The translations under genes and the position numbers were made by a program. Positions 1 to 64,000 of a stretch of 64,000 nucleotides of DNA are shown here, piece after piece. Every line of letters starts with the position of its first letter. The stretch's first letter is position 1. Under the pieces are notes generated by a model that did not search any database, was not told the origin of the DNA, and saw only the letters and a program-made list of their open reading frames with translations. Source of the stretch: an uncultured Pseudomonadota bacterium (GTDB lineage: Bacteria > UBA10199 > JADFYH01); NCBI GenBank assembly GCA_964384365.1, contig CAYLKF010000007.1, positions 10,732-74,731 of the forward strand, in the 5' to 3' direction.

Positions 1-2
1 CC

Positions 3-380
3 ATTTTACTTCTAAAATTTTTCTTTCCAAAAAGTGAGAGCTTAGGTGCCACACTTCCTGCTCAAGGATTTGTTTTTCAGGCCTTTCTTTTAGAAATTCT
101 TTTAACGGCGATTTTAATGTTTGTCATTTTGAATGTATCGATCGGTTCTAAAGAAAAAGGAGTGATGGCCGGTTTGGCAATTGGAGTAACTGTTGCCCTC
201 GAAGCTTTATTTGCAGGGCCTCTTTCGGGTGCTTCGATGAATCCCGCTCGTTCTTTGGCTCCCGCTTTGGGGAGTGGTCAGCTTGAGTTTTTGTGGATTT
301 ATTTAACAGCGCCCTTCTTAGGCAGTTTTTTGGCAGTTTTTGCGTGCCGGGCTTGTCAAAGTAAGGAGTGCTGTTCGTGA
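3..380 (+). CDS. MIP-family aquaporin/aquaglyceroporin (5'-truncated by window edge)
   Basis: Frame is open from position 3 (ILLLKFFFPKSESLGATLP...). Second NPA box in SMNPARSLAPAL, hydrophobic helices, Cys-rich tail CRACQSKECCS. Confidence 0.9.
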   Translation: MLLLKFFFPKSESLGATLPAQGFVFQAFLLEILLTAILMFVILNVSIGSKEKGVMAGLAIGVTVALEALFAGPLSGASMNPARSLAPALGSGQLEFLWIYLTAPFLGSFLAVFACRACQSKECCS

Positions 381-790
381 AGAAAAATATTCTCTTTGTT
401 TGTATTGAAAATTCTTGTCGTTCGCAAATTGCAGAGGCCTTTGCAAAAATTCATGGGGCTGAAAAAGTGAATGCCTATAGCTCGGGCTCTAAACCTTCTG
501 GAATTGTGAATCCAAAGGCGATCGAATCGATGAAACAATTGGGCTATGATCTTTCTTCTCATGATTCAAAATCGTTACAGCAAATTCCACAAATTGAATA
601 TGATGTGGTAATTACAATGGGTTGTGGCGATGCTTGCCCGTTTGTGAGGGGTAAAAAACGTATCGATTGGCAAATCCCAGATCCTAAAAACATGCCGCTT
701 GAGGAATTCCGAAAAATACGAGATGAAATCGAAAGTAAAGTTCGAGATCTACTCGCTCAATTTTATAGCATTTCAACTTTTAATGAGTAG
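377..790 (+). CDS. arsC: Arsenate reductase, LMW-PTP fold (thioredoxin-type)
   Basis: P-loop CIENSCRSQIAE and GCGDACP. GTG start at 377 overlaps the aquaporin TGA (GTGA); SD AAGGAG at 363-368. Confidence 0.85.
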   Translation: MKKNILFVCIENSCRSQIAEAFAKIHGAEKVNAYSSGSKPSGIVNPKAIESMKQLGYDLSSHDSKSLQQIPQIEYDVVITMGCGDACPFVRGKKRIDWQIPDPKNMPLEEFRKIRDEIESKVRDLLAQFYSISTFNE

Positions 791-875
791 GAATGTACTC
801 ATTAAAAGTTAGAAATACTTATGGTTGGTGAATTAATTTACCCTAATTGGGGTTTAATAAACCATAGGAGTTTGT

Positions 876-1532
876 GTGGCGCATTGGGAACACCGTCCGG
901 AAAAATCTTGGAAAAATTTTCAGTTTAACCAGCCGTATGCCAAGGGTTTGAAACGCCTCAAAGAAGAGGTTTTGGCCAAAACCGATTTTGATCCGGCAAC
1001 TCTTTGGCAATGGGGCACGATGCAGGCCATGGCCCTGATTGAGATTTTGAAGGATGCCGAAAAAGAATTCGGAGAAGCGGGGCAAAAACTCGTTTGCAAT
1101 GGTCTGCGCAAAATTGGTTTGGAGATCGGCCGGCAAATTTTGAAGGGTACTCAAAAACCTGTAGAAATGAGCGAAGCCGAATTTGTGAGTTTTTATGCCA
1201 CGGTGATTAACCGAATTGCTTACGCTTCTCTTGAAGATCCAAAAATTGACGGTGAAAAACAGGTCAGCTTCGATATTCTCTGGTGCCCCCATCAAGATCA
1301 TTATCAGGCGATGGATTGCCGGGTGCAGCGTTATTTTGTGCAGGGAATGCTGGAGGCCTTAGATGAGTTTGGAGCCGCTCAGAATTTTCAGGTTCGTTTT
1401 AATTCCACTATTCCGGCCGGCGCCCCAACCTGCCACTTTAGTATTTGGAAGGCGAGTCCCGGTGAAAAAGCGCATTGGGAAGAATACACCCAACAACTTG
1501 AAAAGAAAGCGATTCAAAACGCCAAAAAGTAA
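876..1532 (+). CDS. Hypothetical protein, resembles ATC-hydrolase-like/V4R small-ligand-binding fold
   Basis: SD AGGAG then GTG. Motifs WCPH...DC...TIPAGAPTCHF resemble that family's C-terminal pattern; family call is from recall only. Confidence 0.5.
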   Translation: MAHWEHRPEKSWKNFQFNQPYAKGLKRLKEEVLAKTDFDPATLWQWGTMQAMALIEILKDAEKEFGEAGQKLVCNGLRKIGLEIGRQILKGTQKPVEMSEAEFVSFYATVINRIAYASLEDPKIDGEKQVSFDILWCPHQDHYQAMDCRVQRYFVQGMLEALDEFGAAQNFQVRFNSTIPAGAPTCHFSIWKASPGEKAHWEEYTQQLEKKAIQNAKK

Positions 1533-1545
1533 TTGAGGAGAAAAA

Positions 1546-2358
1546 ATGAATTTCGAAACTCTAGAAATCAAAGTTGAAAACCAGGTTGCAGAAGTCATTT
1601 TGAATCGCCCCGATAAAGCGAATGCAATGAATCGAGCGTTTTGGAATGAAATTAAACAGGCCTTCGAAGCATTAGATCAAAACCCCAAGGCCCGTGCGGT
1701 TATTTTAAGAGCCAATGGCAAACATTTTTCTTCGGGCATTGATTTGAATTTGTTGGGTGAAATTGCAGGAATCGCTCAGGGCGATTGTCCGGGCCGTGCG
1801 CGAGAAGATTTGAGGCATTTGATTTTAAATTATCAGGGCTCGTTTACGGCGATTGAAAAATGTCGAAAGCCCGTGATTGCCGCGATTCAAGGGGCTTGTA
1901 TTGGGGGAGCTCTCGATATGATTAGTGCCTGTGATATGCGCTTTTGCACCCAAGATGCTTTTTTTAGCATTAAAGAAGTAGAGATTGGCATGACAGCCGA
2001 TGTGGGCACCCTTCAGCGCCTGCCGAAAATAATTCCAGACGGAAAAATGCGCGAGTTGGCCTACACCGGAAGAAATTTTGAAGCGGTAGAAGCTGAAAGA
2101 ATTGGTCTGGTAAATTGTTATTTCGAGAATCAAGAGAAGATGATCGAAGAAGTAAAAAAAATTGCCGAAAAAATTGCTTCGAATTCTCCGTTGGCAGTGC
2201 GCGGTACCAAAGAAATGATTCTTTATAGCCGAGATCATTCGGTTGAAGAGGGTTTAAATTACGTGGCCACCTGGAATGCCGCAATGCTTTTATCGGCGGA
2301 TATTCCTGAGACGATGCTGGCGAAGCAGGAAAAGCGAAAGCCGGATTTCCAAAATTAA
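1546..2358 (+). CDS. Enoyl-CoA hydratase/isomerase (crotonase family)
   Basis: LNRPDKANAM, HFSSGIDL, KPVIAAIQGACIGGALD, DVGTLQRLP; SD GAGGAG. Confidence 0.92.
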   Translation: MNFETLEIKVENQVAEVILNRPDKANAMNRAFWNEIKQAFEALDQNPKARAVILRANGKHFSSGIDLNLLGEIAGIAQGDCPGRAREDLRHLILNYQGSFTAIEKCRKPVIAAIQGACIGGALDMISACDMRFCTQDAFFSIKEVEIGMTADVGTLQRLPKIIPDGKMRELAYTGRNFEAVEAERIGLVNCYFENQEKMIEEVKKIAEKIASNSPLAVRGTKEMILYSRDHSVEEGLNYVATWNAAMLLSADIPETMLAKQEKRKPDFQN

Positions 2359-2363
2359 TTTGC

Positions 2364-2494
2364 AAATGGGTCAGCATTTTCTCCGTTCGCGAAAAACGTG
2401 CCGTAAGGAAAGTTTTAAAATTTTTCAAAGAGTCTATTTTTTTAAAATCGATGGTTCGGCACTTTTCCCTCACTTCAAAAACGCCGACCCATTT
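2364..2494 (-). repeat. Family-1 structured repeat, copy A (131 bp)
   Basis: 17-bp arms 2364-2380 and 2478-2494 (2 G.U on minus strand). Inner stem GTGCCG/CGGCAC; conserved CCGAA and CCTTACGG. Confidence 0.85.
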
Positions 2495-3425
2495 ACGATT
2501 TTTTCCAGATCCATTTCTCTACTCCACTCATCCCCACATAGATCAACGCAATCGAGATGAGGCTTGCGCCCGTAGGAAACGAAAAGAGAAAAGAAAAGAA
2601 ATAGCCAAAGGCAGGCAGTAAAGTGCCAATCAGTGCGGAAACTAAAAAAGCATCTCGAAAAGATTGGGTTTGTTTGAGCGCGATGAAGGGGGGAATTACC
2701 ATTAAAGCAAAAACAGGCAGACTTCCTAAAATTTTGAGAGAAACCGTAATGGCTACCGTGAGGGTGAAGTAGAGAAAAATCATCCAGCTCTTTGCCGATA
2801 AACCGCGAATTTTCATGAAATCAGAATCGGCGGAAACAAAGATAAATTCACGCCGAAAGAAAAAATGAATCAAGAGAAGCGGAACGCAAAATGCCAAAAT
2901 TAAATGGGCGTCTTGAGGAGTTACTGCAACGGCATCGCCGAAGAGTAGAGTATCGATATTATGGCGCCCTTCAGAAATTCGATCTCCTATCATAATAATC
3001 AAGCCCGAAGCGGCGATATAAATGAGTCCCATCAAACTTTCGTCGGGGTATTCACTCCGTTTTCTGAATTTTGCAAAGAGCAGTGCTGTGAGGGCGGCAA
3101 GTAAAAAACCTGCAAGCAAAGGAATTGAAGATTCATTCGAGTGGAGCCCTAAGAGATCAAAGGCTAAAAAACAGAGAAAAATCCCCAGAGAAGCGCCTTG
3201 TGAAAGCGAAAGCGTTACAAACACAATTCGATTCAGAAGAATATAAACTCCCAAAATCGAAAGCGTGAGTCCGCAAAGAGCCCCCCCGAGGATGGGGTCT
3301 TTCCAAAGCGAGTAAGCCTCTAGAAAACGAGAAGACTCCTCGGGTTTTAAAGCAATCATTCCCCCAAAGAGCAGAAGGCTTACGAAACTATAAAAAATGA
3401 ATCTCGAAACGGTGGTTTTTTTCAT
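2493..3425 (-). CDS. znuB: Metal (Zn/Mn) ABC transporter permease, ZnuB-like
   Basis: ABC-3 family motifs (LLNRIVFV..SLSQGASLG, LLFGD); multiple TM helices; operon context. Confidence 0.85.
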   Translation of the reverse strand: MKKTTVSRFIFYSFVSLLLFGGMIALKPEESSRFLEAYSLWKDPILGGALCGLTLSILGVYILLNRIVFVTLSLSQGASLGIFLCFLAFDLLGLHSNESSIPLLAGFLLAALTALLFAKFRKRSEYPDESLMGLIYIAASGLIIMIGDRISEGRHNIDTLLFGDAVAVTPQDAHLILAFCVPLLLIHFFFRREFIFVSADSDFMKIRGLSAKSWMIFLYFTLTVAITVSLKILGSLPVFALMVIPPFIALKQTQSFRDAFLVSALIGTLLPAFGYFFSFLFSFPTGASLISIALIYVGMSGVEKWIWKKS

Positions 3426-4128
3426 GCACGTGTACGGTTTCGCCGTATGCCTCCGATAAGGTTTTTTCGTTTAAGATTTCTTCGACAGGCCCGCAAAAAA
3501 AATTATTTTCGCCCAGTAAGCAAAGCCAGTTCACTTGATTGATGATTCGATTCAAATCGTGATCGATCACCATCCACGAGAAGTGCTCGTTTTGATAAGT
3601 TTGAAGAATTTCCCAAATTTTTTCACGAAATTGATGATCGAGAGAATTGTGAGGTTCATCCATAATTAAAACGTTGGGCTGATCGATTAAGGCTCGCGCA
3701 ATGAGTGTGCGTTGACGTTGGCCCCCAGAGAGTTCTCGCAAGAGTTTTTTGCGCAAGGGCAGAAGATCGAGATTTTTTAAAACTTTTTCAGCCTTGCTTT
3801 CAAAATCAGAACTTGAAAATTTCCAGCGCGAACGCAAAGGCATGAGGCCCATTGTTAAAACATCGTCGACGGTGAGAGGAAATAAGCGATCGATGTGTTG
3901 CTCTTGAGGCACATAGCCAAAGCGGGTTTGCGCAGCCCAGGTGTAAGAACCCGAAAGGGTGGGGATGAGCCCCAAGATGGTTTTCACAAAGGTTGATTTT
4001 CCCGAACCGTTTCCACCAATGATTCCAACACGGGCGCCCTGTGGAATGGCAAAGGAGAGGGGTTTGAAGAGATTAACACCCAGATACCCCATCTTTAGGT
4101 TTTTGGCTTCGAGCAACACTTGTTTCAT
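3388..4128 (-). CDS. znuC: Metal ABC transporter ATP-binding protein, ZnuC-like
   Basis: Walker [31 protein letters not shown]-loop. ATG at 4128 preferred because the longer ORF runs into repeat copy E. Confidence 0.88.
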   Translation of the reverse strand: MKQVLLEAKNLKMGYLGVNLFKPLSFAIPQGARVGIIGGNGSGKSTFVKTILGLIPTLSGSYTWAAQTRFGYVPQEQHIDRLFPLTVDDVLTMGLMPLRSRWKFSSSDFESKAEKVLKNLDLLPLRKKLLRELSGGQRQRTLIARALIDQPNVLIMDEPHNSLDHQFREKIWEILQTYQNEHFSWMVIDHDLNRIINQVNWLCLLGENNFFCGPVEEILNEKTLSEAYGETVHVHEKNHRFEIHFL

Positions 4129-4139
4129 AAAATCTTCTG

Positions 4140-4287
4140 TAGCGGGCCAGTGAGTTCTTACAGTCGCAAAAAAACTCGCCGTAAGGAACAAAAACTAGCA
4201 ATCGATTTTGGAAATTGCCTTATTTCAATTGAAATAGCCCTCGCGGCTCGGCAGTTTTCACTCATTCCAGAACTCGCTAGCTCGCTA
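4140..4287 (-). repeat. Family-1 structured repeat, copy E (148 bp)
   Basis: 19-bp arms 4140-4158 and 4269-4287. Inner stem AAAACT-GCCG/CGGC-G-AGTTTT; CCTTACGG conserved. Overlaps the last codons of znuA. Confidence 0.75.
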
Positions 4288-5194
4288 CAACTTTCTTTAT
4301 CTCATCGATTAAATGATCGATCAAATCAAAATAGGTTTTAATTCCGCTCTCTCCTGTGTCGGTTGGAAGATCGAGCATAGGAATTCCACTTTTTTCCGAA
4401 AGATATTGAGGAATTTTTTTAGGGTAAAAATTTTCAACGAGAATGGCTTTTACTTTATAGTTGGGAAGCATTTTTAAGATTTCATCAACCCGTCCGGAGC
4501 TGGGCGGAATTCCTGGTTTTGCTTCGATGGCCGCCACGATGTTTAGCCCAGTCCAATTCGTGAAATAACTGAGTGAGCGGTGATAGGTAACCACGTCTTT
4601 GCCTTTGAAGGCAGCAATTTCTTTTTCCCAGGTTTTCATTTTTTCGTTGATGCGGTTCAAGAAATTTTGGAACCGAGCCTCATAGTAGGATTTTCCTTCA
4701 GGGTCAACCTGGGCCAAGTGTTGATAAATATTCGCAACCATCAACTTTGCATTCCGAGGGTCGAGCCAAATATGGGGGTTTCCCAAAGGGTGCACGTCGC
4801 CCATCGAGCGGTCGACTAAAGTCTTGGGAACTTCTAAGACTTGAATTCCTTGAGAAAGGTTCACGTTGCCCGGAGCGCCTACCATGATTTTTCCATTTCC
4901 GGATTGATTCACAACGGGTGGCAGCCAGCCCGTTTCTAACTGTAATCCGCCGTGTAAAAGCAGATCGGCTTTATTGAGTGCGACCGCAAACATCGGTTTG
5001 GCATCTAGAAAATGAGGATCTTGATTGCCTCGGGCGAGCGAAGTAACGCTAACGCGTTCTCCTCCAATTTCTTCTGCCAAGCTTCCGAACACTGGCAAGG
5101 TGGCGACGATATTCACCTTAGCTTGAAGGGTAGAAACAGGAAACACGCCGCAAGAGGCAAGAAGGGAAAATAAAAAGAATAAAGTTTTTTTCAT
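4277..5194 (-). CDS. znuA: Metal ABC transporter substrate-binding protein (ZnuA/TroA family)
   Basis: Signal peptide; metal ligands in DPHF, DVHPLGNPHIWLDP, VTYH, IEAKPGIPP. Confidence 0.9.
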   Translation of the reverse strand: MKKTLFFLFSLLASCGVFPVSTLQAKVNIVATLPVFGSLAEEIGGERVSVTSLARGNQDPHFLDAKPMFAVALNKADLLLHGGLQLETGWLPPVVNQSGNGKIMVGAPGNVNLSQGIQVLEVPKTLVDRSMGDVHPLGNPHIWLDPRNAKLMVANIYQHLAQVDPEGKSYYEARFQNFLNRINEKMKTWEKEIAAFKGKDVVTYHRSLSYFTNWTGLNIVAAIEAKPGIPPSSGRVDEILKMLPNYKVKAILVENFYPKKIPQYLSEKSGIPMLDLPTDTGESGIKTYFDLIDHLIDEIKKVVAS

Positions 5195-5211
5195 AAAGTC
5201 TCCGATTATTC

Positions 5212-5295
5212 CCCCCTCTTAAGACTAAGAGGGGGTTAGGGGGCGTTATGATTTTTTCATAACTCCTCCCGTCCTCCTCTTATCTTAAGAGGAGG
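5212..5295. repeat. REP-like palindrome doublet (family 2)
   Basis: CCCCCTCTT-aagact-AAGAGGGGG (5212-5235), then TTATGA/TCATAA, then CCTCCTCTT-atctt-AAGAGGAGG (5273-5295). Confidence 0.8.
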
Positions 5296-5313
5296 AGGTG
5301 TTAGGGAAAAAGA

Positions 5314-6693
5314 TTAAAACAAATGCGCTCCATGGGCACCTAAGCTAAACATGAGTTGTAAAATGACCGCACTCGCCCAATCTTCTCCGGTTAATTTATC
5401 GGCTTCATATTGGAGTCGAATTTGAGAATATTCTGTCGGATTAAAGGCGATTGCGGGTGTCAGCCGAGTTTCGCGCGTTTGTAATCCTACCGGCAAGCCC
5501 ATTTGGTCCCAGCGAAAGGCCGCGTGCCAACGCTTGTAGAATTGCCAATCGAGATAACTGTAAAGTCCACCATCGGTCATGGTTTGGGTAAGATCTTCAG
5601 CGCTCACTTGCATGTTTCGTCCGATGTACTCGGTTTGCCAAGAAAGGCTTGTGTGGGCAGAGGGTTTCCATCTTAAGAGAAAATCTCCGCCGTAGAGCGC
5701 GGTATAATTTCCGGGGGCTGTTGCGTTGTAGCCCCAGGCGAAAGATCCACCCAATAGAAGAGTAAGCGTATTGGTTAGATCGGTGCTGGCGCTTAAGCGT
5801 CCGTTATAGAGAAAATCTTTCTTTTGAGTGCCACCGAAGCTGTTTGAATTATCACCATTGGTGACGGTGCTTTGAAACTGTAAGAAAAACGGAGTAGGAA
5901 AAAGATACGACATTTGCAATCCTACTTCGCCGAGCCCATCAGCCCCCAGCAGATATTTGTTGGCAAGATTATTATCGGCAAAAGTCCAGGCATGAAGATG
6001 TTTAGGGTTTTGGCGTCCAAAGGGAAGCAGCATAATTCCACCTTTAAACTGCAAGCCTTTAGGCAGACCACTCTGGGTGGTGAAATAGGCTTCTTCAATT
6101 TCCACACCCTCTTGGGCAAAACTTAAGAAAGCATCGTAGCGAAAATAAGGATCCACCGCGCCCTGAAAGGCGACTTCGAGCTCCTGAAAAGTAAAACCTG
6201 TACTGGCAGGATCTATGCCCACAGAGCCTGTGTTATCGCCTAGAGGGTCACGTTCAAAATAGGAGCCTGCGAAAGCACCAGTTACGCTAATGTCGGGCAA
6301 AATTTTTGCAGCAGCACTATTACCTGTGGGGTATTTCCAGAGACCAATCGATTTCCGGTTGGCGCCCGGCGAAGCAGGAGCATTATTCACCTGATCGAGC
6401 AGGGCTTGAGATTCTTCTTTTAGAGTTTCTGTTTTTTCACCGATCTTCGGGCTCTCTTGCTCCTCTGAAGGAGTGGGTTTGAGATCTGGCTTCGAAGAAC
6501 GAGAAGTTTTTTTGCCTTCGAGTTCTGATAGGCGTTCATTTTGTTTTTCAACAAGTTCCGTTAATTTTTTTACGCTTTCTTTGAGCTCTTGTACTTCTTG
6601 TTGAAGCGCTTTGGTATCTTGAGCAAACAAGGGTGTGCTTACTTGCAAGAAACAAAGGCATAAAAGAAAGCTTCGTTTAAAAAGCTTAGGCAT
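5314..6693 (-). CDS. Outer-membrane beta-barrel metal-uptake protein linked to the Zn ABC operon
   Basis: Signal peptide, N-terminal coiled coil, beta-strand patterning, C-terminal LGAHGAHLF; first structural gene of the znu operon. Confidence 0.7.
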   Translation of the reverse strand: MPKLFKRSFLLCLCFLQVSTPLFAQDTKALQQEVQELKESVKKLTELVEKQNERLSELEGKKTSRSSKPDLKPTPSEEQESPKIGEKTETLKEESQALLDQVNNAPASPGANRKSIGLWKYPTGNSAAAKILPDISVTGAFAGSYFERDPLGDNTGSVGIDPASTGFTFQELEVAFQGAVDPYFRYDAFLSFAQEGVEIEEAYFTTQSGLPKGLQFKGGIMLLPFGRQNPKHLHAWTFADNNLANKYLLGADGLGEVGLQMSYLFPTPFFLQFQSTVTNGDNSNSFGGTQKKDFLYNGRLSASTDLTNTLTLLLGGSFAWGYNATAPGNYTALYGGDFLLRWKPSAHTSLSWQTEYIGRNMQVSAEDLTQTMTDGGLYSYLDWQFYKRWHAAFRWDQMGLPVGLQTRETRLTPAIAFNPTEYSQIRLQYEADKLTGEDWASAVILQLMFSLGAHGAHLF

Positions 6694-6741
6694 AAATTCC
6701 CCCCTTAATGACTTAAATGATTAAAAACGAGAAAAGCTCAT

Positions 6742-7029
6742 TTAAGAAAAAAGAGGCGGGCCACGGATGAGAAAAGTAAAAGAAGGGGATGCGAGAAATC
6801 TTGTTGTAACAGAAGGGCAAGATTTTTGAGCAAAAGTAAAAGGCGGATTTAAATAATCAGTTTTGGGGGAGTTGAGTTTTGAAAAATGGTGAGAGATCTG
6901 ACAAAGCGAGCAATGCGAGGTTTCTGTGGGAGCTTCTTTATGAGAGTGGCTGAAGCTTAATATCGGCAAAAGCAGGATAGACGCGAAAATCCAGTAACTA
7001 ACCCATTTTTTAAGAATAAACCGTCGCAT
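6742..7029 (-). CDS. Small upstream ORF, DUF2946/CruR-like candidate arrest peptide
   Basis: N-terminal TM helix, HSHSH, HCSLC, C-terminal IRGPPLFS; 48 nt upstream of the OM metal-uptake gene. Confidence 0.7.
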   Translation of the reverse strand: MRRFILKKWVSYWIFASILLLPILSFSHSHKEAPTETSHCSLCQISHHFSKLNSPKTDYLNPPFTFAQKSCPSVTTRFLASPSFTFLIRGPPLFS

Positions 7030-7142
7030 GCGTGCTGATTACCTAAAATTAAGATTTTTTGTCAATCGTCTTAAAGGCCAGCGTTTCTTCTAATCGTGTC
7101 CTCCAGAGGCAGATAGGAAAAAACTCGCCTTTACAGAATTTT

Positions 7143-7619
7143 TTAAAAATGGGGAAATAAAGTCCAAATTTTTAAGGCTAAAAGGAGTCTCAGAGTGAGA
7201 TTGGCGTAAATTCCTGCCGCCAAATCATCGCATACTACCCCTAAACCCCCCGAAAGATTTTTTTCGCACCAATTTGCAGGAAAAGGTTTAAAAATATCGA
7301 AAAGACGAAAACAAACAAACCCCGCGATCACCGTTTTGAAATCAAAGGGAAGGGCAAACATTGTGAGAAGATAACCTGCAATTTCATCGATCACGATTTT
7401 TTCAGAATCTTCTTTTTGAAAATATTGTTCGGCGAGGTTTGAACACCAAACTGCAAGAAAGCAAAAGCCAACAAGAAAACAGAGATTTGAGTAAAAGGGT
7501 AAACCCTTTGTAGCCCAATAAAGCAAAACAGCGACGGCCGTACCATAAGTGCCTTGGGGGCCTGGAAGAAATCCAACACCCGCTCCGGTTGCCAAAAAGA
7601 GGGCAAATTTTTTAACCAT
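7143..7619 (-). CDS. pgpA: Phosphatidylglycerophosphatase A
   Basis: ATGAGVGFLPGPQGTYGT, KIVIDEIAG, FRLFDIFKPFP, GVVCDDLAAG. Confidence 0.92.
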   Translation of the reverse strand: MVKKFALFLATGAGVGFLPGPQGTYGTAVAVLLYWATKGLPFYSNLCFLVGFCFLAVWCSNLAEQYFQKEDSEKIVIDEIAGYLLTMFALPFDFKTVIAGFVCFRLFDIFKPFPANWCEKNLSGGLGVVCDDLAAGIYANLTLRLLLALKIWTLFPHF

Positions 7620-7738
7620 AAGATTATATTTCGTTGACTAGAATTTGAATTTTCTTTCTAATACACCTCTTTTATTGCAAGAGATAGCAGATCTTCGTTT
7701 ATGTAAAAGATTTCTTATTCTTTATCAAAGGAGTTTTT

Positions 7739-8743
7739 ATGCAGAAAAGCCTTCGCTTTAGTTTTTTCTTGGTTCTTTTAGGAATGACAGCCTGCTTTGG
7801 ATCATCGCGAGTCGATCAGGCCATGAAAGAAGGAAAGCCGCTGGTGCGGGTTGGAGATGAGAAAATCCACGAAGGTTATGTTGATTTAATTGAGCGCGTG
7901 AACCCTGCGATTAAGGCTCAAATGGATAATCCGATGGGGAAAAAACGCTTGCTCGATAATTTGATTGAGCAGGAGATGCTCTACCAAGAAAGTATGAGCC
8001 GCGGGATTGAAAAACTTCCTTTGGTGAAAGACAAGATCGATCTTTACCGCCGTGTTGTGGTGGCTCAATCTTTAATTGATGATGAAGTGAATAAAAAAGC
8101 AAAAGCTTACTACGATGCCAACAAAGAGAAAGAATTTGATCGCGTTAAAGTTTCTCAGATTTTCTTTTCAAACATGCCAAAGCCTACTCCACCTCAGCCT
8201 GGAAAACCCATGACTCCACCCTCTGAGGCAGAAAAGAATCGTGCTGCTCAAGAAGCAGAAGTTCAAGTGAAGGCTGCTTATGAGAAGCTAAAGGGGGGAG
8301 AAGCTTGGGAGAAGGTGGTTGAAAGTTATTCAGCCGATAAAAATACAGCCGCTCGCGTAGGCGATTTAGGTTATTTGAGCCGGGGTGATAAAAGAATTGA
8401 GCGCCTTGATTATCAAAAATTGGTGGATGCTGCTTTTAGTCTTCCGAAAGATGGTTTCTCAGAGCCTATTCAAGCCAAAGATGGTTGGCATATTATTCGG
8501 GTTACCGAAGAGAGAAAAATTCAACCTTATGCAGATGTAGAAAACGCCATTCGAATGAAGTTGCGCGGTGAAGTGAAGAATCAATTAATGGCCGACTTGA
8601 AAAATAAAATGAAAGTTCAATATTTGGATGTTTCATTGGCCGAGTCTCAGCCCGCTAATCCGCCCATTAACATTCAACCTCCTGAAAATAAACCGGTGAT
8701 TGTGCCCGAATCGAAGCCCGCGGAGAGTCAGCCGGGGAAGTAG
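7739..8743 (+). CDS. PpiC-type peptidyl-prolyl isomerase lipoprotein (PrsA/SurA-like)
   Basis: Lipobox-like GMTAC; SADKNTAARVGDLG, FSL..DGFSEPIQ..GWHII rotamase motifs; SD AAAGGAG. Confidence 0.85.
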   Translation: MQKSLRFSFFLVLLGMTACFGSSRVDQAMKEGKPLVRVGDEKIHEGYVDLIERVNPAIKAQMDNPMGKKRLLDNLIEQEMLYQESMSRGIEKLPLVKDKIDLYRRVVVAQSLIDDEVNKKAKAYYDANKEKEFDRVKVSQIFFSNMPKPTPPQPGKPMTPPSEAEKNRAAQEAEVQVKAAYEKLKGGEAWEKVVESYSADKNTAARVGDLGYLSRGDKRIERLDYQKLVDAAFSLPKDGFSEPIQAKDGWHIIRVTEERKIQPYADVENAIRMKLRGEVKNQLMADLKNKMKVQYLDVSLAESQPANPPINIQPPENKPVIVPESKPAESQPGK

Positions 8744-8758
8744 GATTTCCCCCCTCTT

Positions 8759-9313
8759 TTAAAAACCGATACGTTTTTGGTTGTTTTTAGGAGGGGTCAT
8801 GATTTCTCGAATCGCATCAAAAACAACTTTGAATTGGTGATCGTATTTCTTTTCAAGATTTTCTAGCTTTCGTGCAAGATCTTTGTTTGAGATGAGTATT
8901 TCGCGAAGCTGCACGAAGGTGCGCATAATTTGAACATTTACTAAAATCGCTCTCTTGCTTTTCAGAACACTGGAAAGCATGGCGATGCCTTGTTCAGTAA
9001 ATACGTAGGGTAGATATTTTCTGTGTTTTCCACGACCTGTTTTTAAGATGCCAAATTGGCATCTTAAAGAATCGTACTCTTCCTGCGAAAGTTGAAAACA
9101 AAAATCATTAGGGAAGCGCTCGAGGTTTCTTTGTACCGCTCGGTTGAGAGCACCTGTTTCAACTTCATAAAGATAAGCCAAATCAGAATCAATCATCACT
9201 TTGTGACCACGAATTAGATAAATACATTTTTCAATTTGCGTTGGAGAGATTAGGAATCTGCTTTGGGTGATAGAAGACACGCTTTCTAGAAAAAAAAGCA
9301 GGATTCGTGCCAA
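8759..9313 (-). CDS. ORF6N-domain DNA-binding protein
   Basis: IRGHKVMIDSDLAYLYEVET, LNRAVQRNLERFPNDFCFQL, YLPYVFTEQGIAMLSSVLKS; start uncertain. Confidence 0.85.
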   Translation of the reverse strand: MARILLFFLESVSSITQSRFLISPTQIEKCIYLIRGHKVMIDSDLAYLYEVETGALNRAVQRNLERFPNDFCFQLSQEEYDSLRCQFGILKTGRGKHRKYLPYVFTEQGIAMLSSVLKSKRAILVNVQIMRTFVQLREILISNKDLARKLENLEKKYDHQFKVVFDAIREIMTPPKNNQKRIGF

Positions 9314-9379
9314 AGCCTCGTTTTCTTTTTAAAAGGAAAAAAAATTGAAAAAGAGAAGTGAGCGTTCGAAAATCGAACT

Positions 9380-9883
9380 CTAAAACTCCACCCGATCGCC
9401 GCGCTCGACTTTATATTTTTTCACAAAGCCGGCATTTACTTCTAGAGCGTAACGGTAGGGGGCATGCGGCGGGACAAGCTCTTCGGATAAAGGTTGGGTG
9501 TTTTCGGCGATGTCTACAATTTCCTTTTGGGAATTAATAAAGAGAATATCAAGGGGCATGTAGGTATCTTTCATCCAAAAGGGAGTGAGGTTTTCTTCAT
9601 CAAAAATAAAAAGCATGCCTTCTTTTTCGGGCATATTTTTTCGAAACATCAATCCGCGCATGCGTTCGAGATCGGAATCGGCAATCTCCACACGGAGAGT
9701 GATTTTCATGTTAGAGGCTGTGGCTTTTTCAATAGTGAGTTTCTTCATATTTGAGGAAGAGCAGGCTATTACAAGACATAAGAGGAAAAACAAGAAAATA
9801 GACCTCCCCCAACCCCCTCCTTTGTAAGGAGGGGGGAAGGGGGCGGTAGAGAGTTTGTTAGTAATTGTGCAAAATATCTTCAA
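9380..9883 (-). CDS. DUF192 family lipoprotein
   Basis: VEIADSDLERMRGLMFR, GMLFIF, FWMKDTYMPLDILFI, YALEVNAG; N-terminus contains a translated palindrome. Confidence 0.88.
   Translation of the reverse strand: MKIFCTITNKLSTAPFPPPYKGGGWGRSIFLFFLLCLVIACSSSNMKKLTIEKATASNMKITLRVEIADSDLERMRGLMFRKNMPEKEGMLFIFDEENLTPFWMKDTYMPLDILFINSQKEIVDIAENTQPLSEELVPPHAPYRYALEVNAGFVKKYKVERGDRVEF
9801..9846. repeat. REP-like palindrome (family 2) inside the DUF192 ORF
   Basis: GACCTCCCCC-aa-CCCCCTCCTT-tgt-AAGGAGGGGG-gAAGGGGGC. Confidence 0.7.
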
Positions 9884-10835
9884 TGGCTTTTTTCCTTTTT
9901 CGTTCGAGTTCAGGGCTTATTTTTTTAGGGCTCGGTTTTGTTTCGGTAGTTTGAGGATAAGTGGTGGGCATCCGGCCCCCCTTAATCATACGATCAGCCA
10001 GAGTATCGGCTTTACGGGTTTCGGATTCTTGCCGGCGTTCCTTATTTTTTTGAATCTGCAATTCAATGACTTTTGGATTCGGGTAAGTGTTTTTGATTTC
10101 TTCATAAATTTTGAGCGCTTTATCGAAATCTCCCAAATCTTCATAGCAATCGGCCATATTAAACTTCGCTTCGCTGCTCAAACTGCTTTCGGGGTAATTT
10201 TTAAGAAAAGCCTCATAAACCGGAATCGCTTCACGCGTGTTTCCCTCTAAAAAATAGCTGTTTGCGATTTGAAAGATGATCTGATCGGTAAGAGGCGTTT
10301 GTGGGTTTTGATCTAAGATTTTTTTAAAATCTTTACGGGCTGCTTCAAACTGCTTGAGTTTCATTAAACATAAGCCCACTTGGAGTCGGTATTGGTCATT
10401 TTGATAATGGTTCGGAAAGTTCATCAGAATATTTTGATATTCTTTGAGCGCTTTATCAAATTGGCCGGTTGAAAAGAAAATTTCTCCTTTTTTGGCGTAA
10501 GACTGCAGGGCATAGGGGGTGCCTGGAAAACGGATGGTAACAAGTTCATAGCTTTTGAGGGCTTGGTCGAAATTATTCAAGGAGAGACTGTAGATATCTC
10601 CTACCTGAAGGAGAAGTTCGGGAATTTTAGGATGATTGGGGTTTTCTTCGATCAAGCCGAGGTAAATTCCAATCGCCTCTTTGTATTTTTTTGATTTCCA
10701 ATACTTCTCGGCTTTTTCAATTTTTTGCTCGAAAGTTCTCGGTTTAAAACCATAAACCGCCGCCATAATTCCCAAAGCAACGATTGCGAAGAGCGCAATA
10801 ATTTGGCGGGGCCCAAATGAGGGTTTTAATTTCAT
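9858..10835 (-). CDS. Membrane-anchored TPR protein (CpoB/BamD-like repeats)
   Basis: N-terminal TM helix followed by repeated TPR-like units; overlaps the gyrA stop (ATGA). Confidence 0.8.
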   Translation of the reverse strand: MKLKPSFGPRQIIALFAIVALGIMAAVYGFKPRTFEQKIEKAEKYWKSKKYKEAIGIYLGLIEENPNHPKIPELLLQVGDIYSLSLNNFDQALKSYELVTIRFPGTPYALQSYAKKGEIFFSTGQFDKALKEYQNILMNFPNHYQNDQYRLQVGLCLMKLKQFEAARKDFKKILDQNPQTPLTDQIIFQIANSYFLEGNTREAIPVYEAFLKNYPESSLSSEAKFNMADCYEDLGDFDKALKIYEEIKNTYPNPKVIELQIQKNKERRQESETRKADTLADRMIKGGRMPTTYPQTTETKPSPKKISPELERKRKKAIEDILHNY

Positions 10836-13282
10836 GATGAAGTGGGTTCCTCTTCCTCTTCACTTTCTGCGAGCTTCGCAATAGCGGTTACTTTTTCTTG
10901 TTCATCTAATGAAATAAGGCGTACCCCTTGGGTATTACGGCCAATTACCGAGATATCTCTTACCTTCATGCGGATGATTTTTCCGCCATCGCTGATGATC
11001 ATGATTTCATCGGTATCGGTCACCTGACAAACCGAAACGACAGGGCCCGTTTTATCGGTCACTTTCAGGGTAATGACTCCCACGCCGCCTCGGCCTTGAA
11101 CTCGATATTCTTCGGTGGGGGTGCGTTTGCCATAACCATGCTCTGAAACCGTGAGAATGGCAGCTCCTGTGTTAATTACCTCCATGCCCACGACATAATC
11201 ACCTTTTTCGAGACGAATTCCGATGACTCCCACGGCCGTTCGGCCCATTGAGCGAACTTCATCTTCATTAAAACGAATCGTGAGACCATCGCGGGTGCCA
11301 ATGAAAATATCTTGGCCTCCTTGAGTAACGCGCGCCCGAATCAATTCATCACCGTCTTCAATGCCTAAGGCAATAATTCCCGAAGCGCGAGGGTTTGAAT
11401 ACGCCATGAGTTCGGTTTTTTTCACGATACCTTTTCTGGTACCCATGATGATTTGTTTGCCTTCTTCAAATTCTTTAATGGGGAGCACGGCCGCCACGGT
11501 TTCATCGGAGCTCATTTGAAGCAAGTTCACAATGGCTTTGCCTTTTGCAGTTCGGCCTGCTTGAGGCACATCATAAACTTTCAACCAATAGACTTTTCCT
11601 TTATTGGTGAAGACCAAAAGATAATTATGCGTTGAGGCAATGAAGAGATCCGAAACAAAATCTTCTTCTTTGGTGGTCATGCCGGTTTTACCACGGCCTC
11701 CGCGGCGTTGCGCGCGGTAAAGGCTGATCGGATTTCGTTTGATGTAACCCGAATGACTAATGGTAACCACCATGTCTTCTTCTTGAATTAAATCTTCGAT
11801 CGAGATTTCAGCGGTGGTTGCCTGAATCTCAGTGCGACGTGGGTCGGCATACGATTTTTTGATTTCTTGAAGTTCATCGACAATAATTTTGTAGATGCGT
11901 CGTTCATCGGCCAAAATTGCTTTTAATTCTTTGATCAGGGCTAAAATTTCTTTGTATTCTTCGATAATTTTATCGCGTTCAAGCCCCGTTAGGCGCTGCA
12001 AACGCATTTCTAAGATCGCTTGCGCCTGAATTTCGGAGAGCTTGAATTTTTTCATCAAGCCTAGCCGGGCTTCTTCGGGATTTTTCGATTTTTTAATGAG
12101 CGCCACGACTTCATCGATATTTTCAACCGCGATTTTCAAGCCTTCTAAAATATGAGCGCGTTCTTCGGCTTTTCGAAGATCGTAAATAGTTCGGCGAGTA
12201 ACGATTTCTTTTCGATGATCGATGAAATATTGCAGATATTGTTGAAGATTTAAAACTTTCGGTTGTCCATGAACAATGGCGAGCAAAATTACGCCAAATG
12301 AGCTTTGCATGGCGGTATGTTTGTAAAGCTGATTCAACACAACACCTGCGATGGTGCCCTTTTTCAATTCAACCACAACTCGCATTCCTTCGCGATCGGA
12401 CTCATCTCTTAAATCGGAAATTCCTTCGATTTTTCCTTCGCGAACCAGCTCCGCAATGCGTTCTACCAACTTGGCTTTATTAACCTGAAAAGGAATCTCG
12501 GTCACGATGATCGCTTCGCGATCTCCTTTTGCGATTTTTTCAATCGCGGCCTTTGCACGCATGCTAATGCTGCCACGGCCCGTTTCATAAGCTTCTTTGA
12601 TTCCTTCTCTTCCATAAATATAGGCACCTGTTGGGAAATCAGGCCCGGGTACAATTTTTAGGAGCTCTTTAAGAGTAATGTCGGGCTTATGAATGGTGGC
12701 AATCAGGGCGTCGCAAATTTCTCCAAGGTTGTGAGGGGGAATTTTCGTGGCCATTCCCACGGCAATTCCATCGGAACCATTAATCAAAAGGTTGGGCACT
12801 CGAGTGGGAAGTACGGCGGGTTCCATGGTGGAGTTATCGAAATTGGCAATGAAATCGACGGTTTCTTTGTCGAGATCTTGCAACATTTCTTCGGCCAGCT
12901 TGGTGAGTCGGGCTTCGGTATAACGATAGGCCGCAGGGGAATCGCCATCAATCGAGCCAAAGTTTCCTTGCCCATCGATGAGCGTATAACGCATGTTCCA
13001 GGGTTGAGCCATCCGCACCAAAGAATCGTAAACGGCGTTATCGCCGTGCGGATGATATTTTTTTAAAACTTCACCCACCACGCCCGCGCATTTCGAATAG
13101 CGTTTGTTCGAAAGAAGGCCTTCTCGGAACATCGCGTAGAGAATACGGCGGTGTACGGGTTTTAGGCCATCTCGAACATCGGGTAGGGCTCGCCCAACAA
13201 TCACGCTCATGGCGTAATCGAGGTAGGCTCCCTTCATTTCATCTTCTATATTAATGGGAATAATTTCAGCAGATCCGGGCAT
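10832..13282 (-). CDS. gyrA: DNA gyrase subunit A
   Basis: YLDYAMSVIVGRALPDVRDGLKPVHRR, KYHPHGD, catalytic AAYRYTE, GyrA-box QRRGGRG, beta-pinwheel CTD. Confidence 0.98.
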   Translation of the reverse strand: MPGSAEIIPINIEDEMKGAYLDYAMSVIVGRALPDVRDGLKPVHRRILYAMFREGLLSNKRYSKCAGVVGEVLKKYHPHGDNAVYDSLVRMAQPWNMRYTLIDGQGNFGSIDGDSPAAYRYTEARLTKLAEEMLQDLDKETVDFIANFDNSTMEPAVLPTRVPNLLINGSDGIAVGMATKIPPHNLGEICDALIATIHKPDITLKELLKIVPGPDFPTGAYIYGREGIKEAYETGRGSISMRAKAAIEKIAKGDREAIIVTEIPFQVNKAKLVERIAELVREGKIEGISDLRDESDREGMRVVVELKKGTIAGVVLNQLYKHTAMQSSFGVILLAIVHGQPKVLNLQQYLQYFIDHRKEIVTRRTIYDLRKAEERAHILEGLKIAVENIDEVVALIKKSKNPEEARLGLMKKFKLSEIQAQAILEMRLQRLTGLERDKIIEEYKEILALIKELKAILADERRIYKIIVDELQEIKKSYADPRRTEIQATTAEISIEDLIQEEDMVVTISHSGYIKRNPISLYRAQRRGGRGKTGMTTKEEDFVSDLFIASTHNYLLVFTNKGKVYWLKVYDVPQAGRTAKGKAIVNLLQMSSDETVAAVLPIKEFEEGKQIIMGTRKGIVKKTELMAYSNPRASGIIALGIEDGDELIRARVTQGGQDIFIGTRDGLTIRFNEDEVRSMGRTAVGVIGIRLEKGDYVVGMEVINTGAAILTVSEHGYGKRTPTEEYRVQGRGGVGVITLKVTDKTGPVVSVCQVTDTDEIMIISDGGKIIRMKVRDISVIGRNTQGVRLISLDEQEKVTAIAKLAESEEEEEPTSS

Positions 13283-13301
13283 AGAGTACCTTTTTTGACA
13301 A

Positions 13302-13365
13302 TCCCCCTAACCCCAGTGGGGTAGAAAAAACTCCTCCTCTTAAGATTGAGAGGAGGCAGGGAGGT
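13302..13365. repeat. REP-like palindrome (family 2)
   Basis: CCTCCTCT-taagattg-AGAGGAGG at 13333-13356, preceded by a degenerate CCCCCTAACCCC..GGGG. Confidence 0.7.
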
Positions 13366-13443
13366 TTGTGATTAAATCGTGTTTAAGAGTAAGTTTGTTA
13401 ATTCAAAATATTTTGGGAGGATTAACTTCCGGAGGGGTAAAAG

Positions 13444-14433
13444 TCAACGACTCTTGAAGAGAAAAGCAAGGATTCCCATTAAGATGATCATGCCCAGCCC
13501 CACCAAAGAAGCTTCGGCAAAATTTAAGCCAAATCCAATCGAAGCAGCGAAGGCGGCCAAGGCAAGTAAGATATACCAAAAATTCACACGTTGAATTTCA
13601 TCACGTTGGAGAAAGGGGGCAAAGACTTCTCCATCCCTTTTTTGATACGGAAGAAGGTATTCTTGGGGCATTCCCCCCCGTTTTTTTAGATAAGCCAAAA
13701 GTTTGCGAGATGATTTTTTTAGGCCTTCTCGATCTAAGATTTTGAGGGCGGCTAAAAAATGATCGATTTCTCCCTTAGGATTCATTTCCGCTTGGATGAG
13801 CTCAAGAAAGGCCAGGCCGGGTTTCTTGAAGCCTAAGTCTTCAAGTTCTGTTTTGGCCTTGATTTGAGGATTCATTGATTCATGAGCTTTGCCGTCGAGT
13901 TTTAAAGATTCTTGCAGATTATTAGAGGCGCCTACTCCTTGAAAATTGAGATTTTTTTGCACCGCTTGTTGAAATTGTTGCCAGAGCATTCCCCCTTGCA
14001 TGGCTTTTAGGCTCAAAACGACTTGGGTGATGGGTAAGCGCTGCTCGTTTACTAAATAACCGGCTTCTCGAATAAATTCGCGAATAATTTGAATATCGCG
14101 TTTTAACTCCTGAACCATTTTCTGATTCATTTCTCTAAAAAGTGGATTTTGGGCATCAGGTTCGGAGTCGGCCTGTTGGGGGTGATAGGCCTCCTGATAG
14201 ATTTGGTCCATAACCCCTACGAAATCTTGAGACAATTCCAGGGGAGAGCTTGTTGGAAGCATGTTGGTGGCAGTTGTTGAATTTGCTTCTTGCATACGAG
14301 CCGCAACTTCTTTTGCCATAGCTTCTCGTTTTTGTATTTCGGTTTGCGAGTTTTGTTGACTTCGGGTGCTATGATCTGGACCAGGTGGGTCGGTTGGATG
14401 TGGATTGGGCCGTACGGTGAAATCGGGATTCAT
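13444..14433 (-). CDS. Hypothetical protein with C-terminal TM hairpin
   Basis: 329-aa ORF filling the gap; Pro-rich N-terminus, two C-terminal hydrophobic helices; no family recognised. Confidence 0.65.
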   Translation of the reverse strand: MNPDFTVRPNPHPTDPPGPDHSTRSQQNSQTEIQKREAMAKEVAARMQEANSTTATNMLPTSSPLELSQDFVGVMDQIYQEAYHPQQADSEPDAQNPLFREMNQKMVQELKRDIQIIREFIREAGYLVNEQRLPITQVVLSLKAMQGGMLWQQFQQAVQKNLNFQGVGASNNLQESLKLDGKAHESMNPQIKAKTELEDLGFKKPGLAFLELIQAEMNPKGEIDHFLAALKILDREGLKKSSRKLLAYLKKRGGMPQEYLLPYQKRDGEVFAPFLQRDEIQRVNFWYILLALAAFAASIGFGLNFAEASLVGLGMIILMGILAFLFKSR

Positions 14434-14480
14434 AAATTACCTCGATTCGAAGAAAATATATTTTTTCTTCGACTTTGCTG

Positions 14481-14508
14481 TTGACATCATTCACAACGAT
14501 CGTATGAT
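14481..14508 (+). promoter_or_regulatory. Sigma70-type promoter for hup
   Basis: TTGACA-16 nt-TATGAT. Confidence 0.65.
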
Positions 14509-14690
14509 GGCCGGGACTTTGCCGACCGCCTAATCCGCCAACGAAGAAAATAAAAATGTTTGCCGCAACGATGATTGGCAAAGACAAGAAGCAAAGTCAT
14601 TATAGTTGTTTCGATCAGTAGATAAAAGTTTTTATTTTTTACTAACCCGGTTCTTCCCCAAAGAAGAGCCACAATACTGAGGAGGGTAAG

Positions 14691-14963
14691 ATGACAAAAG
14701 CAGAACTCATCGCCCAAGTCGCAAAAGAAACAAAACTCTCAAAAGCCGCAGCAGAAAACGCAATCAATGCCGTTACTGCCGCAGTCACCAAGTGCCTCAA
14801 AAAGAAAGACAAGATTACCTTGACTGGCTTTGGCACTTTCTTAGTTTCTAAGAGAAAAGCCCGCAAGGGTCGTAACCCGCAAACAGGCGCCGAGATCAAC
14901 ATTAAGGCCGCTAATGTTCCGAAATTCAAACCCGGAAAAGAATTGAAAGATTCTGTTCGGTAG
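14691..14963 (+). CDS. hup: DNA-binding protein HU
   Basis: MTKAELI...ITLTGFGTF...RKGRNPQTGAEINIKA..PKFKPGK; SD GAGGAGG. Confidence 0.96.
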   Translation: MTKAELIAQVAKETKLSKAAAENAINAVTAAVTKCLKKKDKITLTGFGTFLVSKRKARKGRNPQTGAEINIKAANVPKFKPGKELKDSVR

Positions 14964-14981
14964 TTAGGGTGAGCTAAAATT

Positions 14982-15017
14982 AAAGCCCCTTCGTTTTAAA
15001 ACGAAGGGGCTTTTTTT
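14982..15017 (+). terminator. Intrinsic terminator (likely bidirectional)
   Basis: AAAGCCCCTTCGTTT/AAACGAAGGGGCTTT followed by T7. Confidence 0.9.
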
Positions 15018-15021
15018 ATGC

Positions 15022-15822
15022 CTAATTTTCAATTTGAATTGAAAAAGAATCGAACAGATGTTCGACAAAGTGCTCAAAAACTTCACTATTCTTTTCAACG
15101 CTGATTTCTCTCACTATGCTTTCGGGGAGTTCTTCTAAACTCGCAAAATCAATTCCATGAAACCAATCATTCACATCGATTTCGATTTTTAAATGATGAG
15201 CCTCTCCATTGAGAGTGAGATTTTGCATTAAGCGAATTTTTTCACCCAAATTTCCTTGAATTAAAAAAGAATACAAACGTCCCGATTCCAGATGCAACGC
15301 TGAACCGCGAAGCAAGAGAGAATGAGAAATTTCTGAAGGAAGAAACAGCGTTTCTGCTGTTCGAATTGTTTCCGGAAACTCCAGTTCTAAACCTTGATAA
15401 TTTCCAACGGGCATTTGAATGCACGGGAGAGCAGTATTTTGTAAAAGATTGAGATAGATAAATTTATTGAGGCTGTTTTGATAATCGCAAGAGCTGGAGT
15501 GGGCATGTTCGTCGGAATTCGAATCGTCTTCTGATTCTTCTTCGTGTTCGTGGCCTTCGTGCTGGGCCTGAAGGGTTTGTGCGGAGATTCCGATAAAGTT
15601 CAGTTTTCCAAAAATAAGTCCTGCCTGATCGAGGTGAATTCGGTAGCCCGCAGTTTCAAAATCTTGGCGTGTCGCAGGGATTTGAATTTGAGCCAAGAGA
15701 CGAGTGGGGGGATTAGTTGAGGTATCTGTGTTTTGATTCTGATTCAGCAAAGAATTGCCACTGCAAGAGGAGAATGTGGTTCCTAAAAAAAATAAAATTA
15801 AAATTGTTCTGATAAATTTCAT
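15022..15822 (-). CDS. His/acidic-rich lipoprotein, putative metal-binding
   Basis: Lipobox FSSC; QHEGHEHEEESEDDSNSDEHAHSSSC tract. Confidence 0.65.
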   Translation of the reverse strand: MKFIRTILILFFLGTTFSSCSGNSLLNQNQNTDTSTNPPTRLLAQIQIPATRQDFETAGYRIHLDQAGLIFGKLNFIGISAQTLQAQHEGHEHEEESEDDSNSDEHAHSSSCDYQNSLNKFIYLNLLQNTALPCIQMPVGNYQGLELEFPETIRTAETLFLPSEISHSLLLRGSALHLESGRLYSFLIQGNLGEKIRLMQNLTLNGEAHHLKIEIDVNDWFHGIDFASLEELPESIVREISVEKNSEVFEHFVEHLFDSFSIQIEN

Positions 15823-15838
15823 AAAATTCCTTTTTAAA

Positions 15839-16690
15839 TTAAAAAGCGTAAGTGGTGTTAAATAAAAACCCCGCTTTTACATCGGTGAGTAAAAGAGGAG
15901 AGAGCGGCGATAAAATAACTCCGGATTTTAGTTGCAGCGTATCGATCACCGAAACGCGTGCACCCAAGCTCGTGGAGAGCTTGGGGCTTAGTTGCCAGAA
16001 AAGTGCTGGATTCAAAAAAGCCTTGGTCGAACCTGTGTTGAGGTTTTCGCTCGAGAGAGCGGTAGAGCCTTGAAGAGCCAGCAAAAGCTTGAGAGGAGCC
16101 TTTCCCCCAACAATTGGAACAGTAATTCCTGTTGAAAAATCGAGGCTCGGAGCGGGTTGATCGGAGGCCAAAACCGAAGTTCCGAGCGTGATGAAACTAT
16201 CGAGCTGATGAAACCACTGCGCAGAATAGGTGAGATAGGGCGAAAAAATTACATTACCTGCCCCATAACCTTCGTCTTTTTTTCCGCTTGGAAAAGAAAC
16301 GACTTGTCCAAAAGTAAGGCCCATGCGGTTTGGCTCTTGCTGACTCCACAATAAAGATTTTAGGGTAAAAGCCACGTCGCCCAAGCCAGAACCCTGCGGA
16401 AGAAAATCTTGGCGAAGCGTTGCAAAGGGTAGGCGTGCCCCCACGCTTACACGCGGATGCACGACGTATTCCCCTGAAAGTTGATATTTCGCAACACTGC
16501 CTAGGTGATCATCGAGTTCATCAATACTGATATCGAGAGCAATATAAGTTTTGGGAGGCCGCGATTCAGTGGAGAAAGGATTAAAAAGCGCGAATCCTCC
16601 GCCGCCATGAGCGTTCGTGTGATGGGCAAAGGTCGAGTTTGATAATAGAAAAACCCAAATAAAGCCGATGCCGATTAAAAAATATTTCAT
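15839..16690 (-). CDS. Putative outer-membrane beta-barrel transporter with N-terminal His motif
   Basis: Signal peptide then AHHTNAHGGG; GSGLGDVAF; amphipathic strands; terminal Phe. ATG 16690 preferred over TTG 16708. Confidence 0.65.
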   Translation of the reverse strand: MKYFLIGIGFIWVFLLSNSTFAHHTNAHGGGGFALFNPFSTESRPPKTYIALDISIDELDDHLGSVAKYQLSGEYVVHPRVSVGARLPFATLRQDFLPQGSGLGDVAFTLKSLLWSQQEPNRMGLTFGQVVSFPSGKKDEGYGAGNVIFSPYLTYSAQWFHQLDSFITLGTSVLASDQPAPSLDFSTGITVPIVGGKAPLKLLLALQGSTALSSENLNTGSTKAFLNPALFWQLSPKLSTSLGARVSVIDTLQLKSGVILSPLSPLLLTDVKAGFLFNTTYAF

Positions 16691-16715
16691 AAGTAGCCTT
16701 TCTTGCAAAGTGTTT

Positions 16716-16851
16716 GCAATGAGGCAGCATCCTTTCGTTCAGACAAAACGCGCCGCAAGGTATGCGCGGGGTGGCGGCATAGAAGGCTGTGCGATTCTAC
16801 AATGGATAGGTTCGGCGCTTTGTCTTCACTGCAGGATACTTCCTTGATTGC
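16716..16851 (-). repeat. Family-1 structured repeat, copy D (136 bp)
   Basis: Arms AGTATCCT/AGGATGCT plus GCAAT/ATTGC. Inner stem AGACAAA-GCGCCG/CGGCGC-GT-TTTGTCT; CCTTGCGG. Confidence 0.8.
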
Positions 16852-16866
16852 GCTAAGGTGAAAAAA

Positions 16867-17220
16867 TTAAGAAAGGCGAGGCGGCTTTTCAGGAGGGCTG
16901 GAATAGTAAGAAGAAATGAAAAAAGAATCGGTTTTGAGAGAAGTGAGTTCGGCTTGAAAAATCGGAAAACTGAAAAAGCTGGGTAAAAAAGAATCGGTTT
17001 TTAAACTTAAAATCTCTTCGTGTGATTTTTGATGGGGCTTTGGATTTTCTTTTAAGCTTTCTTGGAGGGCATGGCCGCAAATTAAAATGGAGCTTTTTGG
17101 ATTTGAGGAGATGTCGGGATTTTTAGAAAAATTTAAGACAGCACTTAAGCTAAAACCCTGGCCTAAGCTGATCAGCGCAAAGAAGAAAACTACCCAAAAT
17201 TTTTGCCGGAAAAATTTCAC
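16867..17220 (-). CDS. Small upstream ORF, candidate arrest peptide ending SPPEKPPRLS
   Basis: N-terminal TM helix, internal SLKTDSF repeat, C-terminal PP motif; GTG 17220 (or TTG 17232). Confidence 0.6.
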   Translation of the reverse strand: MKFFRQKFWVVFFFALISLGQGFSLSAVLNFSKNPDISSNPKSSILICGHALQESLKENPKPHQKSHEEILSLKTDSFLPSFFSFPIFQAELTSLKTDSFFISSYYSSPPEKPPRLS

Positions 17221-17259
17221 GACGCTTTTCAATAATAAAATGGAGATCTTGTCAATCGA

Positions 17260-17772
17260 TCAGTCTTTTGCAGATTCAGACTCTTGTAATTTTGAATATT
17301 CTTCGAATTCTTTAGTGATATCGATTGTTTCTTCGGGAGGATTTTCATCATCAAAAGTGGAATCTTGAGATTCTTGAATATAGTAAAAAGAGGTGGTTTC
17401 TTCGGAGATTTCCTTTTTTTCAGGCTCCTTGGTGTTTTGCATCATCCATAATATTCCGAGTTGCTGAAGAAGGGCGTTGGCCAGAAAGGGCATGCGTTCC
17501 TTGAGTAAATGGAATCCAAAAAAAGAGGGGTGAAAATTTTCATCAAAAAGCTGTGCCGGTTCGGCGTGAGAATAATGGGGCGCCACTTTTCCAAAAGCCT
17601 CTGCATGAATGTTTGAATGAGTAGGGGCCAGAGCATGCGAATAAGAAAGCGAGCTCGCGCGGTATTGCGATTCAAGAGAACTTGTTTGAGCTTTTGGGAG
17701 TGTTTTGGGTAGTTCAGGTTCAGCAGGGCTCACTAAGCTGTGAATGGGATGAATCGGGTTCAGTGGCGACAT
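17260..17772 (-). CDS. Hypothetical protein
   Basis: 170-aa ORF with Pro/Ser/His-rich N-terminus and acidic C-terminus; SD-like GGAG upstream. Confidence 0.55.
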   Translation of the reverse strand: MSPLNPIHPIHSLVSPAEPELPKTLPKAQTSSLESQYRASSLSYSHALAPTHSNIHAEAFGKVAPHYSHAEPAQLFDENFHPSFFGFHLLKERMPFLANALLQQLGILWMMQNTKEPEKKEISEETTSFYYIQESQDSTFDDENPPEETIDITKEFEEYSKLQESESAKD

Positions 17773-17880
17773 AGTCTCCTCACTCCTATTATCGGCAAAC
17801 CCTTGATTTTGTTGCGTGCGTGCCGTTGTAAGAAATGTAGCAGATTGTGAAAACTTGTTAAAGAATTTGTATGCTTTGAA

Positions 17881-19365
17881 CTAGCGGCGTCGAGTGGAAG
17901 GGCGCAGTATAAGGTTCGAGCTAAAGTGCCAGGGGCTATGAAGGCGAGCAAGTAAACTTTGATTAGGATAAAACCGAAGCAGCAGGGCCTGGTTTATTTC
18001 AGAAGCGCCTACCTGTTGATAAGAAGAAAGAATCAAAGAAAGACTCAGTCTCTCGAGGTGAAATCCATCGGTGTCGAATAGTTCGTCCCAAATGGTTTTG
18101 CGTGCCTGACGATGGGGGCTTAAAGGAGACGTAGAAGGCGATAGTTGACTCAGTATATGCTCCGAAAATAGATCGGCAAACCATTCTTCAAAACTGTCAA
18201 AACAATGGCGAGTGTTGTCTGAAAATAGGCTTTCTCCACTGAGGGCCGGGAAAATATTGCTTGCCTCTACGTAGGGCTGCTGAGCCAAAAATCGGCTTTC
18301 AATGGCGCCTCGCCACGCTTCGAGAATAGATCTCGTTTCGTTTCTTGTAAAACGCCTGAGTACCATGTGCCCGAACTCATGAAAAAAATGGTGATCGAAG
18401 TCTGTGAAATGATAATATTCGGTAGTTTGAAGTTGTAAAAACTGAGAAAAGATAATTCGATTAGGAATGGGAAGGGTTTCACCGGCTACAAAAGAAGGAA
18501 TCTGACAGCGATCGACCCTATCGGAACTGGGTTCTTCTCTTTCGTCAAAGATTAGGCTGAAATCGGGTGTTCCGCCGCCAGGACTTAATAAAAATAAAAG
18601 CTGAGTGGGAGTGAGAAAAACTTTCAATCGATTAAAATAATCTACCAAACGAAAACGAATATTTTCCCAATGGGCCTCATGCGCAGGGCTTAAATAAACC
18701 GGTATACGATAAGGAATTCCCTCGATTTCGACTTCATGGAGAGTGAGTGAAAGATGTGCAGGGCATGCCTGAAAAGTGAGAGAAACCGGAGCGCGATCTG
18801 GAAAACTAGCGAGCTGTGCTCCATAGCCTTGAGCGCGGAGCTGAGCCTGAAAAGCCTGATCACTCGAAACGGGTAAAAGATTTCTATAAAATTCGATCAT
18901 TCCTAAAAGATATTGAATATCGCCTTGAGAGAGCTGGGCTAACATCGCTTGTTCGCTAGCGCTCGGAGAAAAATCTCCTGATGCATAGCCGATGTTTTGG
19001 GTGGGAGCGGCGCTTCGTTGAAGCAAACCTTCTAAAGTTTGACGAAACAAAAGAATGTGTCGCTCGTAGCTCGTACGATCCCAATGATGGGTGGCTGCGC
19101 TTTCGCTGTATCGAAACAGATCTGCCGAAAGAGGGCGCCCTGCTGAAGAAATCGGGTTGCCGGCCTGAAAGGGTATTTGAGCTTGAGAAAAACATTCAGC
19201 AAGAGGAGTGTCTCTTAAACTGCAGCTTTGTGCTGTTCCAAATGCTCGATGATCGGAGGGGGAAAGGGTATGGGTGAAGAGAGGAGGTAGGTGAACAAAG
19301 CTGGTGCCGATATATCCATCGGTTTCAAACAAATATTGGGTGCGTCTGGCGATTAAGGGATCCAC
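17881..19365 (-). CDS. Hypothetical zincin-like metallopeptidase
   Basis: HExxH in FFHEFGHMV plus downstream EEWFADLF; SD AAGGAG upstream; no signal peptide. Confidence 0.6.
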   Translation of the reverse strand: MDPLIARRTQYLFETDGYIGTSFVHLPPLFTHTLSPSDHRAFGTAQSCSLRDTPLAECFSQAQIPFQAGNPISSAGRPLSADLFRYSESAATHHWDRTSYERHILLFRQTLEGLLQRSAAPTQNIGYASGDFSPSASEQAMLAQLSQGDIQYLLGMIEFYRNLLPVSSDQAFQAQLRAQGYGAQLASFPDRAPVSLTFQACPAHLSLTLHEVEIEGIPYRIPVYLSPAHEAHWENIRFRLVDYFNRLKVFLTPTQLLFLLSPGGGTPDFSLIFDEREEPSSDRVDRCQIPSFVAGETLPIPNRIIFSQFLQLQTTEYYHFTDFDHHFFHEFGHMVLRRFTRNETRSILEAWRGAIESRFLAQQPYVEASNIFPALSGESLFSDNTRHCFDSFEEWFADLFSEHILSQLSPSTSPLSPHRQARKTIWDELFDTDGFHLERLSLSLILSSYQQVGASEINQALLLRFYPNQSLLARLHSPWHFSSNLILRPSTRRR

Positions 19366-19517
19366 TTTTACTCCTTCAAGCCTTCTTCGGCAGGTGCTCG
19401 AAAAGGTTGCTTGAGAACAAAAAAGAAGTTTAGGTCTGTGGGGTTATAAAATAATTGATTTCTCCTCTTCCCAAGCTTAGTCAAAAGTACGTTAATTTTT
19501 AAGGATTGGAGAATCAA

Positions 19518-20219
19518 ATGCCTCAAAAACTTCCTAAACTCTATCAATATAAAGTCTGCCCCTTTTGTTGGAAGGTGCGAACGGTTTTGGCCTACAAGAA
19601 AATTCCCTATGAAACCGTTGAAGTGCATCCTTTAAATAAAAAGGAAATTGCCTTTTCAAAAGATTATAAAAAAGTGCCACTTTATATCAACGCGCAAGGC
19701 AAGCAAGTGAACGATTCCACACCGATTATGCGAGCGATTGATGCGGAGTATCCCGAGAATCCTGTTTTTGAAAGTGAAGGCGAAAAGAAAAAAAGAGAAG
19801 ATCAGTGGCTGGATTGGTGCGACAAGAAATTGGTTCGCGCGCTGCCCCCTTTAATCTACAAAGATGTGAGCTCTTCTCTAAAAGCGTTTGATTATATTAC
19901 GAAAGTGGAGAAGTTTAGTTGGATCCAAAAGCGCTTGATTAAATACTCGGGTGCGATGGTGATGACGCTCGTCGCTAAAAAAAGTGCGAAAGAGCAAAAG
20001 ATCGAAAACCCTCAAGCTCATTTCGAAAAATGTTTGAAAGAGTGGGAGCAAACTTTAAATGCACCTTTTTTTGGCGGACAAAAACCGAATGGCGCCGATT
20101 TTGCCGCGTTTGGAATTTTGAAAAGTGTCGAAGAATTGCCGGCGGCATTTGAGAGTGTTCAGAAAAATAAAAAAGTGAAAGATTGGTTCCAAAAAATGGA
20201 AGCAACGATTTTAAATTAA
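19518..20219 (+). CDS. Glutathione S-transferase-like protein (mPGES-2-like, CPFC glutaredoxin motif)
   Basis: YQYKVCPFCWKVR, YKKVP, NDSTPI, FFGGQKPNGADFAAFG. Confidence 0.8.
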   Translation: MPQKLPKLYQYKVCPFCWKVRTVLAYKKIPYETVEVHPLNKKEIAFSKDYKKVPLYINAQGKQVNDSTPIMRAIDAEYPENPVFESEGEKKKREDQWLDWCDKKLVRALPPLIYKDVSSSLKAFDYITKVEKFSWIQKRLIKYSGAMVMTLVAKKSAKEQKIENPQAHFEKCLKEWEQTLNAPFFGGQKPNGADFAAFGILKSVEELPAAFESVQKNKKVKDWFQKMEATILN

Positions 20220-20246
20220 AGAATATTGTTGTAATAAGTTGAGCTT

Positions 20247-21494
20247 ATGAAAATCCAAATCCTTTCGATCGGTAATGAAGTGCTGTGTGGCGACATCGTG
20301 AATACGAACGCTGCCTGGCTTTCTCAAGAATTGTGGAAAAAGGGTTTTGAGGTGGTTCAGCACCTCACGATTGCCGATGACGAAGTCCAGATAACGGAAG
20401 CCCTTCAAAATGCCGTTTCAAAAGTCGATGTGGTGATTTCAACCGGCGGCTTAGGGCCCACAGTCGATGATTTTACGGTAGAAGTAGCTGCCAAGGCTTT
20501 TGGTTTGGGATTGGAGAAGAAGCTTGAGGTGATGACCGAGCTTCACAAATTTTATACCGCACGTGGCCGAAGCATGACTCCCAATCAAGAAAAACAGGCG
20601 ATGATTCCAAAGGGCGCGAAAGCCTTGATTAATCCAGTGGGTTCTGCACCAGGAGTTCAAGTCGAGTATCAAGGCGTGACTTACTTCTTTTTGCCGGGCG
20701 TTCCCAAAGAAATGAAAGAAATTTTTAGCCAATCGATTTTGCCTTGGCTTCAGTCTCATCAAAAAAGCCCCCGTTTTTTTGCGAGTCGCACTTTAAGATG
20801 CTTCGGTGCCGAAGAAGCCAAGCTCGATCACCTCATTCAACCCTTGTTAAAAGATAGGGTGGGGCTCGGAAATACCAAAATTGCTTACCGAGTTTCGATT
20901 CCCGAAGTTTTGATTAAGCTTTCATCGTGGGCTGAAAGTCAAAGTGCCGCAGAAGAAGAGCTAGAAAAATCGGTTTTGGCGATACGCGGCGTGGTGGGCG
21001 ATTTTATTTATGGAGAAAATGAAGAGAGTTTAGAAGAAGTAGTGGGTAAGCTTTTGAAAGAAAAAAATAACACCCTCGCTCTTGCCGAATCGTGCACGGG
21101 CGGCTTGATTGCCAATCGCGTTACGAATGTGCCCGGCGCTTCTCAATATTTTTTGGGGGGAGTGGTGGCTTATTCCAATGCGGTGAAAGTGAGTGAGCTG
21201 GGTGTGCGCGAAGAAACGCTTCAAAAATTTGGTGCTGTTTCGGCCGAAACTGCCTTGGAGATGGCTCAGGGGGTCCGGAGTAAATTTAAGTCTGATTGGG
21301 CTTTTGCCGTCACGGGCATTGCGGGCCCAGAGGGTGGAACTCCAGAAAAACCAGTAGGGACAGTTCATCTTGCTTGGGTAGGCCCCGATAAAATCAAAGA
21401 AAAAAAGTTTTGTTTTCCAACCAACCGGGAATGGTTCAAACAAATCGTGAGTGGTGTGGCGCTCAATGGCTTAAGAAAATATTTAAAATCTTAA
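20247..21494 (+). CDS. cinA: Competence/damage-inducible protein CinA (MocF + PncC domains)
   Basis: SIGNEVLCGDIVNTN, TGGLGPTVDD, LPGVPKEM, AESCTGG, TGIAGPEGG. Confidence 0.94.
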   Translation: MKIQILSIGNEVLCGDIVNTNAAWLSQELWKKGFEVVQHLTIADDEVQITEALQNAVSKVDVVISTGGLGPTVDDFTVEVAAKAFGLGLEKKLEVMTELHKFYTARGRSMTPNQEKQAMIPKGAKALINPVGSAPGVQVEYQGVTYFFLPGVPKEMKEIFSQSILPWLQSHQKSPRFFASRTLRCFGAEEAKLDHLIQPLLKDRVGLGNTKIAYRVSIPEVLIKLSSWAESQSAAEEELEKSVLAIRGVVGDFIYGENEESLEEVVGKLLKEKNNTLALAESCTGGLIANRVTNVPGASQYFLGGVVAYSNAVKVSELGVREETLQKFGAVSAETALEMAQGVRSKFKSDWAFAVTGIAGPEGGTPEKPVGTVHLAWVGPDKIKEKKFCFPTNREWFKQIVSGVALNGLRKYLKS

Positions 21495-21500
21495 AACTTT

Positions 21501-22553
21501 ATGGGTAATTTTTTCTTAAAAATTAAAGAGTTTTCCCAAAAAATTTTCAGTCGTTTTCCTTCACCCTTGGCTGTGAAATGGGGAATTGTGAGTGGTTGCC
21601 TCTTCGGAATTTCAACCCAAACTTTTTTTAGATGGTTCGAAAAAAAAGAAAAGTTTAGCCAGTGGATTCATCCTTTCATCGAAGGATCGATGGGAGTCAT
21701 GAGTATTGGCTATATTTTCATTTTACCGGCAGTGATTGGCGCGATTACTGTTTTTTTTCCTCGTCAGAAAATAAGTTGGGTGGGGGCTTTATTTTATCCG
21801 TGGATCAGCATTTTAATCTCAGCCTTATTTGCGTTTTTAATAGGTTGGGAGGGAGTCATTTGTTTTGTCATGGGCATAGTTGTGGCTTTGCCCCTCTCGA
21901 GTTTAGGCGGAATAAGCGCTTGGTTTTTTCGTCGTTATAAAGGAAAAAAAACGACTTCGGTTTTTATTGGCATACTTTTTTTGCTTCCTTTTACTTCGGG
22001 GTTTATCGAACAAAAACTTGATTATCCTCCTGTTTTGTTAAAAGCCGAGAACAGCATTATCATTCATGCGGTTCCCGAAGAAGTCTGGAAACAAATCATT
22101 GAAGTAAAGAAAATTGAAGAGCCCATTACAGGGTATTTCTATAAAATGGGATTCCCTAAGCCCATTGAAGCGACTTTAGAAGGAGAAGGTGTAGGAGCTG
22201 TTCGCATCGCAAAGTTTGAGAAAGGCCTTCAATTTATTGAAACGATCGATCAATGGGAGGGTCAAAAACGACTTTCCTTTTCTATTAAAAGTGACCCCAC
22301 TTCTACTCCTCCTACAACTTTAGATTCTCATGTGATGGTGGGTGGGGAATATTTCGATGTTTTACGAGGCACTTACCAAATCGAGCCCTTAGAAAATCAG
22401 CAAGTACGTCTTCACCTCAGCAGTCAGTTCCGTGTTTCGACTCGATTTAACTTTTACGCCGGTTTATGGGCTAAGTTTCTTATGAGTGATATTCAGAAGA
22501 GTATTTTAAAAGTTTTAAAACAACGCGCCGAGTCTATTTACCCCCCCCGCTAA
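21501..22553 (+). CDS. Membrane protein with C-terminal SRPBCC-like domain
   Basis: About 5 TM helices (EGVICFVMG) followed by IHAVPEEVW..I and F.E.IDQWE START-like pattern. Confidence 0.65.
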   Translation: MGNFFLKIKEFSQKIFSRFPSPLAVKWGIVSGCLFGISTQTFFRWFEKKEKFSQWIHPFIEGSMGVMSIGYIFILPAVIGAITVFFPRQKISWVGALFYPWISILISALFAFLIGWEGVICFVMGIVVALPLSSLGGISAWFFRRYKGKKTTSVFIGILFLLPFTSGFIEQKLDYPPVLLKAENSIIIHAVPEEVWKQIIEVKKIEEPITGYFYKMGFPKPIEATLEGEGVGAVRIAKFEKGLQFIETIDQWEGQKRLSFSIKSDPTSTPPTTLDSHVMVGGEYFDVLRGTYQIEPLENQQVRLHLSSQFRVSTRFNFYAGLWAKFLMSDIQKSILKVLKQRAESIYPPR

Positions 22554-22593
22554 GCTCGAAGGGATAAGAGAAAGTCTTTTTTTGAAAAGTGGG

Positions 22594-22621
22594 TTGACAA
22601 GCAAATGAAACACGATAAGTT
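22594..22621 (+). promoter_or_regulatory. Putative recA promoter
   Basis: TTGACA-16 nt-TAAGTT; SD GAGGAGG before ATG 22663. Confidence 0.45.
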
Positions 22622-22662
22622 TCAAGGCTAACCTTCCACCGAAAATAATCCGAGGAGGAATT

Positions 22663-23718
22663 ATGGAAACCGTGAATTCAACTGAAAAAGAAAAAGCGAT
22701 TCACTTAGCGCTGCAATCGATTGAAAAGCAATTTGGGAAAGGATCGATTCTTCGTTTAGGAGAAAAAGATTCCACACCGCGTACTGCTGCTGATGTTATT
22801 CCAAGCGGGTCGGTTTCTTTAGATTTGGCTTTAGGAATTGGTGGGTATCCTCGGGGGAGAATTGTTGAAATTTATGGCCCTGAATCAAGTGGTAAAACGA
22901 CTTTAACCTTGCATGCGATTGCCGAAGCACAGAAAAAAGGCGGGATTGTGGCCTTTATCGATGCGGAGCATGCTTTAGATGTGCAGTATGCAAAAAGATT
23001 AGGGGTTAAAGTTGAAGATTTACTCGTTTCACAACCCGATACCGGAGAACAAGCCTTAGAAATTGCGGAATCTTTAGTTCGTTCCAATGCGATCGATGTG
23101 GTTGTGATTGATTCGGTGGCGGCTTTAGTGCCGAAAGCCGAGCTCGAAGGCGAAATGGGCGATGCGCAAATGGGAGCTCAGGCGCGCTTGATGAGTCAGG
23201 CCTTGCGAAAGCTCACGGCGCTGGTTTCTAAAAGTAAAACGCTTCTTATTTTCATCAATCAAATTCGTATGAAAATCGGGGTGATGTTTGGAAACCCTGA
23301 AACCACCACCGGTGGAAATGCCTTAAAATTTTATGCCTCGGTTCGTTTGGATATTCGCCGCATTGGCGCCATTAAAGTGGGTGATCAAGTGGTTGGCAAT
23401 CGCACCCGCGTGAAGATTGTAAAAAACAAAGTGGCTCCTCCTTTTAAAGAAGTCGAATTCGATATCATTTATGGAGAAGGAATTTCAAAAGAGGGCGATT
23501 TGCTTGATTTGGCTTCTAATTCGGGAATCGTCGATAAGAGTGGTTCGTGGTTTACTTTCCAAAACGATCGCATTGGCCAGGGCCGAGAAAATGCGAAGCA
23601 ATATTTGAAAGAGAATCCATCGATTATCCAAGTGATCGAAAGTAAAATCCTCGAAAATTATGGCATTAAGCCCGCTGAGCCTAAGGGTGAGGTGAAAGAG
23701 AAAAAGAAAGCTTCATGA
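22663..23718 (+). CDS. recA: Recombinase RecA
   Basis: [48 protein letters not shown]. Confidence 0.99.
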
Positions 23719-26360
23719 CATCTAGTAAACTTACATCCAGTGAAATCCGAGAAAAATTCCTAAAATATTTTGAATCAAAAAAACATAGTCGGGTTCGAAG
23801 TTCTTCATTGATTCCTTCGAATGACCCTACTTTGTTTTTTACCAATGCAGGAATGGTGCAATTCAAAAACCTTTTTTTGGGTTTAGAAAAGGCGCCTTAT
23901 ACCCGCGCTACCACTTCTCAAAAGTGCATGCGTGTTTCGGGTAAGCACAACGATCTCGAAAATGTGGGCCGTACGCATCGTCACCATACTTTTTTTGAGA
24001 TGTTGGGTAATTTTTCATTCGGAGATTATTTCAAAAAAGAAGCCATTCAATTTGCTTGGGATTTTTTAACGCAAGAAGTGAAGATTGATCCGAAGCGCTT
24101 ATGGATTAGTGTTTTTCGTGAAGACGATGAAGCCGCGCAGATTTGGGAGAAAGATATTGGAATTTCGCCCGAGAGAATTTTGCGCTTAGATGAAAAAGAT
24201 AATTTTTGGAGCATGGGTGAAGAAGGCCCTTGTGGACCTTGCACCGAGATTCATTTTGATCATGGTGAAAAATATGGCTGTGGAAAGCCCGATTGCGCCG
24301 TGGGTTGCTCTTGCGACCGCTTCATGGAAATCTGGAATCTGGTTTTCATGCAGTTTAACCGCTCCGCGAATGGCGAGATGACTCAACTCCCTAAACCGAG
24401 CGTGGATACCGGAATGGGGCTCGAGCGCTTGGCCTGTGTGGTGCAGGGGGTGCATTCGAATTACGACAGCGATTTGTTTATGCCCCTCATTCAGGCCATC
24501 GAAAAAAGAGTGGGGCAAAAATATGGGCATGACGAAAAAACTGATCTCTCGATTCGTGTTTTGGCGGATCATATCCGTGCAGCCACTTTCTTGATTGGCG
24601 ATGGAGTTCAGCCGTCCAACGAAGGTCGCGGTTATGTGCTCCGGCGGATTTTAAGACGAGCGATCCGTCATGGACGTATGTTGGGCATGCGCGAAGCCTT
24701 TTTTTATGAACTAGCCGATACGGTGATTCAAGAAATGAAGGGCGCCTATCCGGAACTGGTAAAGCATCAAAGTTTTATTCAATCGGTGATCAAGGCCGAA
24801 GAAGAGCGTTTCTTAGCAACTTTAGAAAAAGGCTTGGAAATCATCCAAACCGAAATTGAAAAACAGAAAAAACAAAAAACACGCTGTTTTGAAGGTGCGG
24901 TGGTTTTTAAGCTCTACGATACTTTTGGTTTTCCGGTTGATCTCATTCAAAATATTGCCGACGAAGAAAAGTTTACTGTGGATATGGAAGGCTTCGAACA
25001 GTGCATGCTCGCTCAAAAAGAATCTGCACGTCGGGCCTGGAAAGGTTCGGGGCAAGAACGGGTGGGGCAGGTTTACCAAGAGCTTGCACAGCGTCTCCCG
25101 GCCACTCAATTTTTGGGTTATCAAACTTTAGAAACCGATTCGAAGATTTTGGCCCTCATCCGAAATGGTGAAGCGGTAGAAGAAGTTAAAAAAGAAGACG
25201 AAGTTTATGTGATTACCCAGAGTACTCCCTTTTACGGAGAATCAGGTGGGCAGGTGGGAGATCGAGGAGTGATCAGCTCAAAAGATTTTCGTATGGAAGT
25301 GCTCGATACCCAAAAGCCTACTCCACAACTCGTCATTCACCACGGAAAAGTTCTTCAAGGGCGGGCCGAAGTGGGGGAGAAAGTGCATTTGTTGGTTGAT
25401 GTGAAATATCGTCAACCCACTCGTTTAAATCATACTGCTACTCATTTGCTCCATGCAGCCTTGCGTCAAATTTTAGGCGATCATGTGCGTCAAGCAGGCT
25501 CGCTCGTAGCGCCGCATCGTTTGCGTTTTGATTTTAGCCACTTCGAACCCTTGAGTGAAGAACAGCTCGAGCAAATTGAGGGGCTGGTAAACCAAAAAAT
25601 CCGAGAAGATATTCCCGTTGGAAAATTTGAAATGGCATATGAAGAGGCCTTAAAAAAAGGGGCCATGGCTCTTTTTGGCGAAAAATATGGCGATGAAGTG
25701 CGCGTGCTCGAAATTGGAGAATTTTCAACCGAGCTCTGCGGAGGGACTCACGTTGATCGAACGGGCGAGATTGGATTTTTCAAGATTATCGAAGAAAGCT
25801 CAGTGGCAGCGGGTGTTCGTCGTATCGAAGCGATTACTGGAAGTGATGCTGAGGCACATACTCGTAAACTAGAACGTGAATTAAAAAATCTGGCCTTGCA
25901 ACTGAGGGTGGGAGTGAACGACTTGCCCGAGAAAATTGCAAAAGTAACCGAACAGCTCAAAAAAATGGAGAAAGAAATCTCCCTGCTTCGTAAAAAGATG
26001 CTGAGTGGCTCAGAATCGGCTGATTGGAGCAAAGAAATTCGCGAAAAACAAGGGGTGAAGCTTTTAGCGGTGAAAGCCGAGATTGAAGAAGTTCAGGCTT
26101 TGCGCGCTTTTTCCGATCAAGTTTTGGCAAAGTTAGGTTCGGGCATTGCCTTGGTGAGTACCACGCTTGAAGGAAAGGTTACCTTGATCGTGCGCGTTTC
26201 AAAAGATTTGACGTCGCGCTTTAAAGCAGGAGATTTGATTAAACCTTTGGCGGCCTTGGTGGGAGGTTCGGGAGGAGGGCGACCCGATATGGCTCAAGCC
26301 GGTGGATCTCAAATTGATAAACTCGATGAAGCTATTGCTCGATTCTATGAATTAGTGTAG
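23715..26360 (+). CDS. alaS: Alanine--tRNA ligase
   Basis: [37 protein letters not shown], editing HTATH and [20 protein letters not shown]. Confidence 0.99.
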
Positions 26361-26460
26361 AGAATACGAAAAGGTCTTTGGGTCAAATTTTTCAAAGCGT
26401 TGAAACGTTACTTTCAAAATTTACTTCAAAGATTCTTAGAGTCACCAATAAAGGTAAAAA

Positions 26461-26721
26461 ATGCCCATCATCGATGTAAAAGGGTTTAATCGTTGGCAAG
26501 ATGAAATTCTCGTCTTAGATGAAAATCTCAATGGCGAAGTTGATCCTTCCGATGTTTTTATTGCGCTCAATTTGCCCGATGTAAAACGCGATAGTAAAAT
26601 TTCTTGGAATCATCCTCGATTCAAAGAACTCCGCGATGAATATGTGGCCTTTCTAAAAGCTGAAGTCGAAGAAGAAAAACTCCAAGAGCAAGATCTTGTT
26701 CCTTCTTCGGGTTCTTCATGA
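26461..26721 (+). CDS. Hypothetical protein
   Basis: 86-aa ORF with SD AAAGG; ATGA overlap with the next gene. Confidence 0.5.
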   Translation: MPIIDVKGFNRWQDEILVLDENLNGEVDPSDVFIALNLPDVKRDSKISWNHPRFKELRDEYVAFLKAEVEEEKLQEQDLVPSSGSS

Positions 26722-27155
26722 AAAAAGTTTTTCTTTTTTTGCTTCTCTGTTTATCGGCTTGCCATTCTCCCTCAATCTATTTTCCTCAAGGACAAAACGA
26801 AGCCTTGCTTGATGTAAGTGTTCTTCTTAAAAAGGGGCCTCATTTCAATGAAGAAGGTTTTGAGATGGTGCATTTAGGCAAAAGTGCGCAATACAGCGCA
26901 CATTTAGTTTGGATTAAAGATCAAGAAAAACCTCATTTGCATCAAGCGCACGAAGGAACGATTTTTTTACTCCAAGGAAAAGGCGTTTTGCATTTAAGAG
27001 ATCAAAAGATTTACTTAAGGCCAGGAGATATTGCGAGTATTCCTCAAAACACCCCGCACTTTTTTAAAAATGAATCGGATGAGCCTGTTGCGGCGTATGT
27101 GTTGTTTGCACCGCCGTTAGAAAACCCCGATTACGTTCCTGTTTCTTCTTTCTAG
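26718..27155 (+). CDS. Cupin-domain lipoprotein
   Basis: Lipobox LSAC; PHLHQAHEGTIF and IPQNTPHFF cupin motifs. Confidence 0.8.
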   Translation: MKKVFLFLLLCLSACHSPSIYFPQGQNEALLDVSVLLKKGPHFNEEGFEMVHLGKSAQYSAHLVWIKDQEKPHLHQAHEGTIFLLQGKGVLHLRDQKIYLRPGDIASIPQNTPHFFKNESDEPVAAYVLFAPPLENPDYVPVSSF

Positions 27156-27550
27156 TCTAAGTAGCGAATTTCTCCTCGCGGAGCCGAAGAATATTTCTGC
27201 ACAATGTGTAGAAGATTATCGAGCGAAAAAGGTTTGGGCAGATAGGCATCGGCCCCCAGTTCTAAGGCTTTTTCGATATCTTCACCGCTATTTTTGGCCG
27301 AGATAATAATGAGGGGAATTTCTCGGTAATCTTCAGACGATTTCAAATAGTCGCAGACTTCAAAACCATTGGGCGAAGGCATCATCAAATCGAGCAAGAT
27401 GCAATCGGGGCGCTCTTTTTTGCCAATTTCCCAAAGGGCCCGCAATCCATCCCGCGCGGTATGCAGGGTATAGCCCTCTTTTTCGAGATTGTATTTTAAA
27501 ATTTGTAAGAGATCTTCGTCGTCTTCAATTACAAAGATTGTTTTATCCAT
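27152..27550 (-). CDS. Single-domain response regulator
   Basis: VIEDD, LLDLMMP (phospho-Asp), IIISA, YLPKPF. Confidence 0.92.
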   Translation of the reverse strand: MDKTIFVIEDDEDLLQILKYNLEKEGYTLHTARDGLRALWEIGKKERPDCILLDLMMPSPNGFEVCDYLKSSEDYREIPLIIISAKNSGEDIEKALELGADAYLPKPFSLDNLLHIVQKYSSAPRGEIRYLD

Positions 27551-27619
27551 AACTTGTTCCTTTCTTTTTAAGGAGAAGCTAAAGGAGTTTTGTGAAGAAT
27601 GAGTGACGGAGGAGTGAAA

Positions 27620-28057
27620 TTAAGAAAGTTTTCTTAAAGGATTTTCCCATTGAAGACTAGGAAAACGAGAAAAATCAGCATCGGTTGAATAGAGAGCGCA
27701 GCCATTTTCAATTGCTAAGGCTGCCAGATGGGCATCGGAACTTAAGTTAGCGGTTGCTTGTCCCTCTTTTAGTAACAATTGCAGGATTTCCCAATGCTTT
27801 GAGCTGGGATGGATTACCTTGACGCAAGGCTGTTCAAACCAACTTTGCACCCTTTTAATGGCTTGCGGAATTGAAAGGGGTTTTTCAAAAACACGCGAGT
27901 GCGTACTAATACGAATGAAAGCCATCACCACAGGCCAACATAAACAGACGGGATCTTCTTGAGAAAGTTGTTTGTCCCACCATTGTCGAGCTTTTTTATT
28001 AAGAGCGCTATTGGAATCTTCTGCATACAGGAGAATATTAGCATCGACCAAAATCAT
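27620..28057 (-). CDS. vapC: VapC PIN-domain toxin
   Basis: MILVDANILLYA, DAHLAALAIENG..LYSTDADFSRFP. Confidence 0.92.
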   Translation of the reverse strand: MILVDANILLYAEDSNSALNKKARQWWDKQLSQEDPVCLCWPVVMAFIRISTHSRVFEKPLSIPQAIKRVQSWFEQPCVKVIHPSSKHWEILQLLLKEGQATANLSSDAHLAALAIENGCALYSTDADFSRFPSLQWENPLRKLS

Positions 28058-28299
28058 CGAGAATCTTCCCCTTCCAATTGGCTGAGTAGATCTTGGATGC
28101 GGTCCAAATCATAACCCTTCTTCAATTTTAGGCGGTGGGGAGTTGTTTTGTAGGGGCGTTTTTTACTGCCTTTTTCGATTTCACTTAAGCCTAAGCGCAA
28201 CGCTTGATTGACGATCTTTTTAAGAGAGCTTTTCGATTTTTGAGCCACTGCTTTGGCTTTATCGAGCACATCGTGGTCAAAATTTAAAGTGGTACGCAT
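28054..28299 (-). CDS. vapB: VapB-type antitoxin
   Basis: MRTTLNFDHDVL RHH-like N-terminus; overlaps the vapC start. Confidence 0.85.
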   Translation of the reverse strand: MRTTLNFDHDVLDKAKAVAQKSKSSLKKIVNQALRLGLSEIEKGSKKRPYKTTPHRLKLKKGYDLDRIQDLLSQLEGEDSR

Positions 28300-28304
28300 A
28301 TAGC

Positions 28305-28335
28305 GACATCTTAGCATCACCAGAAGTGATGTCAA
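28305..28335 (-). promoter_or_regulatory. vapBC promoter with overlapping inverted-repeat operator
   Basis: Minus strand TTGACA (28335-28330)-16 nt-TAAGAT (28313-28308); GACATC-N17-GATGTC palindrome at 28305-28333. Confidence 0.65.
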
Positions 28336-28343
28336 GGCATCAC

Positions 28344-28703
28344 TTACAAAGCCTGAATGACGATCCGGGCCGAGGCGAGGTTGGTGGCGAGTGGGATGTT
28401 ATGCACATCGGCCAGCCTTAAAAGCATGAAGATATCGGGCTCGTGGGGGTGAATGCCTAGAGGGTCGCGCAAGAAAATCACTCCATCGACTTTTCCATTC
28501 ACGATTTCAGCGGCAATTTGCGCATCGCCACCCTTCGGGCCACTTTCCATTTTTTGAACTTTTAAACCGGCTTCTTCAATATATTTTCCGGTGGTGCCCG
28601 TCGCAATGAGCTTAAATTTTTTGATGAGCTTTAAGTTATCTTTTACAAAAGCCACCATTTCGGCTTTTTTGCCGTCGTGGGCAATGAGGGCAAGGGTTTT
28701 CAT
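28344..28703 (-). CDS. mgsA: Methylglyoxal synthase
   Basis: ALIAHDGKK, ATGTTG, SGPKGGDAQI, HPHEPDI..LLRLADVHNIPLATN. Confidence 0.95.
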   Translation of the reverse strand: MKTLALIAHDGKKAEMVAFVKDNLKLIKKFKLIATGTTGKYIEEAGLKVQKMESGPKGGDAQIAAEIVNGKVDGVIFLRDPLGIHPHEPDIFMLLRLADVHNIPLATNLASARIVIQAL

Positions 28704-28748
28704 AGCATCCTCTCAATTAAAGTTTTTTTAAGCTTACTTTCTAACCTA

Positions 28749-29042
28749 CTAAAAACCCAAGTGCTTTTTTCGGTAGAACTCGATCGCATCGGAAGTGATT
28801 TGATACGTTCCATCGGGGACTTTGTCTTTCAAGACTTGGCGAGCCATCAAATCTAAGATCGAGTGGCGAAGTTTTTTTGAAGTCTGAGTTTTTTTCTCCC
28901 AATCTTTTTCTAGAGGAATAGAAATAATAGCGACACAATCTCCGCCCCCCAATTCATAATAGAATTCGAGCTCAACGTTTTCGGCTTTGTAAATCACCGA
29001 TCCTGAACGCCCTTTATTTTTATAAGAAATTTTAGCGCTCAT
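28749..29042 (-). CDS. Hypothetical protein
   Basis: GRSGSVIY..EFYYELGGGDCVAIISIP pattern; ATGA coupling to the DUF4340 gene. Confidence 0.6.
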   Translation of the reverse strand: MSAKISYKNKGRSGSVIYKAENVELEFYYELGGGDCVAIISIPLEKDWEKKTQTSKKLRHSILDLMARQVLKDKVPDGTYQITSDAIEFYRKKHLGF

Positions 29043-29629
29043 TGGCTTAACGAAACGGAGGCTTGCTTTTTCCAATCTTCTGGTAAAGCTCGTAAGGGCC
29101 TTAAAGAATCGGGAATTCGATAAACTTCAGGGCCTGAATCTTCTACTTTTCTCACAAAAGTTTTTCCAGAAACAAGCGGTTTGCCAATCAATAAGCTTGT
29201 GATTTGTTGAGGAGTTTTAAGCTCGATCTTAAAGCCTAAAGCCTCATTTACCTGAAGCTGAGGGTATTGTTCCGGGTGAATCGAAGCGATTTCGTTTTTA
29301 TTCAAATTGGCCAATTGACTGAGAAAATGTTGAATTTTTGCTTCATCAGCCGGGTAAGAAGTTTCTTCTTCGATGCTTGTTTTTCCTTCGGATTGGTCTA
29401 GTTTTTTCTTTAGACTGCTCACTACTTTTTTAAGTTTCCACTCCCCATTTTCTTGGAAAATTAAAATACCATCCAACAGGTATTCAAGACGAATTTCTTG
29501 AATTTGAGTAGTTTGAAGGGGGAACAAGAGATTTTGCGAGGGAGTGGACTTTAAAGAGCGATCGGTAAAGAAGGCACCTAAAAGCACCAAAAAAACGGCA
29601 ACTAAAATATGGAGAGGTCCTGATTTCAT
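29039..29629 (-). CDS. DUF4340-domain protein
   Basis: N-terminal TM anchor; W.L, PAD..KI, LLIGK; follows the GldG-like gene. Confidence 0.7.
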   Translation of the reverse strand: MKSGPLHILVAVFLVLLGAFFTDRSLKSTPSQNLLFPLQTTQIQEIRLEYLLDGILIFQENGEWKLKKVVSSLKKKLDQSEGKTSIEEETSYPADEAKIQHFLSQLANLNKNEIASIHPEQYPQLQVNEALGFKIELKTPQQITSLLIGKPLVSGKTFVRKVEDSGPEVYRIPDSLRPLRALPEDWKKQASVSLSQ

Positions 29630-29631
29630 AA

Positions 29632-31521
29632 TTAGGCAAGATAGAAGCGCTGAATTTTATTTAAGCGCCGTCGATGTAAAAGAAATACAATCATTCCAAA
29701 TCCAAAAAATAAAAAAATCGGTGCAACCGGGCTCAAATATTGAAAAGCTGTTTTTTCTTCTTCATTTTTAAAAGTTCTCAAAATTGATTTTGTTTGTATT
29801 TTTTTACGCAAACTCAAAAGAGGAGTGTTGTTTGTAAAAGAATCGATTTGGTTTAGGAGATAAGAAAGATCTTCAGGAGATCGTGTGAGAGCGCTGTTCT
29901 CCACCCTTTGGGATGAATTAGCAACAAAAAGCCTTGCTTGCGAGGTTTCGCTCAGAAACCCTCGCTGATCTAAGTTGCGCTCCTCTAGTTTTTTGGTTTT
30001 GGTATAAGGTATTTTTTTATCTTTAAAAAAACTTTCAACTTCTCCTTGTTTTAAGATCGAAAACTCTGCCAACGGGGTGTTAAACGAGGGAGGTTCTTTT
30101 TTTAATTCGACTCCATAAGATTGAAGGAGCTCGAATAAGCGGGGTGAACGCCCATTTGGAGTATTACTAAAATCAGCAAAAATGAAGAGGGGCACCTCTC
30201 GAAGAAGGGCCTGATCAAGTTGATAATTTAAACCGTCCGATTCGGGTTGAGTTCCCAAGAGTAAAAGAGCGCTTGTCGTGTGCATATTCTCTTCTTGCTC
30301 GGTATCGATAATTTCCAAATTATAGTAATTCGAGAGAGTTTTAAGAAGAAGGGTGAAAGGCGCCAAATTTTCTCGGGGGTTTGCAATCAATACGCCTATT
30401 TTTTTATTTTCAGTTTCTGCAAATCTTAAAAGACGACTACTCAATTGATACTCAAAGTCTTCAATTTGAGTGATGGGCAGAATTTGAGCTTGATCTTCAT
30501 AAAAGAGATTGAGGCTCAAATTTTCGGCCTCATTTTCTTGAATAAAAAGAGGGAGAGGAGAATGACGTTGATACTCTTTTAGAAAACTCCGAATTTCACG
30601 AGACGCGAGATTTTGTTCAGGGCTTGGGTTTTGGGGAGAACCAATAGAGATCGTTAAGGGATTATGGAGATTTTTCAATATTTTTTGGCTCGTTTTTGAG
30701 AGGGTAAAATTTTGATTGGAACTTAAATCGAGGCGTCTGAAGTGAGAAGCCGTGATGAGGTTGAAGAGTAGAAGATTCACGATCAGGAGCGAGGTGAAAA
30801 TTCCCCAGTAAAGCGGGCGATATTGATTTCGTTTTACAAACAAAAAGTTGAGGTAAAGAAAAAAAACAATAAAGCTCAAGAAGTAGAATAAATCGCGGCT
30901 ATCTAAAACCCCGCGGGAAATATTTTGAAAGTGAAAGGAAAGATCGAAGGCTTGCAAGGAGAAGTATAAAACAGGGGCAGTATTAAAAATGAAATCGTTT
31001 CCCAGATTTAAAAAGATCTGGGCAGTCAAAAAACCAAGCAAAAAACCGGGTAGGCGATAGGAGCTAATCGAGGAGGCCCATAAACCAATCGCGGCAAAGC
31101 TTGCTTCTAAAAAGAGTGACGCAAGAAAGAGGGAGGCGGGTTTGTCCCAATCGGCGGTTTTGAAAACTCCGAAGAGAGGAATAAAACTAAGTGCTGACAA
31201 GAGAGTAAGCACCCCCACCGTAACTAAAAATTTTGCCAGGATGCTTTGCCATTCTGAAACGGGCAAACTTTTCAAAACTTCTTGAGTGCCGTTTTTTTTC
31301 TCATCAGCCCATTCGCCCATCGTGAGAAGAAGAGTTAAAAGGAGCGTTTCAAAAATAAAAACTCGAGTCCATTTTTCGATGCTGCTTGGGGCATCGTTGA
31401 AGAAAAAATAAGAAAAACAACAACTCGAGATGCTCAAGAATAAAAACCCGTAGATGAAGAAAGAACGAGAAAAGAAAAGTATTTCGAATTCTTTTTTGAT
31501 TAAGACTCTAAAGGTAGACAT
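29632..31521 (-). CDS. GldF-GldG-like fused ABC permease/auxiliary protein
   Basis: IKKEF..LF, TMGEWADEKKNGTQEVL, RGVLDSRDLFYF, RLDLSSNQNFTLS; ATG 31521 preferred (ORF extends to 31581). Confidence 0.75.
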   Translation of the reverse strand: MSTFRVLIKKEFEILFFSRSFFIYGFLFLSISSCCFSYFFFNDAPSSIEKWTRVFIFETLLLTLLLTMGEWADEKKNGTQEVLKSLPVSEWQSILAKFLVTVGVLTLLSALSFIPLFGVFKTADWDKPASLFLASLFLEASFAAIGLWASSISSYRLPGFLLGFLTAQIFLNLGNDFIFNTAPVLYFSLQAFDLSFHFQNISRGVLDSRDLFYFLSFIVFFLYLNFLFVKRNQYRPLYWGIFTSLLIVNLLLFNLITASHFRRLDLSSNQNFTLSKTSQKILKNLHNPLTISIGSPQNPSPEQNLASREIRSFLKEYQRHSPLPLFIQENEAENLSLNLFYEDQAQILPITQIEDFEYQLSSRLLRFAETENKKIGVLIANPRENLAPFTLLLKTLSNYYNLEIIDTEQEENMHTTSALLLLGTQPESDGLNYQLDQALLREVPLFIFADFSNTPNGRSPRLFELLQSYGVELKKEPPSFNTPLAEFSILKQGEVESFFKDKKIPYTKTKKLEERNLDQRGFLSETSQARLFVANSSQRVENSALTRSPEDLSYLLNQIDSFTNNTPLLSLRKKIQTKSILRTFKNEEEKTAFQYLSPVAPIFLFFGFGMIVFLLHRRRLNKIQRFYLA

Positions 31522-32468
31522 AACTTCAGGAATACATCCTCTAAGGTTTTTTGTTTCTTGCTGAGCTCTGTTAAACTCCAACCATAACGGAGAACAGTCT
31601 GAAAAATTTTCTCGCCAAGATCTTCTGCGTGAGGGGCGATAAATTCCAAAGAATGGAGGCGGTTTTCACTGTGTTCGATCAAGATTTCTTGGGCGCCCAC
31701 TTCTTGGCGGAGTTTGCTTTCAATTTCTAAAAGATCTCCACGAATTTTGAGGTGATAGATATTTTGCGCTTCAAATTCCGAGGTGATTTCTTGAGGTTTG
31801 CCCGAAACAATAATCTTACCCTCGTGCATCAAAAGAATTTGAGAACAACTTTTCTCCAGTTCTTGGAGGCTTGCACTGGCCACAATCACCGTTTTTTTAC
31901 GACTGAGTTGCTTGATCAGATTCCAGATTTCAAAGGCATGATGAGAATCTAAGCCAGTAGTGGGTTCATCTAAAATCAAAAGTTCAGGATCTGAGAGCAG
32001 AGCTTGAGCCAAGCCCAAGAGCTGTGTTTGAGCCTTTGAAAGTGAAGAAATTTTTTCTTTGAGAATTTTTTGCAAACCAAAAAGAGGAATAATTTCTTTC
32101 AGGCGAGTTTTAAGCTGAGCAGATGTAAGCCGTTTTAATTTTCCGTGAAGTTCAAGTGAAGAATAAACGCTTAAGTTTTTCCAGAGCGGATTTGTTTCAG
32201 AGAGGTAACTTAAGTTTTGGTAAATTTTTTTACTGTTTGAAGAATAATCTTGATCAAAAATTTTAACCTGGCCTGCGCTCGGAGTATCGAGCCCCGCCAA
32301 GATCTTGAGAAGGGTCGATTTGCCAGCGCCCTTCGGTCCAAAAAAACCAACGATTTCATTTTTTGAAATTCGAAAATTCAGTTTACGAAGCGCATGCGTG
32401 TGGCCGAATTTTTTAGTGAGCTCTTGCACCTCGATGCAAAAATTTTGGGGAGAACCAGATTCGGTCAT
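31500..32468 (-). CDS. GldA-like ABC ATP-binding protein (degenerate motifs)
   Basis: GPKGAGKST, ILDEPTTGLD; signature reads LSKAQ and H-loop reads ASASL; ATG 32468. Confidence 0.8.
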   Translation of the reverse strand: MTESGSPQNFCIEVQELTKKFGHTHALRKLNFRISKNEIVGFFGPKGAGKSTLLKILAGLDTPSAGQVKIFDQDYSSNSKKIYQNLSYLSETNPLWKNLSVYSSLELHGKLKRLTSAQLKTRLKEIIPLFGLQKILKEKISSLSKAQTQLLGLAQALLSDPELLILDEPTTGLDSHHAFEIWNLIKQLSRKKTVIVASASLQELEKSCSQILLMHEGKIIVSGKPQEITSEFEAQNIYHLKIRGDLLEIESKLRQEVGAQEILIEHSENRLHSLEFIAPHAEDLGEKIFQTVLRYGWSLTELSKKQKTLEDVFLKLCLPLES

Positions 32469-32533
32469 GAAGAAAACAGATACAGTGATTTCAAAAAAAG
32501 TCCAGCATCGAGTACAAAAATTTATTTTTTTAT

Positions 32534-32673
32534 GAGTATCCGGTCTGCATTTCCTCAGTTCAGACAAAACTGCACCGCAAGGAAAAAATGCTCTGGATTC
32601 GAAAGTCTAATATTTTTAAGAGTCGATAAGTTCGGTGCTTTGTCTTCACTTCAAAAATACAGACCGGATACTC
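32534..32673 (-). repeat. Family-1 structured repeat, copy C (140 bp)
   Basis: 19-bp arms GAGTATCCGGTCTG(C/T)ATTT (1 G.U on minus strand). Inner stem AGACAAA-GCACCG/CGGTGC-AGT-TTTGTCT. Confidence 0.85.
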
Positions 32674-32689
32674 CATCGAGGTAAAATAA

Positions 32690-33397
32690 TTATTTCTTAC
32701 CGTTTGAAACGAGTCGCAAATACATTTTGGCAGATTCTTGGTGGGGGTTTGCTTTCAGTGCAGCTTCCCAGGTTTTGACGGCTTGCGCGTGCTGGCCTTT
32801 GCCGTAGTAGGTGACGCCGAGTTGCACACGGGCATCATGATAGTGAGAGTTTTGTTTGACAACTTGATTTAAGATTTTGATCGCTTCGTTGTGTTTGCCC
32901 GCTTCACGGGTAGAGATGGCGAGCTTTGTATGGATATCTAAAAATTTAGGGCCGAGTTCGAGAGCTCTTTTATACTGGCCAATCGCTTCTTGGTGAAGCC
33001 CGATTCCTTCGTAAATGTCACCCAGCTCAGCGTGTTTGTTGGCGAGCTTGTTTTTTAAAAACGGGTCAATTTTCTCTTTTTTCTTTTTTGCTGTTTTGGG
33101 GTGAACCCGTGAGTAAAGGGCGGCTGCTTTTTTGTATTGGCCTAAGTCATTATACAAAACGGCCAAGTTTAAAAGAGCTTCGGTATAATTCGGGTTAATC
33201 TTGATTGCTTTTTCGAGGCATTCGATCGATCGGCTAAATTCACCGGTGGAGTGATAAATCACGCCCAGCATATTATAAACATCTGCAAAATGTTTTTTTG
33301 ATTTGAGCAAGGCCAAAAAACACTTCTCGGCTTTTTCATAATCTTTACTTTTAAAATATTTTCGGCCTTCTAAAAAATAATTCAGTGTGTTTTCCAT
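32690..33397 (-). CDS. TPR-repeat protein
   Basis: Repeated TPR units (ADVYNMLGVIY, INPNYTEALLNLAV, DARVQLGVTY). Confidence 0.85.
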   Translation of the reverse strand: MENTLNYFLEGRKYFKSKDYEKAEKCFLALLKSKKHFADVYNMLGVIYHSTGEFSRSIECLEKAIKINPNYTEALLNLAVLYNDLGQYKKAAALYSRVHPKTAKKKKEKIDPFLKNKLANKHAELGDIYEGIGLHQEAIGQYKRALELGPKFLDIHTKLAISTREAGKHNEAIKILNQVVKQNSHYHDARVQLGVTYYGKGQHAQAVKTWEAALKANPHQESAKMYLRLVSNGKK

Positions 33398-33401
33398 AAA
33401 A

Positions 33402-34175
33402 TTATCCCTCCGATTTAACTTCTTTTAGCACATCTTTTGTTTTTGAGCTCTTTGGAAATTTCGATTTCATAAGTTCGGCAACGAGTTTTGCTTCGTCGGT
33501 TAAGCCCAAGCGCCAGTAAGAAGTTGCAATGTAGTAAAGTGCGCTCTCATCGAGGCCCAAGCCGGAAAATTTGTTAAAGATCTCTTCGAAGCGGGGAATC
33601 GCTGCTCGATATTCGCCGGATTTGTAGTAGAACTTTCCGATGTAGAGATGGCGTTTGGCAATCAATCGGCGGGCTTCATCGTGCTTAATCTTCGACATTT
33701 TTGCGTAAGGAGAATCGGGGAATTGATTAAACACGATTGCAAAGGCCTCAACTGCAGCCGGCAGGTTTTCTTGGTCGCGATCAATCTGTTTGGGGGTATC
33801 GTGCAAATAAGCCAACCCCATTCGATAGTAAGCATAATCGAGTTTGGGGCTTGTGGGGTGAAGTTTGGTGAAGAGCTGATAAGTTTCTGCTGCTAAAAGG
33901 TATTCTTTCTTTCGAAAATAAGCATCGGCGATGCGAAGCTCGGCATCCAATACATAAGGAGTATTCGAAAACCGGCTTTTGAAAATTTCTAGACAATCAA
34001 TGGCTTGTTGGAATTTTTTTCTGGTGGAGAGTTGCACGCATTTCGCAAAGGCTTGTTGGGCGTTTTCTCGACCCGTAAAATTAAACCCTTTGGTTTGTTT
34101 GTGGCAAGCAGGGGTCAGAATCAAAAGAGGAAGAAGGGTATAGAGTATTTTAGTCGACTTAAGCATGGGGGGCAT
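33402..34175 (-). CDS. bamD: Outer membrane assembly lipoprotein BamD
   Basis: Lipobox TPAC; AELRIADAYF, F.KLHPTSP, DRDQ, HLYIGKFYYK, AAIPRF. Confidence 0.9.
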   Translation of the reverse strand: MPPMLKSTKILYTLLPLLILTPACHKQTKGFNFTGRENAQQAFAKCVQLSTRKKFQQAIDCLEIFKSRFSNTPYVLDAELRIADAYFRKKEYLLAAETYQLFTKLHPTSPKLDYAYYRMGLAYLHDTPKQIDRDQENLPAAVEAFAIVFNQFPDSPYAKMSKIKHDEARRLIAKRHLYIGKFYYKSGEYRAAIPRFEEIFNKFSGLGLDESALYYIATSYWRLGLTDEAKLVAELMKSKFPKSSKTKDVLKEVKSEG

Positions 34176-34298
34176 CCTATAAAAAATGTTTAAGGAAGTT
34201 CAAGTTTATTAAAAATGAAAGTTTTTTTTCTAGCCCTACATTGACAGCTGATTTGAAGAAGCATATTTTTTAGCCAAATTATTGAGGAGGAGAACCTT

Positions 34299-34736
34299 AT
34301 GAAAGACGAACAAGAAGAAAATGGCCCTATTAAAATTAATGATCATCGACGTTTCAACCCCGATGGAAGTTTAAAAGCCGATCTTTCCCCTGAAACACCT
34401 CGTTCCGAACCCATTTCTTCTCCCGAGCCCCCTTCAGCCCCTCGCTTGAGCTCAGAGCCTCCGCATTCTGCCCCTCCAAGCGAGATGGAATCGAATTTCG
34501 CCAATTTTATCTTAAGTTTGGCGGGCTCTGCTCAAATGAATTTAGGTCTTATGCCTAATCCTTATACGCAACAAATTGAAAAAGATTTAGACCAAGCTAA
34601 GCAGACGATCGATTTATTAGGGATGCTCCAGAAAAAAACCAAAGGAAACCTCGATGCCCAAGAGGCTCAATTGATCGAGGTGGTTCTTTCCGATTTAAGA
34701 CTTCGCTTCGTGGAGGAAAAAAAGAATGCCAAATAA
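34299..34736 (+). CDS. DUF1844-domain protein
   Basis: F.NFILSLAGSAQMNLGLMPNP...AKQTIDLLGMLQKKTKGNL; SD GAGGAG. Confidence 0.85.
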   Translation: MKDEQEENGPIKINDHRRFNPDGSLKADLSPETPRSEPISSPEPPSAPRLSSEPPHSAPPSEMESNFANFILSLAGSAQMNLGLMPNPYTQQIEKDLDQAKQTIDLLGMLQKKTKGNLDAQEAQLIEVVLSDLRLRFVEEKKNAK

Positions 34737-36186
34737 ACCCTATTCGCGTCGTACTTTAATTATTAGCGTTTTAGTCTCGGCCCTAGCGGGTCTTTTCTTT
34801 GCTTGTAAACTTGATTTAACCCAAAAAACTCAGGCGACAGATGCTAGCCCCCCCGTGGTGAATAATGCCCCCGTGGCTCGAAGCGCGGTGGCGGGTTTGC
34901 CTTCGCTCACCGAGATTGTGCGTAGAATAAAACCGGCGGTGGTGAATATTAGCAGCACAAAAATCATGCATAATCGCCCCATGGCCCGCCGTGGAGGGGA
35001 TCCTTTTGGAGAAGATTTTTATCAGCGCTTCTTTGGGGTGCCTCAAGAATATAATCAAAATAGCCTGGGTTCTGGATTTATCATTAACAAAGATGGCACC
35101 ATTCTTACCAATAATCATGTGGTGCAAAATGCCGATGAAATTGTGGTGAAGCTCACCGATGGCCATCAATATCAAGCCAAATTGATTGGAACCGATCCCA
35201 AAACCGATCTTGCGGTGATTCGTATCGAGGGTGGAAAAGGCGATTTTCCCACGGTGCCTTTAGGAAACTCCGATCAACTCGAAGTGGGGGAGTGGGTGAT
35301 TGCGGTTGGAAACCCTTTCGGCTTAGGTCAAACCGTGACCACCGGCATTGTTTCGGCCAAAGGGCGTGTGATTGGAGCTGGGCCTTACGATGATTTTATT
35401 CAAACCGATGCCTCGATTAACCCCGGAAATTCAGGGGGTCCTCTTTTTAATTTAAACGGTGAAGTGATTGGCATTAACACCGCGATTATTGCGAGTGGAC
35501 AAGGTATTGGTTTTGCGATTCCGGTAAACACCGCTAAAAATTTTGCACCTCAGCTTCTGCAAAAAGGCAAGGTGACTCGCGGTTACTTGGGAGTGAATAT
35601 TCAAGATATTACGCCCGAGCTCGCCAAGTCGTTTGGAATTAAAGAAGACGTAGGTGCTTTGGTAGCGGGCGTTGCGCCCGGCGGGCCTGCCGAAAAGGCG
35701 GGATTAGAAGCCGGAGATCTGGTGGTTTCATTTAATGGAAAACCGATTACCGCGTCGCACGATCTACCGGTTTTAGTTTCGCAGTCACCGATTGGTGCAA
35801 AATTGCCCATCGAAGTGGTGAGAAAAGGTCAGCGCAAAAATTTTGTGGTTGAAGTGGGAGAGCTCGAGCAAGCGGAGCGCCAAGTGGTGCAGGCTCAAAA
35901 AGAAATGAGCGAGATGGGAATCTTGGTGCGCGATTTGAGTGCGATTGAACGGAATGAGCTAGGTATTAAAGATAATCGCGGAGTTTTGGTGATTAAGATG
36001 GCTTCCAATAGCCCCGCGGCTTGGATAGGGCTTCGTCCGGGTGATGTGATTTTAGAAGTGAATGAGAACCCTATCCGAAATTTGAGCGACTACACTCAAA
36101 GCTTAGCCAAAACAAAATCCGGCCAAGTGCTCCGGATGTTTGTTAAAAGGGGAAATGCAACGACTTATTTCGCCTTTAAGAAATAG
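34726..36186 (+). CDS. HtrA/DegQ serine protease with two PDZ domains
   Basis: SLGSGFII, TNNHVV, DPKTDLAV, FIQTDASINPGNSGGPL. Confidence 0.95.
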   Translation: MPNKPYSRRTLIISVLVSALAGLFFACKLDLTQKTQATDASPPVVNNAPVARSAVAGLPSLTEIVRRIKPAVVNISSTKIMHNRPMARRGGDPFGEDFYQRFFGVPQEYNQNSLGSGFIINKDGTILTNNHVVQNADEIVVKLTDGHQYQAKLIGTDPKTDLAVIRIEGGKGDFPTVPLGNSDQLEVGEWVIAVGNPFGLGQTVTTGIVSAKGRVIGAGPYDDFIQTDASINPGNSGGPLFNLNGEVIGINTAIIASGQGIGFAIPVNTAKNFAPQLLQKGKVTRGYLGVNIQDITPELAKSFGIKEDVGALVAGVAPGGPAEKAGLEAGDLVVSFNGKPITASHDLPVLVSQSPIGAKLPIEVVRKGQRKNFVVEVGELEQAERQVVQAQKEMSEMGILVRDLSAIERNELGIKDNRGVLVIKMASNSPAAWIGLRPGDVILEVNENPIRNLSDYTQSLAKTKSGQVLRMFVKRGNATTYFAFKK

Positions 36187-36191
36187 TCCGA

Positions 36192-36464
36192 TTAATCTTT
36201 CGCTTCGCAGTTTGCCCAGCCATTGTAATCGATCCAACACTCGGTTTTATCCGGAGTGAAGATCGCTTTTTCTTGGGCGTTCATATCACTGTATCGTTCA
36301 ATTTCTCGGTTTACACTTTTACCGGTAGTAGGGTCTTTATAGTGGAGCAAGAGCAAACCTTGGCTTTCTACATAGCCGGGTTTGCTTAGATCAACGCGTT
36401 CTGCAAACGCATTGCTCGCAAAAAGTAAGCTCAAAGCGATTCCTAGTAAAAGTCCTTTTCTCAT
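36192..36464 (-). CDS. Small secreted hypothetical protein
   Basis: Signal peptide (ASNAFA), SD GGAGGGAG, two Cys near the C-terminus. Confidence 0.65.
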   Translation of the reverse strand: MRKGLLLGIALSLLFASNAFAERVDLSKPGYVESQGLLLLHYKDPTTGKSVNREIERYSDMNAQEKAIFTPDKTECWIDYNGWANCEAKD

Positions 36465-36716
36465 ACTCTCTCCCTCCGTTTGTTTGAATGATCTAAAAAT
36501 TATAAGGGAGAGCCCGCTAATTAGCTACTTCACTTGTTTAGACAGATTTAAACAATCTTTAGCAAAATGCGTGATTTTTGTGTGAATCCACATGATTTCA
36601 AACAGAAGTGATCGGTGTTTGCGATGTTTATGCAAAGCAGAGAGGATGTTTTCTTTTGAATCGAACATAGATCTTGACACCCCCCCTTTTTCTAGAATAA
36701 CCGAATAAATAATTGT

Positions 36717-36803
36717 ATGACTTCTTTTTTCGCACAAATTTGTTGTTACGCTTTAGGCCGCATGGACTGTTGTCTGTCCATGTGTATGCAGCCGATTGCG
36801 TAG
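36717..36803 (+). CDS. Cys-rich leader peptide MTSFFAQICCYALGRMDCCLSMCMQPIA (not in ORF track)
   Basis: Hand translation: 28 aa, 5 Cys (all TGT), 4 Met; 146 nt upstream of the porin-sbp-cysTWA operon. Confidence 0.75.
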   Translation: MTSFFAQICCYALGRMDCCLSMCMQPIA

Positions 36804-36912
36804 CGCGTGCGATTTCTCTTTTTAAATTTCATTAAAAATTTAAATCTCTCCGCGACGATGAATCGGCTTATCCAAATGATTTGCTTTGCCCGTAGTGGGC
36901 CGGTTTTTCGTT
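36745..36912 (+). promoter_or_regulatory. Putative attenuator (alternative 1:2, 2:3, 3:4 pairings)
   Basis: GTTACGC 36745-51/GCGTAGC 36798-804; GCCGATT 36791-97/AATCGGC 36861-67; AATCGGC/GCCGGTT 36899-905 followed by a T tract. Confidence 0.65.
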
Positions 36913-36949
36913 TATTATTTCTGAATAGTGATTAAAGGAGAAAGTTTTC

Positions 36950-38299
36950 ATGCTGAGAAAAATTTTGATTGCGGTTTGTGTATGGGGCACGGCTTTTGTT
37001 GCCTCAGAAAGTTTTAGTGCTACGCAAAAGAAGCATCATGGAAAGCATCATTCGAGTCATAAGCATTACACCAAAGAAGTAAGTGCAGCGGCTGCGACTT
37101 CAGCTCCGGCTCTTGCGCCCGAATCAGCACCTGCGCCGGCTACGAGCGGCGGGGGGTGGTTTGATAAATTTGAGGTGGGTTGGAAACGGGGCCTGGCATT
37201 TATCAGCAAAGATCAAAAGTATTCTTTGAAATTCAGAATTCTTTTGCACCCGCGCTATGAGTTTCAGAGTTATGACGCCGCGTTGGAGAGTAGGGATGAT
37301 CAAAACACTTTCCGTTTGCGTCGACTCCTTCTGTCTTGGGAAGGAAATGCGTTCACCCGAAAACTTGAATATAAAATTCAAGTAAATGCGGTGGCCCAGG
37401 AATGGAAAGATTTTTTAGAAGATGCTTATGTGAATTATCGCTTTAAAGATCTTCTTCAAGTGGAATTTGGGCAATATAAAGTTCCCTATATTCGTCAACA
37501 GATTAATTCTTCAGGACGTCTACAATTCACCGAACGTTCTTTGGCCTCGGAAGAGTTTCGTTGGACAGCCACCGATGCAAGCACCATCACCACTTGCACC
37601 TTGCCGGGCGGGGGAACAGTCAGCGGTAGTGGCATCACCTGCGGTGGTGGTGCAACATCCAGCAGTGTGACAATTTATCCCGAACGTCGATTTCATTATG
37701 ATACAGGGCTTATGCTTCAAGGTCAGGCCTTTGATCGCCGCCTAGAATACTACGCTTCGATTAACAATGGTTCGGGGCCCAATCGTTTAAATGTGAATAA
37801 TGAGTTTCTCTATTTAGGCCGCACGGTTTGGAATATTTTAGGCCAATACGGTTATTCTGAGGCGGATCCCGATTACCTCAATGAACCGGCCTTGTTTGTG
37901 GGGGGGAGTGGTGGTTTTAATTCTCAAGATAATACCCAAACCAAGATTGCCCAGGCGGGCGGTGAAATCGGATTCAAATACAAAGGGGCCTCTCTTCAAG
38001 GCGAGTATTTTTATCGTCATAAAAATCCTCTTGCTGGGCCTACGCGGGGTGATCATGGGTACTATGTGCAAGCGGGTTACACGGTGATTCCAAAACATTT
38101 AGAGCTTGCGGGCCGAGTTTCTCAGGTTTTTTTAGAAGGGCCTCGGAATAATAAATCGGAATATACCGCGGGCATTCACTACTACGTATTCGGGCATGAT
38201 TTGAAATTTCAGGGGGATTACTCGTATTTGCCGACTCAATATACCTCTGGAACGGCAAACGATCACCGAGTAATCGTACAAGTGCAAACCTGGTTCTAG
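36950..38299 (+). CDS. OprO/OprP-family anion porin (sulfate operon)
   Basis: Signal peptide; FRLRR..L.WEG, GQYKVPY, SSGRLQFTERS, GEYF; terminal WF; SD AAAGGAG. Confidence 0.85.
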   Translation: MLRKILIAVCVWGTAFVASESFSATQKKHHGKHHSSHKHYTKEVSAAAATSAPALAPESAPAPATSGGGWFDKFEVGWKRGLAFISKDQKYSLKFRILLHPRYEFQSYDAALESRDDQNTFRLRRLLLSWEGNAFTRKLEYKIQVNAVAQEWKDFLEDAYVNYRFKDLLQVEFGQYKVPYIRQQINSSGRLQFTERSLASEEFRWTATDASTITTCTLPGGGTVSGSGITCGGGATSSSVTIYPERRFHYDTGLMLQGQAFDRRLEYYASINNGSGPNRLNVNNEFLYLGRTVWNILGQYGYSEADPDYLNEPALFVGGSGGFNSQDNTQTKIAQAGGEIGFKYKGASLQGEYFYRHKNPLAGPTRGDHGYYVQAGYTVIPKHLELAGRVSQVFLEGPRNNKSEYTAGIHYYVFGHDLKFQGDYSYLPTQYTSGTANDHRVIVQVQTWF

Positions 38300-38396
38300 A
38301 TCGAATCCATCAATTTTTCATACAGCGTTGATTCGATTAAAAGGGACTGGAAATAAAAATAGAAAGAGAACGATTTAAATTATAAGGAGAAGAATT

Positions 38397-39413
38397 ATGA
38401 AAACTTTTTCAAAAATTACTTTAATTGCTTTTTTATTGGGATTTTTTGCCTGCACAGGGCAGTCGACTCGCACCCAACAAAGTTTACTCAATGTTTCGTA
38501 TGATCCTACGCGTGAACTTTACCAAGATTATAATCAAGCTTTTGGTAAATATTGGAAAACAAAATCGGGCCAAGACGTAAAATTTAATCAATCGCACGGA
38601 GGCTCTGGCAAACAAGCGCGCGCGGTGATTGATGGCTTAGAGGCCGATGTGGTTACTTTGGCTTTGGCCTATGATGTCGATGCGATTGCGGAGAGGGCAA
38701 AACTTTTGCCCACCGATTGGCAAAAACGCTTGCCCAATAATAGTGCGCCTTACACCTCGACGATCGTCTTCTTGGTTAAAAAAGGAAATCCGAAGGAAAT
38801 TAAAGATTGGGACGATCTTGCAAAACCGGGGGTTGCGGTGATTACGCCTAATCCTAAAACTTCGGGTGGTGCCCGTTGGAACTACCTAGCAGCTTGGGGT
38901 TATGCCTTGAAACAGCCCGGAGGCTCTGAAACAACGGCCAAAGATTTTGTCAGCAAAGTCTATAAAAATGTGCCGGTTTTAGATTCGGGTGCACGAGGCT
39001 CTACCACCACCTTTGTGGAGCGTGGAATCGGAGACGTTTTGCTCGCCTGGGAAAACGAGGCAATTTTGGCAGTTAAAGAACTCGGGAAAGATAAGTTCGA
39101 GATCGTGGTGCCCAGCGTGAGCATTTTGGCCGAGCCTTCGGTGGCAGTGGTGGATAAAGTAGCTAGCAAACATGGAAACCAAGCTTTGGCTCAAGCCTAT
39201 CTCGAATACTTATATACCCCGGAGGGCCAAGAAATAGCGGCTAAGCATTATTACCGCCCGCGCTTGGCAGAGATCGCCACGAAATATGCTTCGCAATTTC
39301 CGAATTTAAAGTTATTTACCATTGATGAGGCTTTTGGCGGTTGGCAGAATGCTCAAAAAATCCATTTTGCCGATGGGGGAACTTTCGATCAAATTTATCA
39401 GCCGGGACGATAG
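38397..39413 (+). CDS. sbp: Sulfate ABC transporter substrate-binding protein
   Basis: [49 protein letters not shown]. Confidence 0.96.
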
Positions 39414-39423
39414 AGTTTTTTTA

Positions 39424-39464
39424 GACCTCCCCTTAAATCCTCTCTTTACCTTAAGGAGGGGAGA
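39424..39464. repeat. Degenerate REP-like palindrome (family 2)
   Basis: GACCTCCCCTT-aaa-TCCTCTCTTT-acctt-AAGGAGGGGAG, similar to 5264-5297 and 9801-9846. Confidence 0.55.
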
Positions 39465-39478
39465 AATAGGATGAGAAA

Positions 39479-40312
39479 TTGTTTTTGAAACGTAAAAATA
39501 AATCCATTCTTCCGGGTTTTGGAATCAGCATGGGAATCACGCTCACTTATCTGGGCCTGCTCGTGTTGATTCCACTTTCTTCTCTTTTTTTAAAGACAGC
39601 GACTTTATCGGGCTCGGCACTTTGGCAGACGATCACTGATCCACGTGTTTTAGCCTCTTATCGTTTGAGTTTTTCGCTTTCGTTGGCTGCGGCAGCAGTG
39701 AACGGTATTTTGGGCCTGCTCGTGGCGTGGGTTTTGGTACGCTATTCTTTTCCGGGTAAACGTTTTTTTGATGCGATGGTAGATCTGCCCTTTGCACTGC
39801 CCACGGCCGTTGCCGGGATTAGTCTCACCACCTTATATTCCACTCACGGGTGGATCGGAAAAATACTCGATCAATGGGGAATCAAAGTCGACTATACACC
39901 TTTAGGAATTGGAGTGGCCTTGGTTTTTATCGGGCTTCCCTTCGTGGTGCGCACGCTGCAACCTGTTTTGCAAGATTTAGATCCCGAGATTGAAGAAGCG
40001 GCCAGCAGTTTAGGGGCGAGCCGATTTCGCACCTTCGTTTCGGTGATTTTTCCGCATTTGATTCCTGCGCTTCTCACCGGCTTTGCCCTTTCGTTTGCGC
40101 GTGCTCTCGGTGAATATGGCTCGGTTGTTTTTATTTCAGGGAACATGCCTTTTAAAACCGAGATTACGCCGCTTTTGATCATGACGAAACTGGAACAATT
40201 CGATTATCCGGGCGCAACTGCGATTGCGGTGGTGATGCTGCTCGCGTCGTTTTTACTCCTCTTCTTGATTAATCTTTTACAAGCCTGGCAGGCGAGGAGG
40301 ATTGGAGGATGA
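39479..40312 (+). CDS. cysT: Sulfate ABC permease CysT
   Basis: LPGFGIS, VDLPFALPTAVAG, EEAASSLGA, SFARALGEYGSVVFISGN. Confidence 0.95.
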   Translation: MFLKRKNKSILPGFGISMGITLTYLGLLVLIPLSSLFLKTATLSGSALWQTITDPRVLASYRLSFSLSLAAAAVNGILGLLVAWVLVRYSFPGKRFFDAMVDLPFALPTAVAGISLTTLYSTHGWIGKILDQWGIKVDYTPLGIGVALVFIGLPFVVRTLQPVLQDLDPEIEEAASSLGASRFRTFVSVIFPHLIPALLTGFALSFARALGEYGSVVFISGNMPFKTEITPLLIMTKLEQFDYPGATAIAVVMLLASFLLLFLINLLQAWQARRIGG

Positions 40313-41202
40313 AATTTGATTTCCTTTCTCGGCAGATTGCCAGAGCCTATCGTATTCGCGCTGTAACCGATAAAGATCCACTCCCCGTGCGTATTTTACT
40401 CTGTGGTATTGCGATTGGATTTTTAATTTTATTTTTATTTTTCCCTTTACTCTGCGTGTTTGAAGGAGCCTTGCAAAAAGGCGTGCAATCTTATTTGCAG
40501 GCGATTGCTACTCCCGATTCTTGGGCCGCGATCAAGCTTACTTTGCTTACTGCCTTTGTCTCAGTGGTCGTCAATTCTATTTTTGGAGTTTTTGCAGCCT
40601 GGGCTATTGCAAAATTTGATTTTCGCGGAAAAAATATTCTGCTTACTTTAATTGATTTGCCTTTCGCGGTTTCACCCGTGATCTCCGGACTTATTTTTGT
40701 TTTGCTCTTTGGTTTACAGGGTTGGCTTGGGCCCTACTTGGCCGAGCATGATTTAAAAATTATTTTTGCGGTGCCCGGAATTATCTTGGCCACCTTATTT
40801 GTGACTTTTCCTTTTGTGGCGCGCGAATTGATTCCCCTGATGGAAAGTCAAGGCCGCGAGCAAGAAGAAGCAGCGATTGTGCTGGGGGCTACCGGCTGGC
40901 AAACTTTTTGGAAAGTGACTTTGCCCAATATTAAGTGGGGGCTTCTTTACGGCGTAATTCTTTGTAATGCGCGCGCCATGGGAGAATTCGGAGCCGTCTC
41001 GGTGGTATCGGGGCATATTCGCGGCAAAACCAATACGCTGCCGCTGCATGTGGAGATTCTCTACAACGAATATGATTTTTCGGGTGCTTTCGCCGTCGCT
41101 TCACTCTTAGCTTTCTTAGCCTTGATCACTTTAGTTTTGAAAACCCTGCTTGAAGAGAAGGTGCAAGAAACTGGAAAAGTGGCCGTTAAAAAAATGCACT
41201 AA
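40309..41202 (+). CDS. cysW: Sulfate ABC permease CysW
   Basis: [38 protein letters not shown]. Confidence 0.95.
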
Positions 41203-41213
41203 ACGGGAGTTTT

Positions 41214-42281
41214 ATGAATATCGAAGTTTGTGGACTCAATAAAAGTTTCGGTGACTTCGCCGCCTTAACCGATATTAACCTTGTGATTCCCCAAGGGGAG
41301 CTCGTGGCTTTGATTGGGCCGTCGGGTTCGGGCAAAACTACTTTGCTTCGCATTATCTCAGGCCTCGAAGTGCCGACGAGTGGTTTGATTTTGATTGATG
41401 GCGAAGACGCGACTTATCGTACCGCGCGGGAGAGGCAAGTGGGTTTTGTGTTCCAGCACTACGCCTTGTTTCGCCACATGACGGTGTTTGATAATATTGC
41501 TTTTGGTTTAAAAGTAAAACCGCGCAAGATTCGTCTTTCAAAAGAAAAAATCGAAGAAAAAGTTTTTGAACTTTTAAAACTCGTGCAGCTCGAAGGTTTA
41601 GCCAAACGCTACCCCTCTCAACTTTCGGGTGGGCAGCGTCAGCGTATCGCCTTAGCGCGCGCCTTGGCGGTGGAGCCCTCGATGTTACTCTTGGATGAAC
41701 CCTTCGGTGCGCTTGATGCGAAGGTGCGAAAAGAATTGCGCCGTTGGCTGCGCCGCTTGCACGATGAAATTCATGTGACGAGTGTGTTTGTGACTCACGA
41801 TCAAGAAGAAGCGCTTGAAGTGGCAGACCGGGTCGTCATCATGCACCGCGGAAAAATTGAACAAGTGGGCAGCCCCGAACAAGTTTACGATCATCCGGCC
41901 AATCCCTTTGTGTTTGATTTTCTAGGAAACGTGAATTTATTTCATGGCCGTGTAGATGCAGGCCAGGCGCATTTGGGTGATTTAAAAGTGGCCGTGCCCG
42001 AGCATGCGAGCAAAAATGGCGTTTCAGCCGTGGGGTATGTGCGACCGCATGAAATTGAACTTCACAAAGAAAAAACTGCAGAGGATTTATTTCCCGCTAC
42101 CATTAAAGCCATTGTGCCGATTGGCCCTATTGTGCGCATCGAGCTCATCCGTACCGATACTCAAGATTATCTTGAAGTGGAGCTGGGCAAAGGGCTTTAC
42201 ACCTCGCTACAGCTCAAAGTGGGCGATCAAGTGTATGCCCGGCCGAAGAATTTGAAGGTGTTTGTGGAGGAAGAGAAGTAG
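41214..42281 (+). CDS. cysA: Sulfate ABC ATP-binding protein CysA
   Basis: [43 protein letters not shown]-terminus. Confidence 0.96.
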
Positions 42282-42352
42282 TTTTTGTGAATAGAATTTC
42301 TAAAACTCTTATTTTCCAAAGCGTTCCACGCGTGTCGGACACCGCTTTTGCT

Positions 42353-42715
42353 TTAATAGAGTAGTCCTATCAAAAAAAGCATAATACCCACAACTACGCC
42401 ACCGCAGATCAAGCCATCATCAGGGGCAGTGTGAGGAGGTGTAGGAGAGGAAGAGGGGCGGGGCTGCATTCTTCCTTCACAAAATTGATTTAAAGAATTT
42501 CTAAATCCCGTTGCATCGCTGGAAGTGTCCCGCACTTGATTAATAGCTTGCCTCAACTCGTCTGGAGTAAAATGATATCGATCTTGGCAATAAGAAGCCC
42601 CGTGGCCAGGGGGACATGTGTTTTGCACCCATTGCTCTGTGCTCCGAGTAGGAAATCGGGTCATATCTCGATAAAGGTTCCCACACATAAATTGAACCGC
42701 ATTTTCGTATGCCAT
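42353..42715 (-). CDS. Orphan protein with C-terminal TM anchor
   Basis: SD AGGAGG; 120 aa, Cys residues, Pro/Ser linker, C-terminal hydrophobic helix. Confidence 0.6.
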   Translation of the reverse strand: MAYENAVQFMCGNLYRDMTRFPTRSTEQWVQNTCPPGHGASYCQDRYHFTPDELRQAINQVRDTSSDATGFRNSLNQFCEGRMQPRPSSSPTPPHTAPDDGLICGGVVVGIMLFLIGLLY

Positions 42716-42993
42716 AATGATATCCTCCTGGAATTATGCCCGCGTGTCGAACACGTGTCTGATAGCAATTTTGTTATAAATATAAGGCATTATCGCTTTG
42801 GCCTAAAAAAGGTTGCTAATCTATTTTATGTGGGTTGTCGGACAGCAAATTTGTAAAAAATTGTCTTTTACTCTTCTAAGCATTTTTTACACAACCCATT
42901 TTCCGATTGCCCTCCTATCATTCTAAAATTACCATAGTTTTCTTAGCCTTCGATGCTTGACATCTTTTAAAGAAAGGTCATCTTCTAGCCCAT

Positions 42994-45573
42994 ATGCGAC
43001 TCGATAAATTTACAGTGAAAGCCCAAGAAGCGGTTGCCGAAGCTCAGAGTTTAGCGGGGCAGTATGGCAATCAACAAATTGAACCCGAGCACCTCTTGCA
43101 AGCCTTACTCAGCCAAGAAGAGGGCTTAACGGCGACGATTCTCCAAAAACTAGGGACGAGTCCTGCTCAACTCCAAAATGAACTGCAAGCTTTGATTCAA
43201 AAACTCCCGAAAGTTTCAGGTTCGGGCGGCGAATATTTATCTTCCGGCTTTAAAAAAGTTTTAGAAGTTTCGGAACAAGAGGCCCGCTCGCTGAAAGATG
43301 ATTACGTGAGCACCGAGCATTTGCTCTTGGGCTTGAGTGAAGTGAAAGAGGCGAAGACCGCTGCTTTACTCAAAGGCCATGGCGTGACGCGGGCGGCCTT
43401 ACTCAAAGCCTTGGTAGATATCCGTGGCTCGCACCGGGTGACCGATCAAAACCCTGAAGCGAAATATCAATCTCTTAAAAAATATTCGCGCGATTTAACT
43501 GACCTTGCGCGGCGTGGAAAGCTCGACCCCGTTATTGGGCGTGATGATGAAGTGCGGCGGGTGATTCAGGTTTTATCGCGGCGCACGAAAAATAATCCGG
43601 TTTTAATTGGAGAGCCCGGCGTGGGGAAAACCGCCATTGTCGAAGGCTTGGCTCAACGTGTGGCGAATGGCGATGTACCCGAAACGCTTCGCGATAAAAG
43701 TATTGTAGCGCTTGATTTGGGAGCTCTATTGGCGGGCACCAAATACCGCGGAGAGTTTGAAGATCGTTTAAAAGCTCTTCTCAAAGAAATTACGGAGGCC
43801 GAAGGAAAAATTATTTTATTCATCGATGAGCTCCACACTTTAGTAGGCGCGGGTTCGGCCGAAGGGGCGATGGATGCCTCCAATATGCTCAAGCCTGCTT
43901 TGGCGCGCGGAGAGCTCCGTTGCGTGGGTGCGACAACGCTCGATGAATATCGCAAGCACATTGAAAAAGATCCGGCGCTCGAGCGGCGTTTTCAACAAGT
44001 TTATGTGGGTGAGCCGAGTGTAGAAGATACCATCGCGATTTTGCGCGGTTTGAAAGAACGCTACGAAGTGCATCATGGTGTGCGCATCAAAGATGAAGCC
44101 ATTGTGGCAGCGGCTCAATTGTCCAATCGATATATCACCTCGCGCTTCTTACCCGATAAGGCGATTGATCTAATCGATGAAGCGGCGAGCAAGTTGCGCA
44201 TTGAGATTGATAGCCTGCCCACCGAGATCGACGAGATCGAACGCAAAATCACTCAGCTTGAGATTGAGCGCCAGGCGCTGAAAAAAGAAAAAGACGAGGG
44301 CTCGAAAACACGGCTCGAAAAAATCGAAAAAGAACTGGGTAGTTTGAAAGAGCAAAGTTCGGAAATGAAAGCCAAATGGCAATCGGAGCGCGATGTGATT
44401 AAGAAGTTGCGCGATGCCAAAGAAAAAATTGAGCAGACCAAGATTGAGGCCGAGCGCGCCGAACGTTCGGGAGATTTAGGAAAAGCAGCAGAGCTTAAAT
44501 ATGGAACACTGCCCAACTTAGAGAAAGAATTGAAAACCGAAAATGATAAGTTGGCCAAAGTTCAAAAAGGCCAGCAGATGCTCAAAGAAGAGGTGGATGC
44601 CGAAGATATTGCTGAAGTCGTGGGTAAATGGACGGGCATTCCGGTTTCGAAATTGATGGAAGGTGAAAAAGAAAAACTGGTGCGCATGGAAGAAGGTTTG
44701 AAGGCGCGTGTGGTAGGGCAAGATGAAGCGCTCGTAAAAGTGGCCAATGCCGTGCGTCGTGCGCGAGCGGGCTTGCAAGATCCGAATCGCCCCATTGGTT
44801 CGTTTATTTTCTTAGGACCAACCGGAGTAGGAAAAACCGAAACAGCGCGGGCCTTAGCCGAATTTTTATTTGATGATGAAAACGCAATGACGCGAATCGA
44901 TATGAGTGAATATATGGAGAAGCATAGCGTTTCGCGCTTGATTGGCGCGCCTCCGGGCTATGTGGGCTACGAAGAGGGTGGCCAGCTTACCGAGGCCGTG
45001 CGTCGCCGGCCTTATTCCGTGATTCTTTTTGATGAAATCGAAAAAGCGCATCACGATGTGTTTAATATTCTTCTGCAGGTTTTGGATGATGGGCGCTTAA
45101 CTGATGGGCAAGGTCGCACGGTTGATTTTCGAAATACCGTGATCATCATGACTTCTAACGTCGGCTCTCAATTTGCTTATGCGGGCTTAAAAGAAGAAGA
45201 GATGGAAAAGAAAATGTTGGAAGAGCTCAAAAATAATTTCCGCCCCGAGTTTTTAAATCGGGTGGATGATATTGTGGTTTTCCACGGATTAAGCGAAGAA
45301 CAAATCAAACACATTGTTGAAATTCAACTTCAACGTCTGCAAAAACTTTTGGCTGATCGCAAAATAAATCTAACCCTTACCGATAAAGCCAAGGCCTTGA
45401 TTGCGAAGCAGGGCTATGATCCGGTATATGGAGCTCGCCCGCTTAAGCGCGCGATTCAAAAATACATTCAAGATCCACTCGCCTTAAAAATTCTCGAAGG
45501 GCAGTTTAAAGATGGAGATTCGATTGTGGCCGATGCCGGAGATGTGGGCTCGGTGGTTTTTCGCAAAAAATAG
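42994..45573 (+). CDS. clpB: Chaperone ClpB
   Basis: [18 protein letters not shown], coiled-coil M domain, [39 protein letters not shown]. Confidence 0.99.
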
Positions 45574-45597
45574 TGGGTTTTCTTTGGCGAGTTCTAC

Positions 45598-47271
45598 TCA
45601 TCTCATACAATTCGAATAACCGGTTTTCTCTAAAAAACGGTGAAGGAGTTTTTTGAAAAAAGAATCGGATTCTTTTTTGGGCTCTTCATTCACACTCCGG
45701 CATACTTTTTCGCGGAGCGGCTCTGGCAGTGATTTGAAGAATGGAGTCGAGAATTGTAGATTTTCTTTTCTTGCATCCAGGAAAAATCCATAGGCCATTA
45801 AATCTTTGCTGTTTTTTACTTCTTTCGCTTCAGTGATAAGAGGTGGATTGCTAGAAAAGGTTTGAAGAAATTCAGAGAGATTTTTTTGATCGCCCAGTGC
45901 CATTTGTAAGGCGAGAAGACGTTCGCGTTCGAGTTTTGGCATTTTTTGCACTAGGGTGTTTGTGAAGAGCGGGTAGAAAACTTTATAATCGACGTTTTCA
46001 GGAATCTGCAAAAGCTTAAGAATTTGGGCAAGCGCCTCGTCGTTAATTGCAGTTTGCTGAGCGAGAGAAATATAAATGGGTAAAAAATCTTCTGCATCTT
46101 GAATCGAAAAGGGCCATTGTTTGGTTTTATTTTGATAAGCGCGGGTGAAACAATCGAGCAATGAAGAAGATTCAGAAGGGTTTGAAAGTAAATAATCCCA
46201 ATAAGCTTTTTGAGTAGTGCTGCATAAGACGAGTCGATTTAAATTTTCTTTTGTATTTGGATTTAAAATTATTCCTACTTCTTCTTGAGCGAGCGGCCCA
46301 TTTAAATAGGCTTTTAAGAAGGGGTAGAGGGGAGCGTTAGAACAATTAGACAGAACGAGACCCTGGATCTTATCTTCGTATTCCTTTCGATCTTTCGGGT
46401 AATAACGATCTACTTTAATATTTTTGAGCAGACCGTCTATTTGAGAAGGATTCTGGCAAGCAGCTTGAATAACTTTGGGCATTAACATGGCTGATCGAGG
46501 ATCGGTGATATTGCTTCCAAATTCTTCTGAGAGACGCGAAGCTTCTTGAGGGCTTAAAAAGTCGACGAGCCCATAAATAATCGATTTCTGTTGGCCCGTA
46601 TGGTAGCTTTCTAGAATTGCTTTCACTCGAATTTCGGGATTTGTTTCTTTTTTCAACTCTTCAATCACAAAATCACGACCGGCAACTTCATAATAATAGA
46701 GAGGTTCGGTTAAGAGTTCGACTTTTCGTTTGGGTTTAGTTTCTTGAGCGTAGGCTTTGGAATATTCAGGGAGTAAATTAATTTGGCTGGCAAGTGAGAT
46801 GCTTTTCCAATCTTGGGCTTCTGATGAGTGGGGTTTTAGATTTATTTCTTGATCGAGGGCAATCACCGTACGTCTTAAGGCAGAAAGGTAATAGGCCCGA
46901 ATGGGGTATTTTTTGTTGTTCTTCCAAAAAGTTCCCCGATTAAAATCTCCTTCTTCTGTAAAATACGCTTCGTAGACTAATTGATTATTTTCAAAAACTT
47001 TAACTTCATATTCTTTATCGGGGAAAACGGCCTTATATAAAAGGTAGGGCAGGGCAATGGCTTCGAGTGCGCTTGCATGGCCTCCTGCATAATGATCACC
47101 CGCTTTTTTAAGTGTTTCTTCTACGCGAATATTGGGAGAATCTTTTAATTTTTTTATGCCTTCTCGAGTGATGGGGTAAGGAATCAACGATTGGGTTGTC
47201 CAAGAAGCAAAGAGCGAAGAAGAGAAAAGAAAAAAGATAAGAAACAAGATGGTTTGTTGAATTTTAAGCAA
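45598..47271 (-). CDS. Secreted hypothetical protein
   Basis: 557-aa ORF with signal peptide (SSSLFA); no family recognised. Confidence 0.65.
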   Translation of the reverse strand: MLKIQQTILFLIFFLFSSSLFASWTTQSLIPYPITREGIKKLKDSPNIRVEETLKKAGDHYAGGHASALEAIALPYLLYKAVFPDKEYEVKVFENNQLVYEAYFTEEGDFNRGTFWKNNKKYPIRAYYLSALRRTVIALDQEINLKPHSSEAQDWKSISLASQINLLPEYSKAYAQETKPKRKVELLTEPLYYYEVAGRDFVIEELKKETNPEIRVKAILESYHTGQQKSIIYGLVDFLSPQEASRLSEEFGSNITDPRSAMLMPKVIQAACQNPSQIDGLLKNIKVDRYYPKDRKEYEDKIQGLVLSNCSNAPLYPFLKAYLNGPLAQEEVGIILNPNTKENLNRLVLCSTTQKAYWDYLLSNPSESSSLLDCFTRAYQNKTKQWPFSIQDAEDFLPIYISLAQQTAINDEALAQILKLLQIPENVDYKVFYPLFTNTLVQKMPKLERERLLALQMALGDQKNLSEFLQTFSSNPPLITEAKEVKNSKDLMAYGFFLDARKENLQFSTPFFKSLPEPLREKVCRSVNEEPKKESDSFFKKLLHRFLEKTGYSNCMR

Positions 47272-48226
47272 TGCGATCTCTCAAAAACTTTTCAATTCTC
47301 AGGTTAATGAGTTCAGGCTGTTCCAGTAAAGCCGCGTGGGTGGCGTTTTTGATGATGAAGAGCTCGCTCTTTGGAATAGTACGGTGCATTTTTTTGGCGA
47401 TCCAAACCGGCGTAAACTGATCTTGCTCAGCCCCAATAATTAGGGTGGGGACTTTAATTTTCTTTAAGATATTTTCGGCGGTATGTTCGCCCACGCTTTG
47501 CAAAAGCACGGCAAAAAACTTTGGATCAACCTTTACAATGTGATCTACGTATTTTTTAACATCTTCTTTATTGGCCAAACCCGTATTCACCATTTTTAAA
47601 ACGCCCCCCAACTCATACCAAAAAGGGTTTTGAAGTAAGAATCGGCCTAAAAGATTACTCTGTTTCGGAAAAGCGGTGCCGATCAAGGTGACGATTTGGT
47701 AAAGGTATTTGGAAAGCGAGGTATTGTAGAAGGTATCGATGGGTTTTCCATAAGTTCCCAAACAAGGAATCAGGGCCTTTACCGATTTTGGGTAACGCCT
47801 ATAAAAATCCAAAATGATCTGACTCCCTAAACTAAAACCCACAAAAATTGCTTTTTTGATTTTGAGCTTATTTAAAACGGCTTTGCAATCTTGGAGCAGG
47901 GCATCCATCGTTGCATTTTGAAGATCTTTCGGAGAGCCCGAGTGTCCATGACCCCGGTAGTCCCAGGTGACCACTTGATAATGTTGTTTAAAATGATTTT
48001 CTAAATACTTCCAAAAGAAGGTGTTTACTCCAAAACCATTGCAGCAAACAATGGGCAAGCCTTGTCCCACGGCTTTATAATGAATGCGTGTTCCATCAAA
48101 GCTTTTGACATCGCCTTCTTTTAAATAGACGAGTTCTGCCAGTTTTCCGCGTCGTTTAGTTGTTTTATCTCTTTTCTTAAGTTGCATGAGTGTAGCGCTC
48201 GTAAATGAGGAATCAAAAAAAATCAA
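47264..48226 (-). CDS. Alpha/beta-fold hydrolase
   Basis: WDYRGHGHS, nucleophile GFSLG, Asp in EQDQF, His in ATHAALLE; start uncertain. Confidence 0.9.
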   Translation of the reverse strand: MIFFDSSFTSATLMQLKKRDKTTKRRGKLAELVYLKEGDVKSFDGTRIHYKAVGQGLPIVCCNGFGVNTFFWKYLENHFKQHYQVVTWDYRGHGHSGSPKDLQNATMDALLQDCKAVLNKLKIKKAIFVGFSLGSQIILDFYRRYPKSVKALIPCLGTYGKPIDTFYNTSLSKYLYQIVTLIGTAFPKQSNLLGRFLLQNPFWYELGGVLKMVNTGLANKEDVKKYVDHIVKVDPKFFAVLLQSVGEHTAENILKKIKVPTLIIGAEQDQFTPVWIAKKMHRTIPKSELFIIKNATHAALLEQPELINLRIEKFLRDRIA

Positions 48227-48241
48227 ATAAAACTATGAAGG

Positions 48242-48372
48242 TAAAGGTCAACATTTTCTCAGTTCGCAAAAAACGCGCCGCAAGGAATAGTTTAACGTAC
48301 TTTTGAAAAAAATATGATTTTTAAAATCGATAATTCGGCACTTTTCGCCTACTTCAAAAATGCCGACCTTTA
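48242..48372 (-). repeat. Family-1 structured repeat, copy B (131 bp)
   Basis: 16-bp arms TAAAGGTC(GG/AA)CATTTT (2 G.U on minus strand). Inner stem GCGAAAA-GTGCCG/CGGCGC-G-TTTTTTGC. Confidence 0.85.
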
Positions 48373-48395
48373 GCTCTAAGTTAGGATTGTACTGT

Positions 48396-49019
48396 TTAGG
48401 CGAGTTCTCGGGTATCAAAAAAATCGACTTCTCCAGTTTGCAAAGAATACTCAGCTCCCACCACTACCAAGCCTTCTTTTTGAATGAGTTCTTCTAAAAT
48501 TTTGGAGCCTTCGCGCAAATGATCGACCGAGGCTTTTACATTTGCACGGACAGCTTGGTGAACTAAGGCCTCTAAATCGTCTTTTAAATCCGTTTTTAAA
48601 AGGTTTTCAACCGAAGGTTTCACCCGATCCACGATTGATTGAAGATTGCGAGATTTATTCTCGGAGCTTTGTTGCAACTCTTCTAGCGTCGCTAAAATTG
48701 CTCCGCATTGGGAGTGGCCCAAAACCACCACGAGCCGAGTCCCGAAGCGCGAAGCGGCAAACTCAACACTTCCTACTTGAGAAGGGGCTACAATGTTGCC
48801 CGCTACGCGAATCACAAACAAATCGCCCAAGCCCTGGTCAAAAACAATTTCAGCGGGCACTCGAGAGTCGGAGCATCCTAAGATGATTGCAAAAGGTTTT
48901 TGTTCTTTGGCAAGTTCTAAGGGTTTGGATGAAGTTAAGGGCTCACGGTTTTTAAGGTTTGTTACAAAACGCTGATTACCTTGGCGGAGCTGGTTTAAGG
49001 CTTTTTGGGCAGAAATCAT
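48396..49019 (-). CDS. Beta-class carbonic anhydrase
   Basis: ILGCSDSRVP, GDLFVIRVAGN, VLGHSQCGA; ATG 49019 preferred. Confidence 0.95.
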   Translation of the reverse strand: MISAQKALNQLRQGNQRFVTNLKNREPLTSSKPLELAKEQKPFAIILGCSDSRVPAEIVFDQGLGDLFVIRVAGNIVAPSQVGSVEFAASRFGTRLVVVLGHSQCGAILATLEELQQSSENKSRNLQSIVDRVKPSVENLLKTDLKDDLEALVHQAVRANVKASVDHLREGSKILEELIQKEGLVVVGAEYSLQTGEVDFFDTRELA

Positions 49020-49139
49020 GAGGCTATCCTTTTTTGCTTTCGATTCGAATTCAGTTTTTGCCTTGTTATAATACCCGAGGGAGAAGAATAAAGAAGAAAA
49101 TATCCCCAAAAGAACAAGACAAGGTTAAAAAACCGGGTA

Positions 49140-49168
49140 TTGACATTAAGTTAGCCTATCTATATATA
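49140..49168 (+). promoter_or_regulatory. Sigma70-type promoter for the ispE operon
   Basis: TTGACA-17 nt-TATATA. Confidence 0.65.
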
Positions 49169-49181
49169 CGCACCCTTATCT

Positions 49182-50060
49182 ATGCAATCCATTACCCTTT
49201 CTTCTCCTGCCAAGATCAATTTGCGGCTAAATGTTTTAGGGCGCCGTTCAGATGGTTACCATGAGCTTTTAATGTTGATGGAACGCGTTTCCCTTTCGGA
49301 TGAAATTGAACTCAAAGTCGTCGAAAAAGGGATTATGGTTAGTGTTGATTCCCAAGAAGTGCCTGAAGGAGAATCGAATATTGCCTTCCGAGCCATTAAA
49401 GAAATCATGGCCTATTCTTCGCGAAATGTGGGAATTGAAGTGAAGATCAAGAAGAACATACCCGTTGCAGCAGGAATGGGGGGTGGTTCTTCTAATGCGG
49501 CCACAGTGATTCGTGGGCTCAATCAGCTCCTCAAATTAAAGCTTCCGCGTGAAAAGTTGATGATGATTGGCGCCAAGATTGGCGCGGATGTCCCGTTCTT
49601 TTTATTTGAAGCTCCGGCCATTGCGAGTGGCATTGGCGATCAACTGAGAAAAATTAAAAAAATCCCCAAGATGAGCTTTGTGATTATCAACCCAGGGTTT
49701 CCGGTGTCTACCGAATGGGTTTACAAAAACTATTCCATGAATGGTGTTCCTTCGAAAGGAACGGCAGATAAGCAATCTTCAGGTCTTCAAGAAGTTCCGA
49801 GTATTTTCAATACGAAACGTGATGTTGTGAAATATTTACACAACGATCTTGAAGAGGTGACTGCAAAACAATACCCCGTAATTGAAGAAATTAAAAAAAT
49901 GCTTGTTCAAAACGGTGCTTTGGCAAGCCGCATGACTGGTTCTGGACCTTCAGTCTTTGGTATTTTCCCCGATCGACCCACAGCGGAGAAGGCAATTAGT
50001 AAAATGAGTGCCAAGGCAGACAAAGGGTGGCGTTTTTTCCACGCAGAAAATCTTTGTTGA
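49182..50060 (+). CDS. ispE: 4-diphosphocytidyl-2-C-methyl-D-erythritol kinase
   Basis: PAKINLRL, KNIPVAAGMGGGSSNAA, GADVPFF, MTGSGPSVFG. Confidence 0.97.
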   Translation: MQSITLSSPAKINLRLNVLGRRSDGYHELLMLMERVSLSDEIELKVVEKGIMVSVDSQEVPEGESNIAFRAIKEIMAYSSRNVGIEVKIKKNIPVAAGMGGGSSNAATVIRGLNQLLKLKLPREKLMMIGAKIGADVPFFLFEAPAIASGIGDQLRKIKKIPKMSFVIINPGFPVSTEWVYKNYSMNGVPSKGTADKQSSGLQEVPSIFNTKRDVVKYLHNDLEEVTAKQYPVIEEIKKMLVQNGALASRMTGSGPSVFGIFPDRPTAEKAISKMSAKADKGWRFFHAENLC

Positions 50061-50126
50061 AGTTCCTGTTGAGGTTCTTAAACTGATAACACGATCTTGT
50101 GGTCGTTCCAAGTAGGGGGTGGTGGT

Positions 50127-50513
50127 ATGGAAATTACAGAAGTTCGGGTTTTTCCCATGAATGAGGAGAAACTCAAGGCGTACGCAACAGTTACTTTTGA
50201 TGATTGTTTTGTGGTGCGCGATCTTAAGGTTATTGCCGGAAATTCTGGTTTATTCGTAGCAATGCCTTCGAAAAAGCGTAAAGATGGGACTTTTAAAGAT
50301 ATCGCCCATCCTTTAAATAACGATTTTCGAGCAAAAATTGAGAAGGCGGTTCTCGATGCTTATCAAGTAGAGCAACCGAGCGCGCCAGAAGAAAAGCCTG
50401 TTCAAACTCCCGCAGCTACACCCACTCTCACTCCTGTATTTACAACTCCTTCGGTGGAGTCCAAAACGCCTGATCAGATTAATCCGAGTGATTATTCAGC
50501 ACCCGACGATTGA
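50127..50513 (+). CDS. spoVG: SpoVG family protein
   Basis: MEITEVRV, LKAYATVTFDDCFVVRDLKVI, FVAMPS, FKDIAHP; Pro/Thr-rich tail. Confidence 0.93.
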   Translation: MEITEVRVFPMNEEKLKAYATVTFDDCFVVRDLKVIAGNSGLFVAMPSKKRKDGTFKDIAHPLNNDFRAKIEKAVLDAYQVEQPSAPEEKPVQTPAATPTLTPVFTTPSVESKTPDQINPSDYSAPDD

Positions 50514-50654
50514 AATTTCTTTTATAACCTATTGCGCGCCCCAATTCCGGCGTTGGGTTCGTCGAAAAATCCTCACGTATGTTCATATACGTTCCGGTTT
50601 TTCTCCTCACCCGCCTTGGCCTTGGTTCGCTCATAACGGTTATAAAAGAAATTT
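50513..50654. repeat. 142-bp palindromic element with perfect 17-bp terminal inverted repeats (family 3)
   Basis: AAATTTCTTTTATAACC 50513-29 / GGTTATAAAAGAAATTT 50638-54; internal GGCGTTG..CACGTAT..ATACGTT..CGCCTTG. Confidence 0.75.
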
Positions 50655-50736
50655 AATAACCTTTTAATTCGAAAACTTTTCATTTTTAATCTTGTCGATC
50701 GTTTAATTTTTCGTTATATCCCCGACCCGCAGTTTT

Positions 50737-50808
50737 TGGGGCGTCGACAAGCGGTAAGTCACTGGATTTTGATTCCAGCATTCCCAGGTTCGAATCCTGG
50801 CGCCCCAA
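50737..50808 (+). tRNA. tRNA-Gln (TTG)
   Basis: Acceptor TGGGGCG/CGCCCCA, anticodon arm CTGGA-TTTTGAT-TCCAG, T-arm GGTTCGAATCC; CCA not encoded. Confidence 0.97.
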
Positions 50809-50942
50809 TTCGTTCAACTCAGCAAAGCTGAGCTGAACTAAAGTCAGGGGAGCATTCCATTGCTCCCCCTGGCTACCCCCATTGGTAAAAAGTACTTGAG
50901 TTAATAACTGGCCACTGACAACTGGTCACCGGGAACTGCCTT

Positions 50943-51890
50943 ATGAAAGCATCGAATAACATGCAGATTTTTAGCGGGAATGCGAATCGTCCTTTAGCCG
51001 AGGAGATTGCAAAGCATTTGGGTACCTCGTTGGGTGATGCCCAAGTGAAGCGGTTTTCCGATGGAGAGATTTGGGTGGAGATCGATCAAAATGTGCGCGG
51101 AAAACACGTGTTTGTGTTTCAGCCCACTTGCCCACCGGCCAGTGAACATTTGATGGAATTGCTCATTATTATTGACGCGTTGAAAAGGGCTTCGGCCGAT
51201 AAAATTACAGCGGTGATCCCGTACTATGGCTATGCTCGGCAAGATCGAAAAGTTCAGCCGCGTACCCCAATCACCTCTAAGTTAATTGCAGACTTGATTA
51301 CGGCAGCGGGCGCCAACCGGATTTTGGCGATGGATCTCCATGCGGGTCAGATTCAAGGATTTTTTAATATCCCGTTTGATCACTTATTTGCGACCCCGGT
51401 TTTGCTCGATTACATTCGCGAAAATTTACTTAATGATTTGGTGATTGTTTCTCCGGATGCTGGGGGTACTGAACGAGCACGGGCTTACGCAAAACGCTTG
51501 CAAGCGACCCTTGCCATGATCGATAAGCGCCGCTCGGCTCCGAATGTGAGTGAAGTAATGAATGTGATTGGGGAAGTGAAAGATAAAACGGCTATTATTG
51601 TGGATGATATCGTTGATACCGCGGGTACTTTAACCCAAGCCGCGGGAGCCTTGAAAAAACAAGGTGCTAAAAAGGTGTATGCCTGTATTACTCACCCCGT
51701 TTTATCGGGTAAGGCGATTGAAAATATTGAAAAATCAGATTTAGAGGCCTTAATTGTGACCAATACGATTCCCTTGACAGAACAGGCCAAAAAATGTTCG
51801 AAGATCAAAGTTTTATCGGTAGGAAAGCTTTTAGCAGAGGCAATTTGGAGAATTGATAGTAATGATTCGGTTTCCTCGCTATTTGTTTAG
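50943..51890 (+). CDS. prs: Ribose-phosphate pyrophosphokinase
   Basis: [45 protein letters not shown]. Confidence 0.98.
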
Positions 51891-51916
51891 TTTTTAATCT
51901 ATTAACAGAGGTTTTT

Positions 51917-52597
51917 ATGGATATTATTCAGTTATCAGTCGATGTGCGTAATCAGCAAGGGAAGGGGGCTGCCCGTAAAATTCGAGCCCGTGGAAAAATC
52001 CCTGGCATTCTCTATGGAAAAAATTCCGAAAACATTCTTTTGGAAGTAGATCCCAAAGCCATTCAATCGGCTATTTCAGGAACTTCTGGAATGAATACCG
52101 TGTTAGAAATGAATGTGCCCGAAAAAGGTAAAATTACGGTGATGCTTAAAGATTACCAAGCCGATAATATTCGCCGTCAATTTACTCATCTCGACTTCGT
52201 GCGTGTAGATTTAACCAAAAAGATTCATATCGATGTGCCAGTTGAGTTTGTTGGAAAAGCAGAAGGAGTGAAAGAAGGGGGAATTCTTGAAATCATTCGC
52301 CGCGATCTCCCCGTTGTTTGTTTACCCACTGCGATTCCAAAATCAATTGAAGTGGATGTGAGTGCCCTAAAAGTAGGAGCTTCGATCCATGTTGATGATA
52401 TTAAACTTCCTGCTGGTATTGAAGTGCCCCACGAAGAAAACTTTACCGTTGTATCGGTTGTAATGCCGAAAGAAGAGGAAGTCGCGCCTGTGGCCGCAGC
52501 ACCCACTGAGCCCGAAGTGCTTACTGCCAAGAAGCCTGCAGAGGGTGAAGAACCTAAAGCAGAGGGTAAGGCTGAAGCTAAAAAAGAAGGTAAGTAG
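51917..52597 (+). CDS. rplY: 50S ribosomal protein L25/Ctc
   Basis: GKGAARKIR..GKIPGILYG, HLDF, GVKEGG, LKVGASIHV. Confidence 0.95.
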   Translation: MDIIQLSVDVRNQQGKGAARKIRARGKIPGILYGKNSENILLEVDPKAIQSAISGTSGMNTVLEMNVPEKGKITVMLKDYQADNIRRQFTHLDFVRVDLTKKIHIDVPVEFVGKAEGVKEGGILEIIRRDLPVVCLPTAIPKSIEVDVSALKVGASIHVDDIKLPAGIEVPHEENFTVVSVVMPKEEEVAPVAAAPTEPEVLTAKKPAEGEEPKAEGKAEAKKEGK

Positions 52598-52627
52598 ACT
52601 TCTTCAAAAATTCGGTTTGATTTTTTT

Positions 52628-52660
52628 AAAGGTAGCTTTTTTGAGGCTACCTTTAATTTT
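52628..52660 (+). terminator. Hairpin/putative terminator after rplY
   Basis: AAAGGTAGC 52628-36 / GCTACCTTT 52646-54, then AATTTTTT. Confidence 0.6.
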
Positions 52661-52665
52661 TTCGT

Positions 52666-53229
52666 ATGAAACTCTTGGTTGGTTTAGGCAATCCGGGAAA
52701 AAAATATCAGGCCACGCGGCATAACGTGGGGTTTCAGTTGATTGAGATGTTGGCTCAAGATTTAAACCTCAATTTTAAAGCGAATAAATTTGAAGCGGAG
52801 TGGGTAGAAACTGAAATTAAAGGTGAAAAAACCTGTTTGATTTTGCCTCAAACCTATATGAACCGAAGTGGTTTATCGGTTGCGGCTTTCGTAAATTTTT
52901 TCAAGATTGATCTAGCCGATATCCTTGTGGCCCACGATGAGATGGATTTTCCGGTGGGAAAGATAAAGTTTGTTCGGGAAGGGGGAGCCGCCGGGCACCG
53001 TGGGGTAGAATCTATTCAGGAGGCCTTAAGTTCTCAAAATTTTTCGAGATTGAGAATTGGGGTAGGAAGACCTGAGCGTAAAGAACAAGTGCCTGATTTT
53101 GTTTTAAAACCCTTTCAAAACGAAGAAAAAGAGATGCTTTTACCTCTTTTAAACCAGGCAAAAGAAGCTCTTGCCATTTGGGTAACAAGTGGGTTAGACG
53201 CAGCACGCTCATTTTTAGCGAAAGCTTAA
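52666..53229 (+). CDS. pth: Peptidyl-tRNA hydrolase
   Basis: VGLGNPG, TRHNVGF, PQTYMNRSG, AGHRG, RLRIGVGRP. Confidence 0.96.
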   Translation: MKLLVGLGNPGKKYQATRHNVGFQLIEMLAQDLNLNFKANKFEAEWVETEIKGEKTCLILPQTYMNRSGLSVAAFVNFFKIDLADILVAHDEMDFPVGKIKFVREGGAAGHRGVESIQEALSSQNFSRLRIGVGRPERKEQVPDFVLKPFQNEEKEMLLPLLNQAKEALAIWVTSGLDAARSFLAKA

Positions 53230-53246
53230 ATTGGGTTTTTATTTAA

Positions 53247-53302
53247 CCTTGGTCTCTTTAAGAGAGGCCTCAATAGCGCTTTGCTATTTTAACCAAAAGG
53301 AG
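53247..53302 (+). promoter_or_regulatory. Putative S6:S18-type ribosomal leader upstream of rpsF
   Basis: CCTT / hairpin GGTCTCT-AGAGGCC / hairpin AATAGC-GCTATT / AAGG of the SD. Confidence 0.5.
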
Positions 53303-53306
53303 TCTT

Positions 53307-53711
53307 ATGCGAGAGTACGAAACACTCTATCTTTTACAGCCAGATCTTTCGGCTGATCAAATCGAAGAAATCGGAAAAAAACTCAGTGATTTTGTGGTGA
53401 ATCACAAAGGTCAGGTTCTTACTTTATTTAATTTAGGAAAACGACGCCTGGCTTATCGGGTAGGAAAACACCATCAGGGCGTTTATGTTTATTTGAATTA
53501 TTTAGCAGCAGGATCTGTAGTGGCTGAGATTGAGCGTGTTTTGAAGTACGATGATCGAGTTTTGCGTTTTATCACTGTGAAATTAGAAGATGAAGTGAAT
53601 GTGGAAGAGCGCGTGAAAGAAAAGAGAGAATTTACCTTAGCGACTTACGAAGATGCTCAAGAACGCTATCATAACCCCGAACATCATCATCAAGAAGCCC
53701 CTGCGCTTTAA
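53307..53711 (+). CDS. rpsF: 30S ribosomal protein S6
   Basis: MREYETLYLLQP, LGKRRLAY, VLRF. Confidence 0.95.
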   Translation: MREYETLYLLQPDLSADQIEEIGKKLSDFVVNHKGQVLTLFNLGKRRLAYRVGKHHQGVYVYLNYLAAGSVVAEIERVLKYDDRVLRFITVKLEDEVNVEERVKEKREFTLATYEDAQERYHNPEHHHQEAPAL

Positions 53712-53726
53712 TTGAAGGAGTTTAAA

Positions 53727-54002
53727 ATGGAATATCAATCCAGCTATCAAAGAAATGGTGACAATGATAAAGGTTTTAAACGTAAATTAGGCCGTCGTAA
53801 GTCTTGCCGTTTTTGTTCCGATAAAGAAGTGAAGGTTGATTTTAAAAATGGAAAATTGCTTTCTTTCTATATTAGTGAAACAGCAAAAGTGGTTCCTAGG
53901 CGTATATCCGGGAATTGTGCTTTGCATCAAAGGCGTTTAACTACTGCGATTAAGCGTGCCCGTTTAATGGCTTTAATTCCTTTTACCACCAATCAGAGAT
54001 AA
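53727..54002 (+). CDS. rpsR: 30S ribosomal protein S18 (Zn-binding C+ type)
   Basis: RRKSCRFC, RRISGNCALHQRRLTTAIKRAR; SD AAGGAG. Confidence 0.96.
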   Translation: MEYQSSYQRNGDNDKGFKRKLGRRKSCRFCSDKEVKVDFKNGKLLSFYISETAKVVPRRISGNCALHQRRLTTAIKRARLMALIPFTTNQR

Positions 54003-54008
54003 GCAGAT

Positions 54009-55046
54009 ATGACCCAACGGTTGAAATCCTTCTCTCTTTTTGGGATTGCCTTAGGTCTTTTTTTTAGCGGTATATTTACTTGGTTAACGCCTCTGCCTTT
54101 TTTTTATGCGATTCGGCGTTATTCCTTTAAGTTTGCTTTAATGTTGTTGGTGTTTTCTCTCCTTTGTTTAGGAGGGATTTACTTTTCGTTCTTTGACTTT
54201 ATAAAAACAGGTGTGGTTCCTGCAGGCTGGGTGAAATGGGTCGAGTGGTTTCCTGCGATGGTTTACTATTCGATCTTTGGACCTCAAGCGGTTTTGAGAA
54301 TCGTTTTAGGCTATTTTGCTTTTTACGGAGTCTTAGGCTTGCTCTTAGGTTTAAGGGTGAAAAAAAATCACTCTTTAACTTCTTTGTTTGGTGTGGTGAC
54401 GGCCGGAACTTTGCTGCTAAGCTTCTTGTTGATTTTATTCTTTGTAAAAGGGCAGTTAGGGCTATTTTTGCAAGGTATTGAACAGCTTTTGAACGAAGCT
54501 CTCACTCAGTTTTTGGCGGCTAACCAAAACACAGGCTTGGCGCCCGAAGAGATTGCTTTTTTGGGCCAACAACAGGGACACATCGTTCGCGGTTTTTTAA
54601 GCGTTTTACCGGCTTTGAGCATTGCATTTACCCTGTTTTTGGTTTGGCTCAACCTGACCGTTGCGAAGCGCTTGTTCTTTGGTTTAGGATTTTTTTCCGA
54701 ACTCGAAGATTTTATGCTCTTTCGTTTACCTTTTGCGCTTGTTTGGTTTTTAATAGGAGTCTTAAGCCTTTACTTGTTGAATAGTTACGTTTTAAAGCAG
54801 GATTGGTTTACTTTGGTGGTGCTCAATTTTTTTGTGGTGGGAGCGGTTGTTTATTTTTTTCAAGGTCTTTCGATCTTGAATTTTTATTTGTTCGTAAAAA
54901 GAGTTAGCTTTTTCATTCGTTTTTTGTGTTACTCCTTGTTAGTTATTTTTCTTCAGCCTTTAGGGCTGATTTTAGTAGTTTTAGGTTTTTTTGATTCTTG
55001 GTTTAATTTTAGAAAATTAAGCGGCAGACCCTCTGCTTCGGCTTAA
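54009..55046 (+). CDS. DUF2232/YybS membrane protein
   Basis: Multi-TM; YFFQGLSI, GFFDSWFNFR; conserved position between rpsR and rplI. Confidence 0.85.
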   Translation: MTQRLKSFSLFGIALGLFFSGIFTWLTPLPFFYAIRRYSFKFALMLLVFSLLCLGGIYFSFFDFIKTGVVPAGWVKWVEWFPAMVYYSIFGPQAVLRIVLGYFAFYGVLGLLLGLRVKKNHSLTSLFGVVTAGTLLLSFLLILFFVKGQLGLFLQGIEQLLNEALTQFLAANQNTGLAPEEIAFLGQQQGHIVRGFLSVLPALSIAFTLFLVWLNLTVAKRLFFGLGFFSELEDFMLFRLPFALVWFLIGVLSLYLLNSYVLKQDWFTLVVLNFFVVGAVVYFFQGLSILNFYLFVKRVSFFIRFLCYSLLVIFLQPLGLILVVLGFFDSWFNFRKLSGRPSASA

Positions 55047-55060
55047 AGTTTGGAGGCAAT

Positions 55061-55504
55061 ATGGAAATTATTTTAAAAGAAGATGTTCCCTCTTTGGGAA
55101 AAGCAGGACAAATCGTTAAGGTGAGAGAAGGTTATGGTCGTAACTTTTTGTTGCCCAGTAAAAAAGCGGTTGTGGCGAATCCTAAAAATGTAAAAGAGCT
55201 TGAACACTATAAAAAGATGATCGCGGCCAAGCAATCGAAGTTGGCAAAACAAGCGAGTGAAGTAAAAGCAAAGCTCGATCAATTCGTAGTCAATTTGAGC
55301 AAAGAAGTTGGAGAAGAGGGTAAACTCTTTGGTTCTGTTACTTCTCAAGAAATCGCAGAAGTTCTACGTTTAGCTGGTTTTTCAGTTGATAAAAGATCCA
55401 TTCATCTGAGTGAACCCATTCGTGCTTTGGGCGATTTTCAAGTAAGCGTAAAACTCCACAGCGAAGTGAGCGCCGATGTGAAAGTGGTTGTCAGCGCAAA
55501 ATAA
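55061..55504 (+). CDS. rplI: 50S ribosomal protein L9
   Basis: LGKAGQIVKVREGYGRNFLLP, GKLFGSVT. Confidence 0.97.
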   Translation: MEIILKEDVPSLGKAGQIVKVREGYGRNFLLPSKKAVVANPKNVKELEHYKKMIAAKQSKLAKQASEVKAKLDQFVVNLSKEVGEEGKLFGSVTSQEIAEVLRLAGFSVDKRSIHLSEPIRALGDFQVSVKLHSEVSADVKVVVSAK

Positions 55505-55524
55505 TTAAATTTAGGGGAATATTT

Positions 55525-56898
55525 GTGGCCTTGCAAAAGCCCTCCCAACTTGAAAGTTTGCGTCTTCCTCCTCATAATCATGAAGCGGAACAAGCGCTCC
55601 TTTCGGGAATATTGATTGATGCAGAGGCCTTAGGGAAAATCCTAGAACTTATCACCCCCGATGATTTCTACCGCGAAACCCACCGAAAAATTTTTGAGGC
55701 GATGCTTGCCCTTTATGAGCGCAATGAGCCAACCGATTTATTAACGGTTGGTGACGAGCTTCGCAAAACCTCCATGCTCGAAGCGGCGGGGGGCATGTCT
55801 TATTTGGCGACCTTGGTCGATCAGCTGCCTTCTGCCGCCCACATCACGAGTTATGCCCGTATTGTGAAAGAGAAGGCTATCCTCCGTGGTTTAATTTCCG
55901 CTGCGACTGAAATCATTGCAAAAGGGCAAGGAGAGAATGCCGACGATATTGATCGTTTTGTAGACGATGCTGAGCAAATCATCTTTAGAATTTCTGAAAA
56001 ACGAATTCGGCAAGGGTTTTTTCCGGTTAAAGAAATTGTTAAAGATTCTTTCAAAGCGATTGAGAGTCTTTATGAGAAAAAAGAATTGCTCACGGGCGTT
56101 ACCACCGGATTTCGTGATCTTGACCGAATTACATGTGGGTTGCAGCCCTCTGATCTAATTATTGTTGCGGGGCGACCCTCCATGGGAAAAACCGCATTTG
56201 CTTTGAATATTGCTGAAAATGCGGCTTGTGAGAAAAAGGTTTGTGTTGCGATATTCTCTCTTGAAATGAGTAAAGAACAATTGGTGCAACGTATGCTCTG
56301 CGGAGTTGCAAAGGTGGATGGCTCAAAGCTTCGCGGAGGGTTTTTGCGAGAAAGTGACTGGCCTAAACTCACGCGAGCAGCAGGAAAACTTTCCGAATCT
56401 CCTATCTATATTGATGATACTCCGGCTCTTTCCGTATTGGAGATGCGTGCGAAGGCGCGGCGCTTAAAAAAAGAAAAAGGCTTAGGGTTGATTGTGGTCG
56501 ATTATCTTCAGCTCATGCGTTCTTCTCTTCATACCGAGAGTCGTGAACGAGAAATTTCAGATATTTCAAGATCGCTCAAGGCTCTCGCGAAAGAATTAGG
56601 GGTTCCAGTGATTGCGCTTTCTCAGCTGAACCGAAGTGTGGAATCACGAACGGATAAACGTCCTCAACTTTCTGATCTTCGTGAGTCCGGAGCCATTGAG
56701 CAAGATGCCGATGTGATTGCCTTTATTTATCGGGATGAAGTTTACAATAAAAATACCGCCGATCGGGGTGTTTCTGAAATTATTATTGGGAAACAAAGAA
56801 ATGGCCCCATTGGAACGGTTCGTTTGGCTTTTCTTCATGAATATACCCGCTTTGAAGATTTAGCGGCTATGCCTGATGATTTTGGCCCGCCCGCCTAA
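55525..56898 (+). CDS. dnaB: Replicative DNA helicase
   Basis: PPHNHEAEQ, AGRPSMGKT, VDYLQLM, LSQLNR, SDLRESGAIEQDAD, KQRNGP. Confidence 0.98.
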   Translation: MALQKPSQLESLRLPPHNHEAEQALLSGILIDAEALGKILELITPDDFYRETHRKIFEAMLALYERNEPTDLLTVGDELRKTSMLEAAGGMSYLATLVDQLPSAAHITSYARIVKEKAILRGLISAATEIIAKGQGENADDIDRFVDDAEQIIFRISEKRIRQGFFPVKEIVKDSFKAIESLYEKKELLTGVTTGFRDLDRITCGLQPSDLIIVAGRPSMGKTAFALNIAENAACEKKVCVAIFSLEMSKEQLVQRMLCGVAKVDGSKLRGGFLRESDWPKLTRAAGKLSESPIYIDDTPALSVLEMRAKARRLKKEKGLGLIVVDYLQLMRSSLHTESREREISDISRSLKALAKELGVPVIALSQLNRSVESRTDKRPQLSDLRESGAIEQDADVIAFIYRDEVYNKNTADRGVSEIIIGKQRNGPIGTVRLAFLHEYTRFEDLAAMPDDFGPPA

Positions 56899-56899
56899 T

Positions 56900-57493
56900 A
56901 TGGAAATTGTTTTAGCCAGTTCGAATACCCATAAAGTCCAAGAAATTCTTGAAATCTGGGGGCCTGTACCTCTTAGAATTTTAACTCTTAAAGATTTTCC
57001 TTCTTTAAAACCGATTGATGAAACGGGAAAAACTTTCGAGGAAAATGCCTTAATTAAAGCGCGGGCCTTATTTGAGTATACCGGGTTAGGAACCATTGCA
57101 GATGATAGTGGTTTGGAAGTGGACGCTTTGGCCGGAGAACCGGGTATTTATTCTGCTCGGTATGCGGGGGAACCCTCAAACGATCAAGCCAATCTTGAAA
57201 AAGTTGTACGGAATTTATGGGCTTTGAACCCTCATCAGTGGGGAGATTACGCCGCTCGATTTATTTGTGTAGCGGCATGGATAAGCCCAGAAGGGATCGA
57301 AAAAACCTTTCGGGGTGCAATTGAAGGAAAGATCATCTCTACCTCTCGGGGAGCGCATGGTTTTGGCTATGACCCCATCTTCTATGTACCTCAATTAGGT
57401 AAGACTACGGCCGAATTGACCCCACTTGAGAAAAATGCGATCAGCCATCGATCGAAGGCTTTTTTGGCTCTTAAGTCCTATTTGTTTAAATAA
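56900..57493 (+). CDS. rdgB: Non-canonical purine NTP pyrophosphatase
   Basis: LASSNTHK, ETGKTFEENA, ADDSGLEVDAL, GFGYDPIF, SHRSKA. Confidence 0.95.
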   Translation: MEIVLASSNTHKVQEILEIWGPVPLRILTLKDFPSLKPIDETGKTFEENALIKARALFEYTGLGTIADDSGLEVDALAGEPGIYSARYAGEPSNDQANLEKVVRNLWALNPHQWGDYAARFICVAAWISPEGIEKTFRGAIEGKIISTSRGAHGFGYDPIFYVPQLGKTTAELTPLEKNAISHRSKAFLALKSYLFK

Positions 57494-57562
57494 TCAAATA
57501 AAATCATATTGTTATATGTTTGTGTCATTTTTGTAAAAAAATAAATATTTTCAGATTCAATA

Positions 57563-57591
57563 TTGACACAACGCGTTATGGGTTGTACTTT
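57563..57591 (+). promoter_or_regulatory. Sigma70-type promoter for the small basic protein
   Basis: TTGACA-17 nt-TACTTT; ACAAC/GTTGT inverted repeat overlapping the spacer. Confidence 0.55.
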
Positions 57592-57630
57592 CGGCCCTAA
57601 CAAAGTCGAAGAAAAAGAAAGGAGTTCTCT

Positions 57631-57840
57631 ATGTGGACTCAAAATTTAGAAAAAGATGTAAAAAAGAAAGTTAAAACTCAAGGCAGAAAAGGTAATTTTT
57701 TTAGTCAATTGAGTAAAAGCTTTCGGAATGTGGCCCCCCTCGAATGGGTACCTTCTTATTACCAAGATCAAATTCGGGCGGCGAAACCCGTAAAACTCTC
57801 TAAACCTCGAACTAAAAAATTAGCCCAAGCCCTCCATTAA
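57631..57840 (+). CDS. Small basic hypothetical protein (69 aa)
   Basis: SD AAAGGAG, own promoter and terminator, Lys-rich. Confidence 0.7.
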   Translation: MWTQNLEKDVKKKVKTQGRKGNFFSQLSKSFRNVAPLEWVPSYYQDQIRAAKPVKLSKPRTKKLAQALH

Positions 57841-57866
57841 AATCCCCCCTTCGGGGGATTTTTTTT
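57841..57866 (+). terminator. Intrinsic terminator
   Basis: ATCCCCC-cttc-GGGGGAT followed by a T tract. Confidence 0.88.
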
Positions 57867-57958
57867 GCCTTTTTCACCTCACTTTATTTTTTCATTGAAG
57901 CTTATCCCAGTATCCAGTTAATGTGTTCATTCTGTAGTTTTATTGAAATATTGAAATT

Positions 57959-58032
57959 CGGGGAGTAACTCAGCCCGGTAGAGTGCCAGCTTTGGGAGCT
58001 GGAGGTCGCAGGTTCAACTCCTGTCTCCCCGA
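57959..58032 (+). tRNA. tRNA-Pro (TGG)
   Basis: Acceptor CGGGGAG/CTCCCCG, anticodon arm CCAGC-TTTGGGA-GCTGG, T-arm GGTTCAACTCC. Confidence 0.96.
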
Positions 58033-58036
58033 TTTT

Positions 58037-58124
58037 ATTTAAATTAGCGAACAAAGTGAGCGAGAGGGGGAGGCTCCTTCAGCTTGACTGAAGGAGGGGG
58101 CGACGTGAGCCCCCTGTGATTGCC
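58037..58124. repeat. Palindromic insert (family 4) between tRNA-Pro and its duplicated 3' part
   Basis: CTCCTTCAG-cttga-CTGAAGGAG flanked by AGGGGG..GGCTC / GAGC.CCCCT. Confidence 0.65.
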
Positions 58125-58177
58125 TGCCAGCTTTGGGAGCTGGAGGTCGCAGGTTCAACTCCTGTCTCCCCGATTTT
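58125..58177 (+). repeat. 53-bp exact direct repeat of the tRNA-Pro 3' portion
   Basis: Identical to 57984-58036 (TGCCAGCTTTGGGAGC...CCCCGATTTT). Confidence 0.92.
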
Positions 58178-58185
58178 TTTAATAA

Positions 58186-59994
58186 TCAGTTTTTGTTTAA
58201 TGAGAGAGTCGGCGAATAGGTTTGATCGACTTCTTTCCACCACCAATTTCCTGTCTGTTTCTTCTGATCTAAATTTGTAAAATGGTAATCGGCAATCACG
58301 GCTCGAATAAATTGAGGTGGGTGGTCGGGGAAAGGGTTATTTTTTAACAGAGCCAACACATCGGGTGAGCCTTCTAATAATTTAGTTAAGAAAATTCCGA
58401 ACCAAGAGCGTGACTGGTAAGGCCTTAAGGCTTGAAACCACATCTGCCAATCGAGGCGGGGTTGGAAGGGTTCTACAAAACCCGGACGTTGGTTTAGATT
58501 GCCGGGTTTCCATTTAAACTCGTAAGCAAGCCATTGATTCCCATCGTTACTTCCTTCAATTATAATTTCCGAACGTTTGGTCGTCATAACCGCAAATAAG
58601 CCGTAACCATTCACCAAATTAAAAGGGTGGAAAAATTCATAAGTTTTTTGAAGGGGCCAAAATACTTGAGGGTCTTTTCCTATGCGGGTTAGAAAAGGAA
58701 TCCAAGAAATAGAGAAAATAAAAATAGAGAAGGGGATCATTAACTTTTTAGGCCACTTTTTCTGAGCAGAGGGGAGAGATAGCTTTTTGAGAAAACGAAA
58801 CTTTCGAAAAAAAGAATCATCCAACAGAATCACGCAAAGAGTAATCGTAAGTAGATTAAAGAAATTATAATTTCCGGTTAAGAAAATCAGGGTTTGAAAT
58901 CCAATAAGTGTGAAAGCTCCAATTTGGCGAAGTTTACGAGGTGCGAAGATTAAAAAAGGAATTGCGAGTTCGATCACAAACATCAAGGTGCAAGAAAGTT
59001 TTTGAAATGCTGTGGGAAGAAGATTTGCATAGTAACTGATCCAATGCGGAAGAGGCTGGGTTTCATAGTGGTAGGTTAAAGCGCTTAAATTTCTCCAATT
59101 TGGATCTCCGCTTGTAAGTTTTACTAAACCCGAAGAGAGCATTAGGCGAAACAGCAGCCAACGAAGCAAAAAAAGAATATAAGGAGAAGGCGCTAGATTT
59201 TTTCGAAGGAGGATGTCTCGAGAAGCAAAAAAAATCGCTAAGAATCCGGTTTCAAGAAGTAGAGTATCCCACTGATAACCCAAAAAAGTTTGCCCAACAT
59301 AAAAAAGAGAAAGATAAAACAACCAAAGTACAAACAAAATCACCGAAGAGTTGATTCCTAATATTAGAAGTAGGGAGAAGCTTACCCCCAGCCAAGAAAC
59401 CAGTTGAAGGCTTAGATCGCTATTCTCTAACCAAAATAAAGTGGGTACAAACCAATAACGTTCGAGCCCTGTATGTTGAGAGATGATTTTCAGAAAATCT
59501 TGTGCGGGAAGAATCCCTCCGCTCCCAATCAAGCCTTTGATTTGAAGAGCGAGAGAGAGAAACGCAAAGAAGTAAACCAGCCCTAACATTTTAAGAAAAA
59601 TATTTTGAGCGATTTGATAAGTGGAAATTTCTGGAGTTCCCCATAAAGTTTGAGTGACATGAGAAAAAAAAGAGCGATTTTCAGCCACCTTTCGGTAACA
59701 AAGTTCACTCAAAAATCGGAATCCCGGTATTTTTCGGTAAAACCAGAGTGGCCACTTTTTTTCACTGATGTGAAGTGCTTCAAAAAAAGCTTCGGCGCCT
59801 TTTGTATAAGTTCCGTCTGTGCGAATAAGATAAATAGATTGGGTGAAGTTTGGTTCGGGAATTTGAGGGTAAAGATTTGTAACTTCTTGATAGGGTTTAT
59901 AAGCAATGTGATCTTGGGTTAAGTTTATTAAACGAAGAATCCAGTATTTGCAAAAAGAGCAGTTGCCATCATAAACAAGCAGGGGTTTTTCCAT
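58186..59994 (-). CDS. DCC1-like thioredoxin domain fused to lipase maturation factor (LMF1) family protein
   Basis: N-term LVYDGNCSFC; YQWDTLLLETGFL, LLFRLMLSSGLVK, YETQPLP, HPFNLVNGYGLF, PRLDWQMWF. Confidence 0.88.
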   Translation of the reverse strand: MEKPLLVYDGNCSFCKYWILRLINLTQDHIAYKPYQEVTNLYPQIPEPNFTQSIYLIRTDGTYTKGAEAFFEALHISEKKWPLWFYRKIPGFRFLSELCYRKVAENRSFFSHVTQTLWGTPEISTYQIAQNIFLKMLGLVYFFAFLSLALQIKGLIGSGGILPAQDFLKIISQHTGLERYWFVPTLFWLENSDLSLQLVSWLGVSFSLLLILGINSSVILFVLWLFYLSLFYVGQTFLGYQWDTLLLETGFLAIFFASRDILLRKNLAPSPYILFLLRWLLFRLMLSSGLVKLTSGDPNWRNLSALTYHYETQPLPHWISYYANLLPTAFQKLSCTLMFVIELAIPFLIFAPRKLRQIGAFTLIGFQTLIFLTGNYNFFNLLTITLCVILLDDSFFRKFRFLKKLSLPSAQKKWPKKLMIPFSIFIFSISWIPFLTRIGKDPQVFWPLQKTYEFFHPFNLVNGYGLFAVMTTKRSEIIIEGSNDGNQWLAYEFKWKPGNLNQRPGFVEPFQPRLDWQMWFQALRPYQSRSWFGIFLTKLLEGSPDVLALLKNNPFPDHPPQFIRAVIADYHFTNLDQKKQTGNWWWKEVDQTYSPTLSLNKN

Positions 59995-60059
59995 GATTTC
60001 CCTTTAGGAAAGTTTGATTTGTTATAGTATAATCCTACGTGAAAAAGGAGGGAGGGCCT

Positions 60060-60320
60060 ATGAAAAAAATGAGTTTATTTTTTTGGGTTCTTTTTTTAAT
60101 TGGAATTTCGCCTGCGAGAGCCGATTATATTTGGGATGATAAAGCCGCTATTCAGAATGATCAAAAAAATATTCAGCAAGACTCTCAGAAATTAGAAGCA
60201 GATCAGAAAAATAATGCAGGGTCTGCCACGATTCAACAAGATCAAAAACAGTTAGAACAAGATCAGAAACAATTAAAGCAAGATCAGAGGATTTTAAGGG
60301 AAGATAAGCCTCCCATGTGA
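60060..60320 (+). CDS. Small secreted Q/D/K-rich repeat protein
   Basis: SD GGAGG, signal peptide, repeated QQD/xQDQK heptads; GTG 60039 is an alternative start. Confidence 0.7.
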   Translation: MKKMSLFFWVLFLIGISPARADYIWDDKAAIQNDQKNIQQDSQKLEADQKNNAGSATIQQDQKQLEQDQKQLKQDQRILREDKPPM

Positions 60321-60328
60321 GAACTCTC

Positions 60329-60946
60329 ATGAAAATAAAAATCCTTTTTCTTTTATTGCTTTTGAATTTTGTATTGAACTCAGGAGCGTTTGCTATGGGA
60401 GAACAGACACAAGCTGTTCATACTGCCTCAGCCACCTTTGCGGGGGGCTGTTTTTGGTGCATGGAACCCCCTTTTGAAAAATTAAAAGGGGTGATTAAAG
60501 TTATTTCGGGCTATACCGGAGGAAGTAAAGAGAATCCAAGTTATGAAGAAGTGTCTTCCGGCAAAACAGGGCATATCGAGGCCATTCAGATTATTTATGA
60601 TCCAAGCCAATTAAACTACTCTCAGCTTTTAGAAGTTTTTTGGCAAAATGTTGATCCGACCGATGATGGTGGGCAGTTTGTAGATCGGGGTTCTCAATAT
60701 AAAACCGCCATTTTTTATCATAACGAAGAGCAAAAAAATTTAGCAGAAGAATCTAAAAAACAATTAGAAGCTTCGGGCCGCTTTAAAAAGCCTATTGTTA
60801 CCGAGATTCGTGCATTTCAAAAGTTTTATCCGGCCGAAGATTATCACCAGGATTATTACAAAAAGAATACTTTGCATTATAAAATGTATCGCTATGGTTC
60901 TGGGCGCGATCAGTTTTTAGAGAAGAATTGGAAAGGTAATAAGTAA
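60329..60946 (+). CDS. msrA: Exported peptide methionine sulfoxide reductase A
   Basis: Signal peptide; FAGGCFWCME, GHIEA, FYPAEDYHQDYY. Confidence 0.96.
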   Translation: MKIKILFLLLLLNFVLNSGAFAMGEQTQAVHTASATFAGGCFWCMEPPFEKLKGVIKVISGYTGGSKENPSYEEVSSGKTGHIEAIQIIYDPSQLNYSQLLEVFWQNVDPTDDGGQFVDRGSQYKTAIFYHNEEQKNLAEESKKQLEASGRFKKPIVTEIRAFQKFYPAEDYHQDYYKKNTLHYKMYRYGSGRDQFLEKNWKGNK

Positions 60947-60950
60947 CAGA

Positions 60951-61086
60951 GTGACTGGGGAGTGTTTCTGAATGAGAGAAAAAGCACCGAATTTATCGAT
61001 AATTTAATTTAACGAACTTTCTATTTTTCTAAAAGCGCTCCCTTACGGTGCGTTTTTTCGCGAAAGAAGAAATGCTCATCAGTCAC
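60951..61086 (+). repeat. Family-1 structured repeat, copy F (136 bp, opposite orientation to the other five)
   Basis: 19-bp arms GTGACTGGGGAGTGTTTCT/AGAAATGCTCATCAGTCAC (3 G.U on + strand). Inner stem AAAAA-GCACCG/CGGTGC-G-TTTTT. Confidence 0.85.
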
Positions 61087-61097
61087 AAAGGACGATT

Positions 61098-61460
61098 ATG
61101 CCCCTCTTGATTGAAAAACCCACTCAGGTGAAAGCCGTGGGAAATAAACCCAAAATCATTCGCGAATATATTGGACGCGTCAATTCTCAAGATTCGACAA
61201 CCAGTGTTGCCCATATGCAAAGCCCATCCGGTTGGGAAGAACCGGGGCAAACTCCTGAGTTTGACGAGTATACGGTGGTATTAAAAGGCGAGCTTCAAGT
61301 GAAATCAAAAGAGGGAATTTTACAAATCAAAGCGGGCCAGGCTGTGATCGCTCGCAAAGGAGAGTGGGTACAGTACTCTACACCGGGGCCTGAAGGTGCC
61401 GAGTATTTTGCAATTTGTTTACCCGCTTTTTCTCCTGATTTAGTGCATCGAGATCAATAA
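61098..61460 (+). CDS. Cupin-domain protein (EutQ-like)
   Basis: [38 protein letters not shown]. Confidence 0.85.
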
Positions 61461-61461
61461 A

Positions 61462-61983
61462 ATGAACAAAAATATTTATTTAATCTTTTGTTTGATTGCC
61501 GCAATTGCCTGCGGAAAATCTCCACAGCCTGGTTTTGTTTCGAGTGTTACCAAGCCGAATGAAGAAGCTTTAAGAAAAAAGTTAAGCCCAGAGCAATATG
61601 AAGTCACTCAAAATGCCCAAACCGAAAGGCCTTTTCACAATGCCTATTGGGATAACAAGCGTGAGGGGATTTATGTGGATGTGGTAACGGGAGAAGCTCT
61701 CTTTAGTTCAACGGATAAATTTGATTCGGGCACCGGCTGGCCTAGCTTTACCAAGCCTTTAGTGAGCACAAATATCACCGAGCAAAAAGATGAGAGTTTA
61801 GGGATGAGGCGAGTTGAACTCCGTAGCAAGCAGGGAGATAGTCATTTGGGGCATCTTTTTCAAGATGGCCCAGCCCCCACCGGAATGCGTTATTGTATTA
61901 ACTCGGCTTCGCTCCGATTTATTCCTCGAGAAGATTTGAAAAAAGAAGGGTATGGTCAGTTTGAAAGTTTATTTGAGAAATAG
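61462..61983 (+). CDS. msrB: Lipoprotein peptide methionine sulfoxide reductase B
   Basis: Lipobox AAIAC; [32 protein letters not shown]. Confidence 0.96.
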
Positions 61984-62013
61984 AAATAGCTTTTTTCTTT
62001 CAAAAATTAATGA

Positions 62014-62850
62014 CTATTTTTTATTTTCTTGGACGCACACGTGGGTAACCGAAGCCCCAAAAAAGAGAATCAGCGACGAATAAAAAATCCAAACCATGAT
62101 GATCACGAGCGAAGCGGCGGTGCCATAGAGGGTGCTGATTCCGCTATGTTGAATGTAGAGCCCTATTAAAGATTTTCCGCAGGCGAATAAAAGGGTAGCG
62201 ATTAAAGCTCCTTTTACTGCTTCTTTCCAAGGCGGTCTTACATCCGGTAAAAATTTGTAAATGAGGGCAAAGGCCGTTCCTATACCCGCAGTAGAAAGCA
62301 AGAGGTTTACCCATTTTAAAACGGCCATCGTCATTGGAAGATAATCTGCGATGAGGGCACCAAAGGTGCTTAAGATGGTGCTTAAAACAAGAGAGACCAA
62401 GAGCACAAAGCAAAAGGCAATAACCATCGCTAAAGAGAGTAAGCGTGTTTTAAAGAATTTTAAGAAATTATTTACTCCTTCTTTGGGTTTGATTTTCCAC
62501 ATGGAGTTCAACGAACTCTTCAGCTGAGCAAAAACAGCGGTTGCTCCTAAAAGGAAAAAGATACCTCCCAAAGTAGTGGCTAGAATATCGTTACCTCCCA
62601 CCGAAGCGCGGTGAATGATATGCTGAATCATACTCGCACTTTCTTTTCCGATTAAATCGCGAATTTGGAGAAAAATTTTTCCCTCTGCGGCCTTGTTTCC
62701 AAAGATGATTCCCGAAATCGCAATCGCTAAGATAAGAGTGGGGGCAATCGAAAAAAGAGTCGCGTAGGCTAGGGCGCCTGCATGTTCAAAAACATTGCTT
62801 TGGTTCCATTGAATATAACTTTTTTTTAGAATTCGCCACATGGCTGCCAT
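62014..62850 (-). CDS. YihY/BrkB family membrane protein
   Basis: AGALAYATLFSIAP, LKSSLNSMW, IYKFLPD, YGTAASL..MVWIFYSS. Confidence 0.9.
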   Translation of the reverse strand: MAAMWRILKKSYIQWNQSNVFEHAGALAYATLFSIAPTLILAIAISGIIFGNKAAEGKIFLQIRDLIGKESASMIQHIIHRASVGGNDILATTLGGIFFLLGATAVFAQLKSSLNSMWKIKPKEGVNNFLKFFKTRLLSLAMVIAFCFVLLVSLVLSTILSTFGALIADYLPMTMAVLKWVNLLLSTAGIGTAFALIYKFLPDVRPPWKEAVKGALIATLLFACGKSLIGLYIQHSGISTLYGTAASLVIIMVWIFYSSLILFFGASVTHVCVQENKK

Positions 62851-62892
62851 TGTGCGGCAATCTTTTCAGATAAAAAAGTATTATTTACAAGA

Positions 62893-64000
62893 TTAGCTCG
62901 CCAAATCGAAGGCGCTTTTTTCTTCTTCTGTTAGCTTTAGATTTTCTTTGAGAATACGACTGTATTCAAAAAAGTGTTTGTGAAGGGCTAAGTGCCACAG
63001 AGCTTCTTTTAAATATTGAGGATTCGTTTTGCGAATTTCATTCACCACATTAAAAAAATAAGCTCTTCGTTCTGAATCTCCAAAGAGATAATGCCGAAGC
63101 AAAATACTTAAGCGTTTCACATTGTAGTAATGATGCTTCAGAGAAAAAGCTTTGTGGTGTTTGGTGGGTATGCGTTGAATGGCGCTCAGAGTGCCGCAGA
63201 GCCGTTTTGCATAATTTTTATACGAGTAAAGTTCGTTCATTAACTCAACATAACCAGCCCGAAGCTCATTTTTGGTCATGTTGAGAGGAATGATATTCGT
63301 ATCGGCCTGATCTTTATATTGATAACCCTCAATCAGGCGTCCACTACTGTGGAGGCGATTCCAAAGAGGTGTGTTGGCAGGGGCATTGAGCATTCCTGTC
63401 ATTGAAATGGGAATATTTGTTTCGTTGATGAAGTCGAGCTGTTGTTTAAACACGTCTTTTTGATCGTGATCGAAGCCCACAATCATGCCCGCCCAAACAA
63501 AGATTCCGTAAGATTGAATGGTTTTAATATCTTCAACAAGATTTCGGCGGGTGTTTTGAACCTTGCCCACTTCTAAAAGATTTTCGGTGCTCGGTGTTTC
63601 AATTCCGATAAACACGCTATGAAAATTGGCCTCGGCCATGAGTTCGAGTAATTCTTTGTCTTGAGCTAAATTGATCGTGACTTGAGTGGAGAGGCGAATG
63701 GGGCGCTTGAACGATTTATTCAATTCAATCACGGTTTTGCAAACATTGCGTGCGTGAGCTTTATTTCCCACAAAATTATCATCTGCAAAAAAGATCGAAT
63801 CACGGCCGACTTTATAGAGATGAGGGAAGAGGGCTTCGAGTTCAACGGCAATTTGATCGGGAGTTTTTTGCCTCACTTTTCGGCCCAAATACACAATCAC
63901 ATCGCAGAACTCACAACTAAAGGGGCAGCCCCGTGTGGTTTGAACGGGAATCCGGCCATAATCTTTAAATTTCAATAAATCCCAACGCGGTGTGGGAGAG
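62893..64000 (-). CDS. B12-binding radical SAM protein (5' end outside window)
   Basis: Frame stays open to the edge (SPTPRWDLLKFKDY); CxxxCxxC in RGCPFSCEFC; FADDNF, FIGIET, GMIVGFD. Confidence 0.9.
   Translation of the reverse strand, partial: SPTPRWDLLKFKDYGRIPVQTTRGCPFSCEFCDVIVYLGRKVRQKTPDQIAVELEALFPHLYKVGRDSIFFADDNFVGNKAHARNVCKTVIELNKSFKRPIRLSTQVTINLAQDKELLELMAEANFHSVFIGIETPSTENLLEVGKVQNTRRNLVEDIKTIQSYGIFVWAGMIVGFDHDQKDVFKQQLDFINETNIPISMTGMLNAPANTPLWNRLHSSGRLIEGYQYKDQADTNIIPLNMTKNELRAGYVELMNELYSYKNYAKRLCGTLSAIQRIPTKHHKAFSLKHHYYNVKRLSILLRHYLFGDSERRAYFFNVVNEIRKTNPQYLKEALWHLALHKHFFEYSRILKENLKLTEEEKSAFDLAS

Follow-up and report, generated by a model that had tools for sequence, protein, structure and literature searches.

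The 64-kb stretch of DNA analysed here (the window) carries an operon for the import of sulfate, the sulfur source for cysteine, in which a porin of the OprO/P family is followed by sbp, cysT, cysW and cysA, the genes of a sulfate ABC transporter (Table 1). Homologues of Sbp carry the name sulfate-binding protein in their source records. A tblastn search of the window revealed no other cysteine or sulfur gene that might share the leader of this operon, and there is no further sulfur-assimilation gene in the window. Upstream of the porin lies a short, unannotated Cys-rich ORF (the uORF), whose stop codon is 146 nt from the porin ATG. The first-pass annotation, made by a model from the sequence alone, had claimed an ORF with five Cys residues at this place, three pairings between four RNA segments (1:2, 2:3 and 3:4) and a stop codon lying within segment 2. 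The ORF was confirmed to the base, and the three pairings and the stop codon in segment 2 are all present as it described them.

Table 1. Features of the leader and of the operon downstream of it; positions are those of the window.
Feature	Position	Strand	Description
Promoter-like elements	36674..36698	+	TTGACA 36674-79 and TAGAAT 36693-98; spacer of only 13 nt, atypical
CGA(A)TAA motif	36702..36708	+	7-10 nt ahead of the uORF ATG; in all close leaders
Leader peptide uORF	36717..36803	+	ATG 36717, TAG 36801-36803; 28 codons; encodes MTSFFAQICCYALGRMDCCLSMCMQPIA
P1, 5' strand	36730..36735	+	TCGCAC (codons 5-7); pairs with 36807-12; 97% of cells paired, one GC-to-AU compensatory change
Cys codons 9-10	36741..36746	+	TGT TGT; directly 5' of and overlapping segment 1
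Segment 1	36745..36758	+	GTTACGC (P2 5' strand) and GGC (P3 5' strand); P2 97% and P3 90% paired
Hairpin P4	36759..36784	+	CGCATGGAC (36759-67) / GTCCATGTG (36776-84), loop TGTTGTCT; 3 pairs changed on both sides
Cys codons 18-19	36768..36773	+	TGT TGT; P4 loop
Cys codon 23	36783..36785	+	TGT; partly inside the P4 3' strand; invariant
Segment 2	36790..36804	+	AGCCGATTGCGTAGC; holds the uORF stop codon; partner is segment 1 (closed) or segment 3 (open)
P1, 3' strand	36807..36812	+	GTGCGA; pairs with 36730-35
Linker without G	36813..36851	+	39 nt; A/U hairpin 36821-29 / 36836-44; CTCTCC 36846-51 complementary to the porin SD
Segment 3	36855..36871	+	ACGATGAATCGGCTTAT; core AATCGGCT pairs with segment 2 (predicted anti-terminator) or segment 4
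Small hairpin	36883..36904	+	GCT..GCCC-GTAGT-GGGC.GGT; overlaps segment 4, excludes segment 3; -6.6 to -7.4 kcal/mol
Segment 4 and U-rich tract	36895..36913	+	GTGGGCCGGTT (36895-905) and TTTTTCGTTT (36904-13); proposed attenuation site
Porin, OprO/P family	36935..38299	+	First structural gene; strong SD AAGGAG 36935-40; ATG 36950; Pfam PF07396, E = 9e-18
sbp, cysT, cysW, cysA	38397..42281	+	Sulfate ABC transporter; Pfam SBP_bac_11; BPD_transp_1 twice; ABC_tran + CysA_C_terminal + TOBE_3

The first-pass annotation had also proposed looking for Cys-rich uORFs before the sulfate operons of relatives. Scans of metagenome contigs found nothing: the pattern TGTATNCNGCCGNNNGCGTA-N38-66-CGATGNNNCGGC, which does match four of the fetched loci, gave no match, and of the 72 pattern matches obtained with the peptide alignment not one was confirmed. 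Further members were therefore sought near porin and Sbp homologues, by fetching loci via porin homologues and then the neighbourhoods of close porin and Sbp homologues. The relatives are metagenome-assembled genomes only, deposited as 'Deltaproteobacteria bacterium', 'uncultured Pseudomonadota bacterium' or 'bacterium'. Isolate names such as UBA10199-1 and STL-UBA2 point tentatively to the GTDB phylum UBA10199. This yielded 12 leader instances, of which 11 are distinct (the window copy, L076, L079/L080, L081, L003, L006, L084, L082, L088, L005 and the divergent L089), each with between 5 and 9 Cys codons in its uORF; L003 came from the first screen, L006 and L005 from tblastn, and the remaining copies from the porin/Sbp neighbourhoods.

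Every leader found precedes a sulfate operon. The gene order is leader-porin-sbp-cysTWA in the window, L076 and L003, leader-porin-sbp-cysE-fic-cysK in L089, and leader-DUF2292-porin-sbp-cysTWA in the others. Most of the porin homologues are paralogues from pst operons (phoBR ... porin-pstSCAB-phoU) and served as a negative control; among those checked, none was preceded by a leader in its own orientation, including one pst-operon porin that is 81% identical to the porin of the window. Leaders with porins of only about 50% identity still share an identical 21-nt block. The most divergent leader, L089, replaces most of the 5' sequence and encodes a peptide, MSGHFTQTLLSKPYNTCCCRCCMCMCMCICI, that has little in common with the other leader peptides, yet this peptide is specified with 9 Cys codons and the logic of the 1:2, 2:3 and 3:4 pairings is retained; its stop codon arises where the other leaders read CAG, directly at segment 2. 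No Cys-rich small ORF was found before the porin-less sbp operons at L085-87, L090, L091 and L092. That some related porin-less sulfate operons have no leader counts against an attenuator, as does the lack of a Shine-Dalgarno (SD) sequence for the uORF.

Five of the 28 codons of the uORF in the window are Cys codons, all of them TGT. This gives the uORF the highest Cys density among the 485 ATG-started ORFs of 12-70 aa on the two strands of the window; just one of these, a longer ORF that lies within a gene of the opposite strand, has more Cys residues. The start codon, frame and stop codon are retained in 11/11 distinct copies. The ATG is invariant, the copies are 27, 28, 29 or 31 codons long, and every indel, including all of those in the P4 loop, is a multiple of 3. 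Cys codons 9-10 occupy alignment columns that are 100% identical in 10 leaders, with 4/6 of their bases unpaired in the closed structure described below, and we propose that they are the main sensing codons. Cys codons 18-19, in the P4 loop, show 90% identity, compared with 77% for the remaining unpaired columns of the uORF. Cys codon 23 is probably kept by RNA pairing and not used for sensing, because a ribosome stalled there would cover segment 2. The conserved non-Cys residues (A6-Q7, Y11-A12, G14, R15-M16, M22, Q25-P26 and A28) are all encoded on helix strands, and the residues encoded by unpaired RNA are variable, Cys excepted. Since the conserved non-Cys residues map to helices, the conservation of the peptide is explained by RNA pairing together with the Cys codons.

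There is no SD sequence ahead of the uORF, although the neighbouring genes do have one; the uORF is presumably translated nonetheless. Further upstream, the sequence TTGAC(A/G)C.CAAC and an A/T-rich hexamer are found at the same place in 10/10 close leaders, and the conserved TTGACA lies 13-16 nt from the best -10-like hexamer across the leaders. A consensus promoter scan made no call at 36674-98, owing to the spacing. Judged by sequence, the TTGACA/TAGAAT pair is a putative promoter, and a 5' UTR of 0-12 nt with no SD may be expected from such hexamers. The CGA(A)TAA motif could be part of such a short SD-less 5' UTR or, alternatively, the -10 element of a near-leaderless transcript.

The 199-nt leader was predicted to fold at -58 kcal/mol and beat 200/200 dinucleotide shuffles (z = -3.7), a statistic that should not be read as a probability because the covariation rests on 10 related sequences. 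The minimum-energy fold includes the 1:2 pairing around the 36759-84 hairpin, the terminal 3:4 hairpin and an outer helix, P1, which closes the whole sensor and was absent from the list of the first-pass annotation. In an alignment of 10 related sequences, for which the covariation figures are supportive but are not statistical proof, the closed structure (P1, P4 and 1:2, i.e. P2 + P3) had 94.5% of cells paired and 4 pairs changed on both sides (slid controls, 18-47% paired), and the competing 2:3 helix (AGCCGRUU:AAYCGGCU plus CGUA:UACG) had 94.2% of cells paired and 3 pairs changed on both sides (slid controls, 19-54% paired). For example, one pair of the 2:3 helix that is A-U in the window is G-C in L003. 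When RNAalifold was run unguided it gave exactly the closed structure.

The part AGCCGATT of segment 2 (36790-97) is fully complementary to AATCGGCT in segment 3 (36861-68), and the ACGATG...CGGC of segment 3 is nearly invariant among the leaders. The conserved ATG of segment 3 (36858) was considered as the start of a second ORF and rejected, as the length of this ORF in the relatives runs from 6 to 26 codons and is not conserved. In the free RNA of the window, the closed structure together with 3:4 (-57.8 kcal/mol) and the 2:3 state (-52.1 kcal/mol) were close in energy. We modeled the consequences of ribosome position by masking the ribosome footprint either (i) at Cys codons 9-10 or (ii) at the stop codon. 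In case (i) the predicted fold of the window switched to 2:3, and in case (ii) 3:4 was restored, which is the outcome for the two alternative states that the first-pass annotation had anticipated.

Most members of the leader family have canonical terminators that overlap segment 3, and the predicted read-out in most relatives is an intrinsic terminator. The terminator of L089 is a textbook one (GCUCCCCG-N4-CGGUGGAGC, then U8), and in L005 and L088 segment 3 is part of a long hairpin that borders directly on U6-U7. L003, L006, L084 and L082 have a two-tier hairpin and a U run; the GC-rich upper stem is the same in all four, and a weak lower stem, to which segment 3 contributes ACGAUGA, extends to the U run. 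For several relatives both states are predicted to contain the GC-rich upper stem, and only the weak lower stem is segment-3-dependent. L079-L081 have no U run, and GCUUCGU beside segment 3 is complementary to AUGGAGC in the SD region of DUF2292; this suggests that the subgroup may be a translational platform that operates by SD masking.

Classical attenuators include E. coli trpL and the his, leu, thr, pheA and ilv leaders. Like the trpL-type leaders, the leader described here has a short uORF rich in codons for the end product, i.e. an in-frame ORF conserved at 11 distinct loci and enriched in Cys codons ahead of a sulfate-import operon. It also has mutually exclusive 1:2, 2:3 and 3:4 pairings (1:2 and 2:3 are both about 94% paired, and Cys codons 9-10 abut segment 1), a stop codon in or beside segment 2 and, clearly so in the relatives L089, L005 and L088, a terminator hairpin with a U run before the first structural gene. 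Unlike them, it would sense cysteine, and its target is an uptake operon (an outer-membrane porin and a sulfate ABC transporter) rather than biosynthetic enzymes; it also has the extra outer helix P1, no SD for the uORF and a weak candidate terminator in the window copy, and the two share no sequence or Rfam relationship. We conclude that the leader probably acts on the porin-sbp-cysTWA sulfate-uptake operon as a leader-peptide attenuator of the ribosome-mediated type, with charged tRNA-Cys as the signal that it senses. As it is conserved in relatives, it most likely raises sulfate uptake when charged Cys-tRNA is low. The trp-type logic that the first-pass annotation had assigned to the region before this operon is thereby supported by 11 homologous leaders, by the conservation of frame and Cys codons and by compensatory changes in both 1:2 and 2:3.

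In the proposed mechanism, the transcript would start shortly before 36717 and the 28-codon uORF would be translated. When Cys-tRNA is plentiful, the ribosome would translate as far as the stop codon, which lies in segment 2; an RNA that carries no ribosome would adopt the closed form, with P1, 1:2 (36745-58/36791-804) and hairpin P4. In both cases segment 3 would stay available for the downstream hairpin at the U tract, and the operon would be expressed at a reduced level. When Cys-tRNA is scarce, the ribosome would stall at Cys codons 9-10 and secondarily at 18-19, and its footprint would cover the 5' strand of P1 and segment 1. Segment 2 could then pair with segment 3 (AGCCGAUU:AAUCGGCU plus CGU:ACG), and the operon would be expressed.

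The sensor is well supported, and its read-out in the window copy may be weak intrinsic termination, Rho or translation. The 3:4 stem of the window (AATCGGCTTAT at 36861-71 with 36895-905) has 11 pairs, 4 of them G-U, a 23-nt loop and an energy of -10.9 kcal/mol, so that the reservation of the first-pass annotation about a short stem with a long loop holds. It appeared in the minimum-energy fold only when the U tract itself paired, was not predicted when the RNA was cut at 36905, and is not conserved with the nearest relative, L076. The only 3' structure common to the window and L076 is the small hairpin at 36883-36904, which has one compensatory pair and a core called terminator-like by a motif scan; it lies beside the U tract, forms whether or not segment 3 is free, and competes with 3:4. 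In these folds, the 3:4 stem of the window is a weak candidate for an intrinsic terminator. It could therefore be argued that the same Cys/ribosome sensor acts in the window not through intrinsic termination at 36905-36913 but through Rho, acting on the naked G-free leader, or through masking of the porin SD (CUCUCC 36846-51 with GGAG 36937-40). The weak, unconserved 3:4 stem and the G-free 39-nt linker favour this, as do the sister subgroup L079-L081, which lacks a U run and has the complementarity to the DUF2292 SD, and the mycobacterial Cys uORFs, which work translationally. The predicted unpaired probability of the porin SD also rose on stalling at the first Cys codons, from 0.07-0.10 (free RNA or ribosome at the stop codon) to 0.35 in the window and from 0.03-0.14 to 0.39 in L076, although these values come from equilibrium folding, the effect is modest and dependent on the regions masked, and no stall-dependent change was predicted for L081. 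The modeling gives a weak hint that CUCUCC at 36846-51 may mask the porin SD unless 2:3 forms. Against a role for Rho, the linker is C-poor (7/39) and is therefore not a typical rut site, and against either variant stand the canonical terminators of most family members. We consider a non-intrinsic output in the window to be unlikely.

Two further explanations do without the attenuator altogether. The very high nucleotide conservation, as in the 21-nt block, and a nested four-helix fold with covariation could point to a ligand- or protein-binding RNA, e.g. a sulfur-metabolite riboswitch, in which the ORF is incidental. However, Rfam 15 gave no match overlapping 36700-36950 even at E <= 10, and at the gathering score the leader was unmatched in the window and in seven related loci, the matches in the window being two tRNAs only. 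An incidental ORF would also sit badly with the start, frame and stop kept in every copy, with indels in multiples of 3, with Cys codons conserved at unpaired linker and loop positions, and with L089, which still has an ORF with 9 Cys codons after replacement of most of its 5' sequence. Covariation in each of two helices that exclude one another is also consistent with a ribosome-driven switch, and we regard the riboswitch explanation as highly improbable. The 28-aa Cys-rich peptide might alternatively be a functional product, e.g. a metal-/sulfur-binding small protein or the precursor of a modified peptide, whose position before the operon reflects co-expression only. The conservation of residues other than Cys (A6, Q7, I8, G14, M16, Q25, P26 and A28) speaks for such a product, and Canestrari et al. 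(doi 10.1101/834739) raise the same possibility for mycobacterial uORFs. Here, however, each conserved non-Cys codon lies on a helix strand and the residues in unpaired RNA vary, L089 combines the same context and RNA logic with a different peptide, there are no maturation genes nearby, and the uORF has no SD; a functional peptide therefore seems extremely improbable to us.

A broader proposal, which we advance with a little less than even confidence, is that these leaders constitute the first classical anti-terminator/terminator family of cysteine attenuators for sulfate acquisition, in an uncultured deltaproteobacteria-like lineage. In this family a single ribosome/tRNA-Cys sensor would be coupled to interchangeable outputs, i.e. 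a canonical terminator, a terminator with a fifth segment (GGUGGAG:CUCCACC; L006 and L089 have a 4:5 pair), masking of an SD, or a site of the weak or Rho type like that of the window, and would replace the CysB protein or SAM riboswitches of other lineages. Most documented cases of leader-peptide attenuation concern Trp, His, Leu, Thr, Phe and Ile/Val; in its classical competing-hairpin form it would then extend to cysteine, and it would also extend to a transport operon with an outer-membrane porin among its genes. Sulfate uptake in a metagenome-only lineage would gain a regulatory annotation, and closely related porins would be seen to be split between the phosphate and sulfate regulons by their leaders. 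The leader would also provide a compact, sequence-defined sensor of tRNA-Cys charging that is amenable to reporters, and the varied outputs on one sensor would amount to a natural experiment on attenuator evolution.

The first-pass annotation had placed the known Cys leaders in actinobacteria and mycobacteria, which agrees with the literature, and such leaders have also been predicted before cysS in Rhodobacterales. For the cys and cbs operons of Actinobacteria, Seliverstov et al. 2005 (PMC1262725) predicted Cys leader peptides that are not accompanied by terminators. Polycysteine leaderless uORFs of mycobacteria were later shown to act translationally by Canestrari et al. 2020 (doi 10.1101/834739), who stated that uORF-mediated attenuation for cysteine had not previously been described. 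The present leader resembles the mycobacterial small ORFs in being an unannotated Cys-rich uORF before sulfur/cysteine operons, in having no SD and in the proposal that Cys stalling remodels the downstream RNA. In mycobacteria, however, it is the poly-Cys tract that base-pairs with the SD of the following gene, and the mechanism is translational, with no terminator, whereas here the Cys codons are located in a linker that is unpaired and in the loop of a hairpin, and the main predicted partners of the porin SD are 36846-51 or the 5' end of the uORF. The present leader would instead use a 1:2 / 2:3 switch with mostly intrinsic terminators, and the phylum, peptide and target genes differ.

The prediction for Rhodobacterales is the uORFC-8-2 motif of the 2021 survey from the Breaker laboratory (PMC8632094), which has a two-Cys-codon uORF and a terminator before cysS. 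As with our leader, ribosome-mediated attenuation is predicted for this motif, its uORF contains tandem Cys codons, and its terminator stem is accompanied by a U run. It controls cysteinyl-tRNA synthetase in alpha-proteobacteria and is built of two stems, the first of which contains the Cys codons; by this description it differs from our leader, which has 5-9 Cys codons, a four-helix closed state and sulfate-uptake genes as its target, and which belongs to another lineage. Our literature searches turned up no Cys attenuator described for this lineage or ahead of genes for sulfate transport. The class of mechanism is therefore known, and the leader family, its target and the lineage appear to be new.

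The LysR-type protein CysB activates cysPUWA/sbp in enterobacteria, and S-box/SAM riboswitches operate in Firmicutes. These systems share a target with the present leader, i.e. sulfur assimilation/uptake genes that are induced under sulfur or cysteine limitation, but their sensor is a protein or a metabolite-binding RNA, whereas the leader would use the translating ribosome. Beyond the tRNAs of the window, the sole Rfam match at the gathering score was to a SAM-I riboswitch in the more distant relative L092, where it adjoins a porin-less sbp that has no Cys leader.

In the relatives' loci L079 and L081, the leader that precedes the sulfate operon does not contain a U run; instead, the DUF2292 gene has a Shine-Dalgarno region, AUGGAGC, with which the GCUUCGU adjoining segment 3 can pair, and the same sensor therefore appears to be coupled to a translational output. 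L076, the closest relative, could form alternative hairpins in relay: one between segment 3 and GCC-CGUUGU, one between GCCC and GGGC, and one between GGG and a CCC that runs into a U run. The last of these elements (GGG:CCC and the U run) is missing from the window because of a 12-nt difference.

Just 3' of the terminator U tract, a segment reading CUCCACC is conserved in six relatives, whereas neither the window nor L076 has it; it is a perfect complement of GGUGGAG, the 3' strand of the terminator. In read-through transcripts this fifth segment would form a predicted 4:5 hairpin.

The DNA 5' of the leader peptide frame (uORF) is also conserved, both in the window and in L003, L005, L006, L076, L079, L081, L082, L084 and L088. 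At the same positions in all these loci, it comprises TTGAC(A/G)C.CAAC and, 7-10 nt 5' of the uORF ATG, CGA(A)TAA. Neighbouring genes have strong Shine-Dalgarno sites, but the uORF lacks one. A regulator might bind the conserved upstream DNA, or it might be a sign that the 5' UTR is very short or missing. Directly upstream of the leader, and divergent from it, lies a 90-aa ORF that has no Pfam match and whose position is conserved in L076, L079, L080 and L081. On the other side, a small DUF2292 (YezD-like) gene separates leader and porin in most relatives; it is absent there in the window, L076, L003 and L089.

Coordinates of features in the window and in related loci
Feature	Locus	Position	Strand
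Leader without U run	L079	3150-3240	
Leader without U run	L081	755-845	
Possible hairpin relay	L076	5904-5975	
CUCCACC segment	L003	1104-1110	
CUCCACC segment	L006	2040-2046	minus
CUCCACC segment	L082, L084, L088, L089	equivalent positions	
Conserved upstream DNA	window	36674-36708	
90-aa ORF	window	36192-36464	minus
DUF2292 gene	L079	3222-3404	
DUF2292 gene	L006	1830-2009	minus
DUF2292 gene	L082, L084, L088		
Sulfate-operon porin	window	36950-38299	
pst-operon porin	L078	8001-9344	
pst-operon porin	L077	752-2083	
SAM-I riboswitch	L092	6205-6310	

In a relative, the porin that heads a pst (phosphate) operon shares 81% identity with the window's sulfate-operon porin, while the pst porin from the window's own genome shares only 65% with it. 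This points to a recent event between sulfate and phosphate porins, be it duplication, recruitment or gene conversion.

In the more distant locus L092, a SAM-I (S-box) riboswitch (99.9 bits) lies 5' of a Cys_Met_Meta_PP gene, which adjoins an sbp gene without a Cys leader; the same pathway is thus served by different RNA sensors in different lineages.
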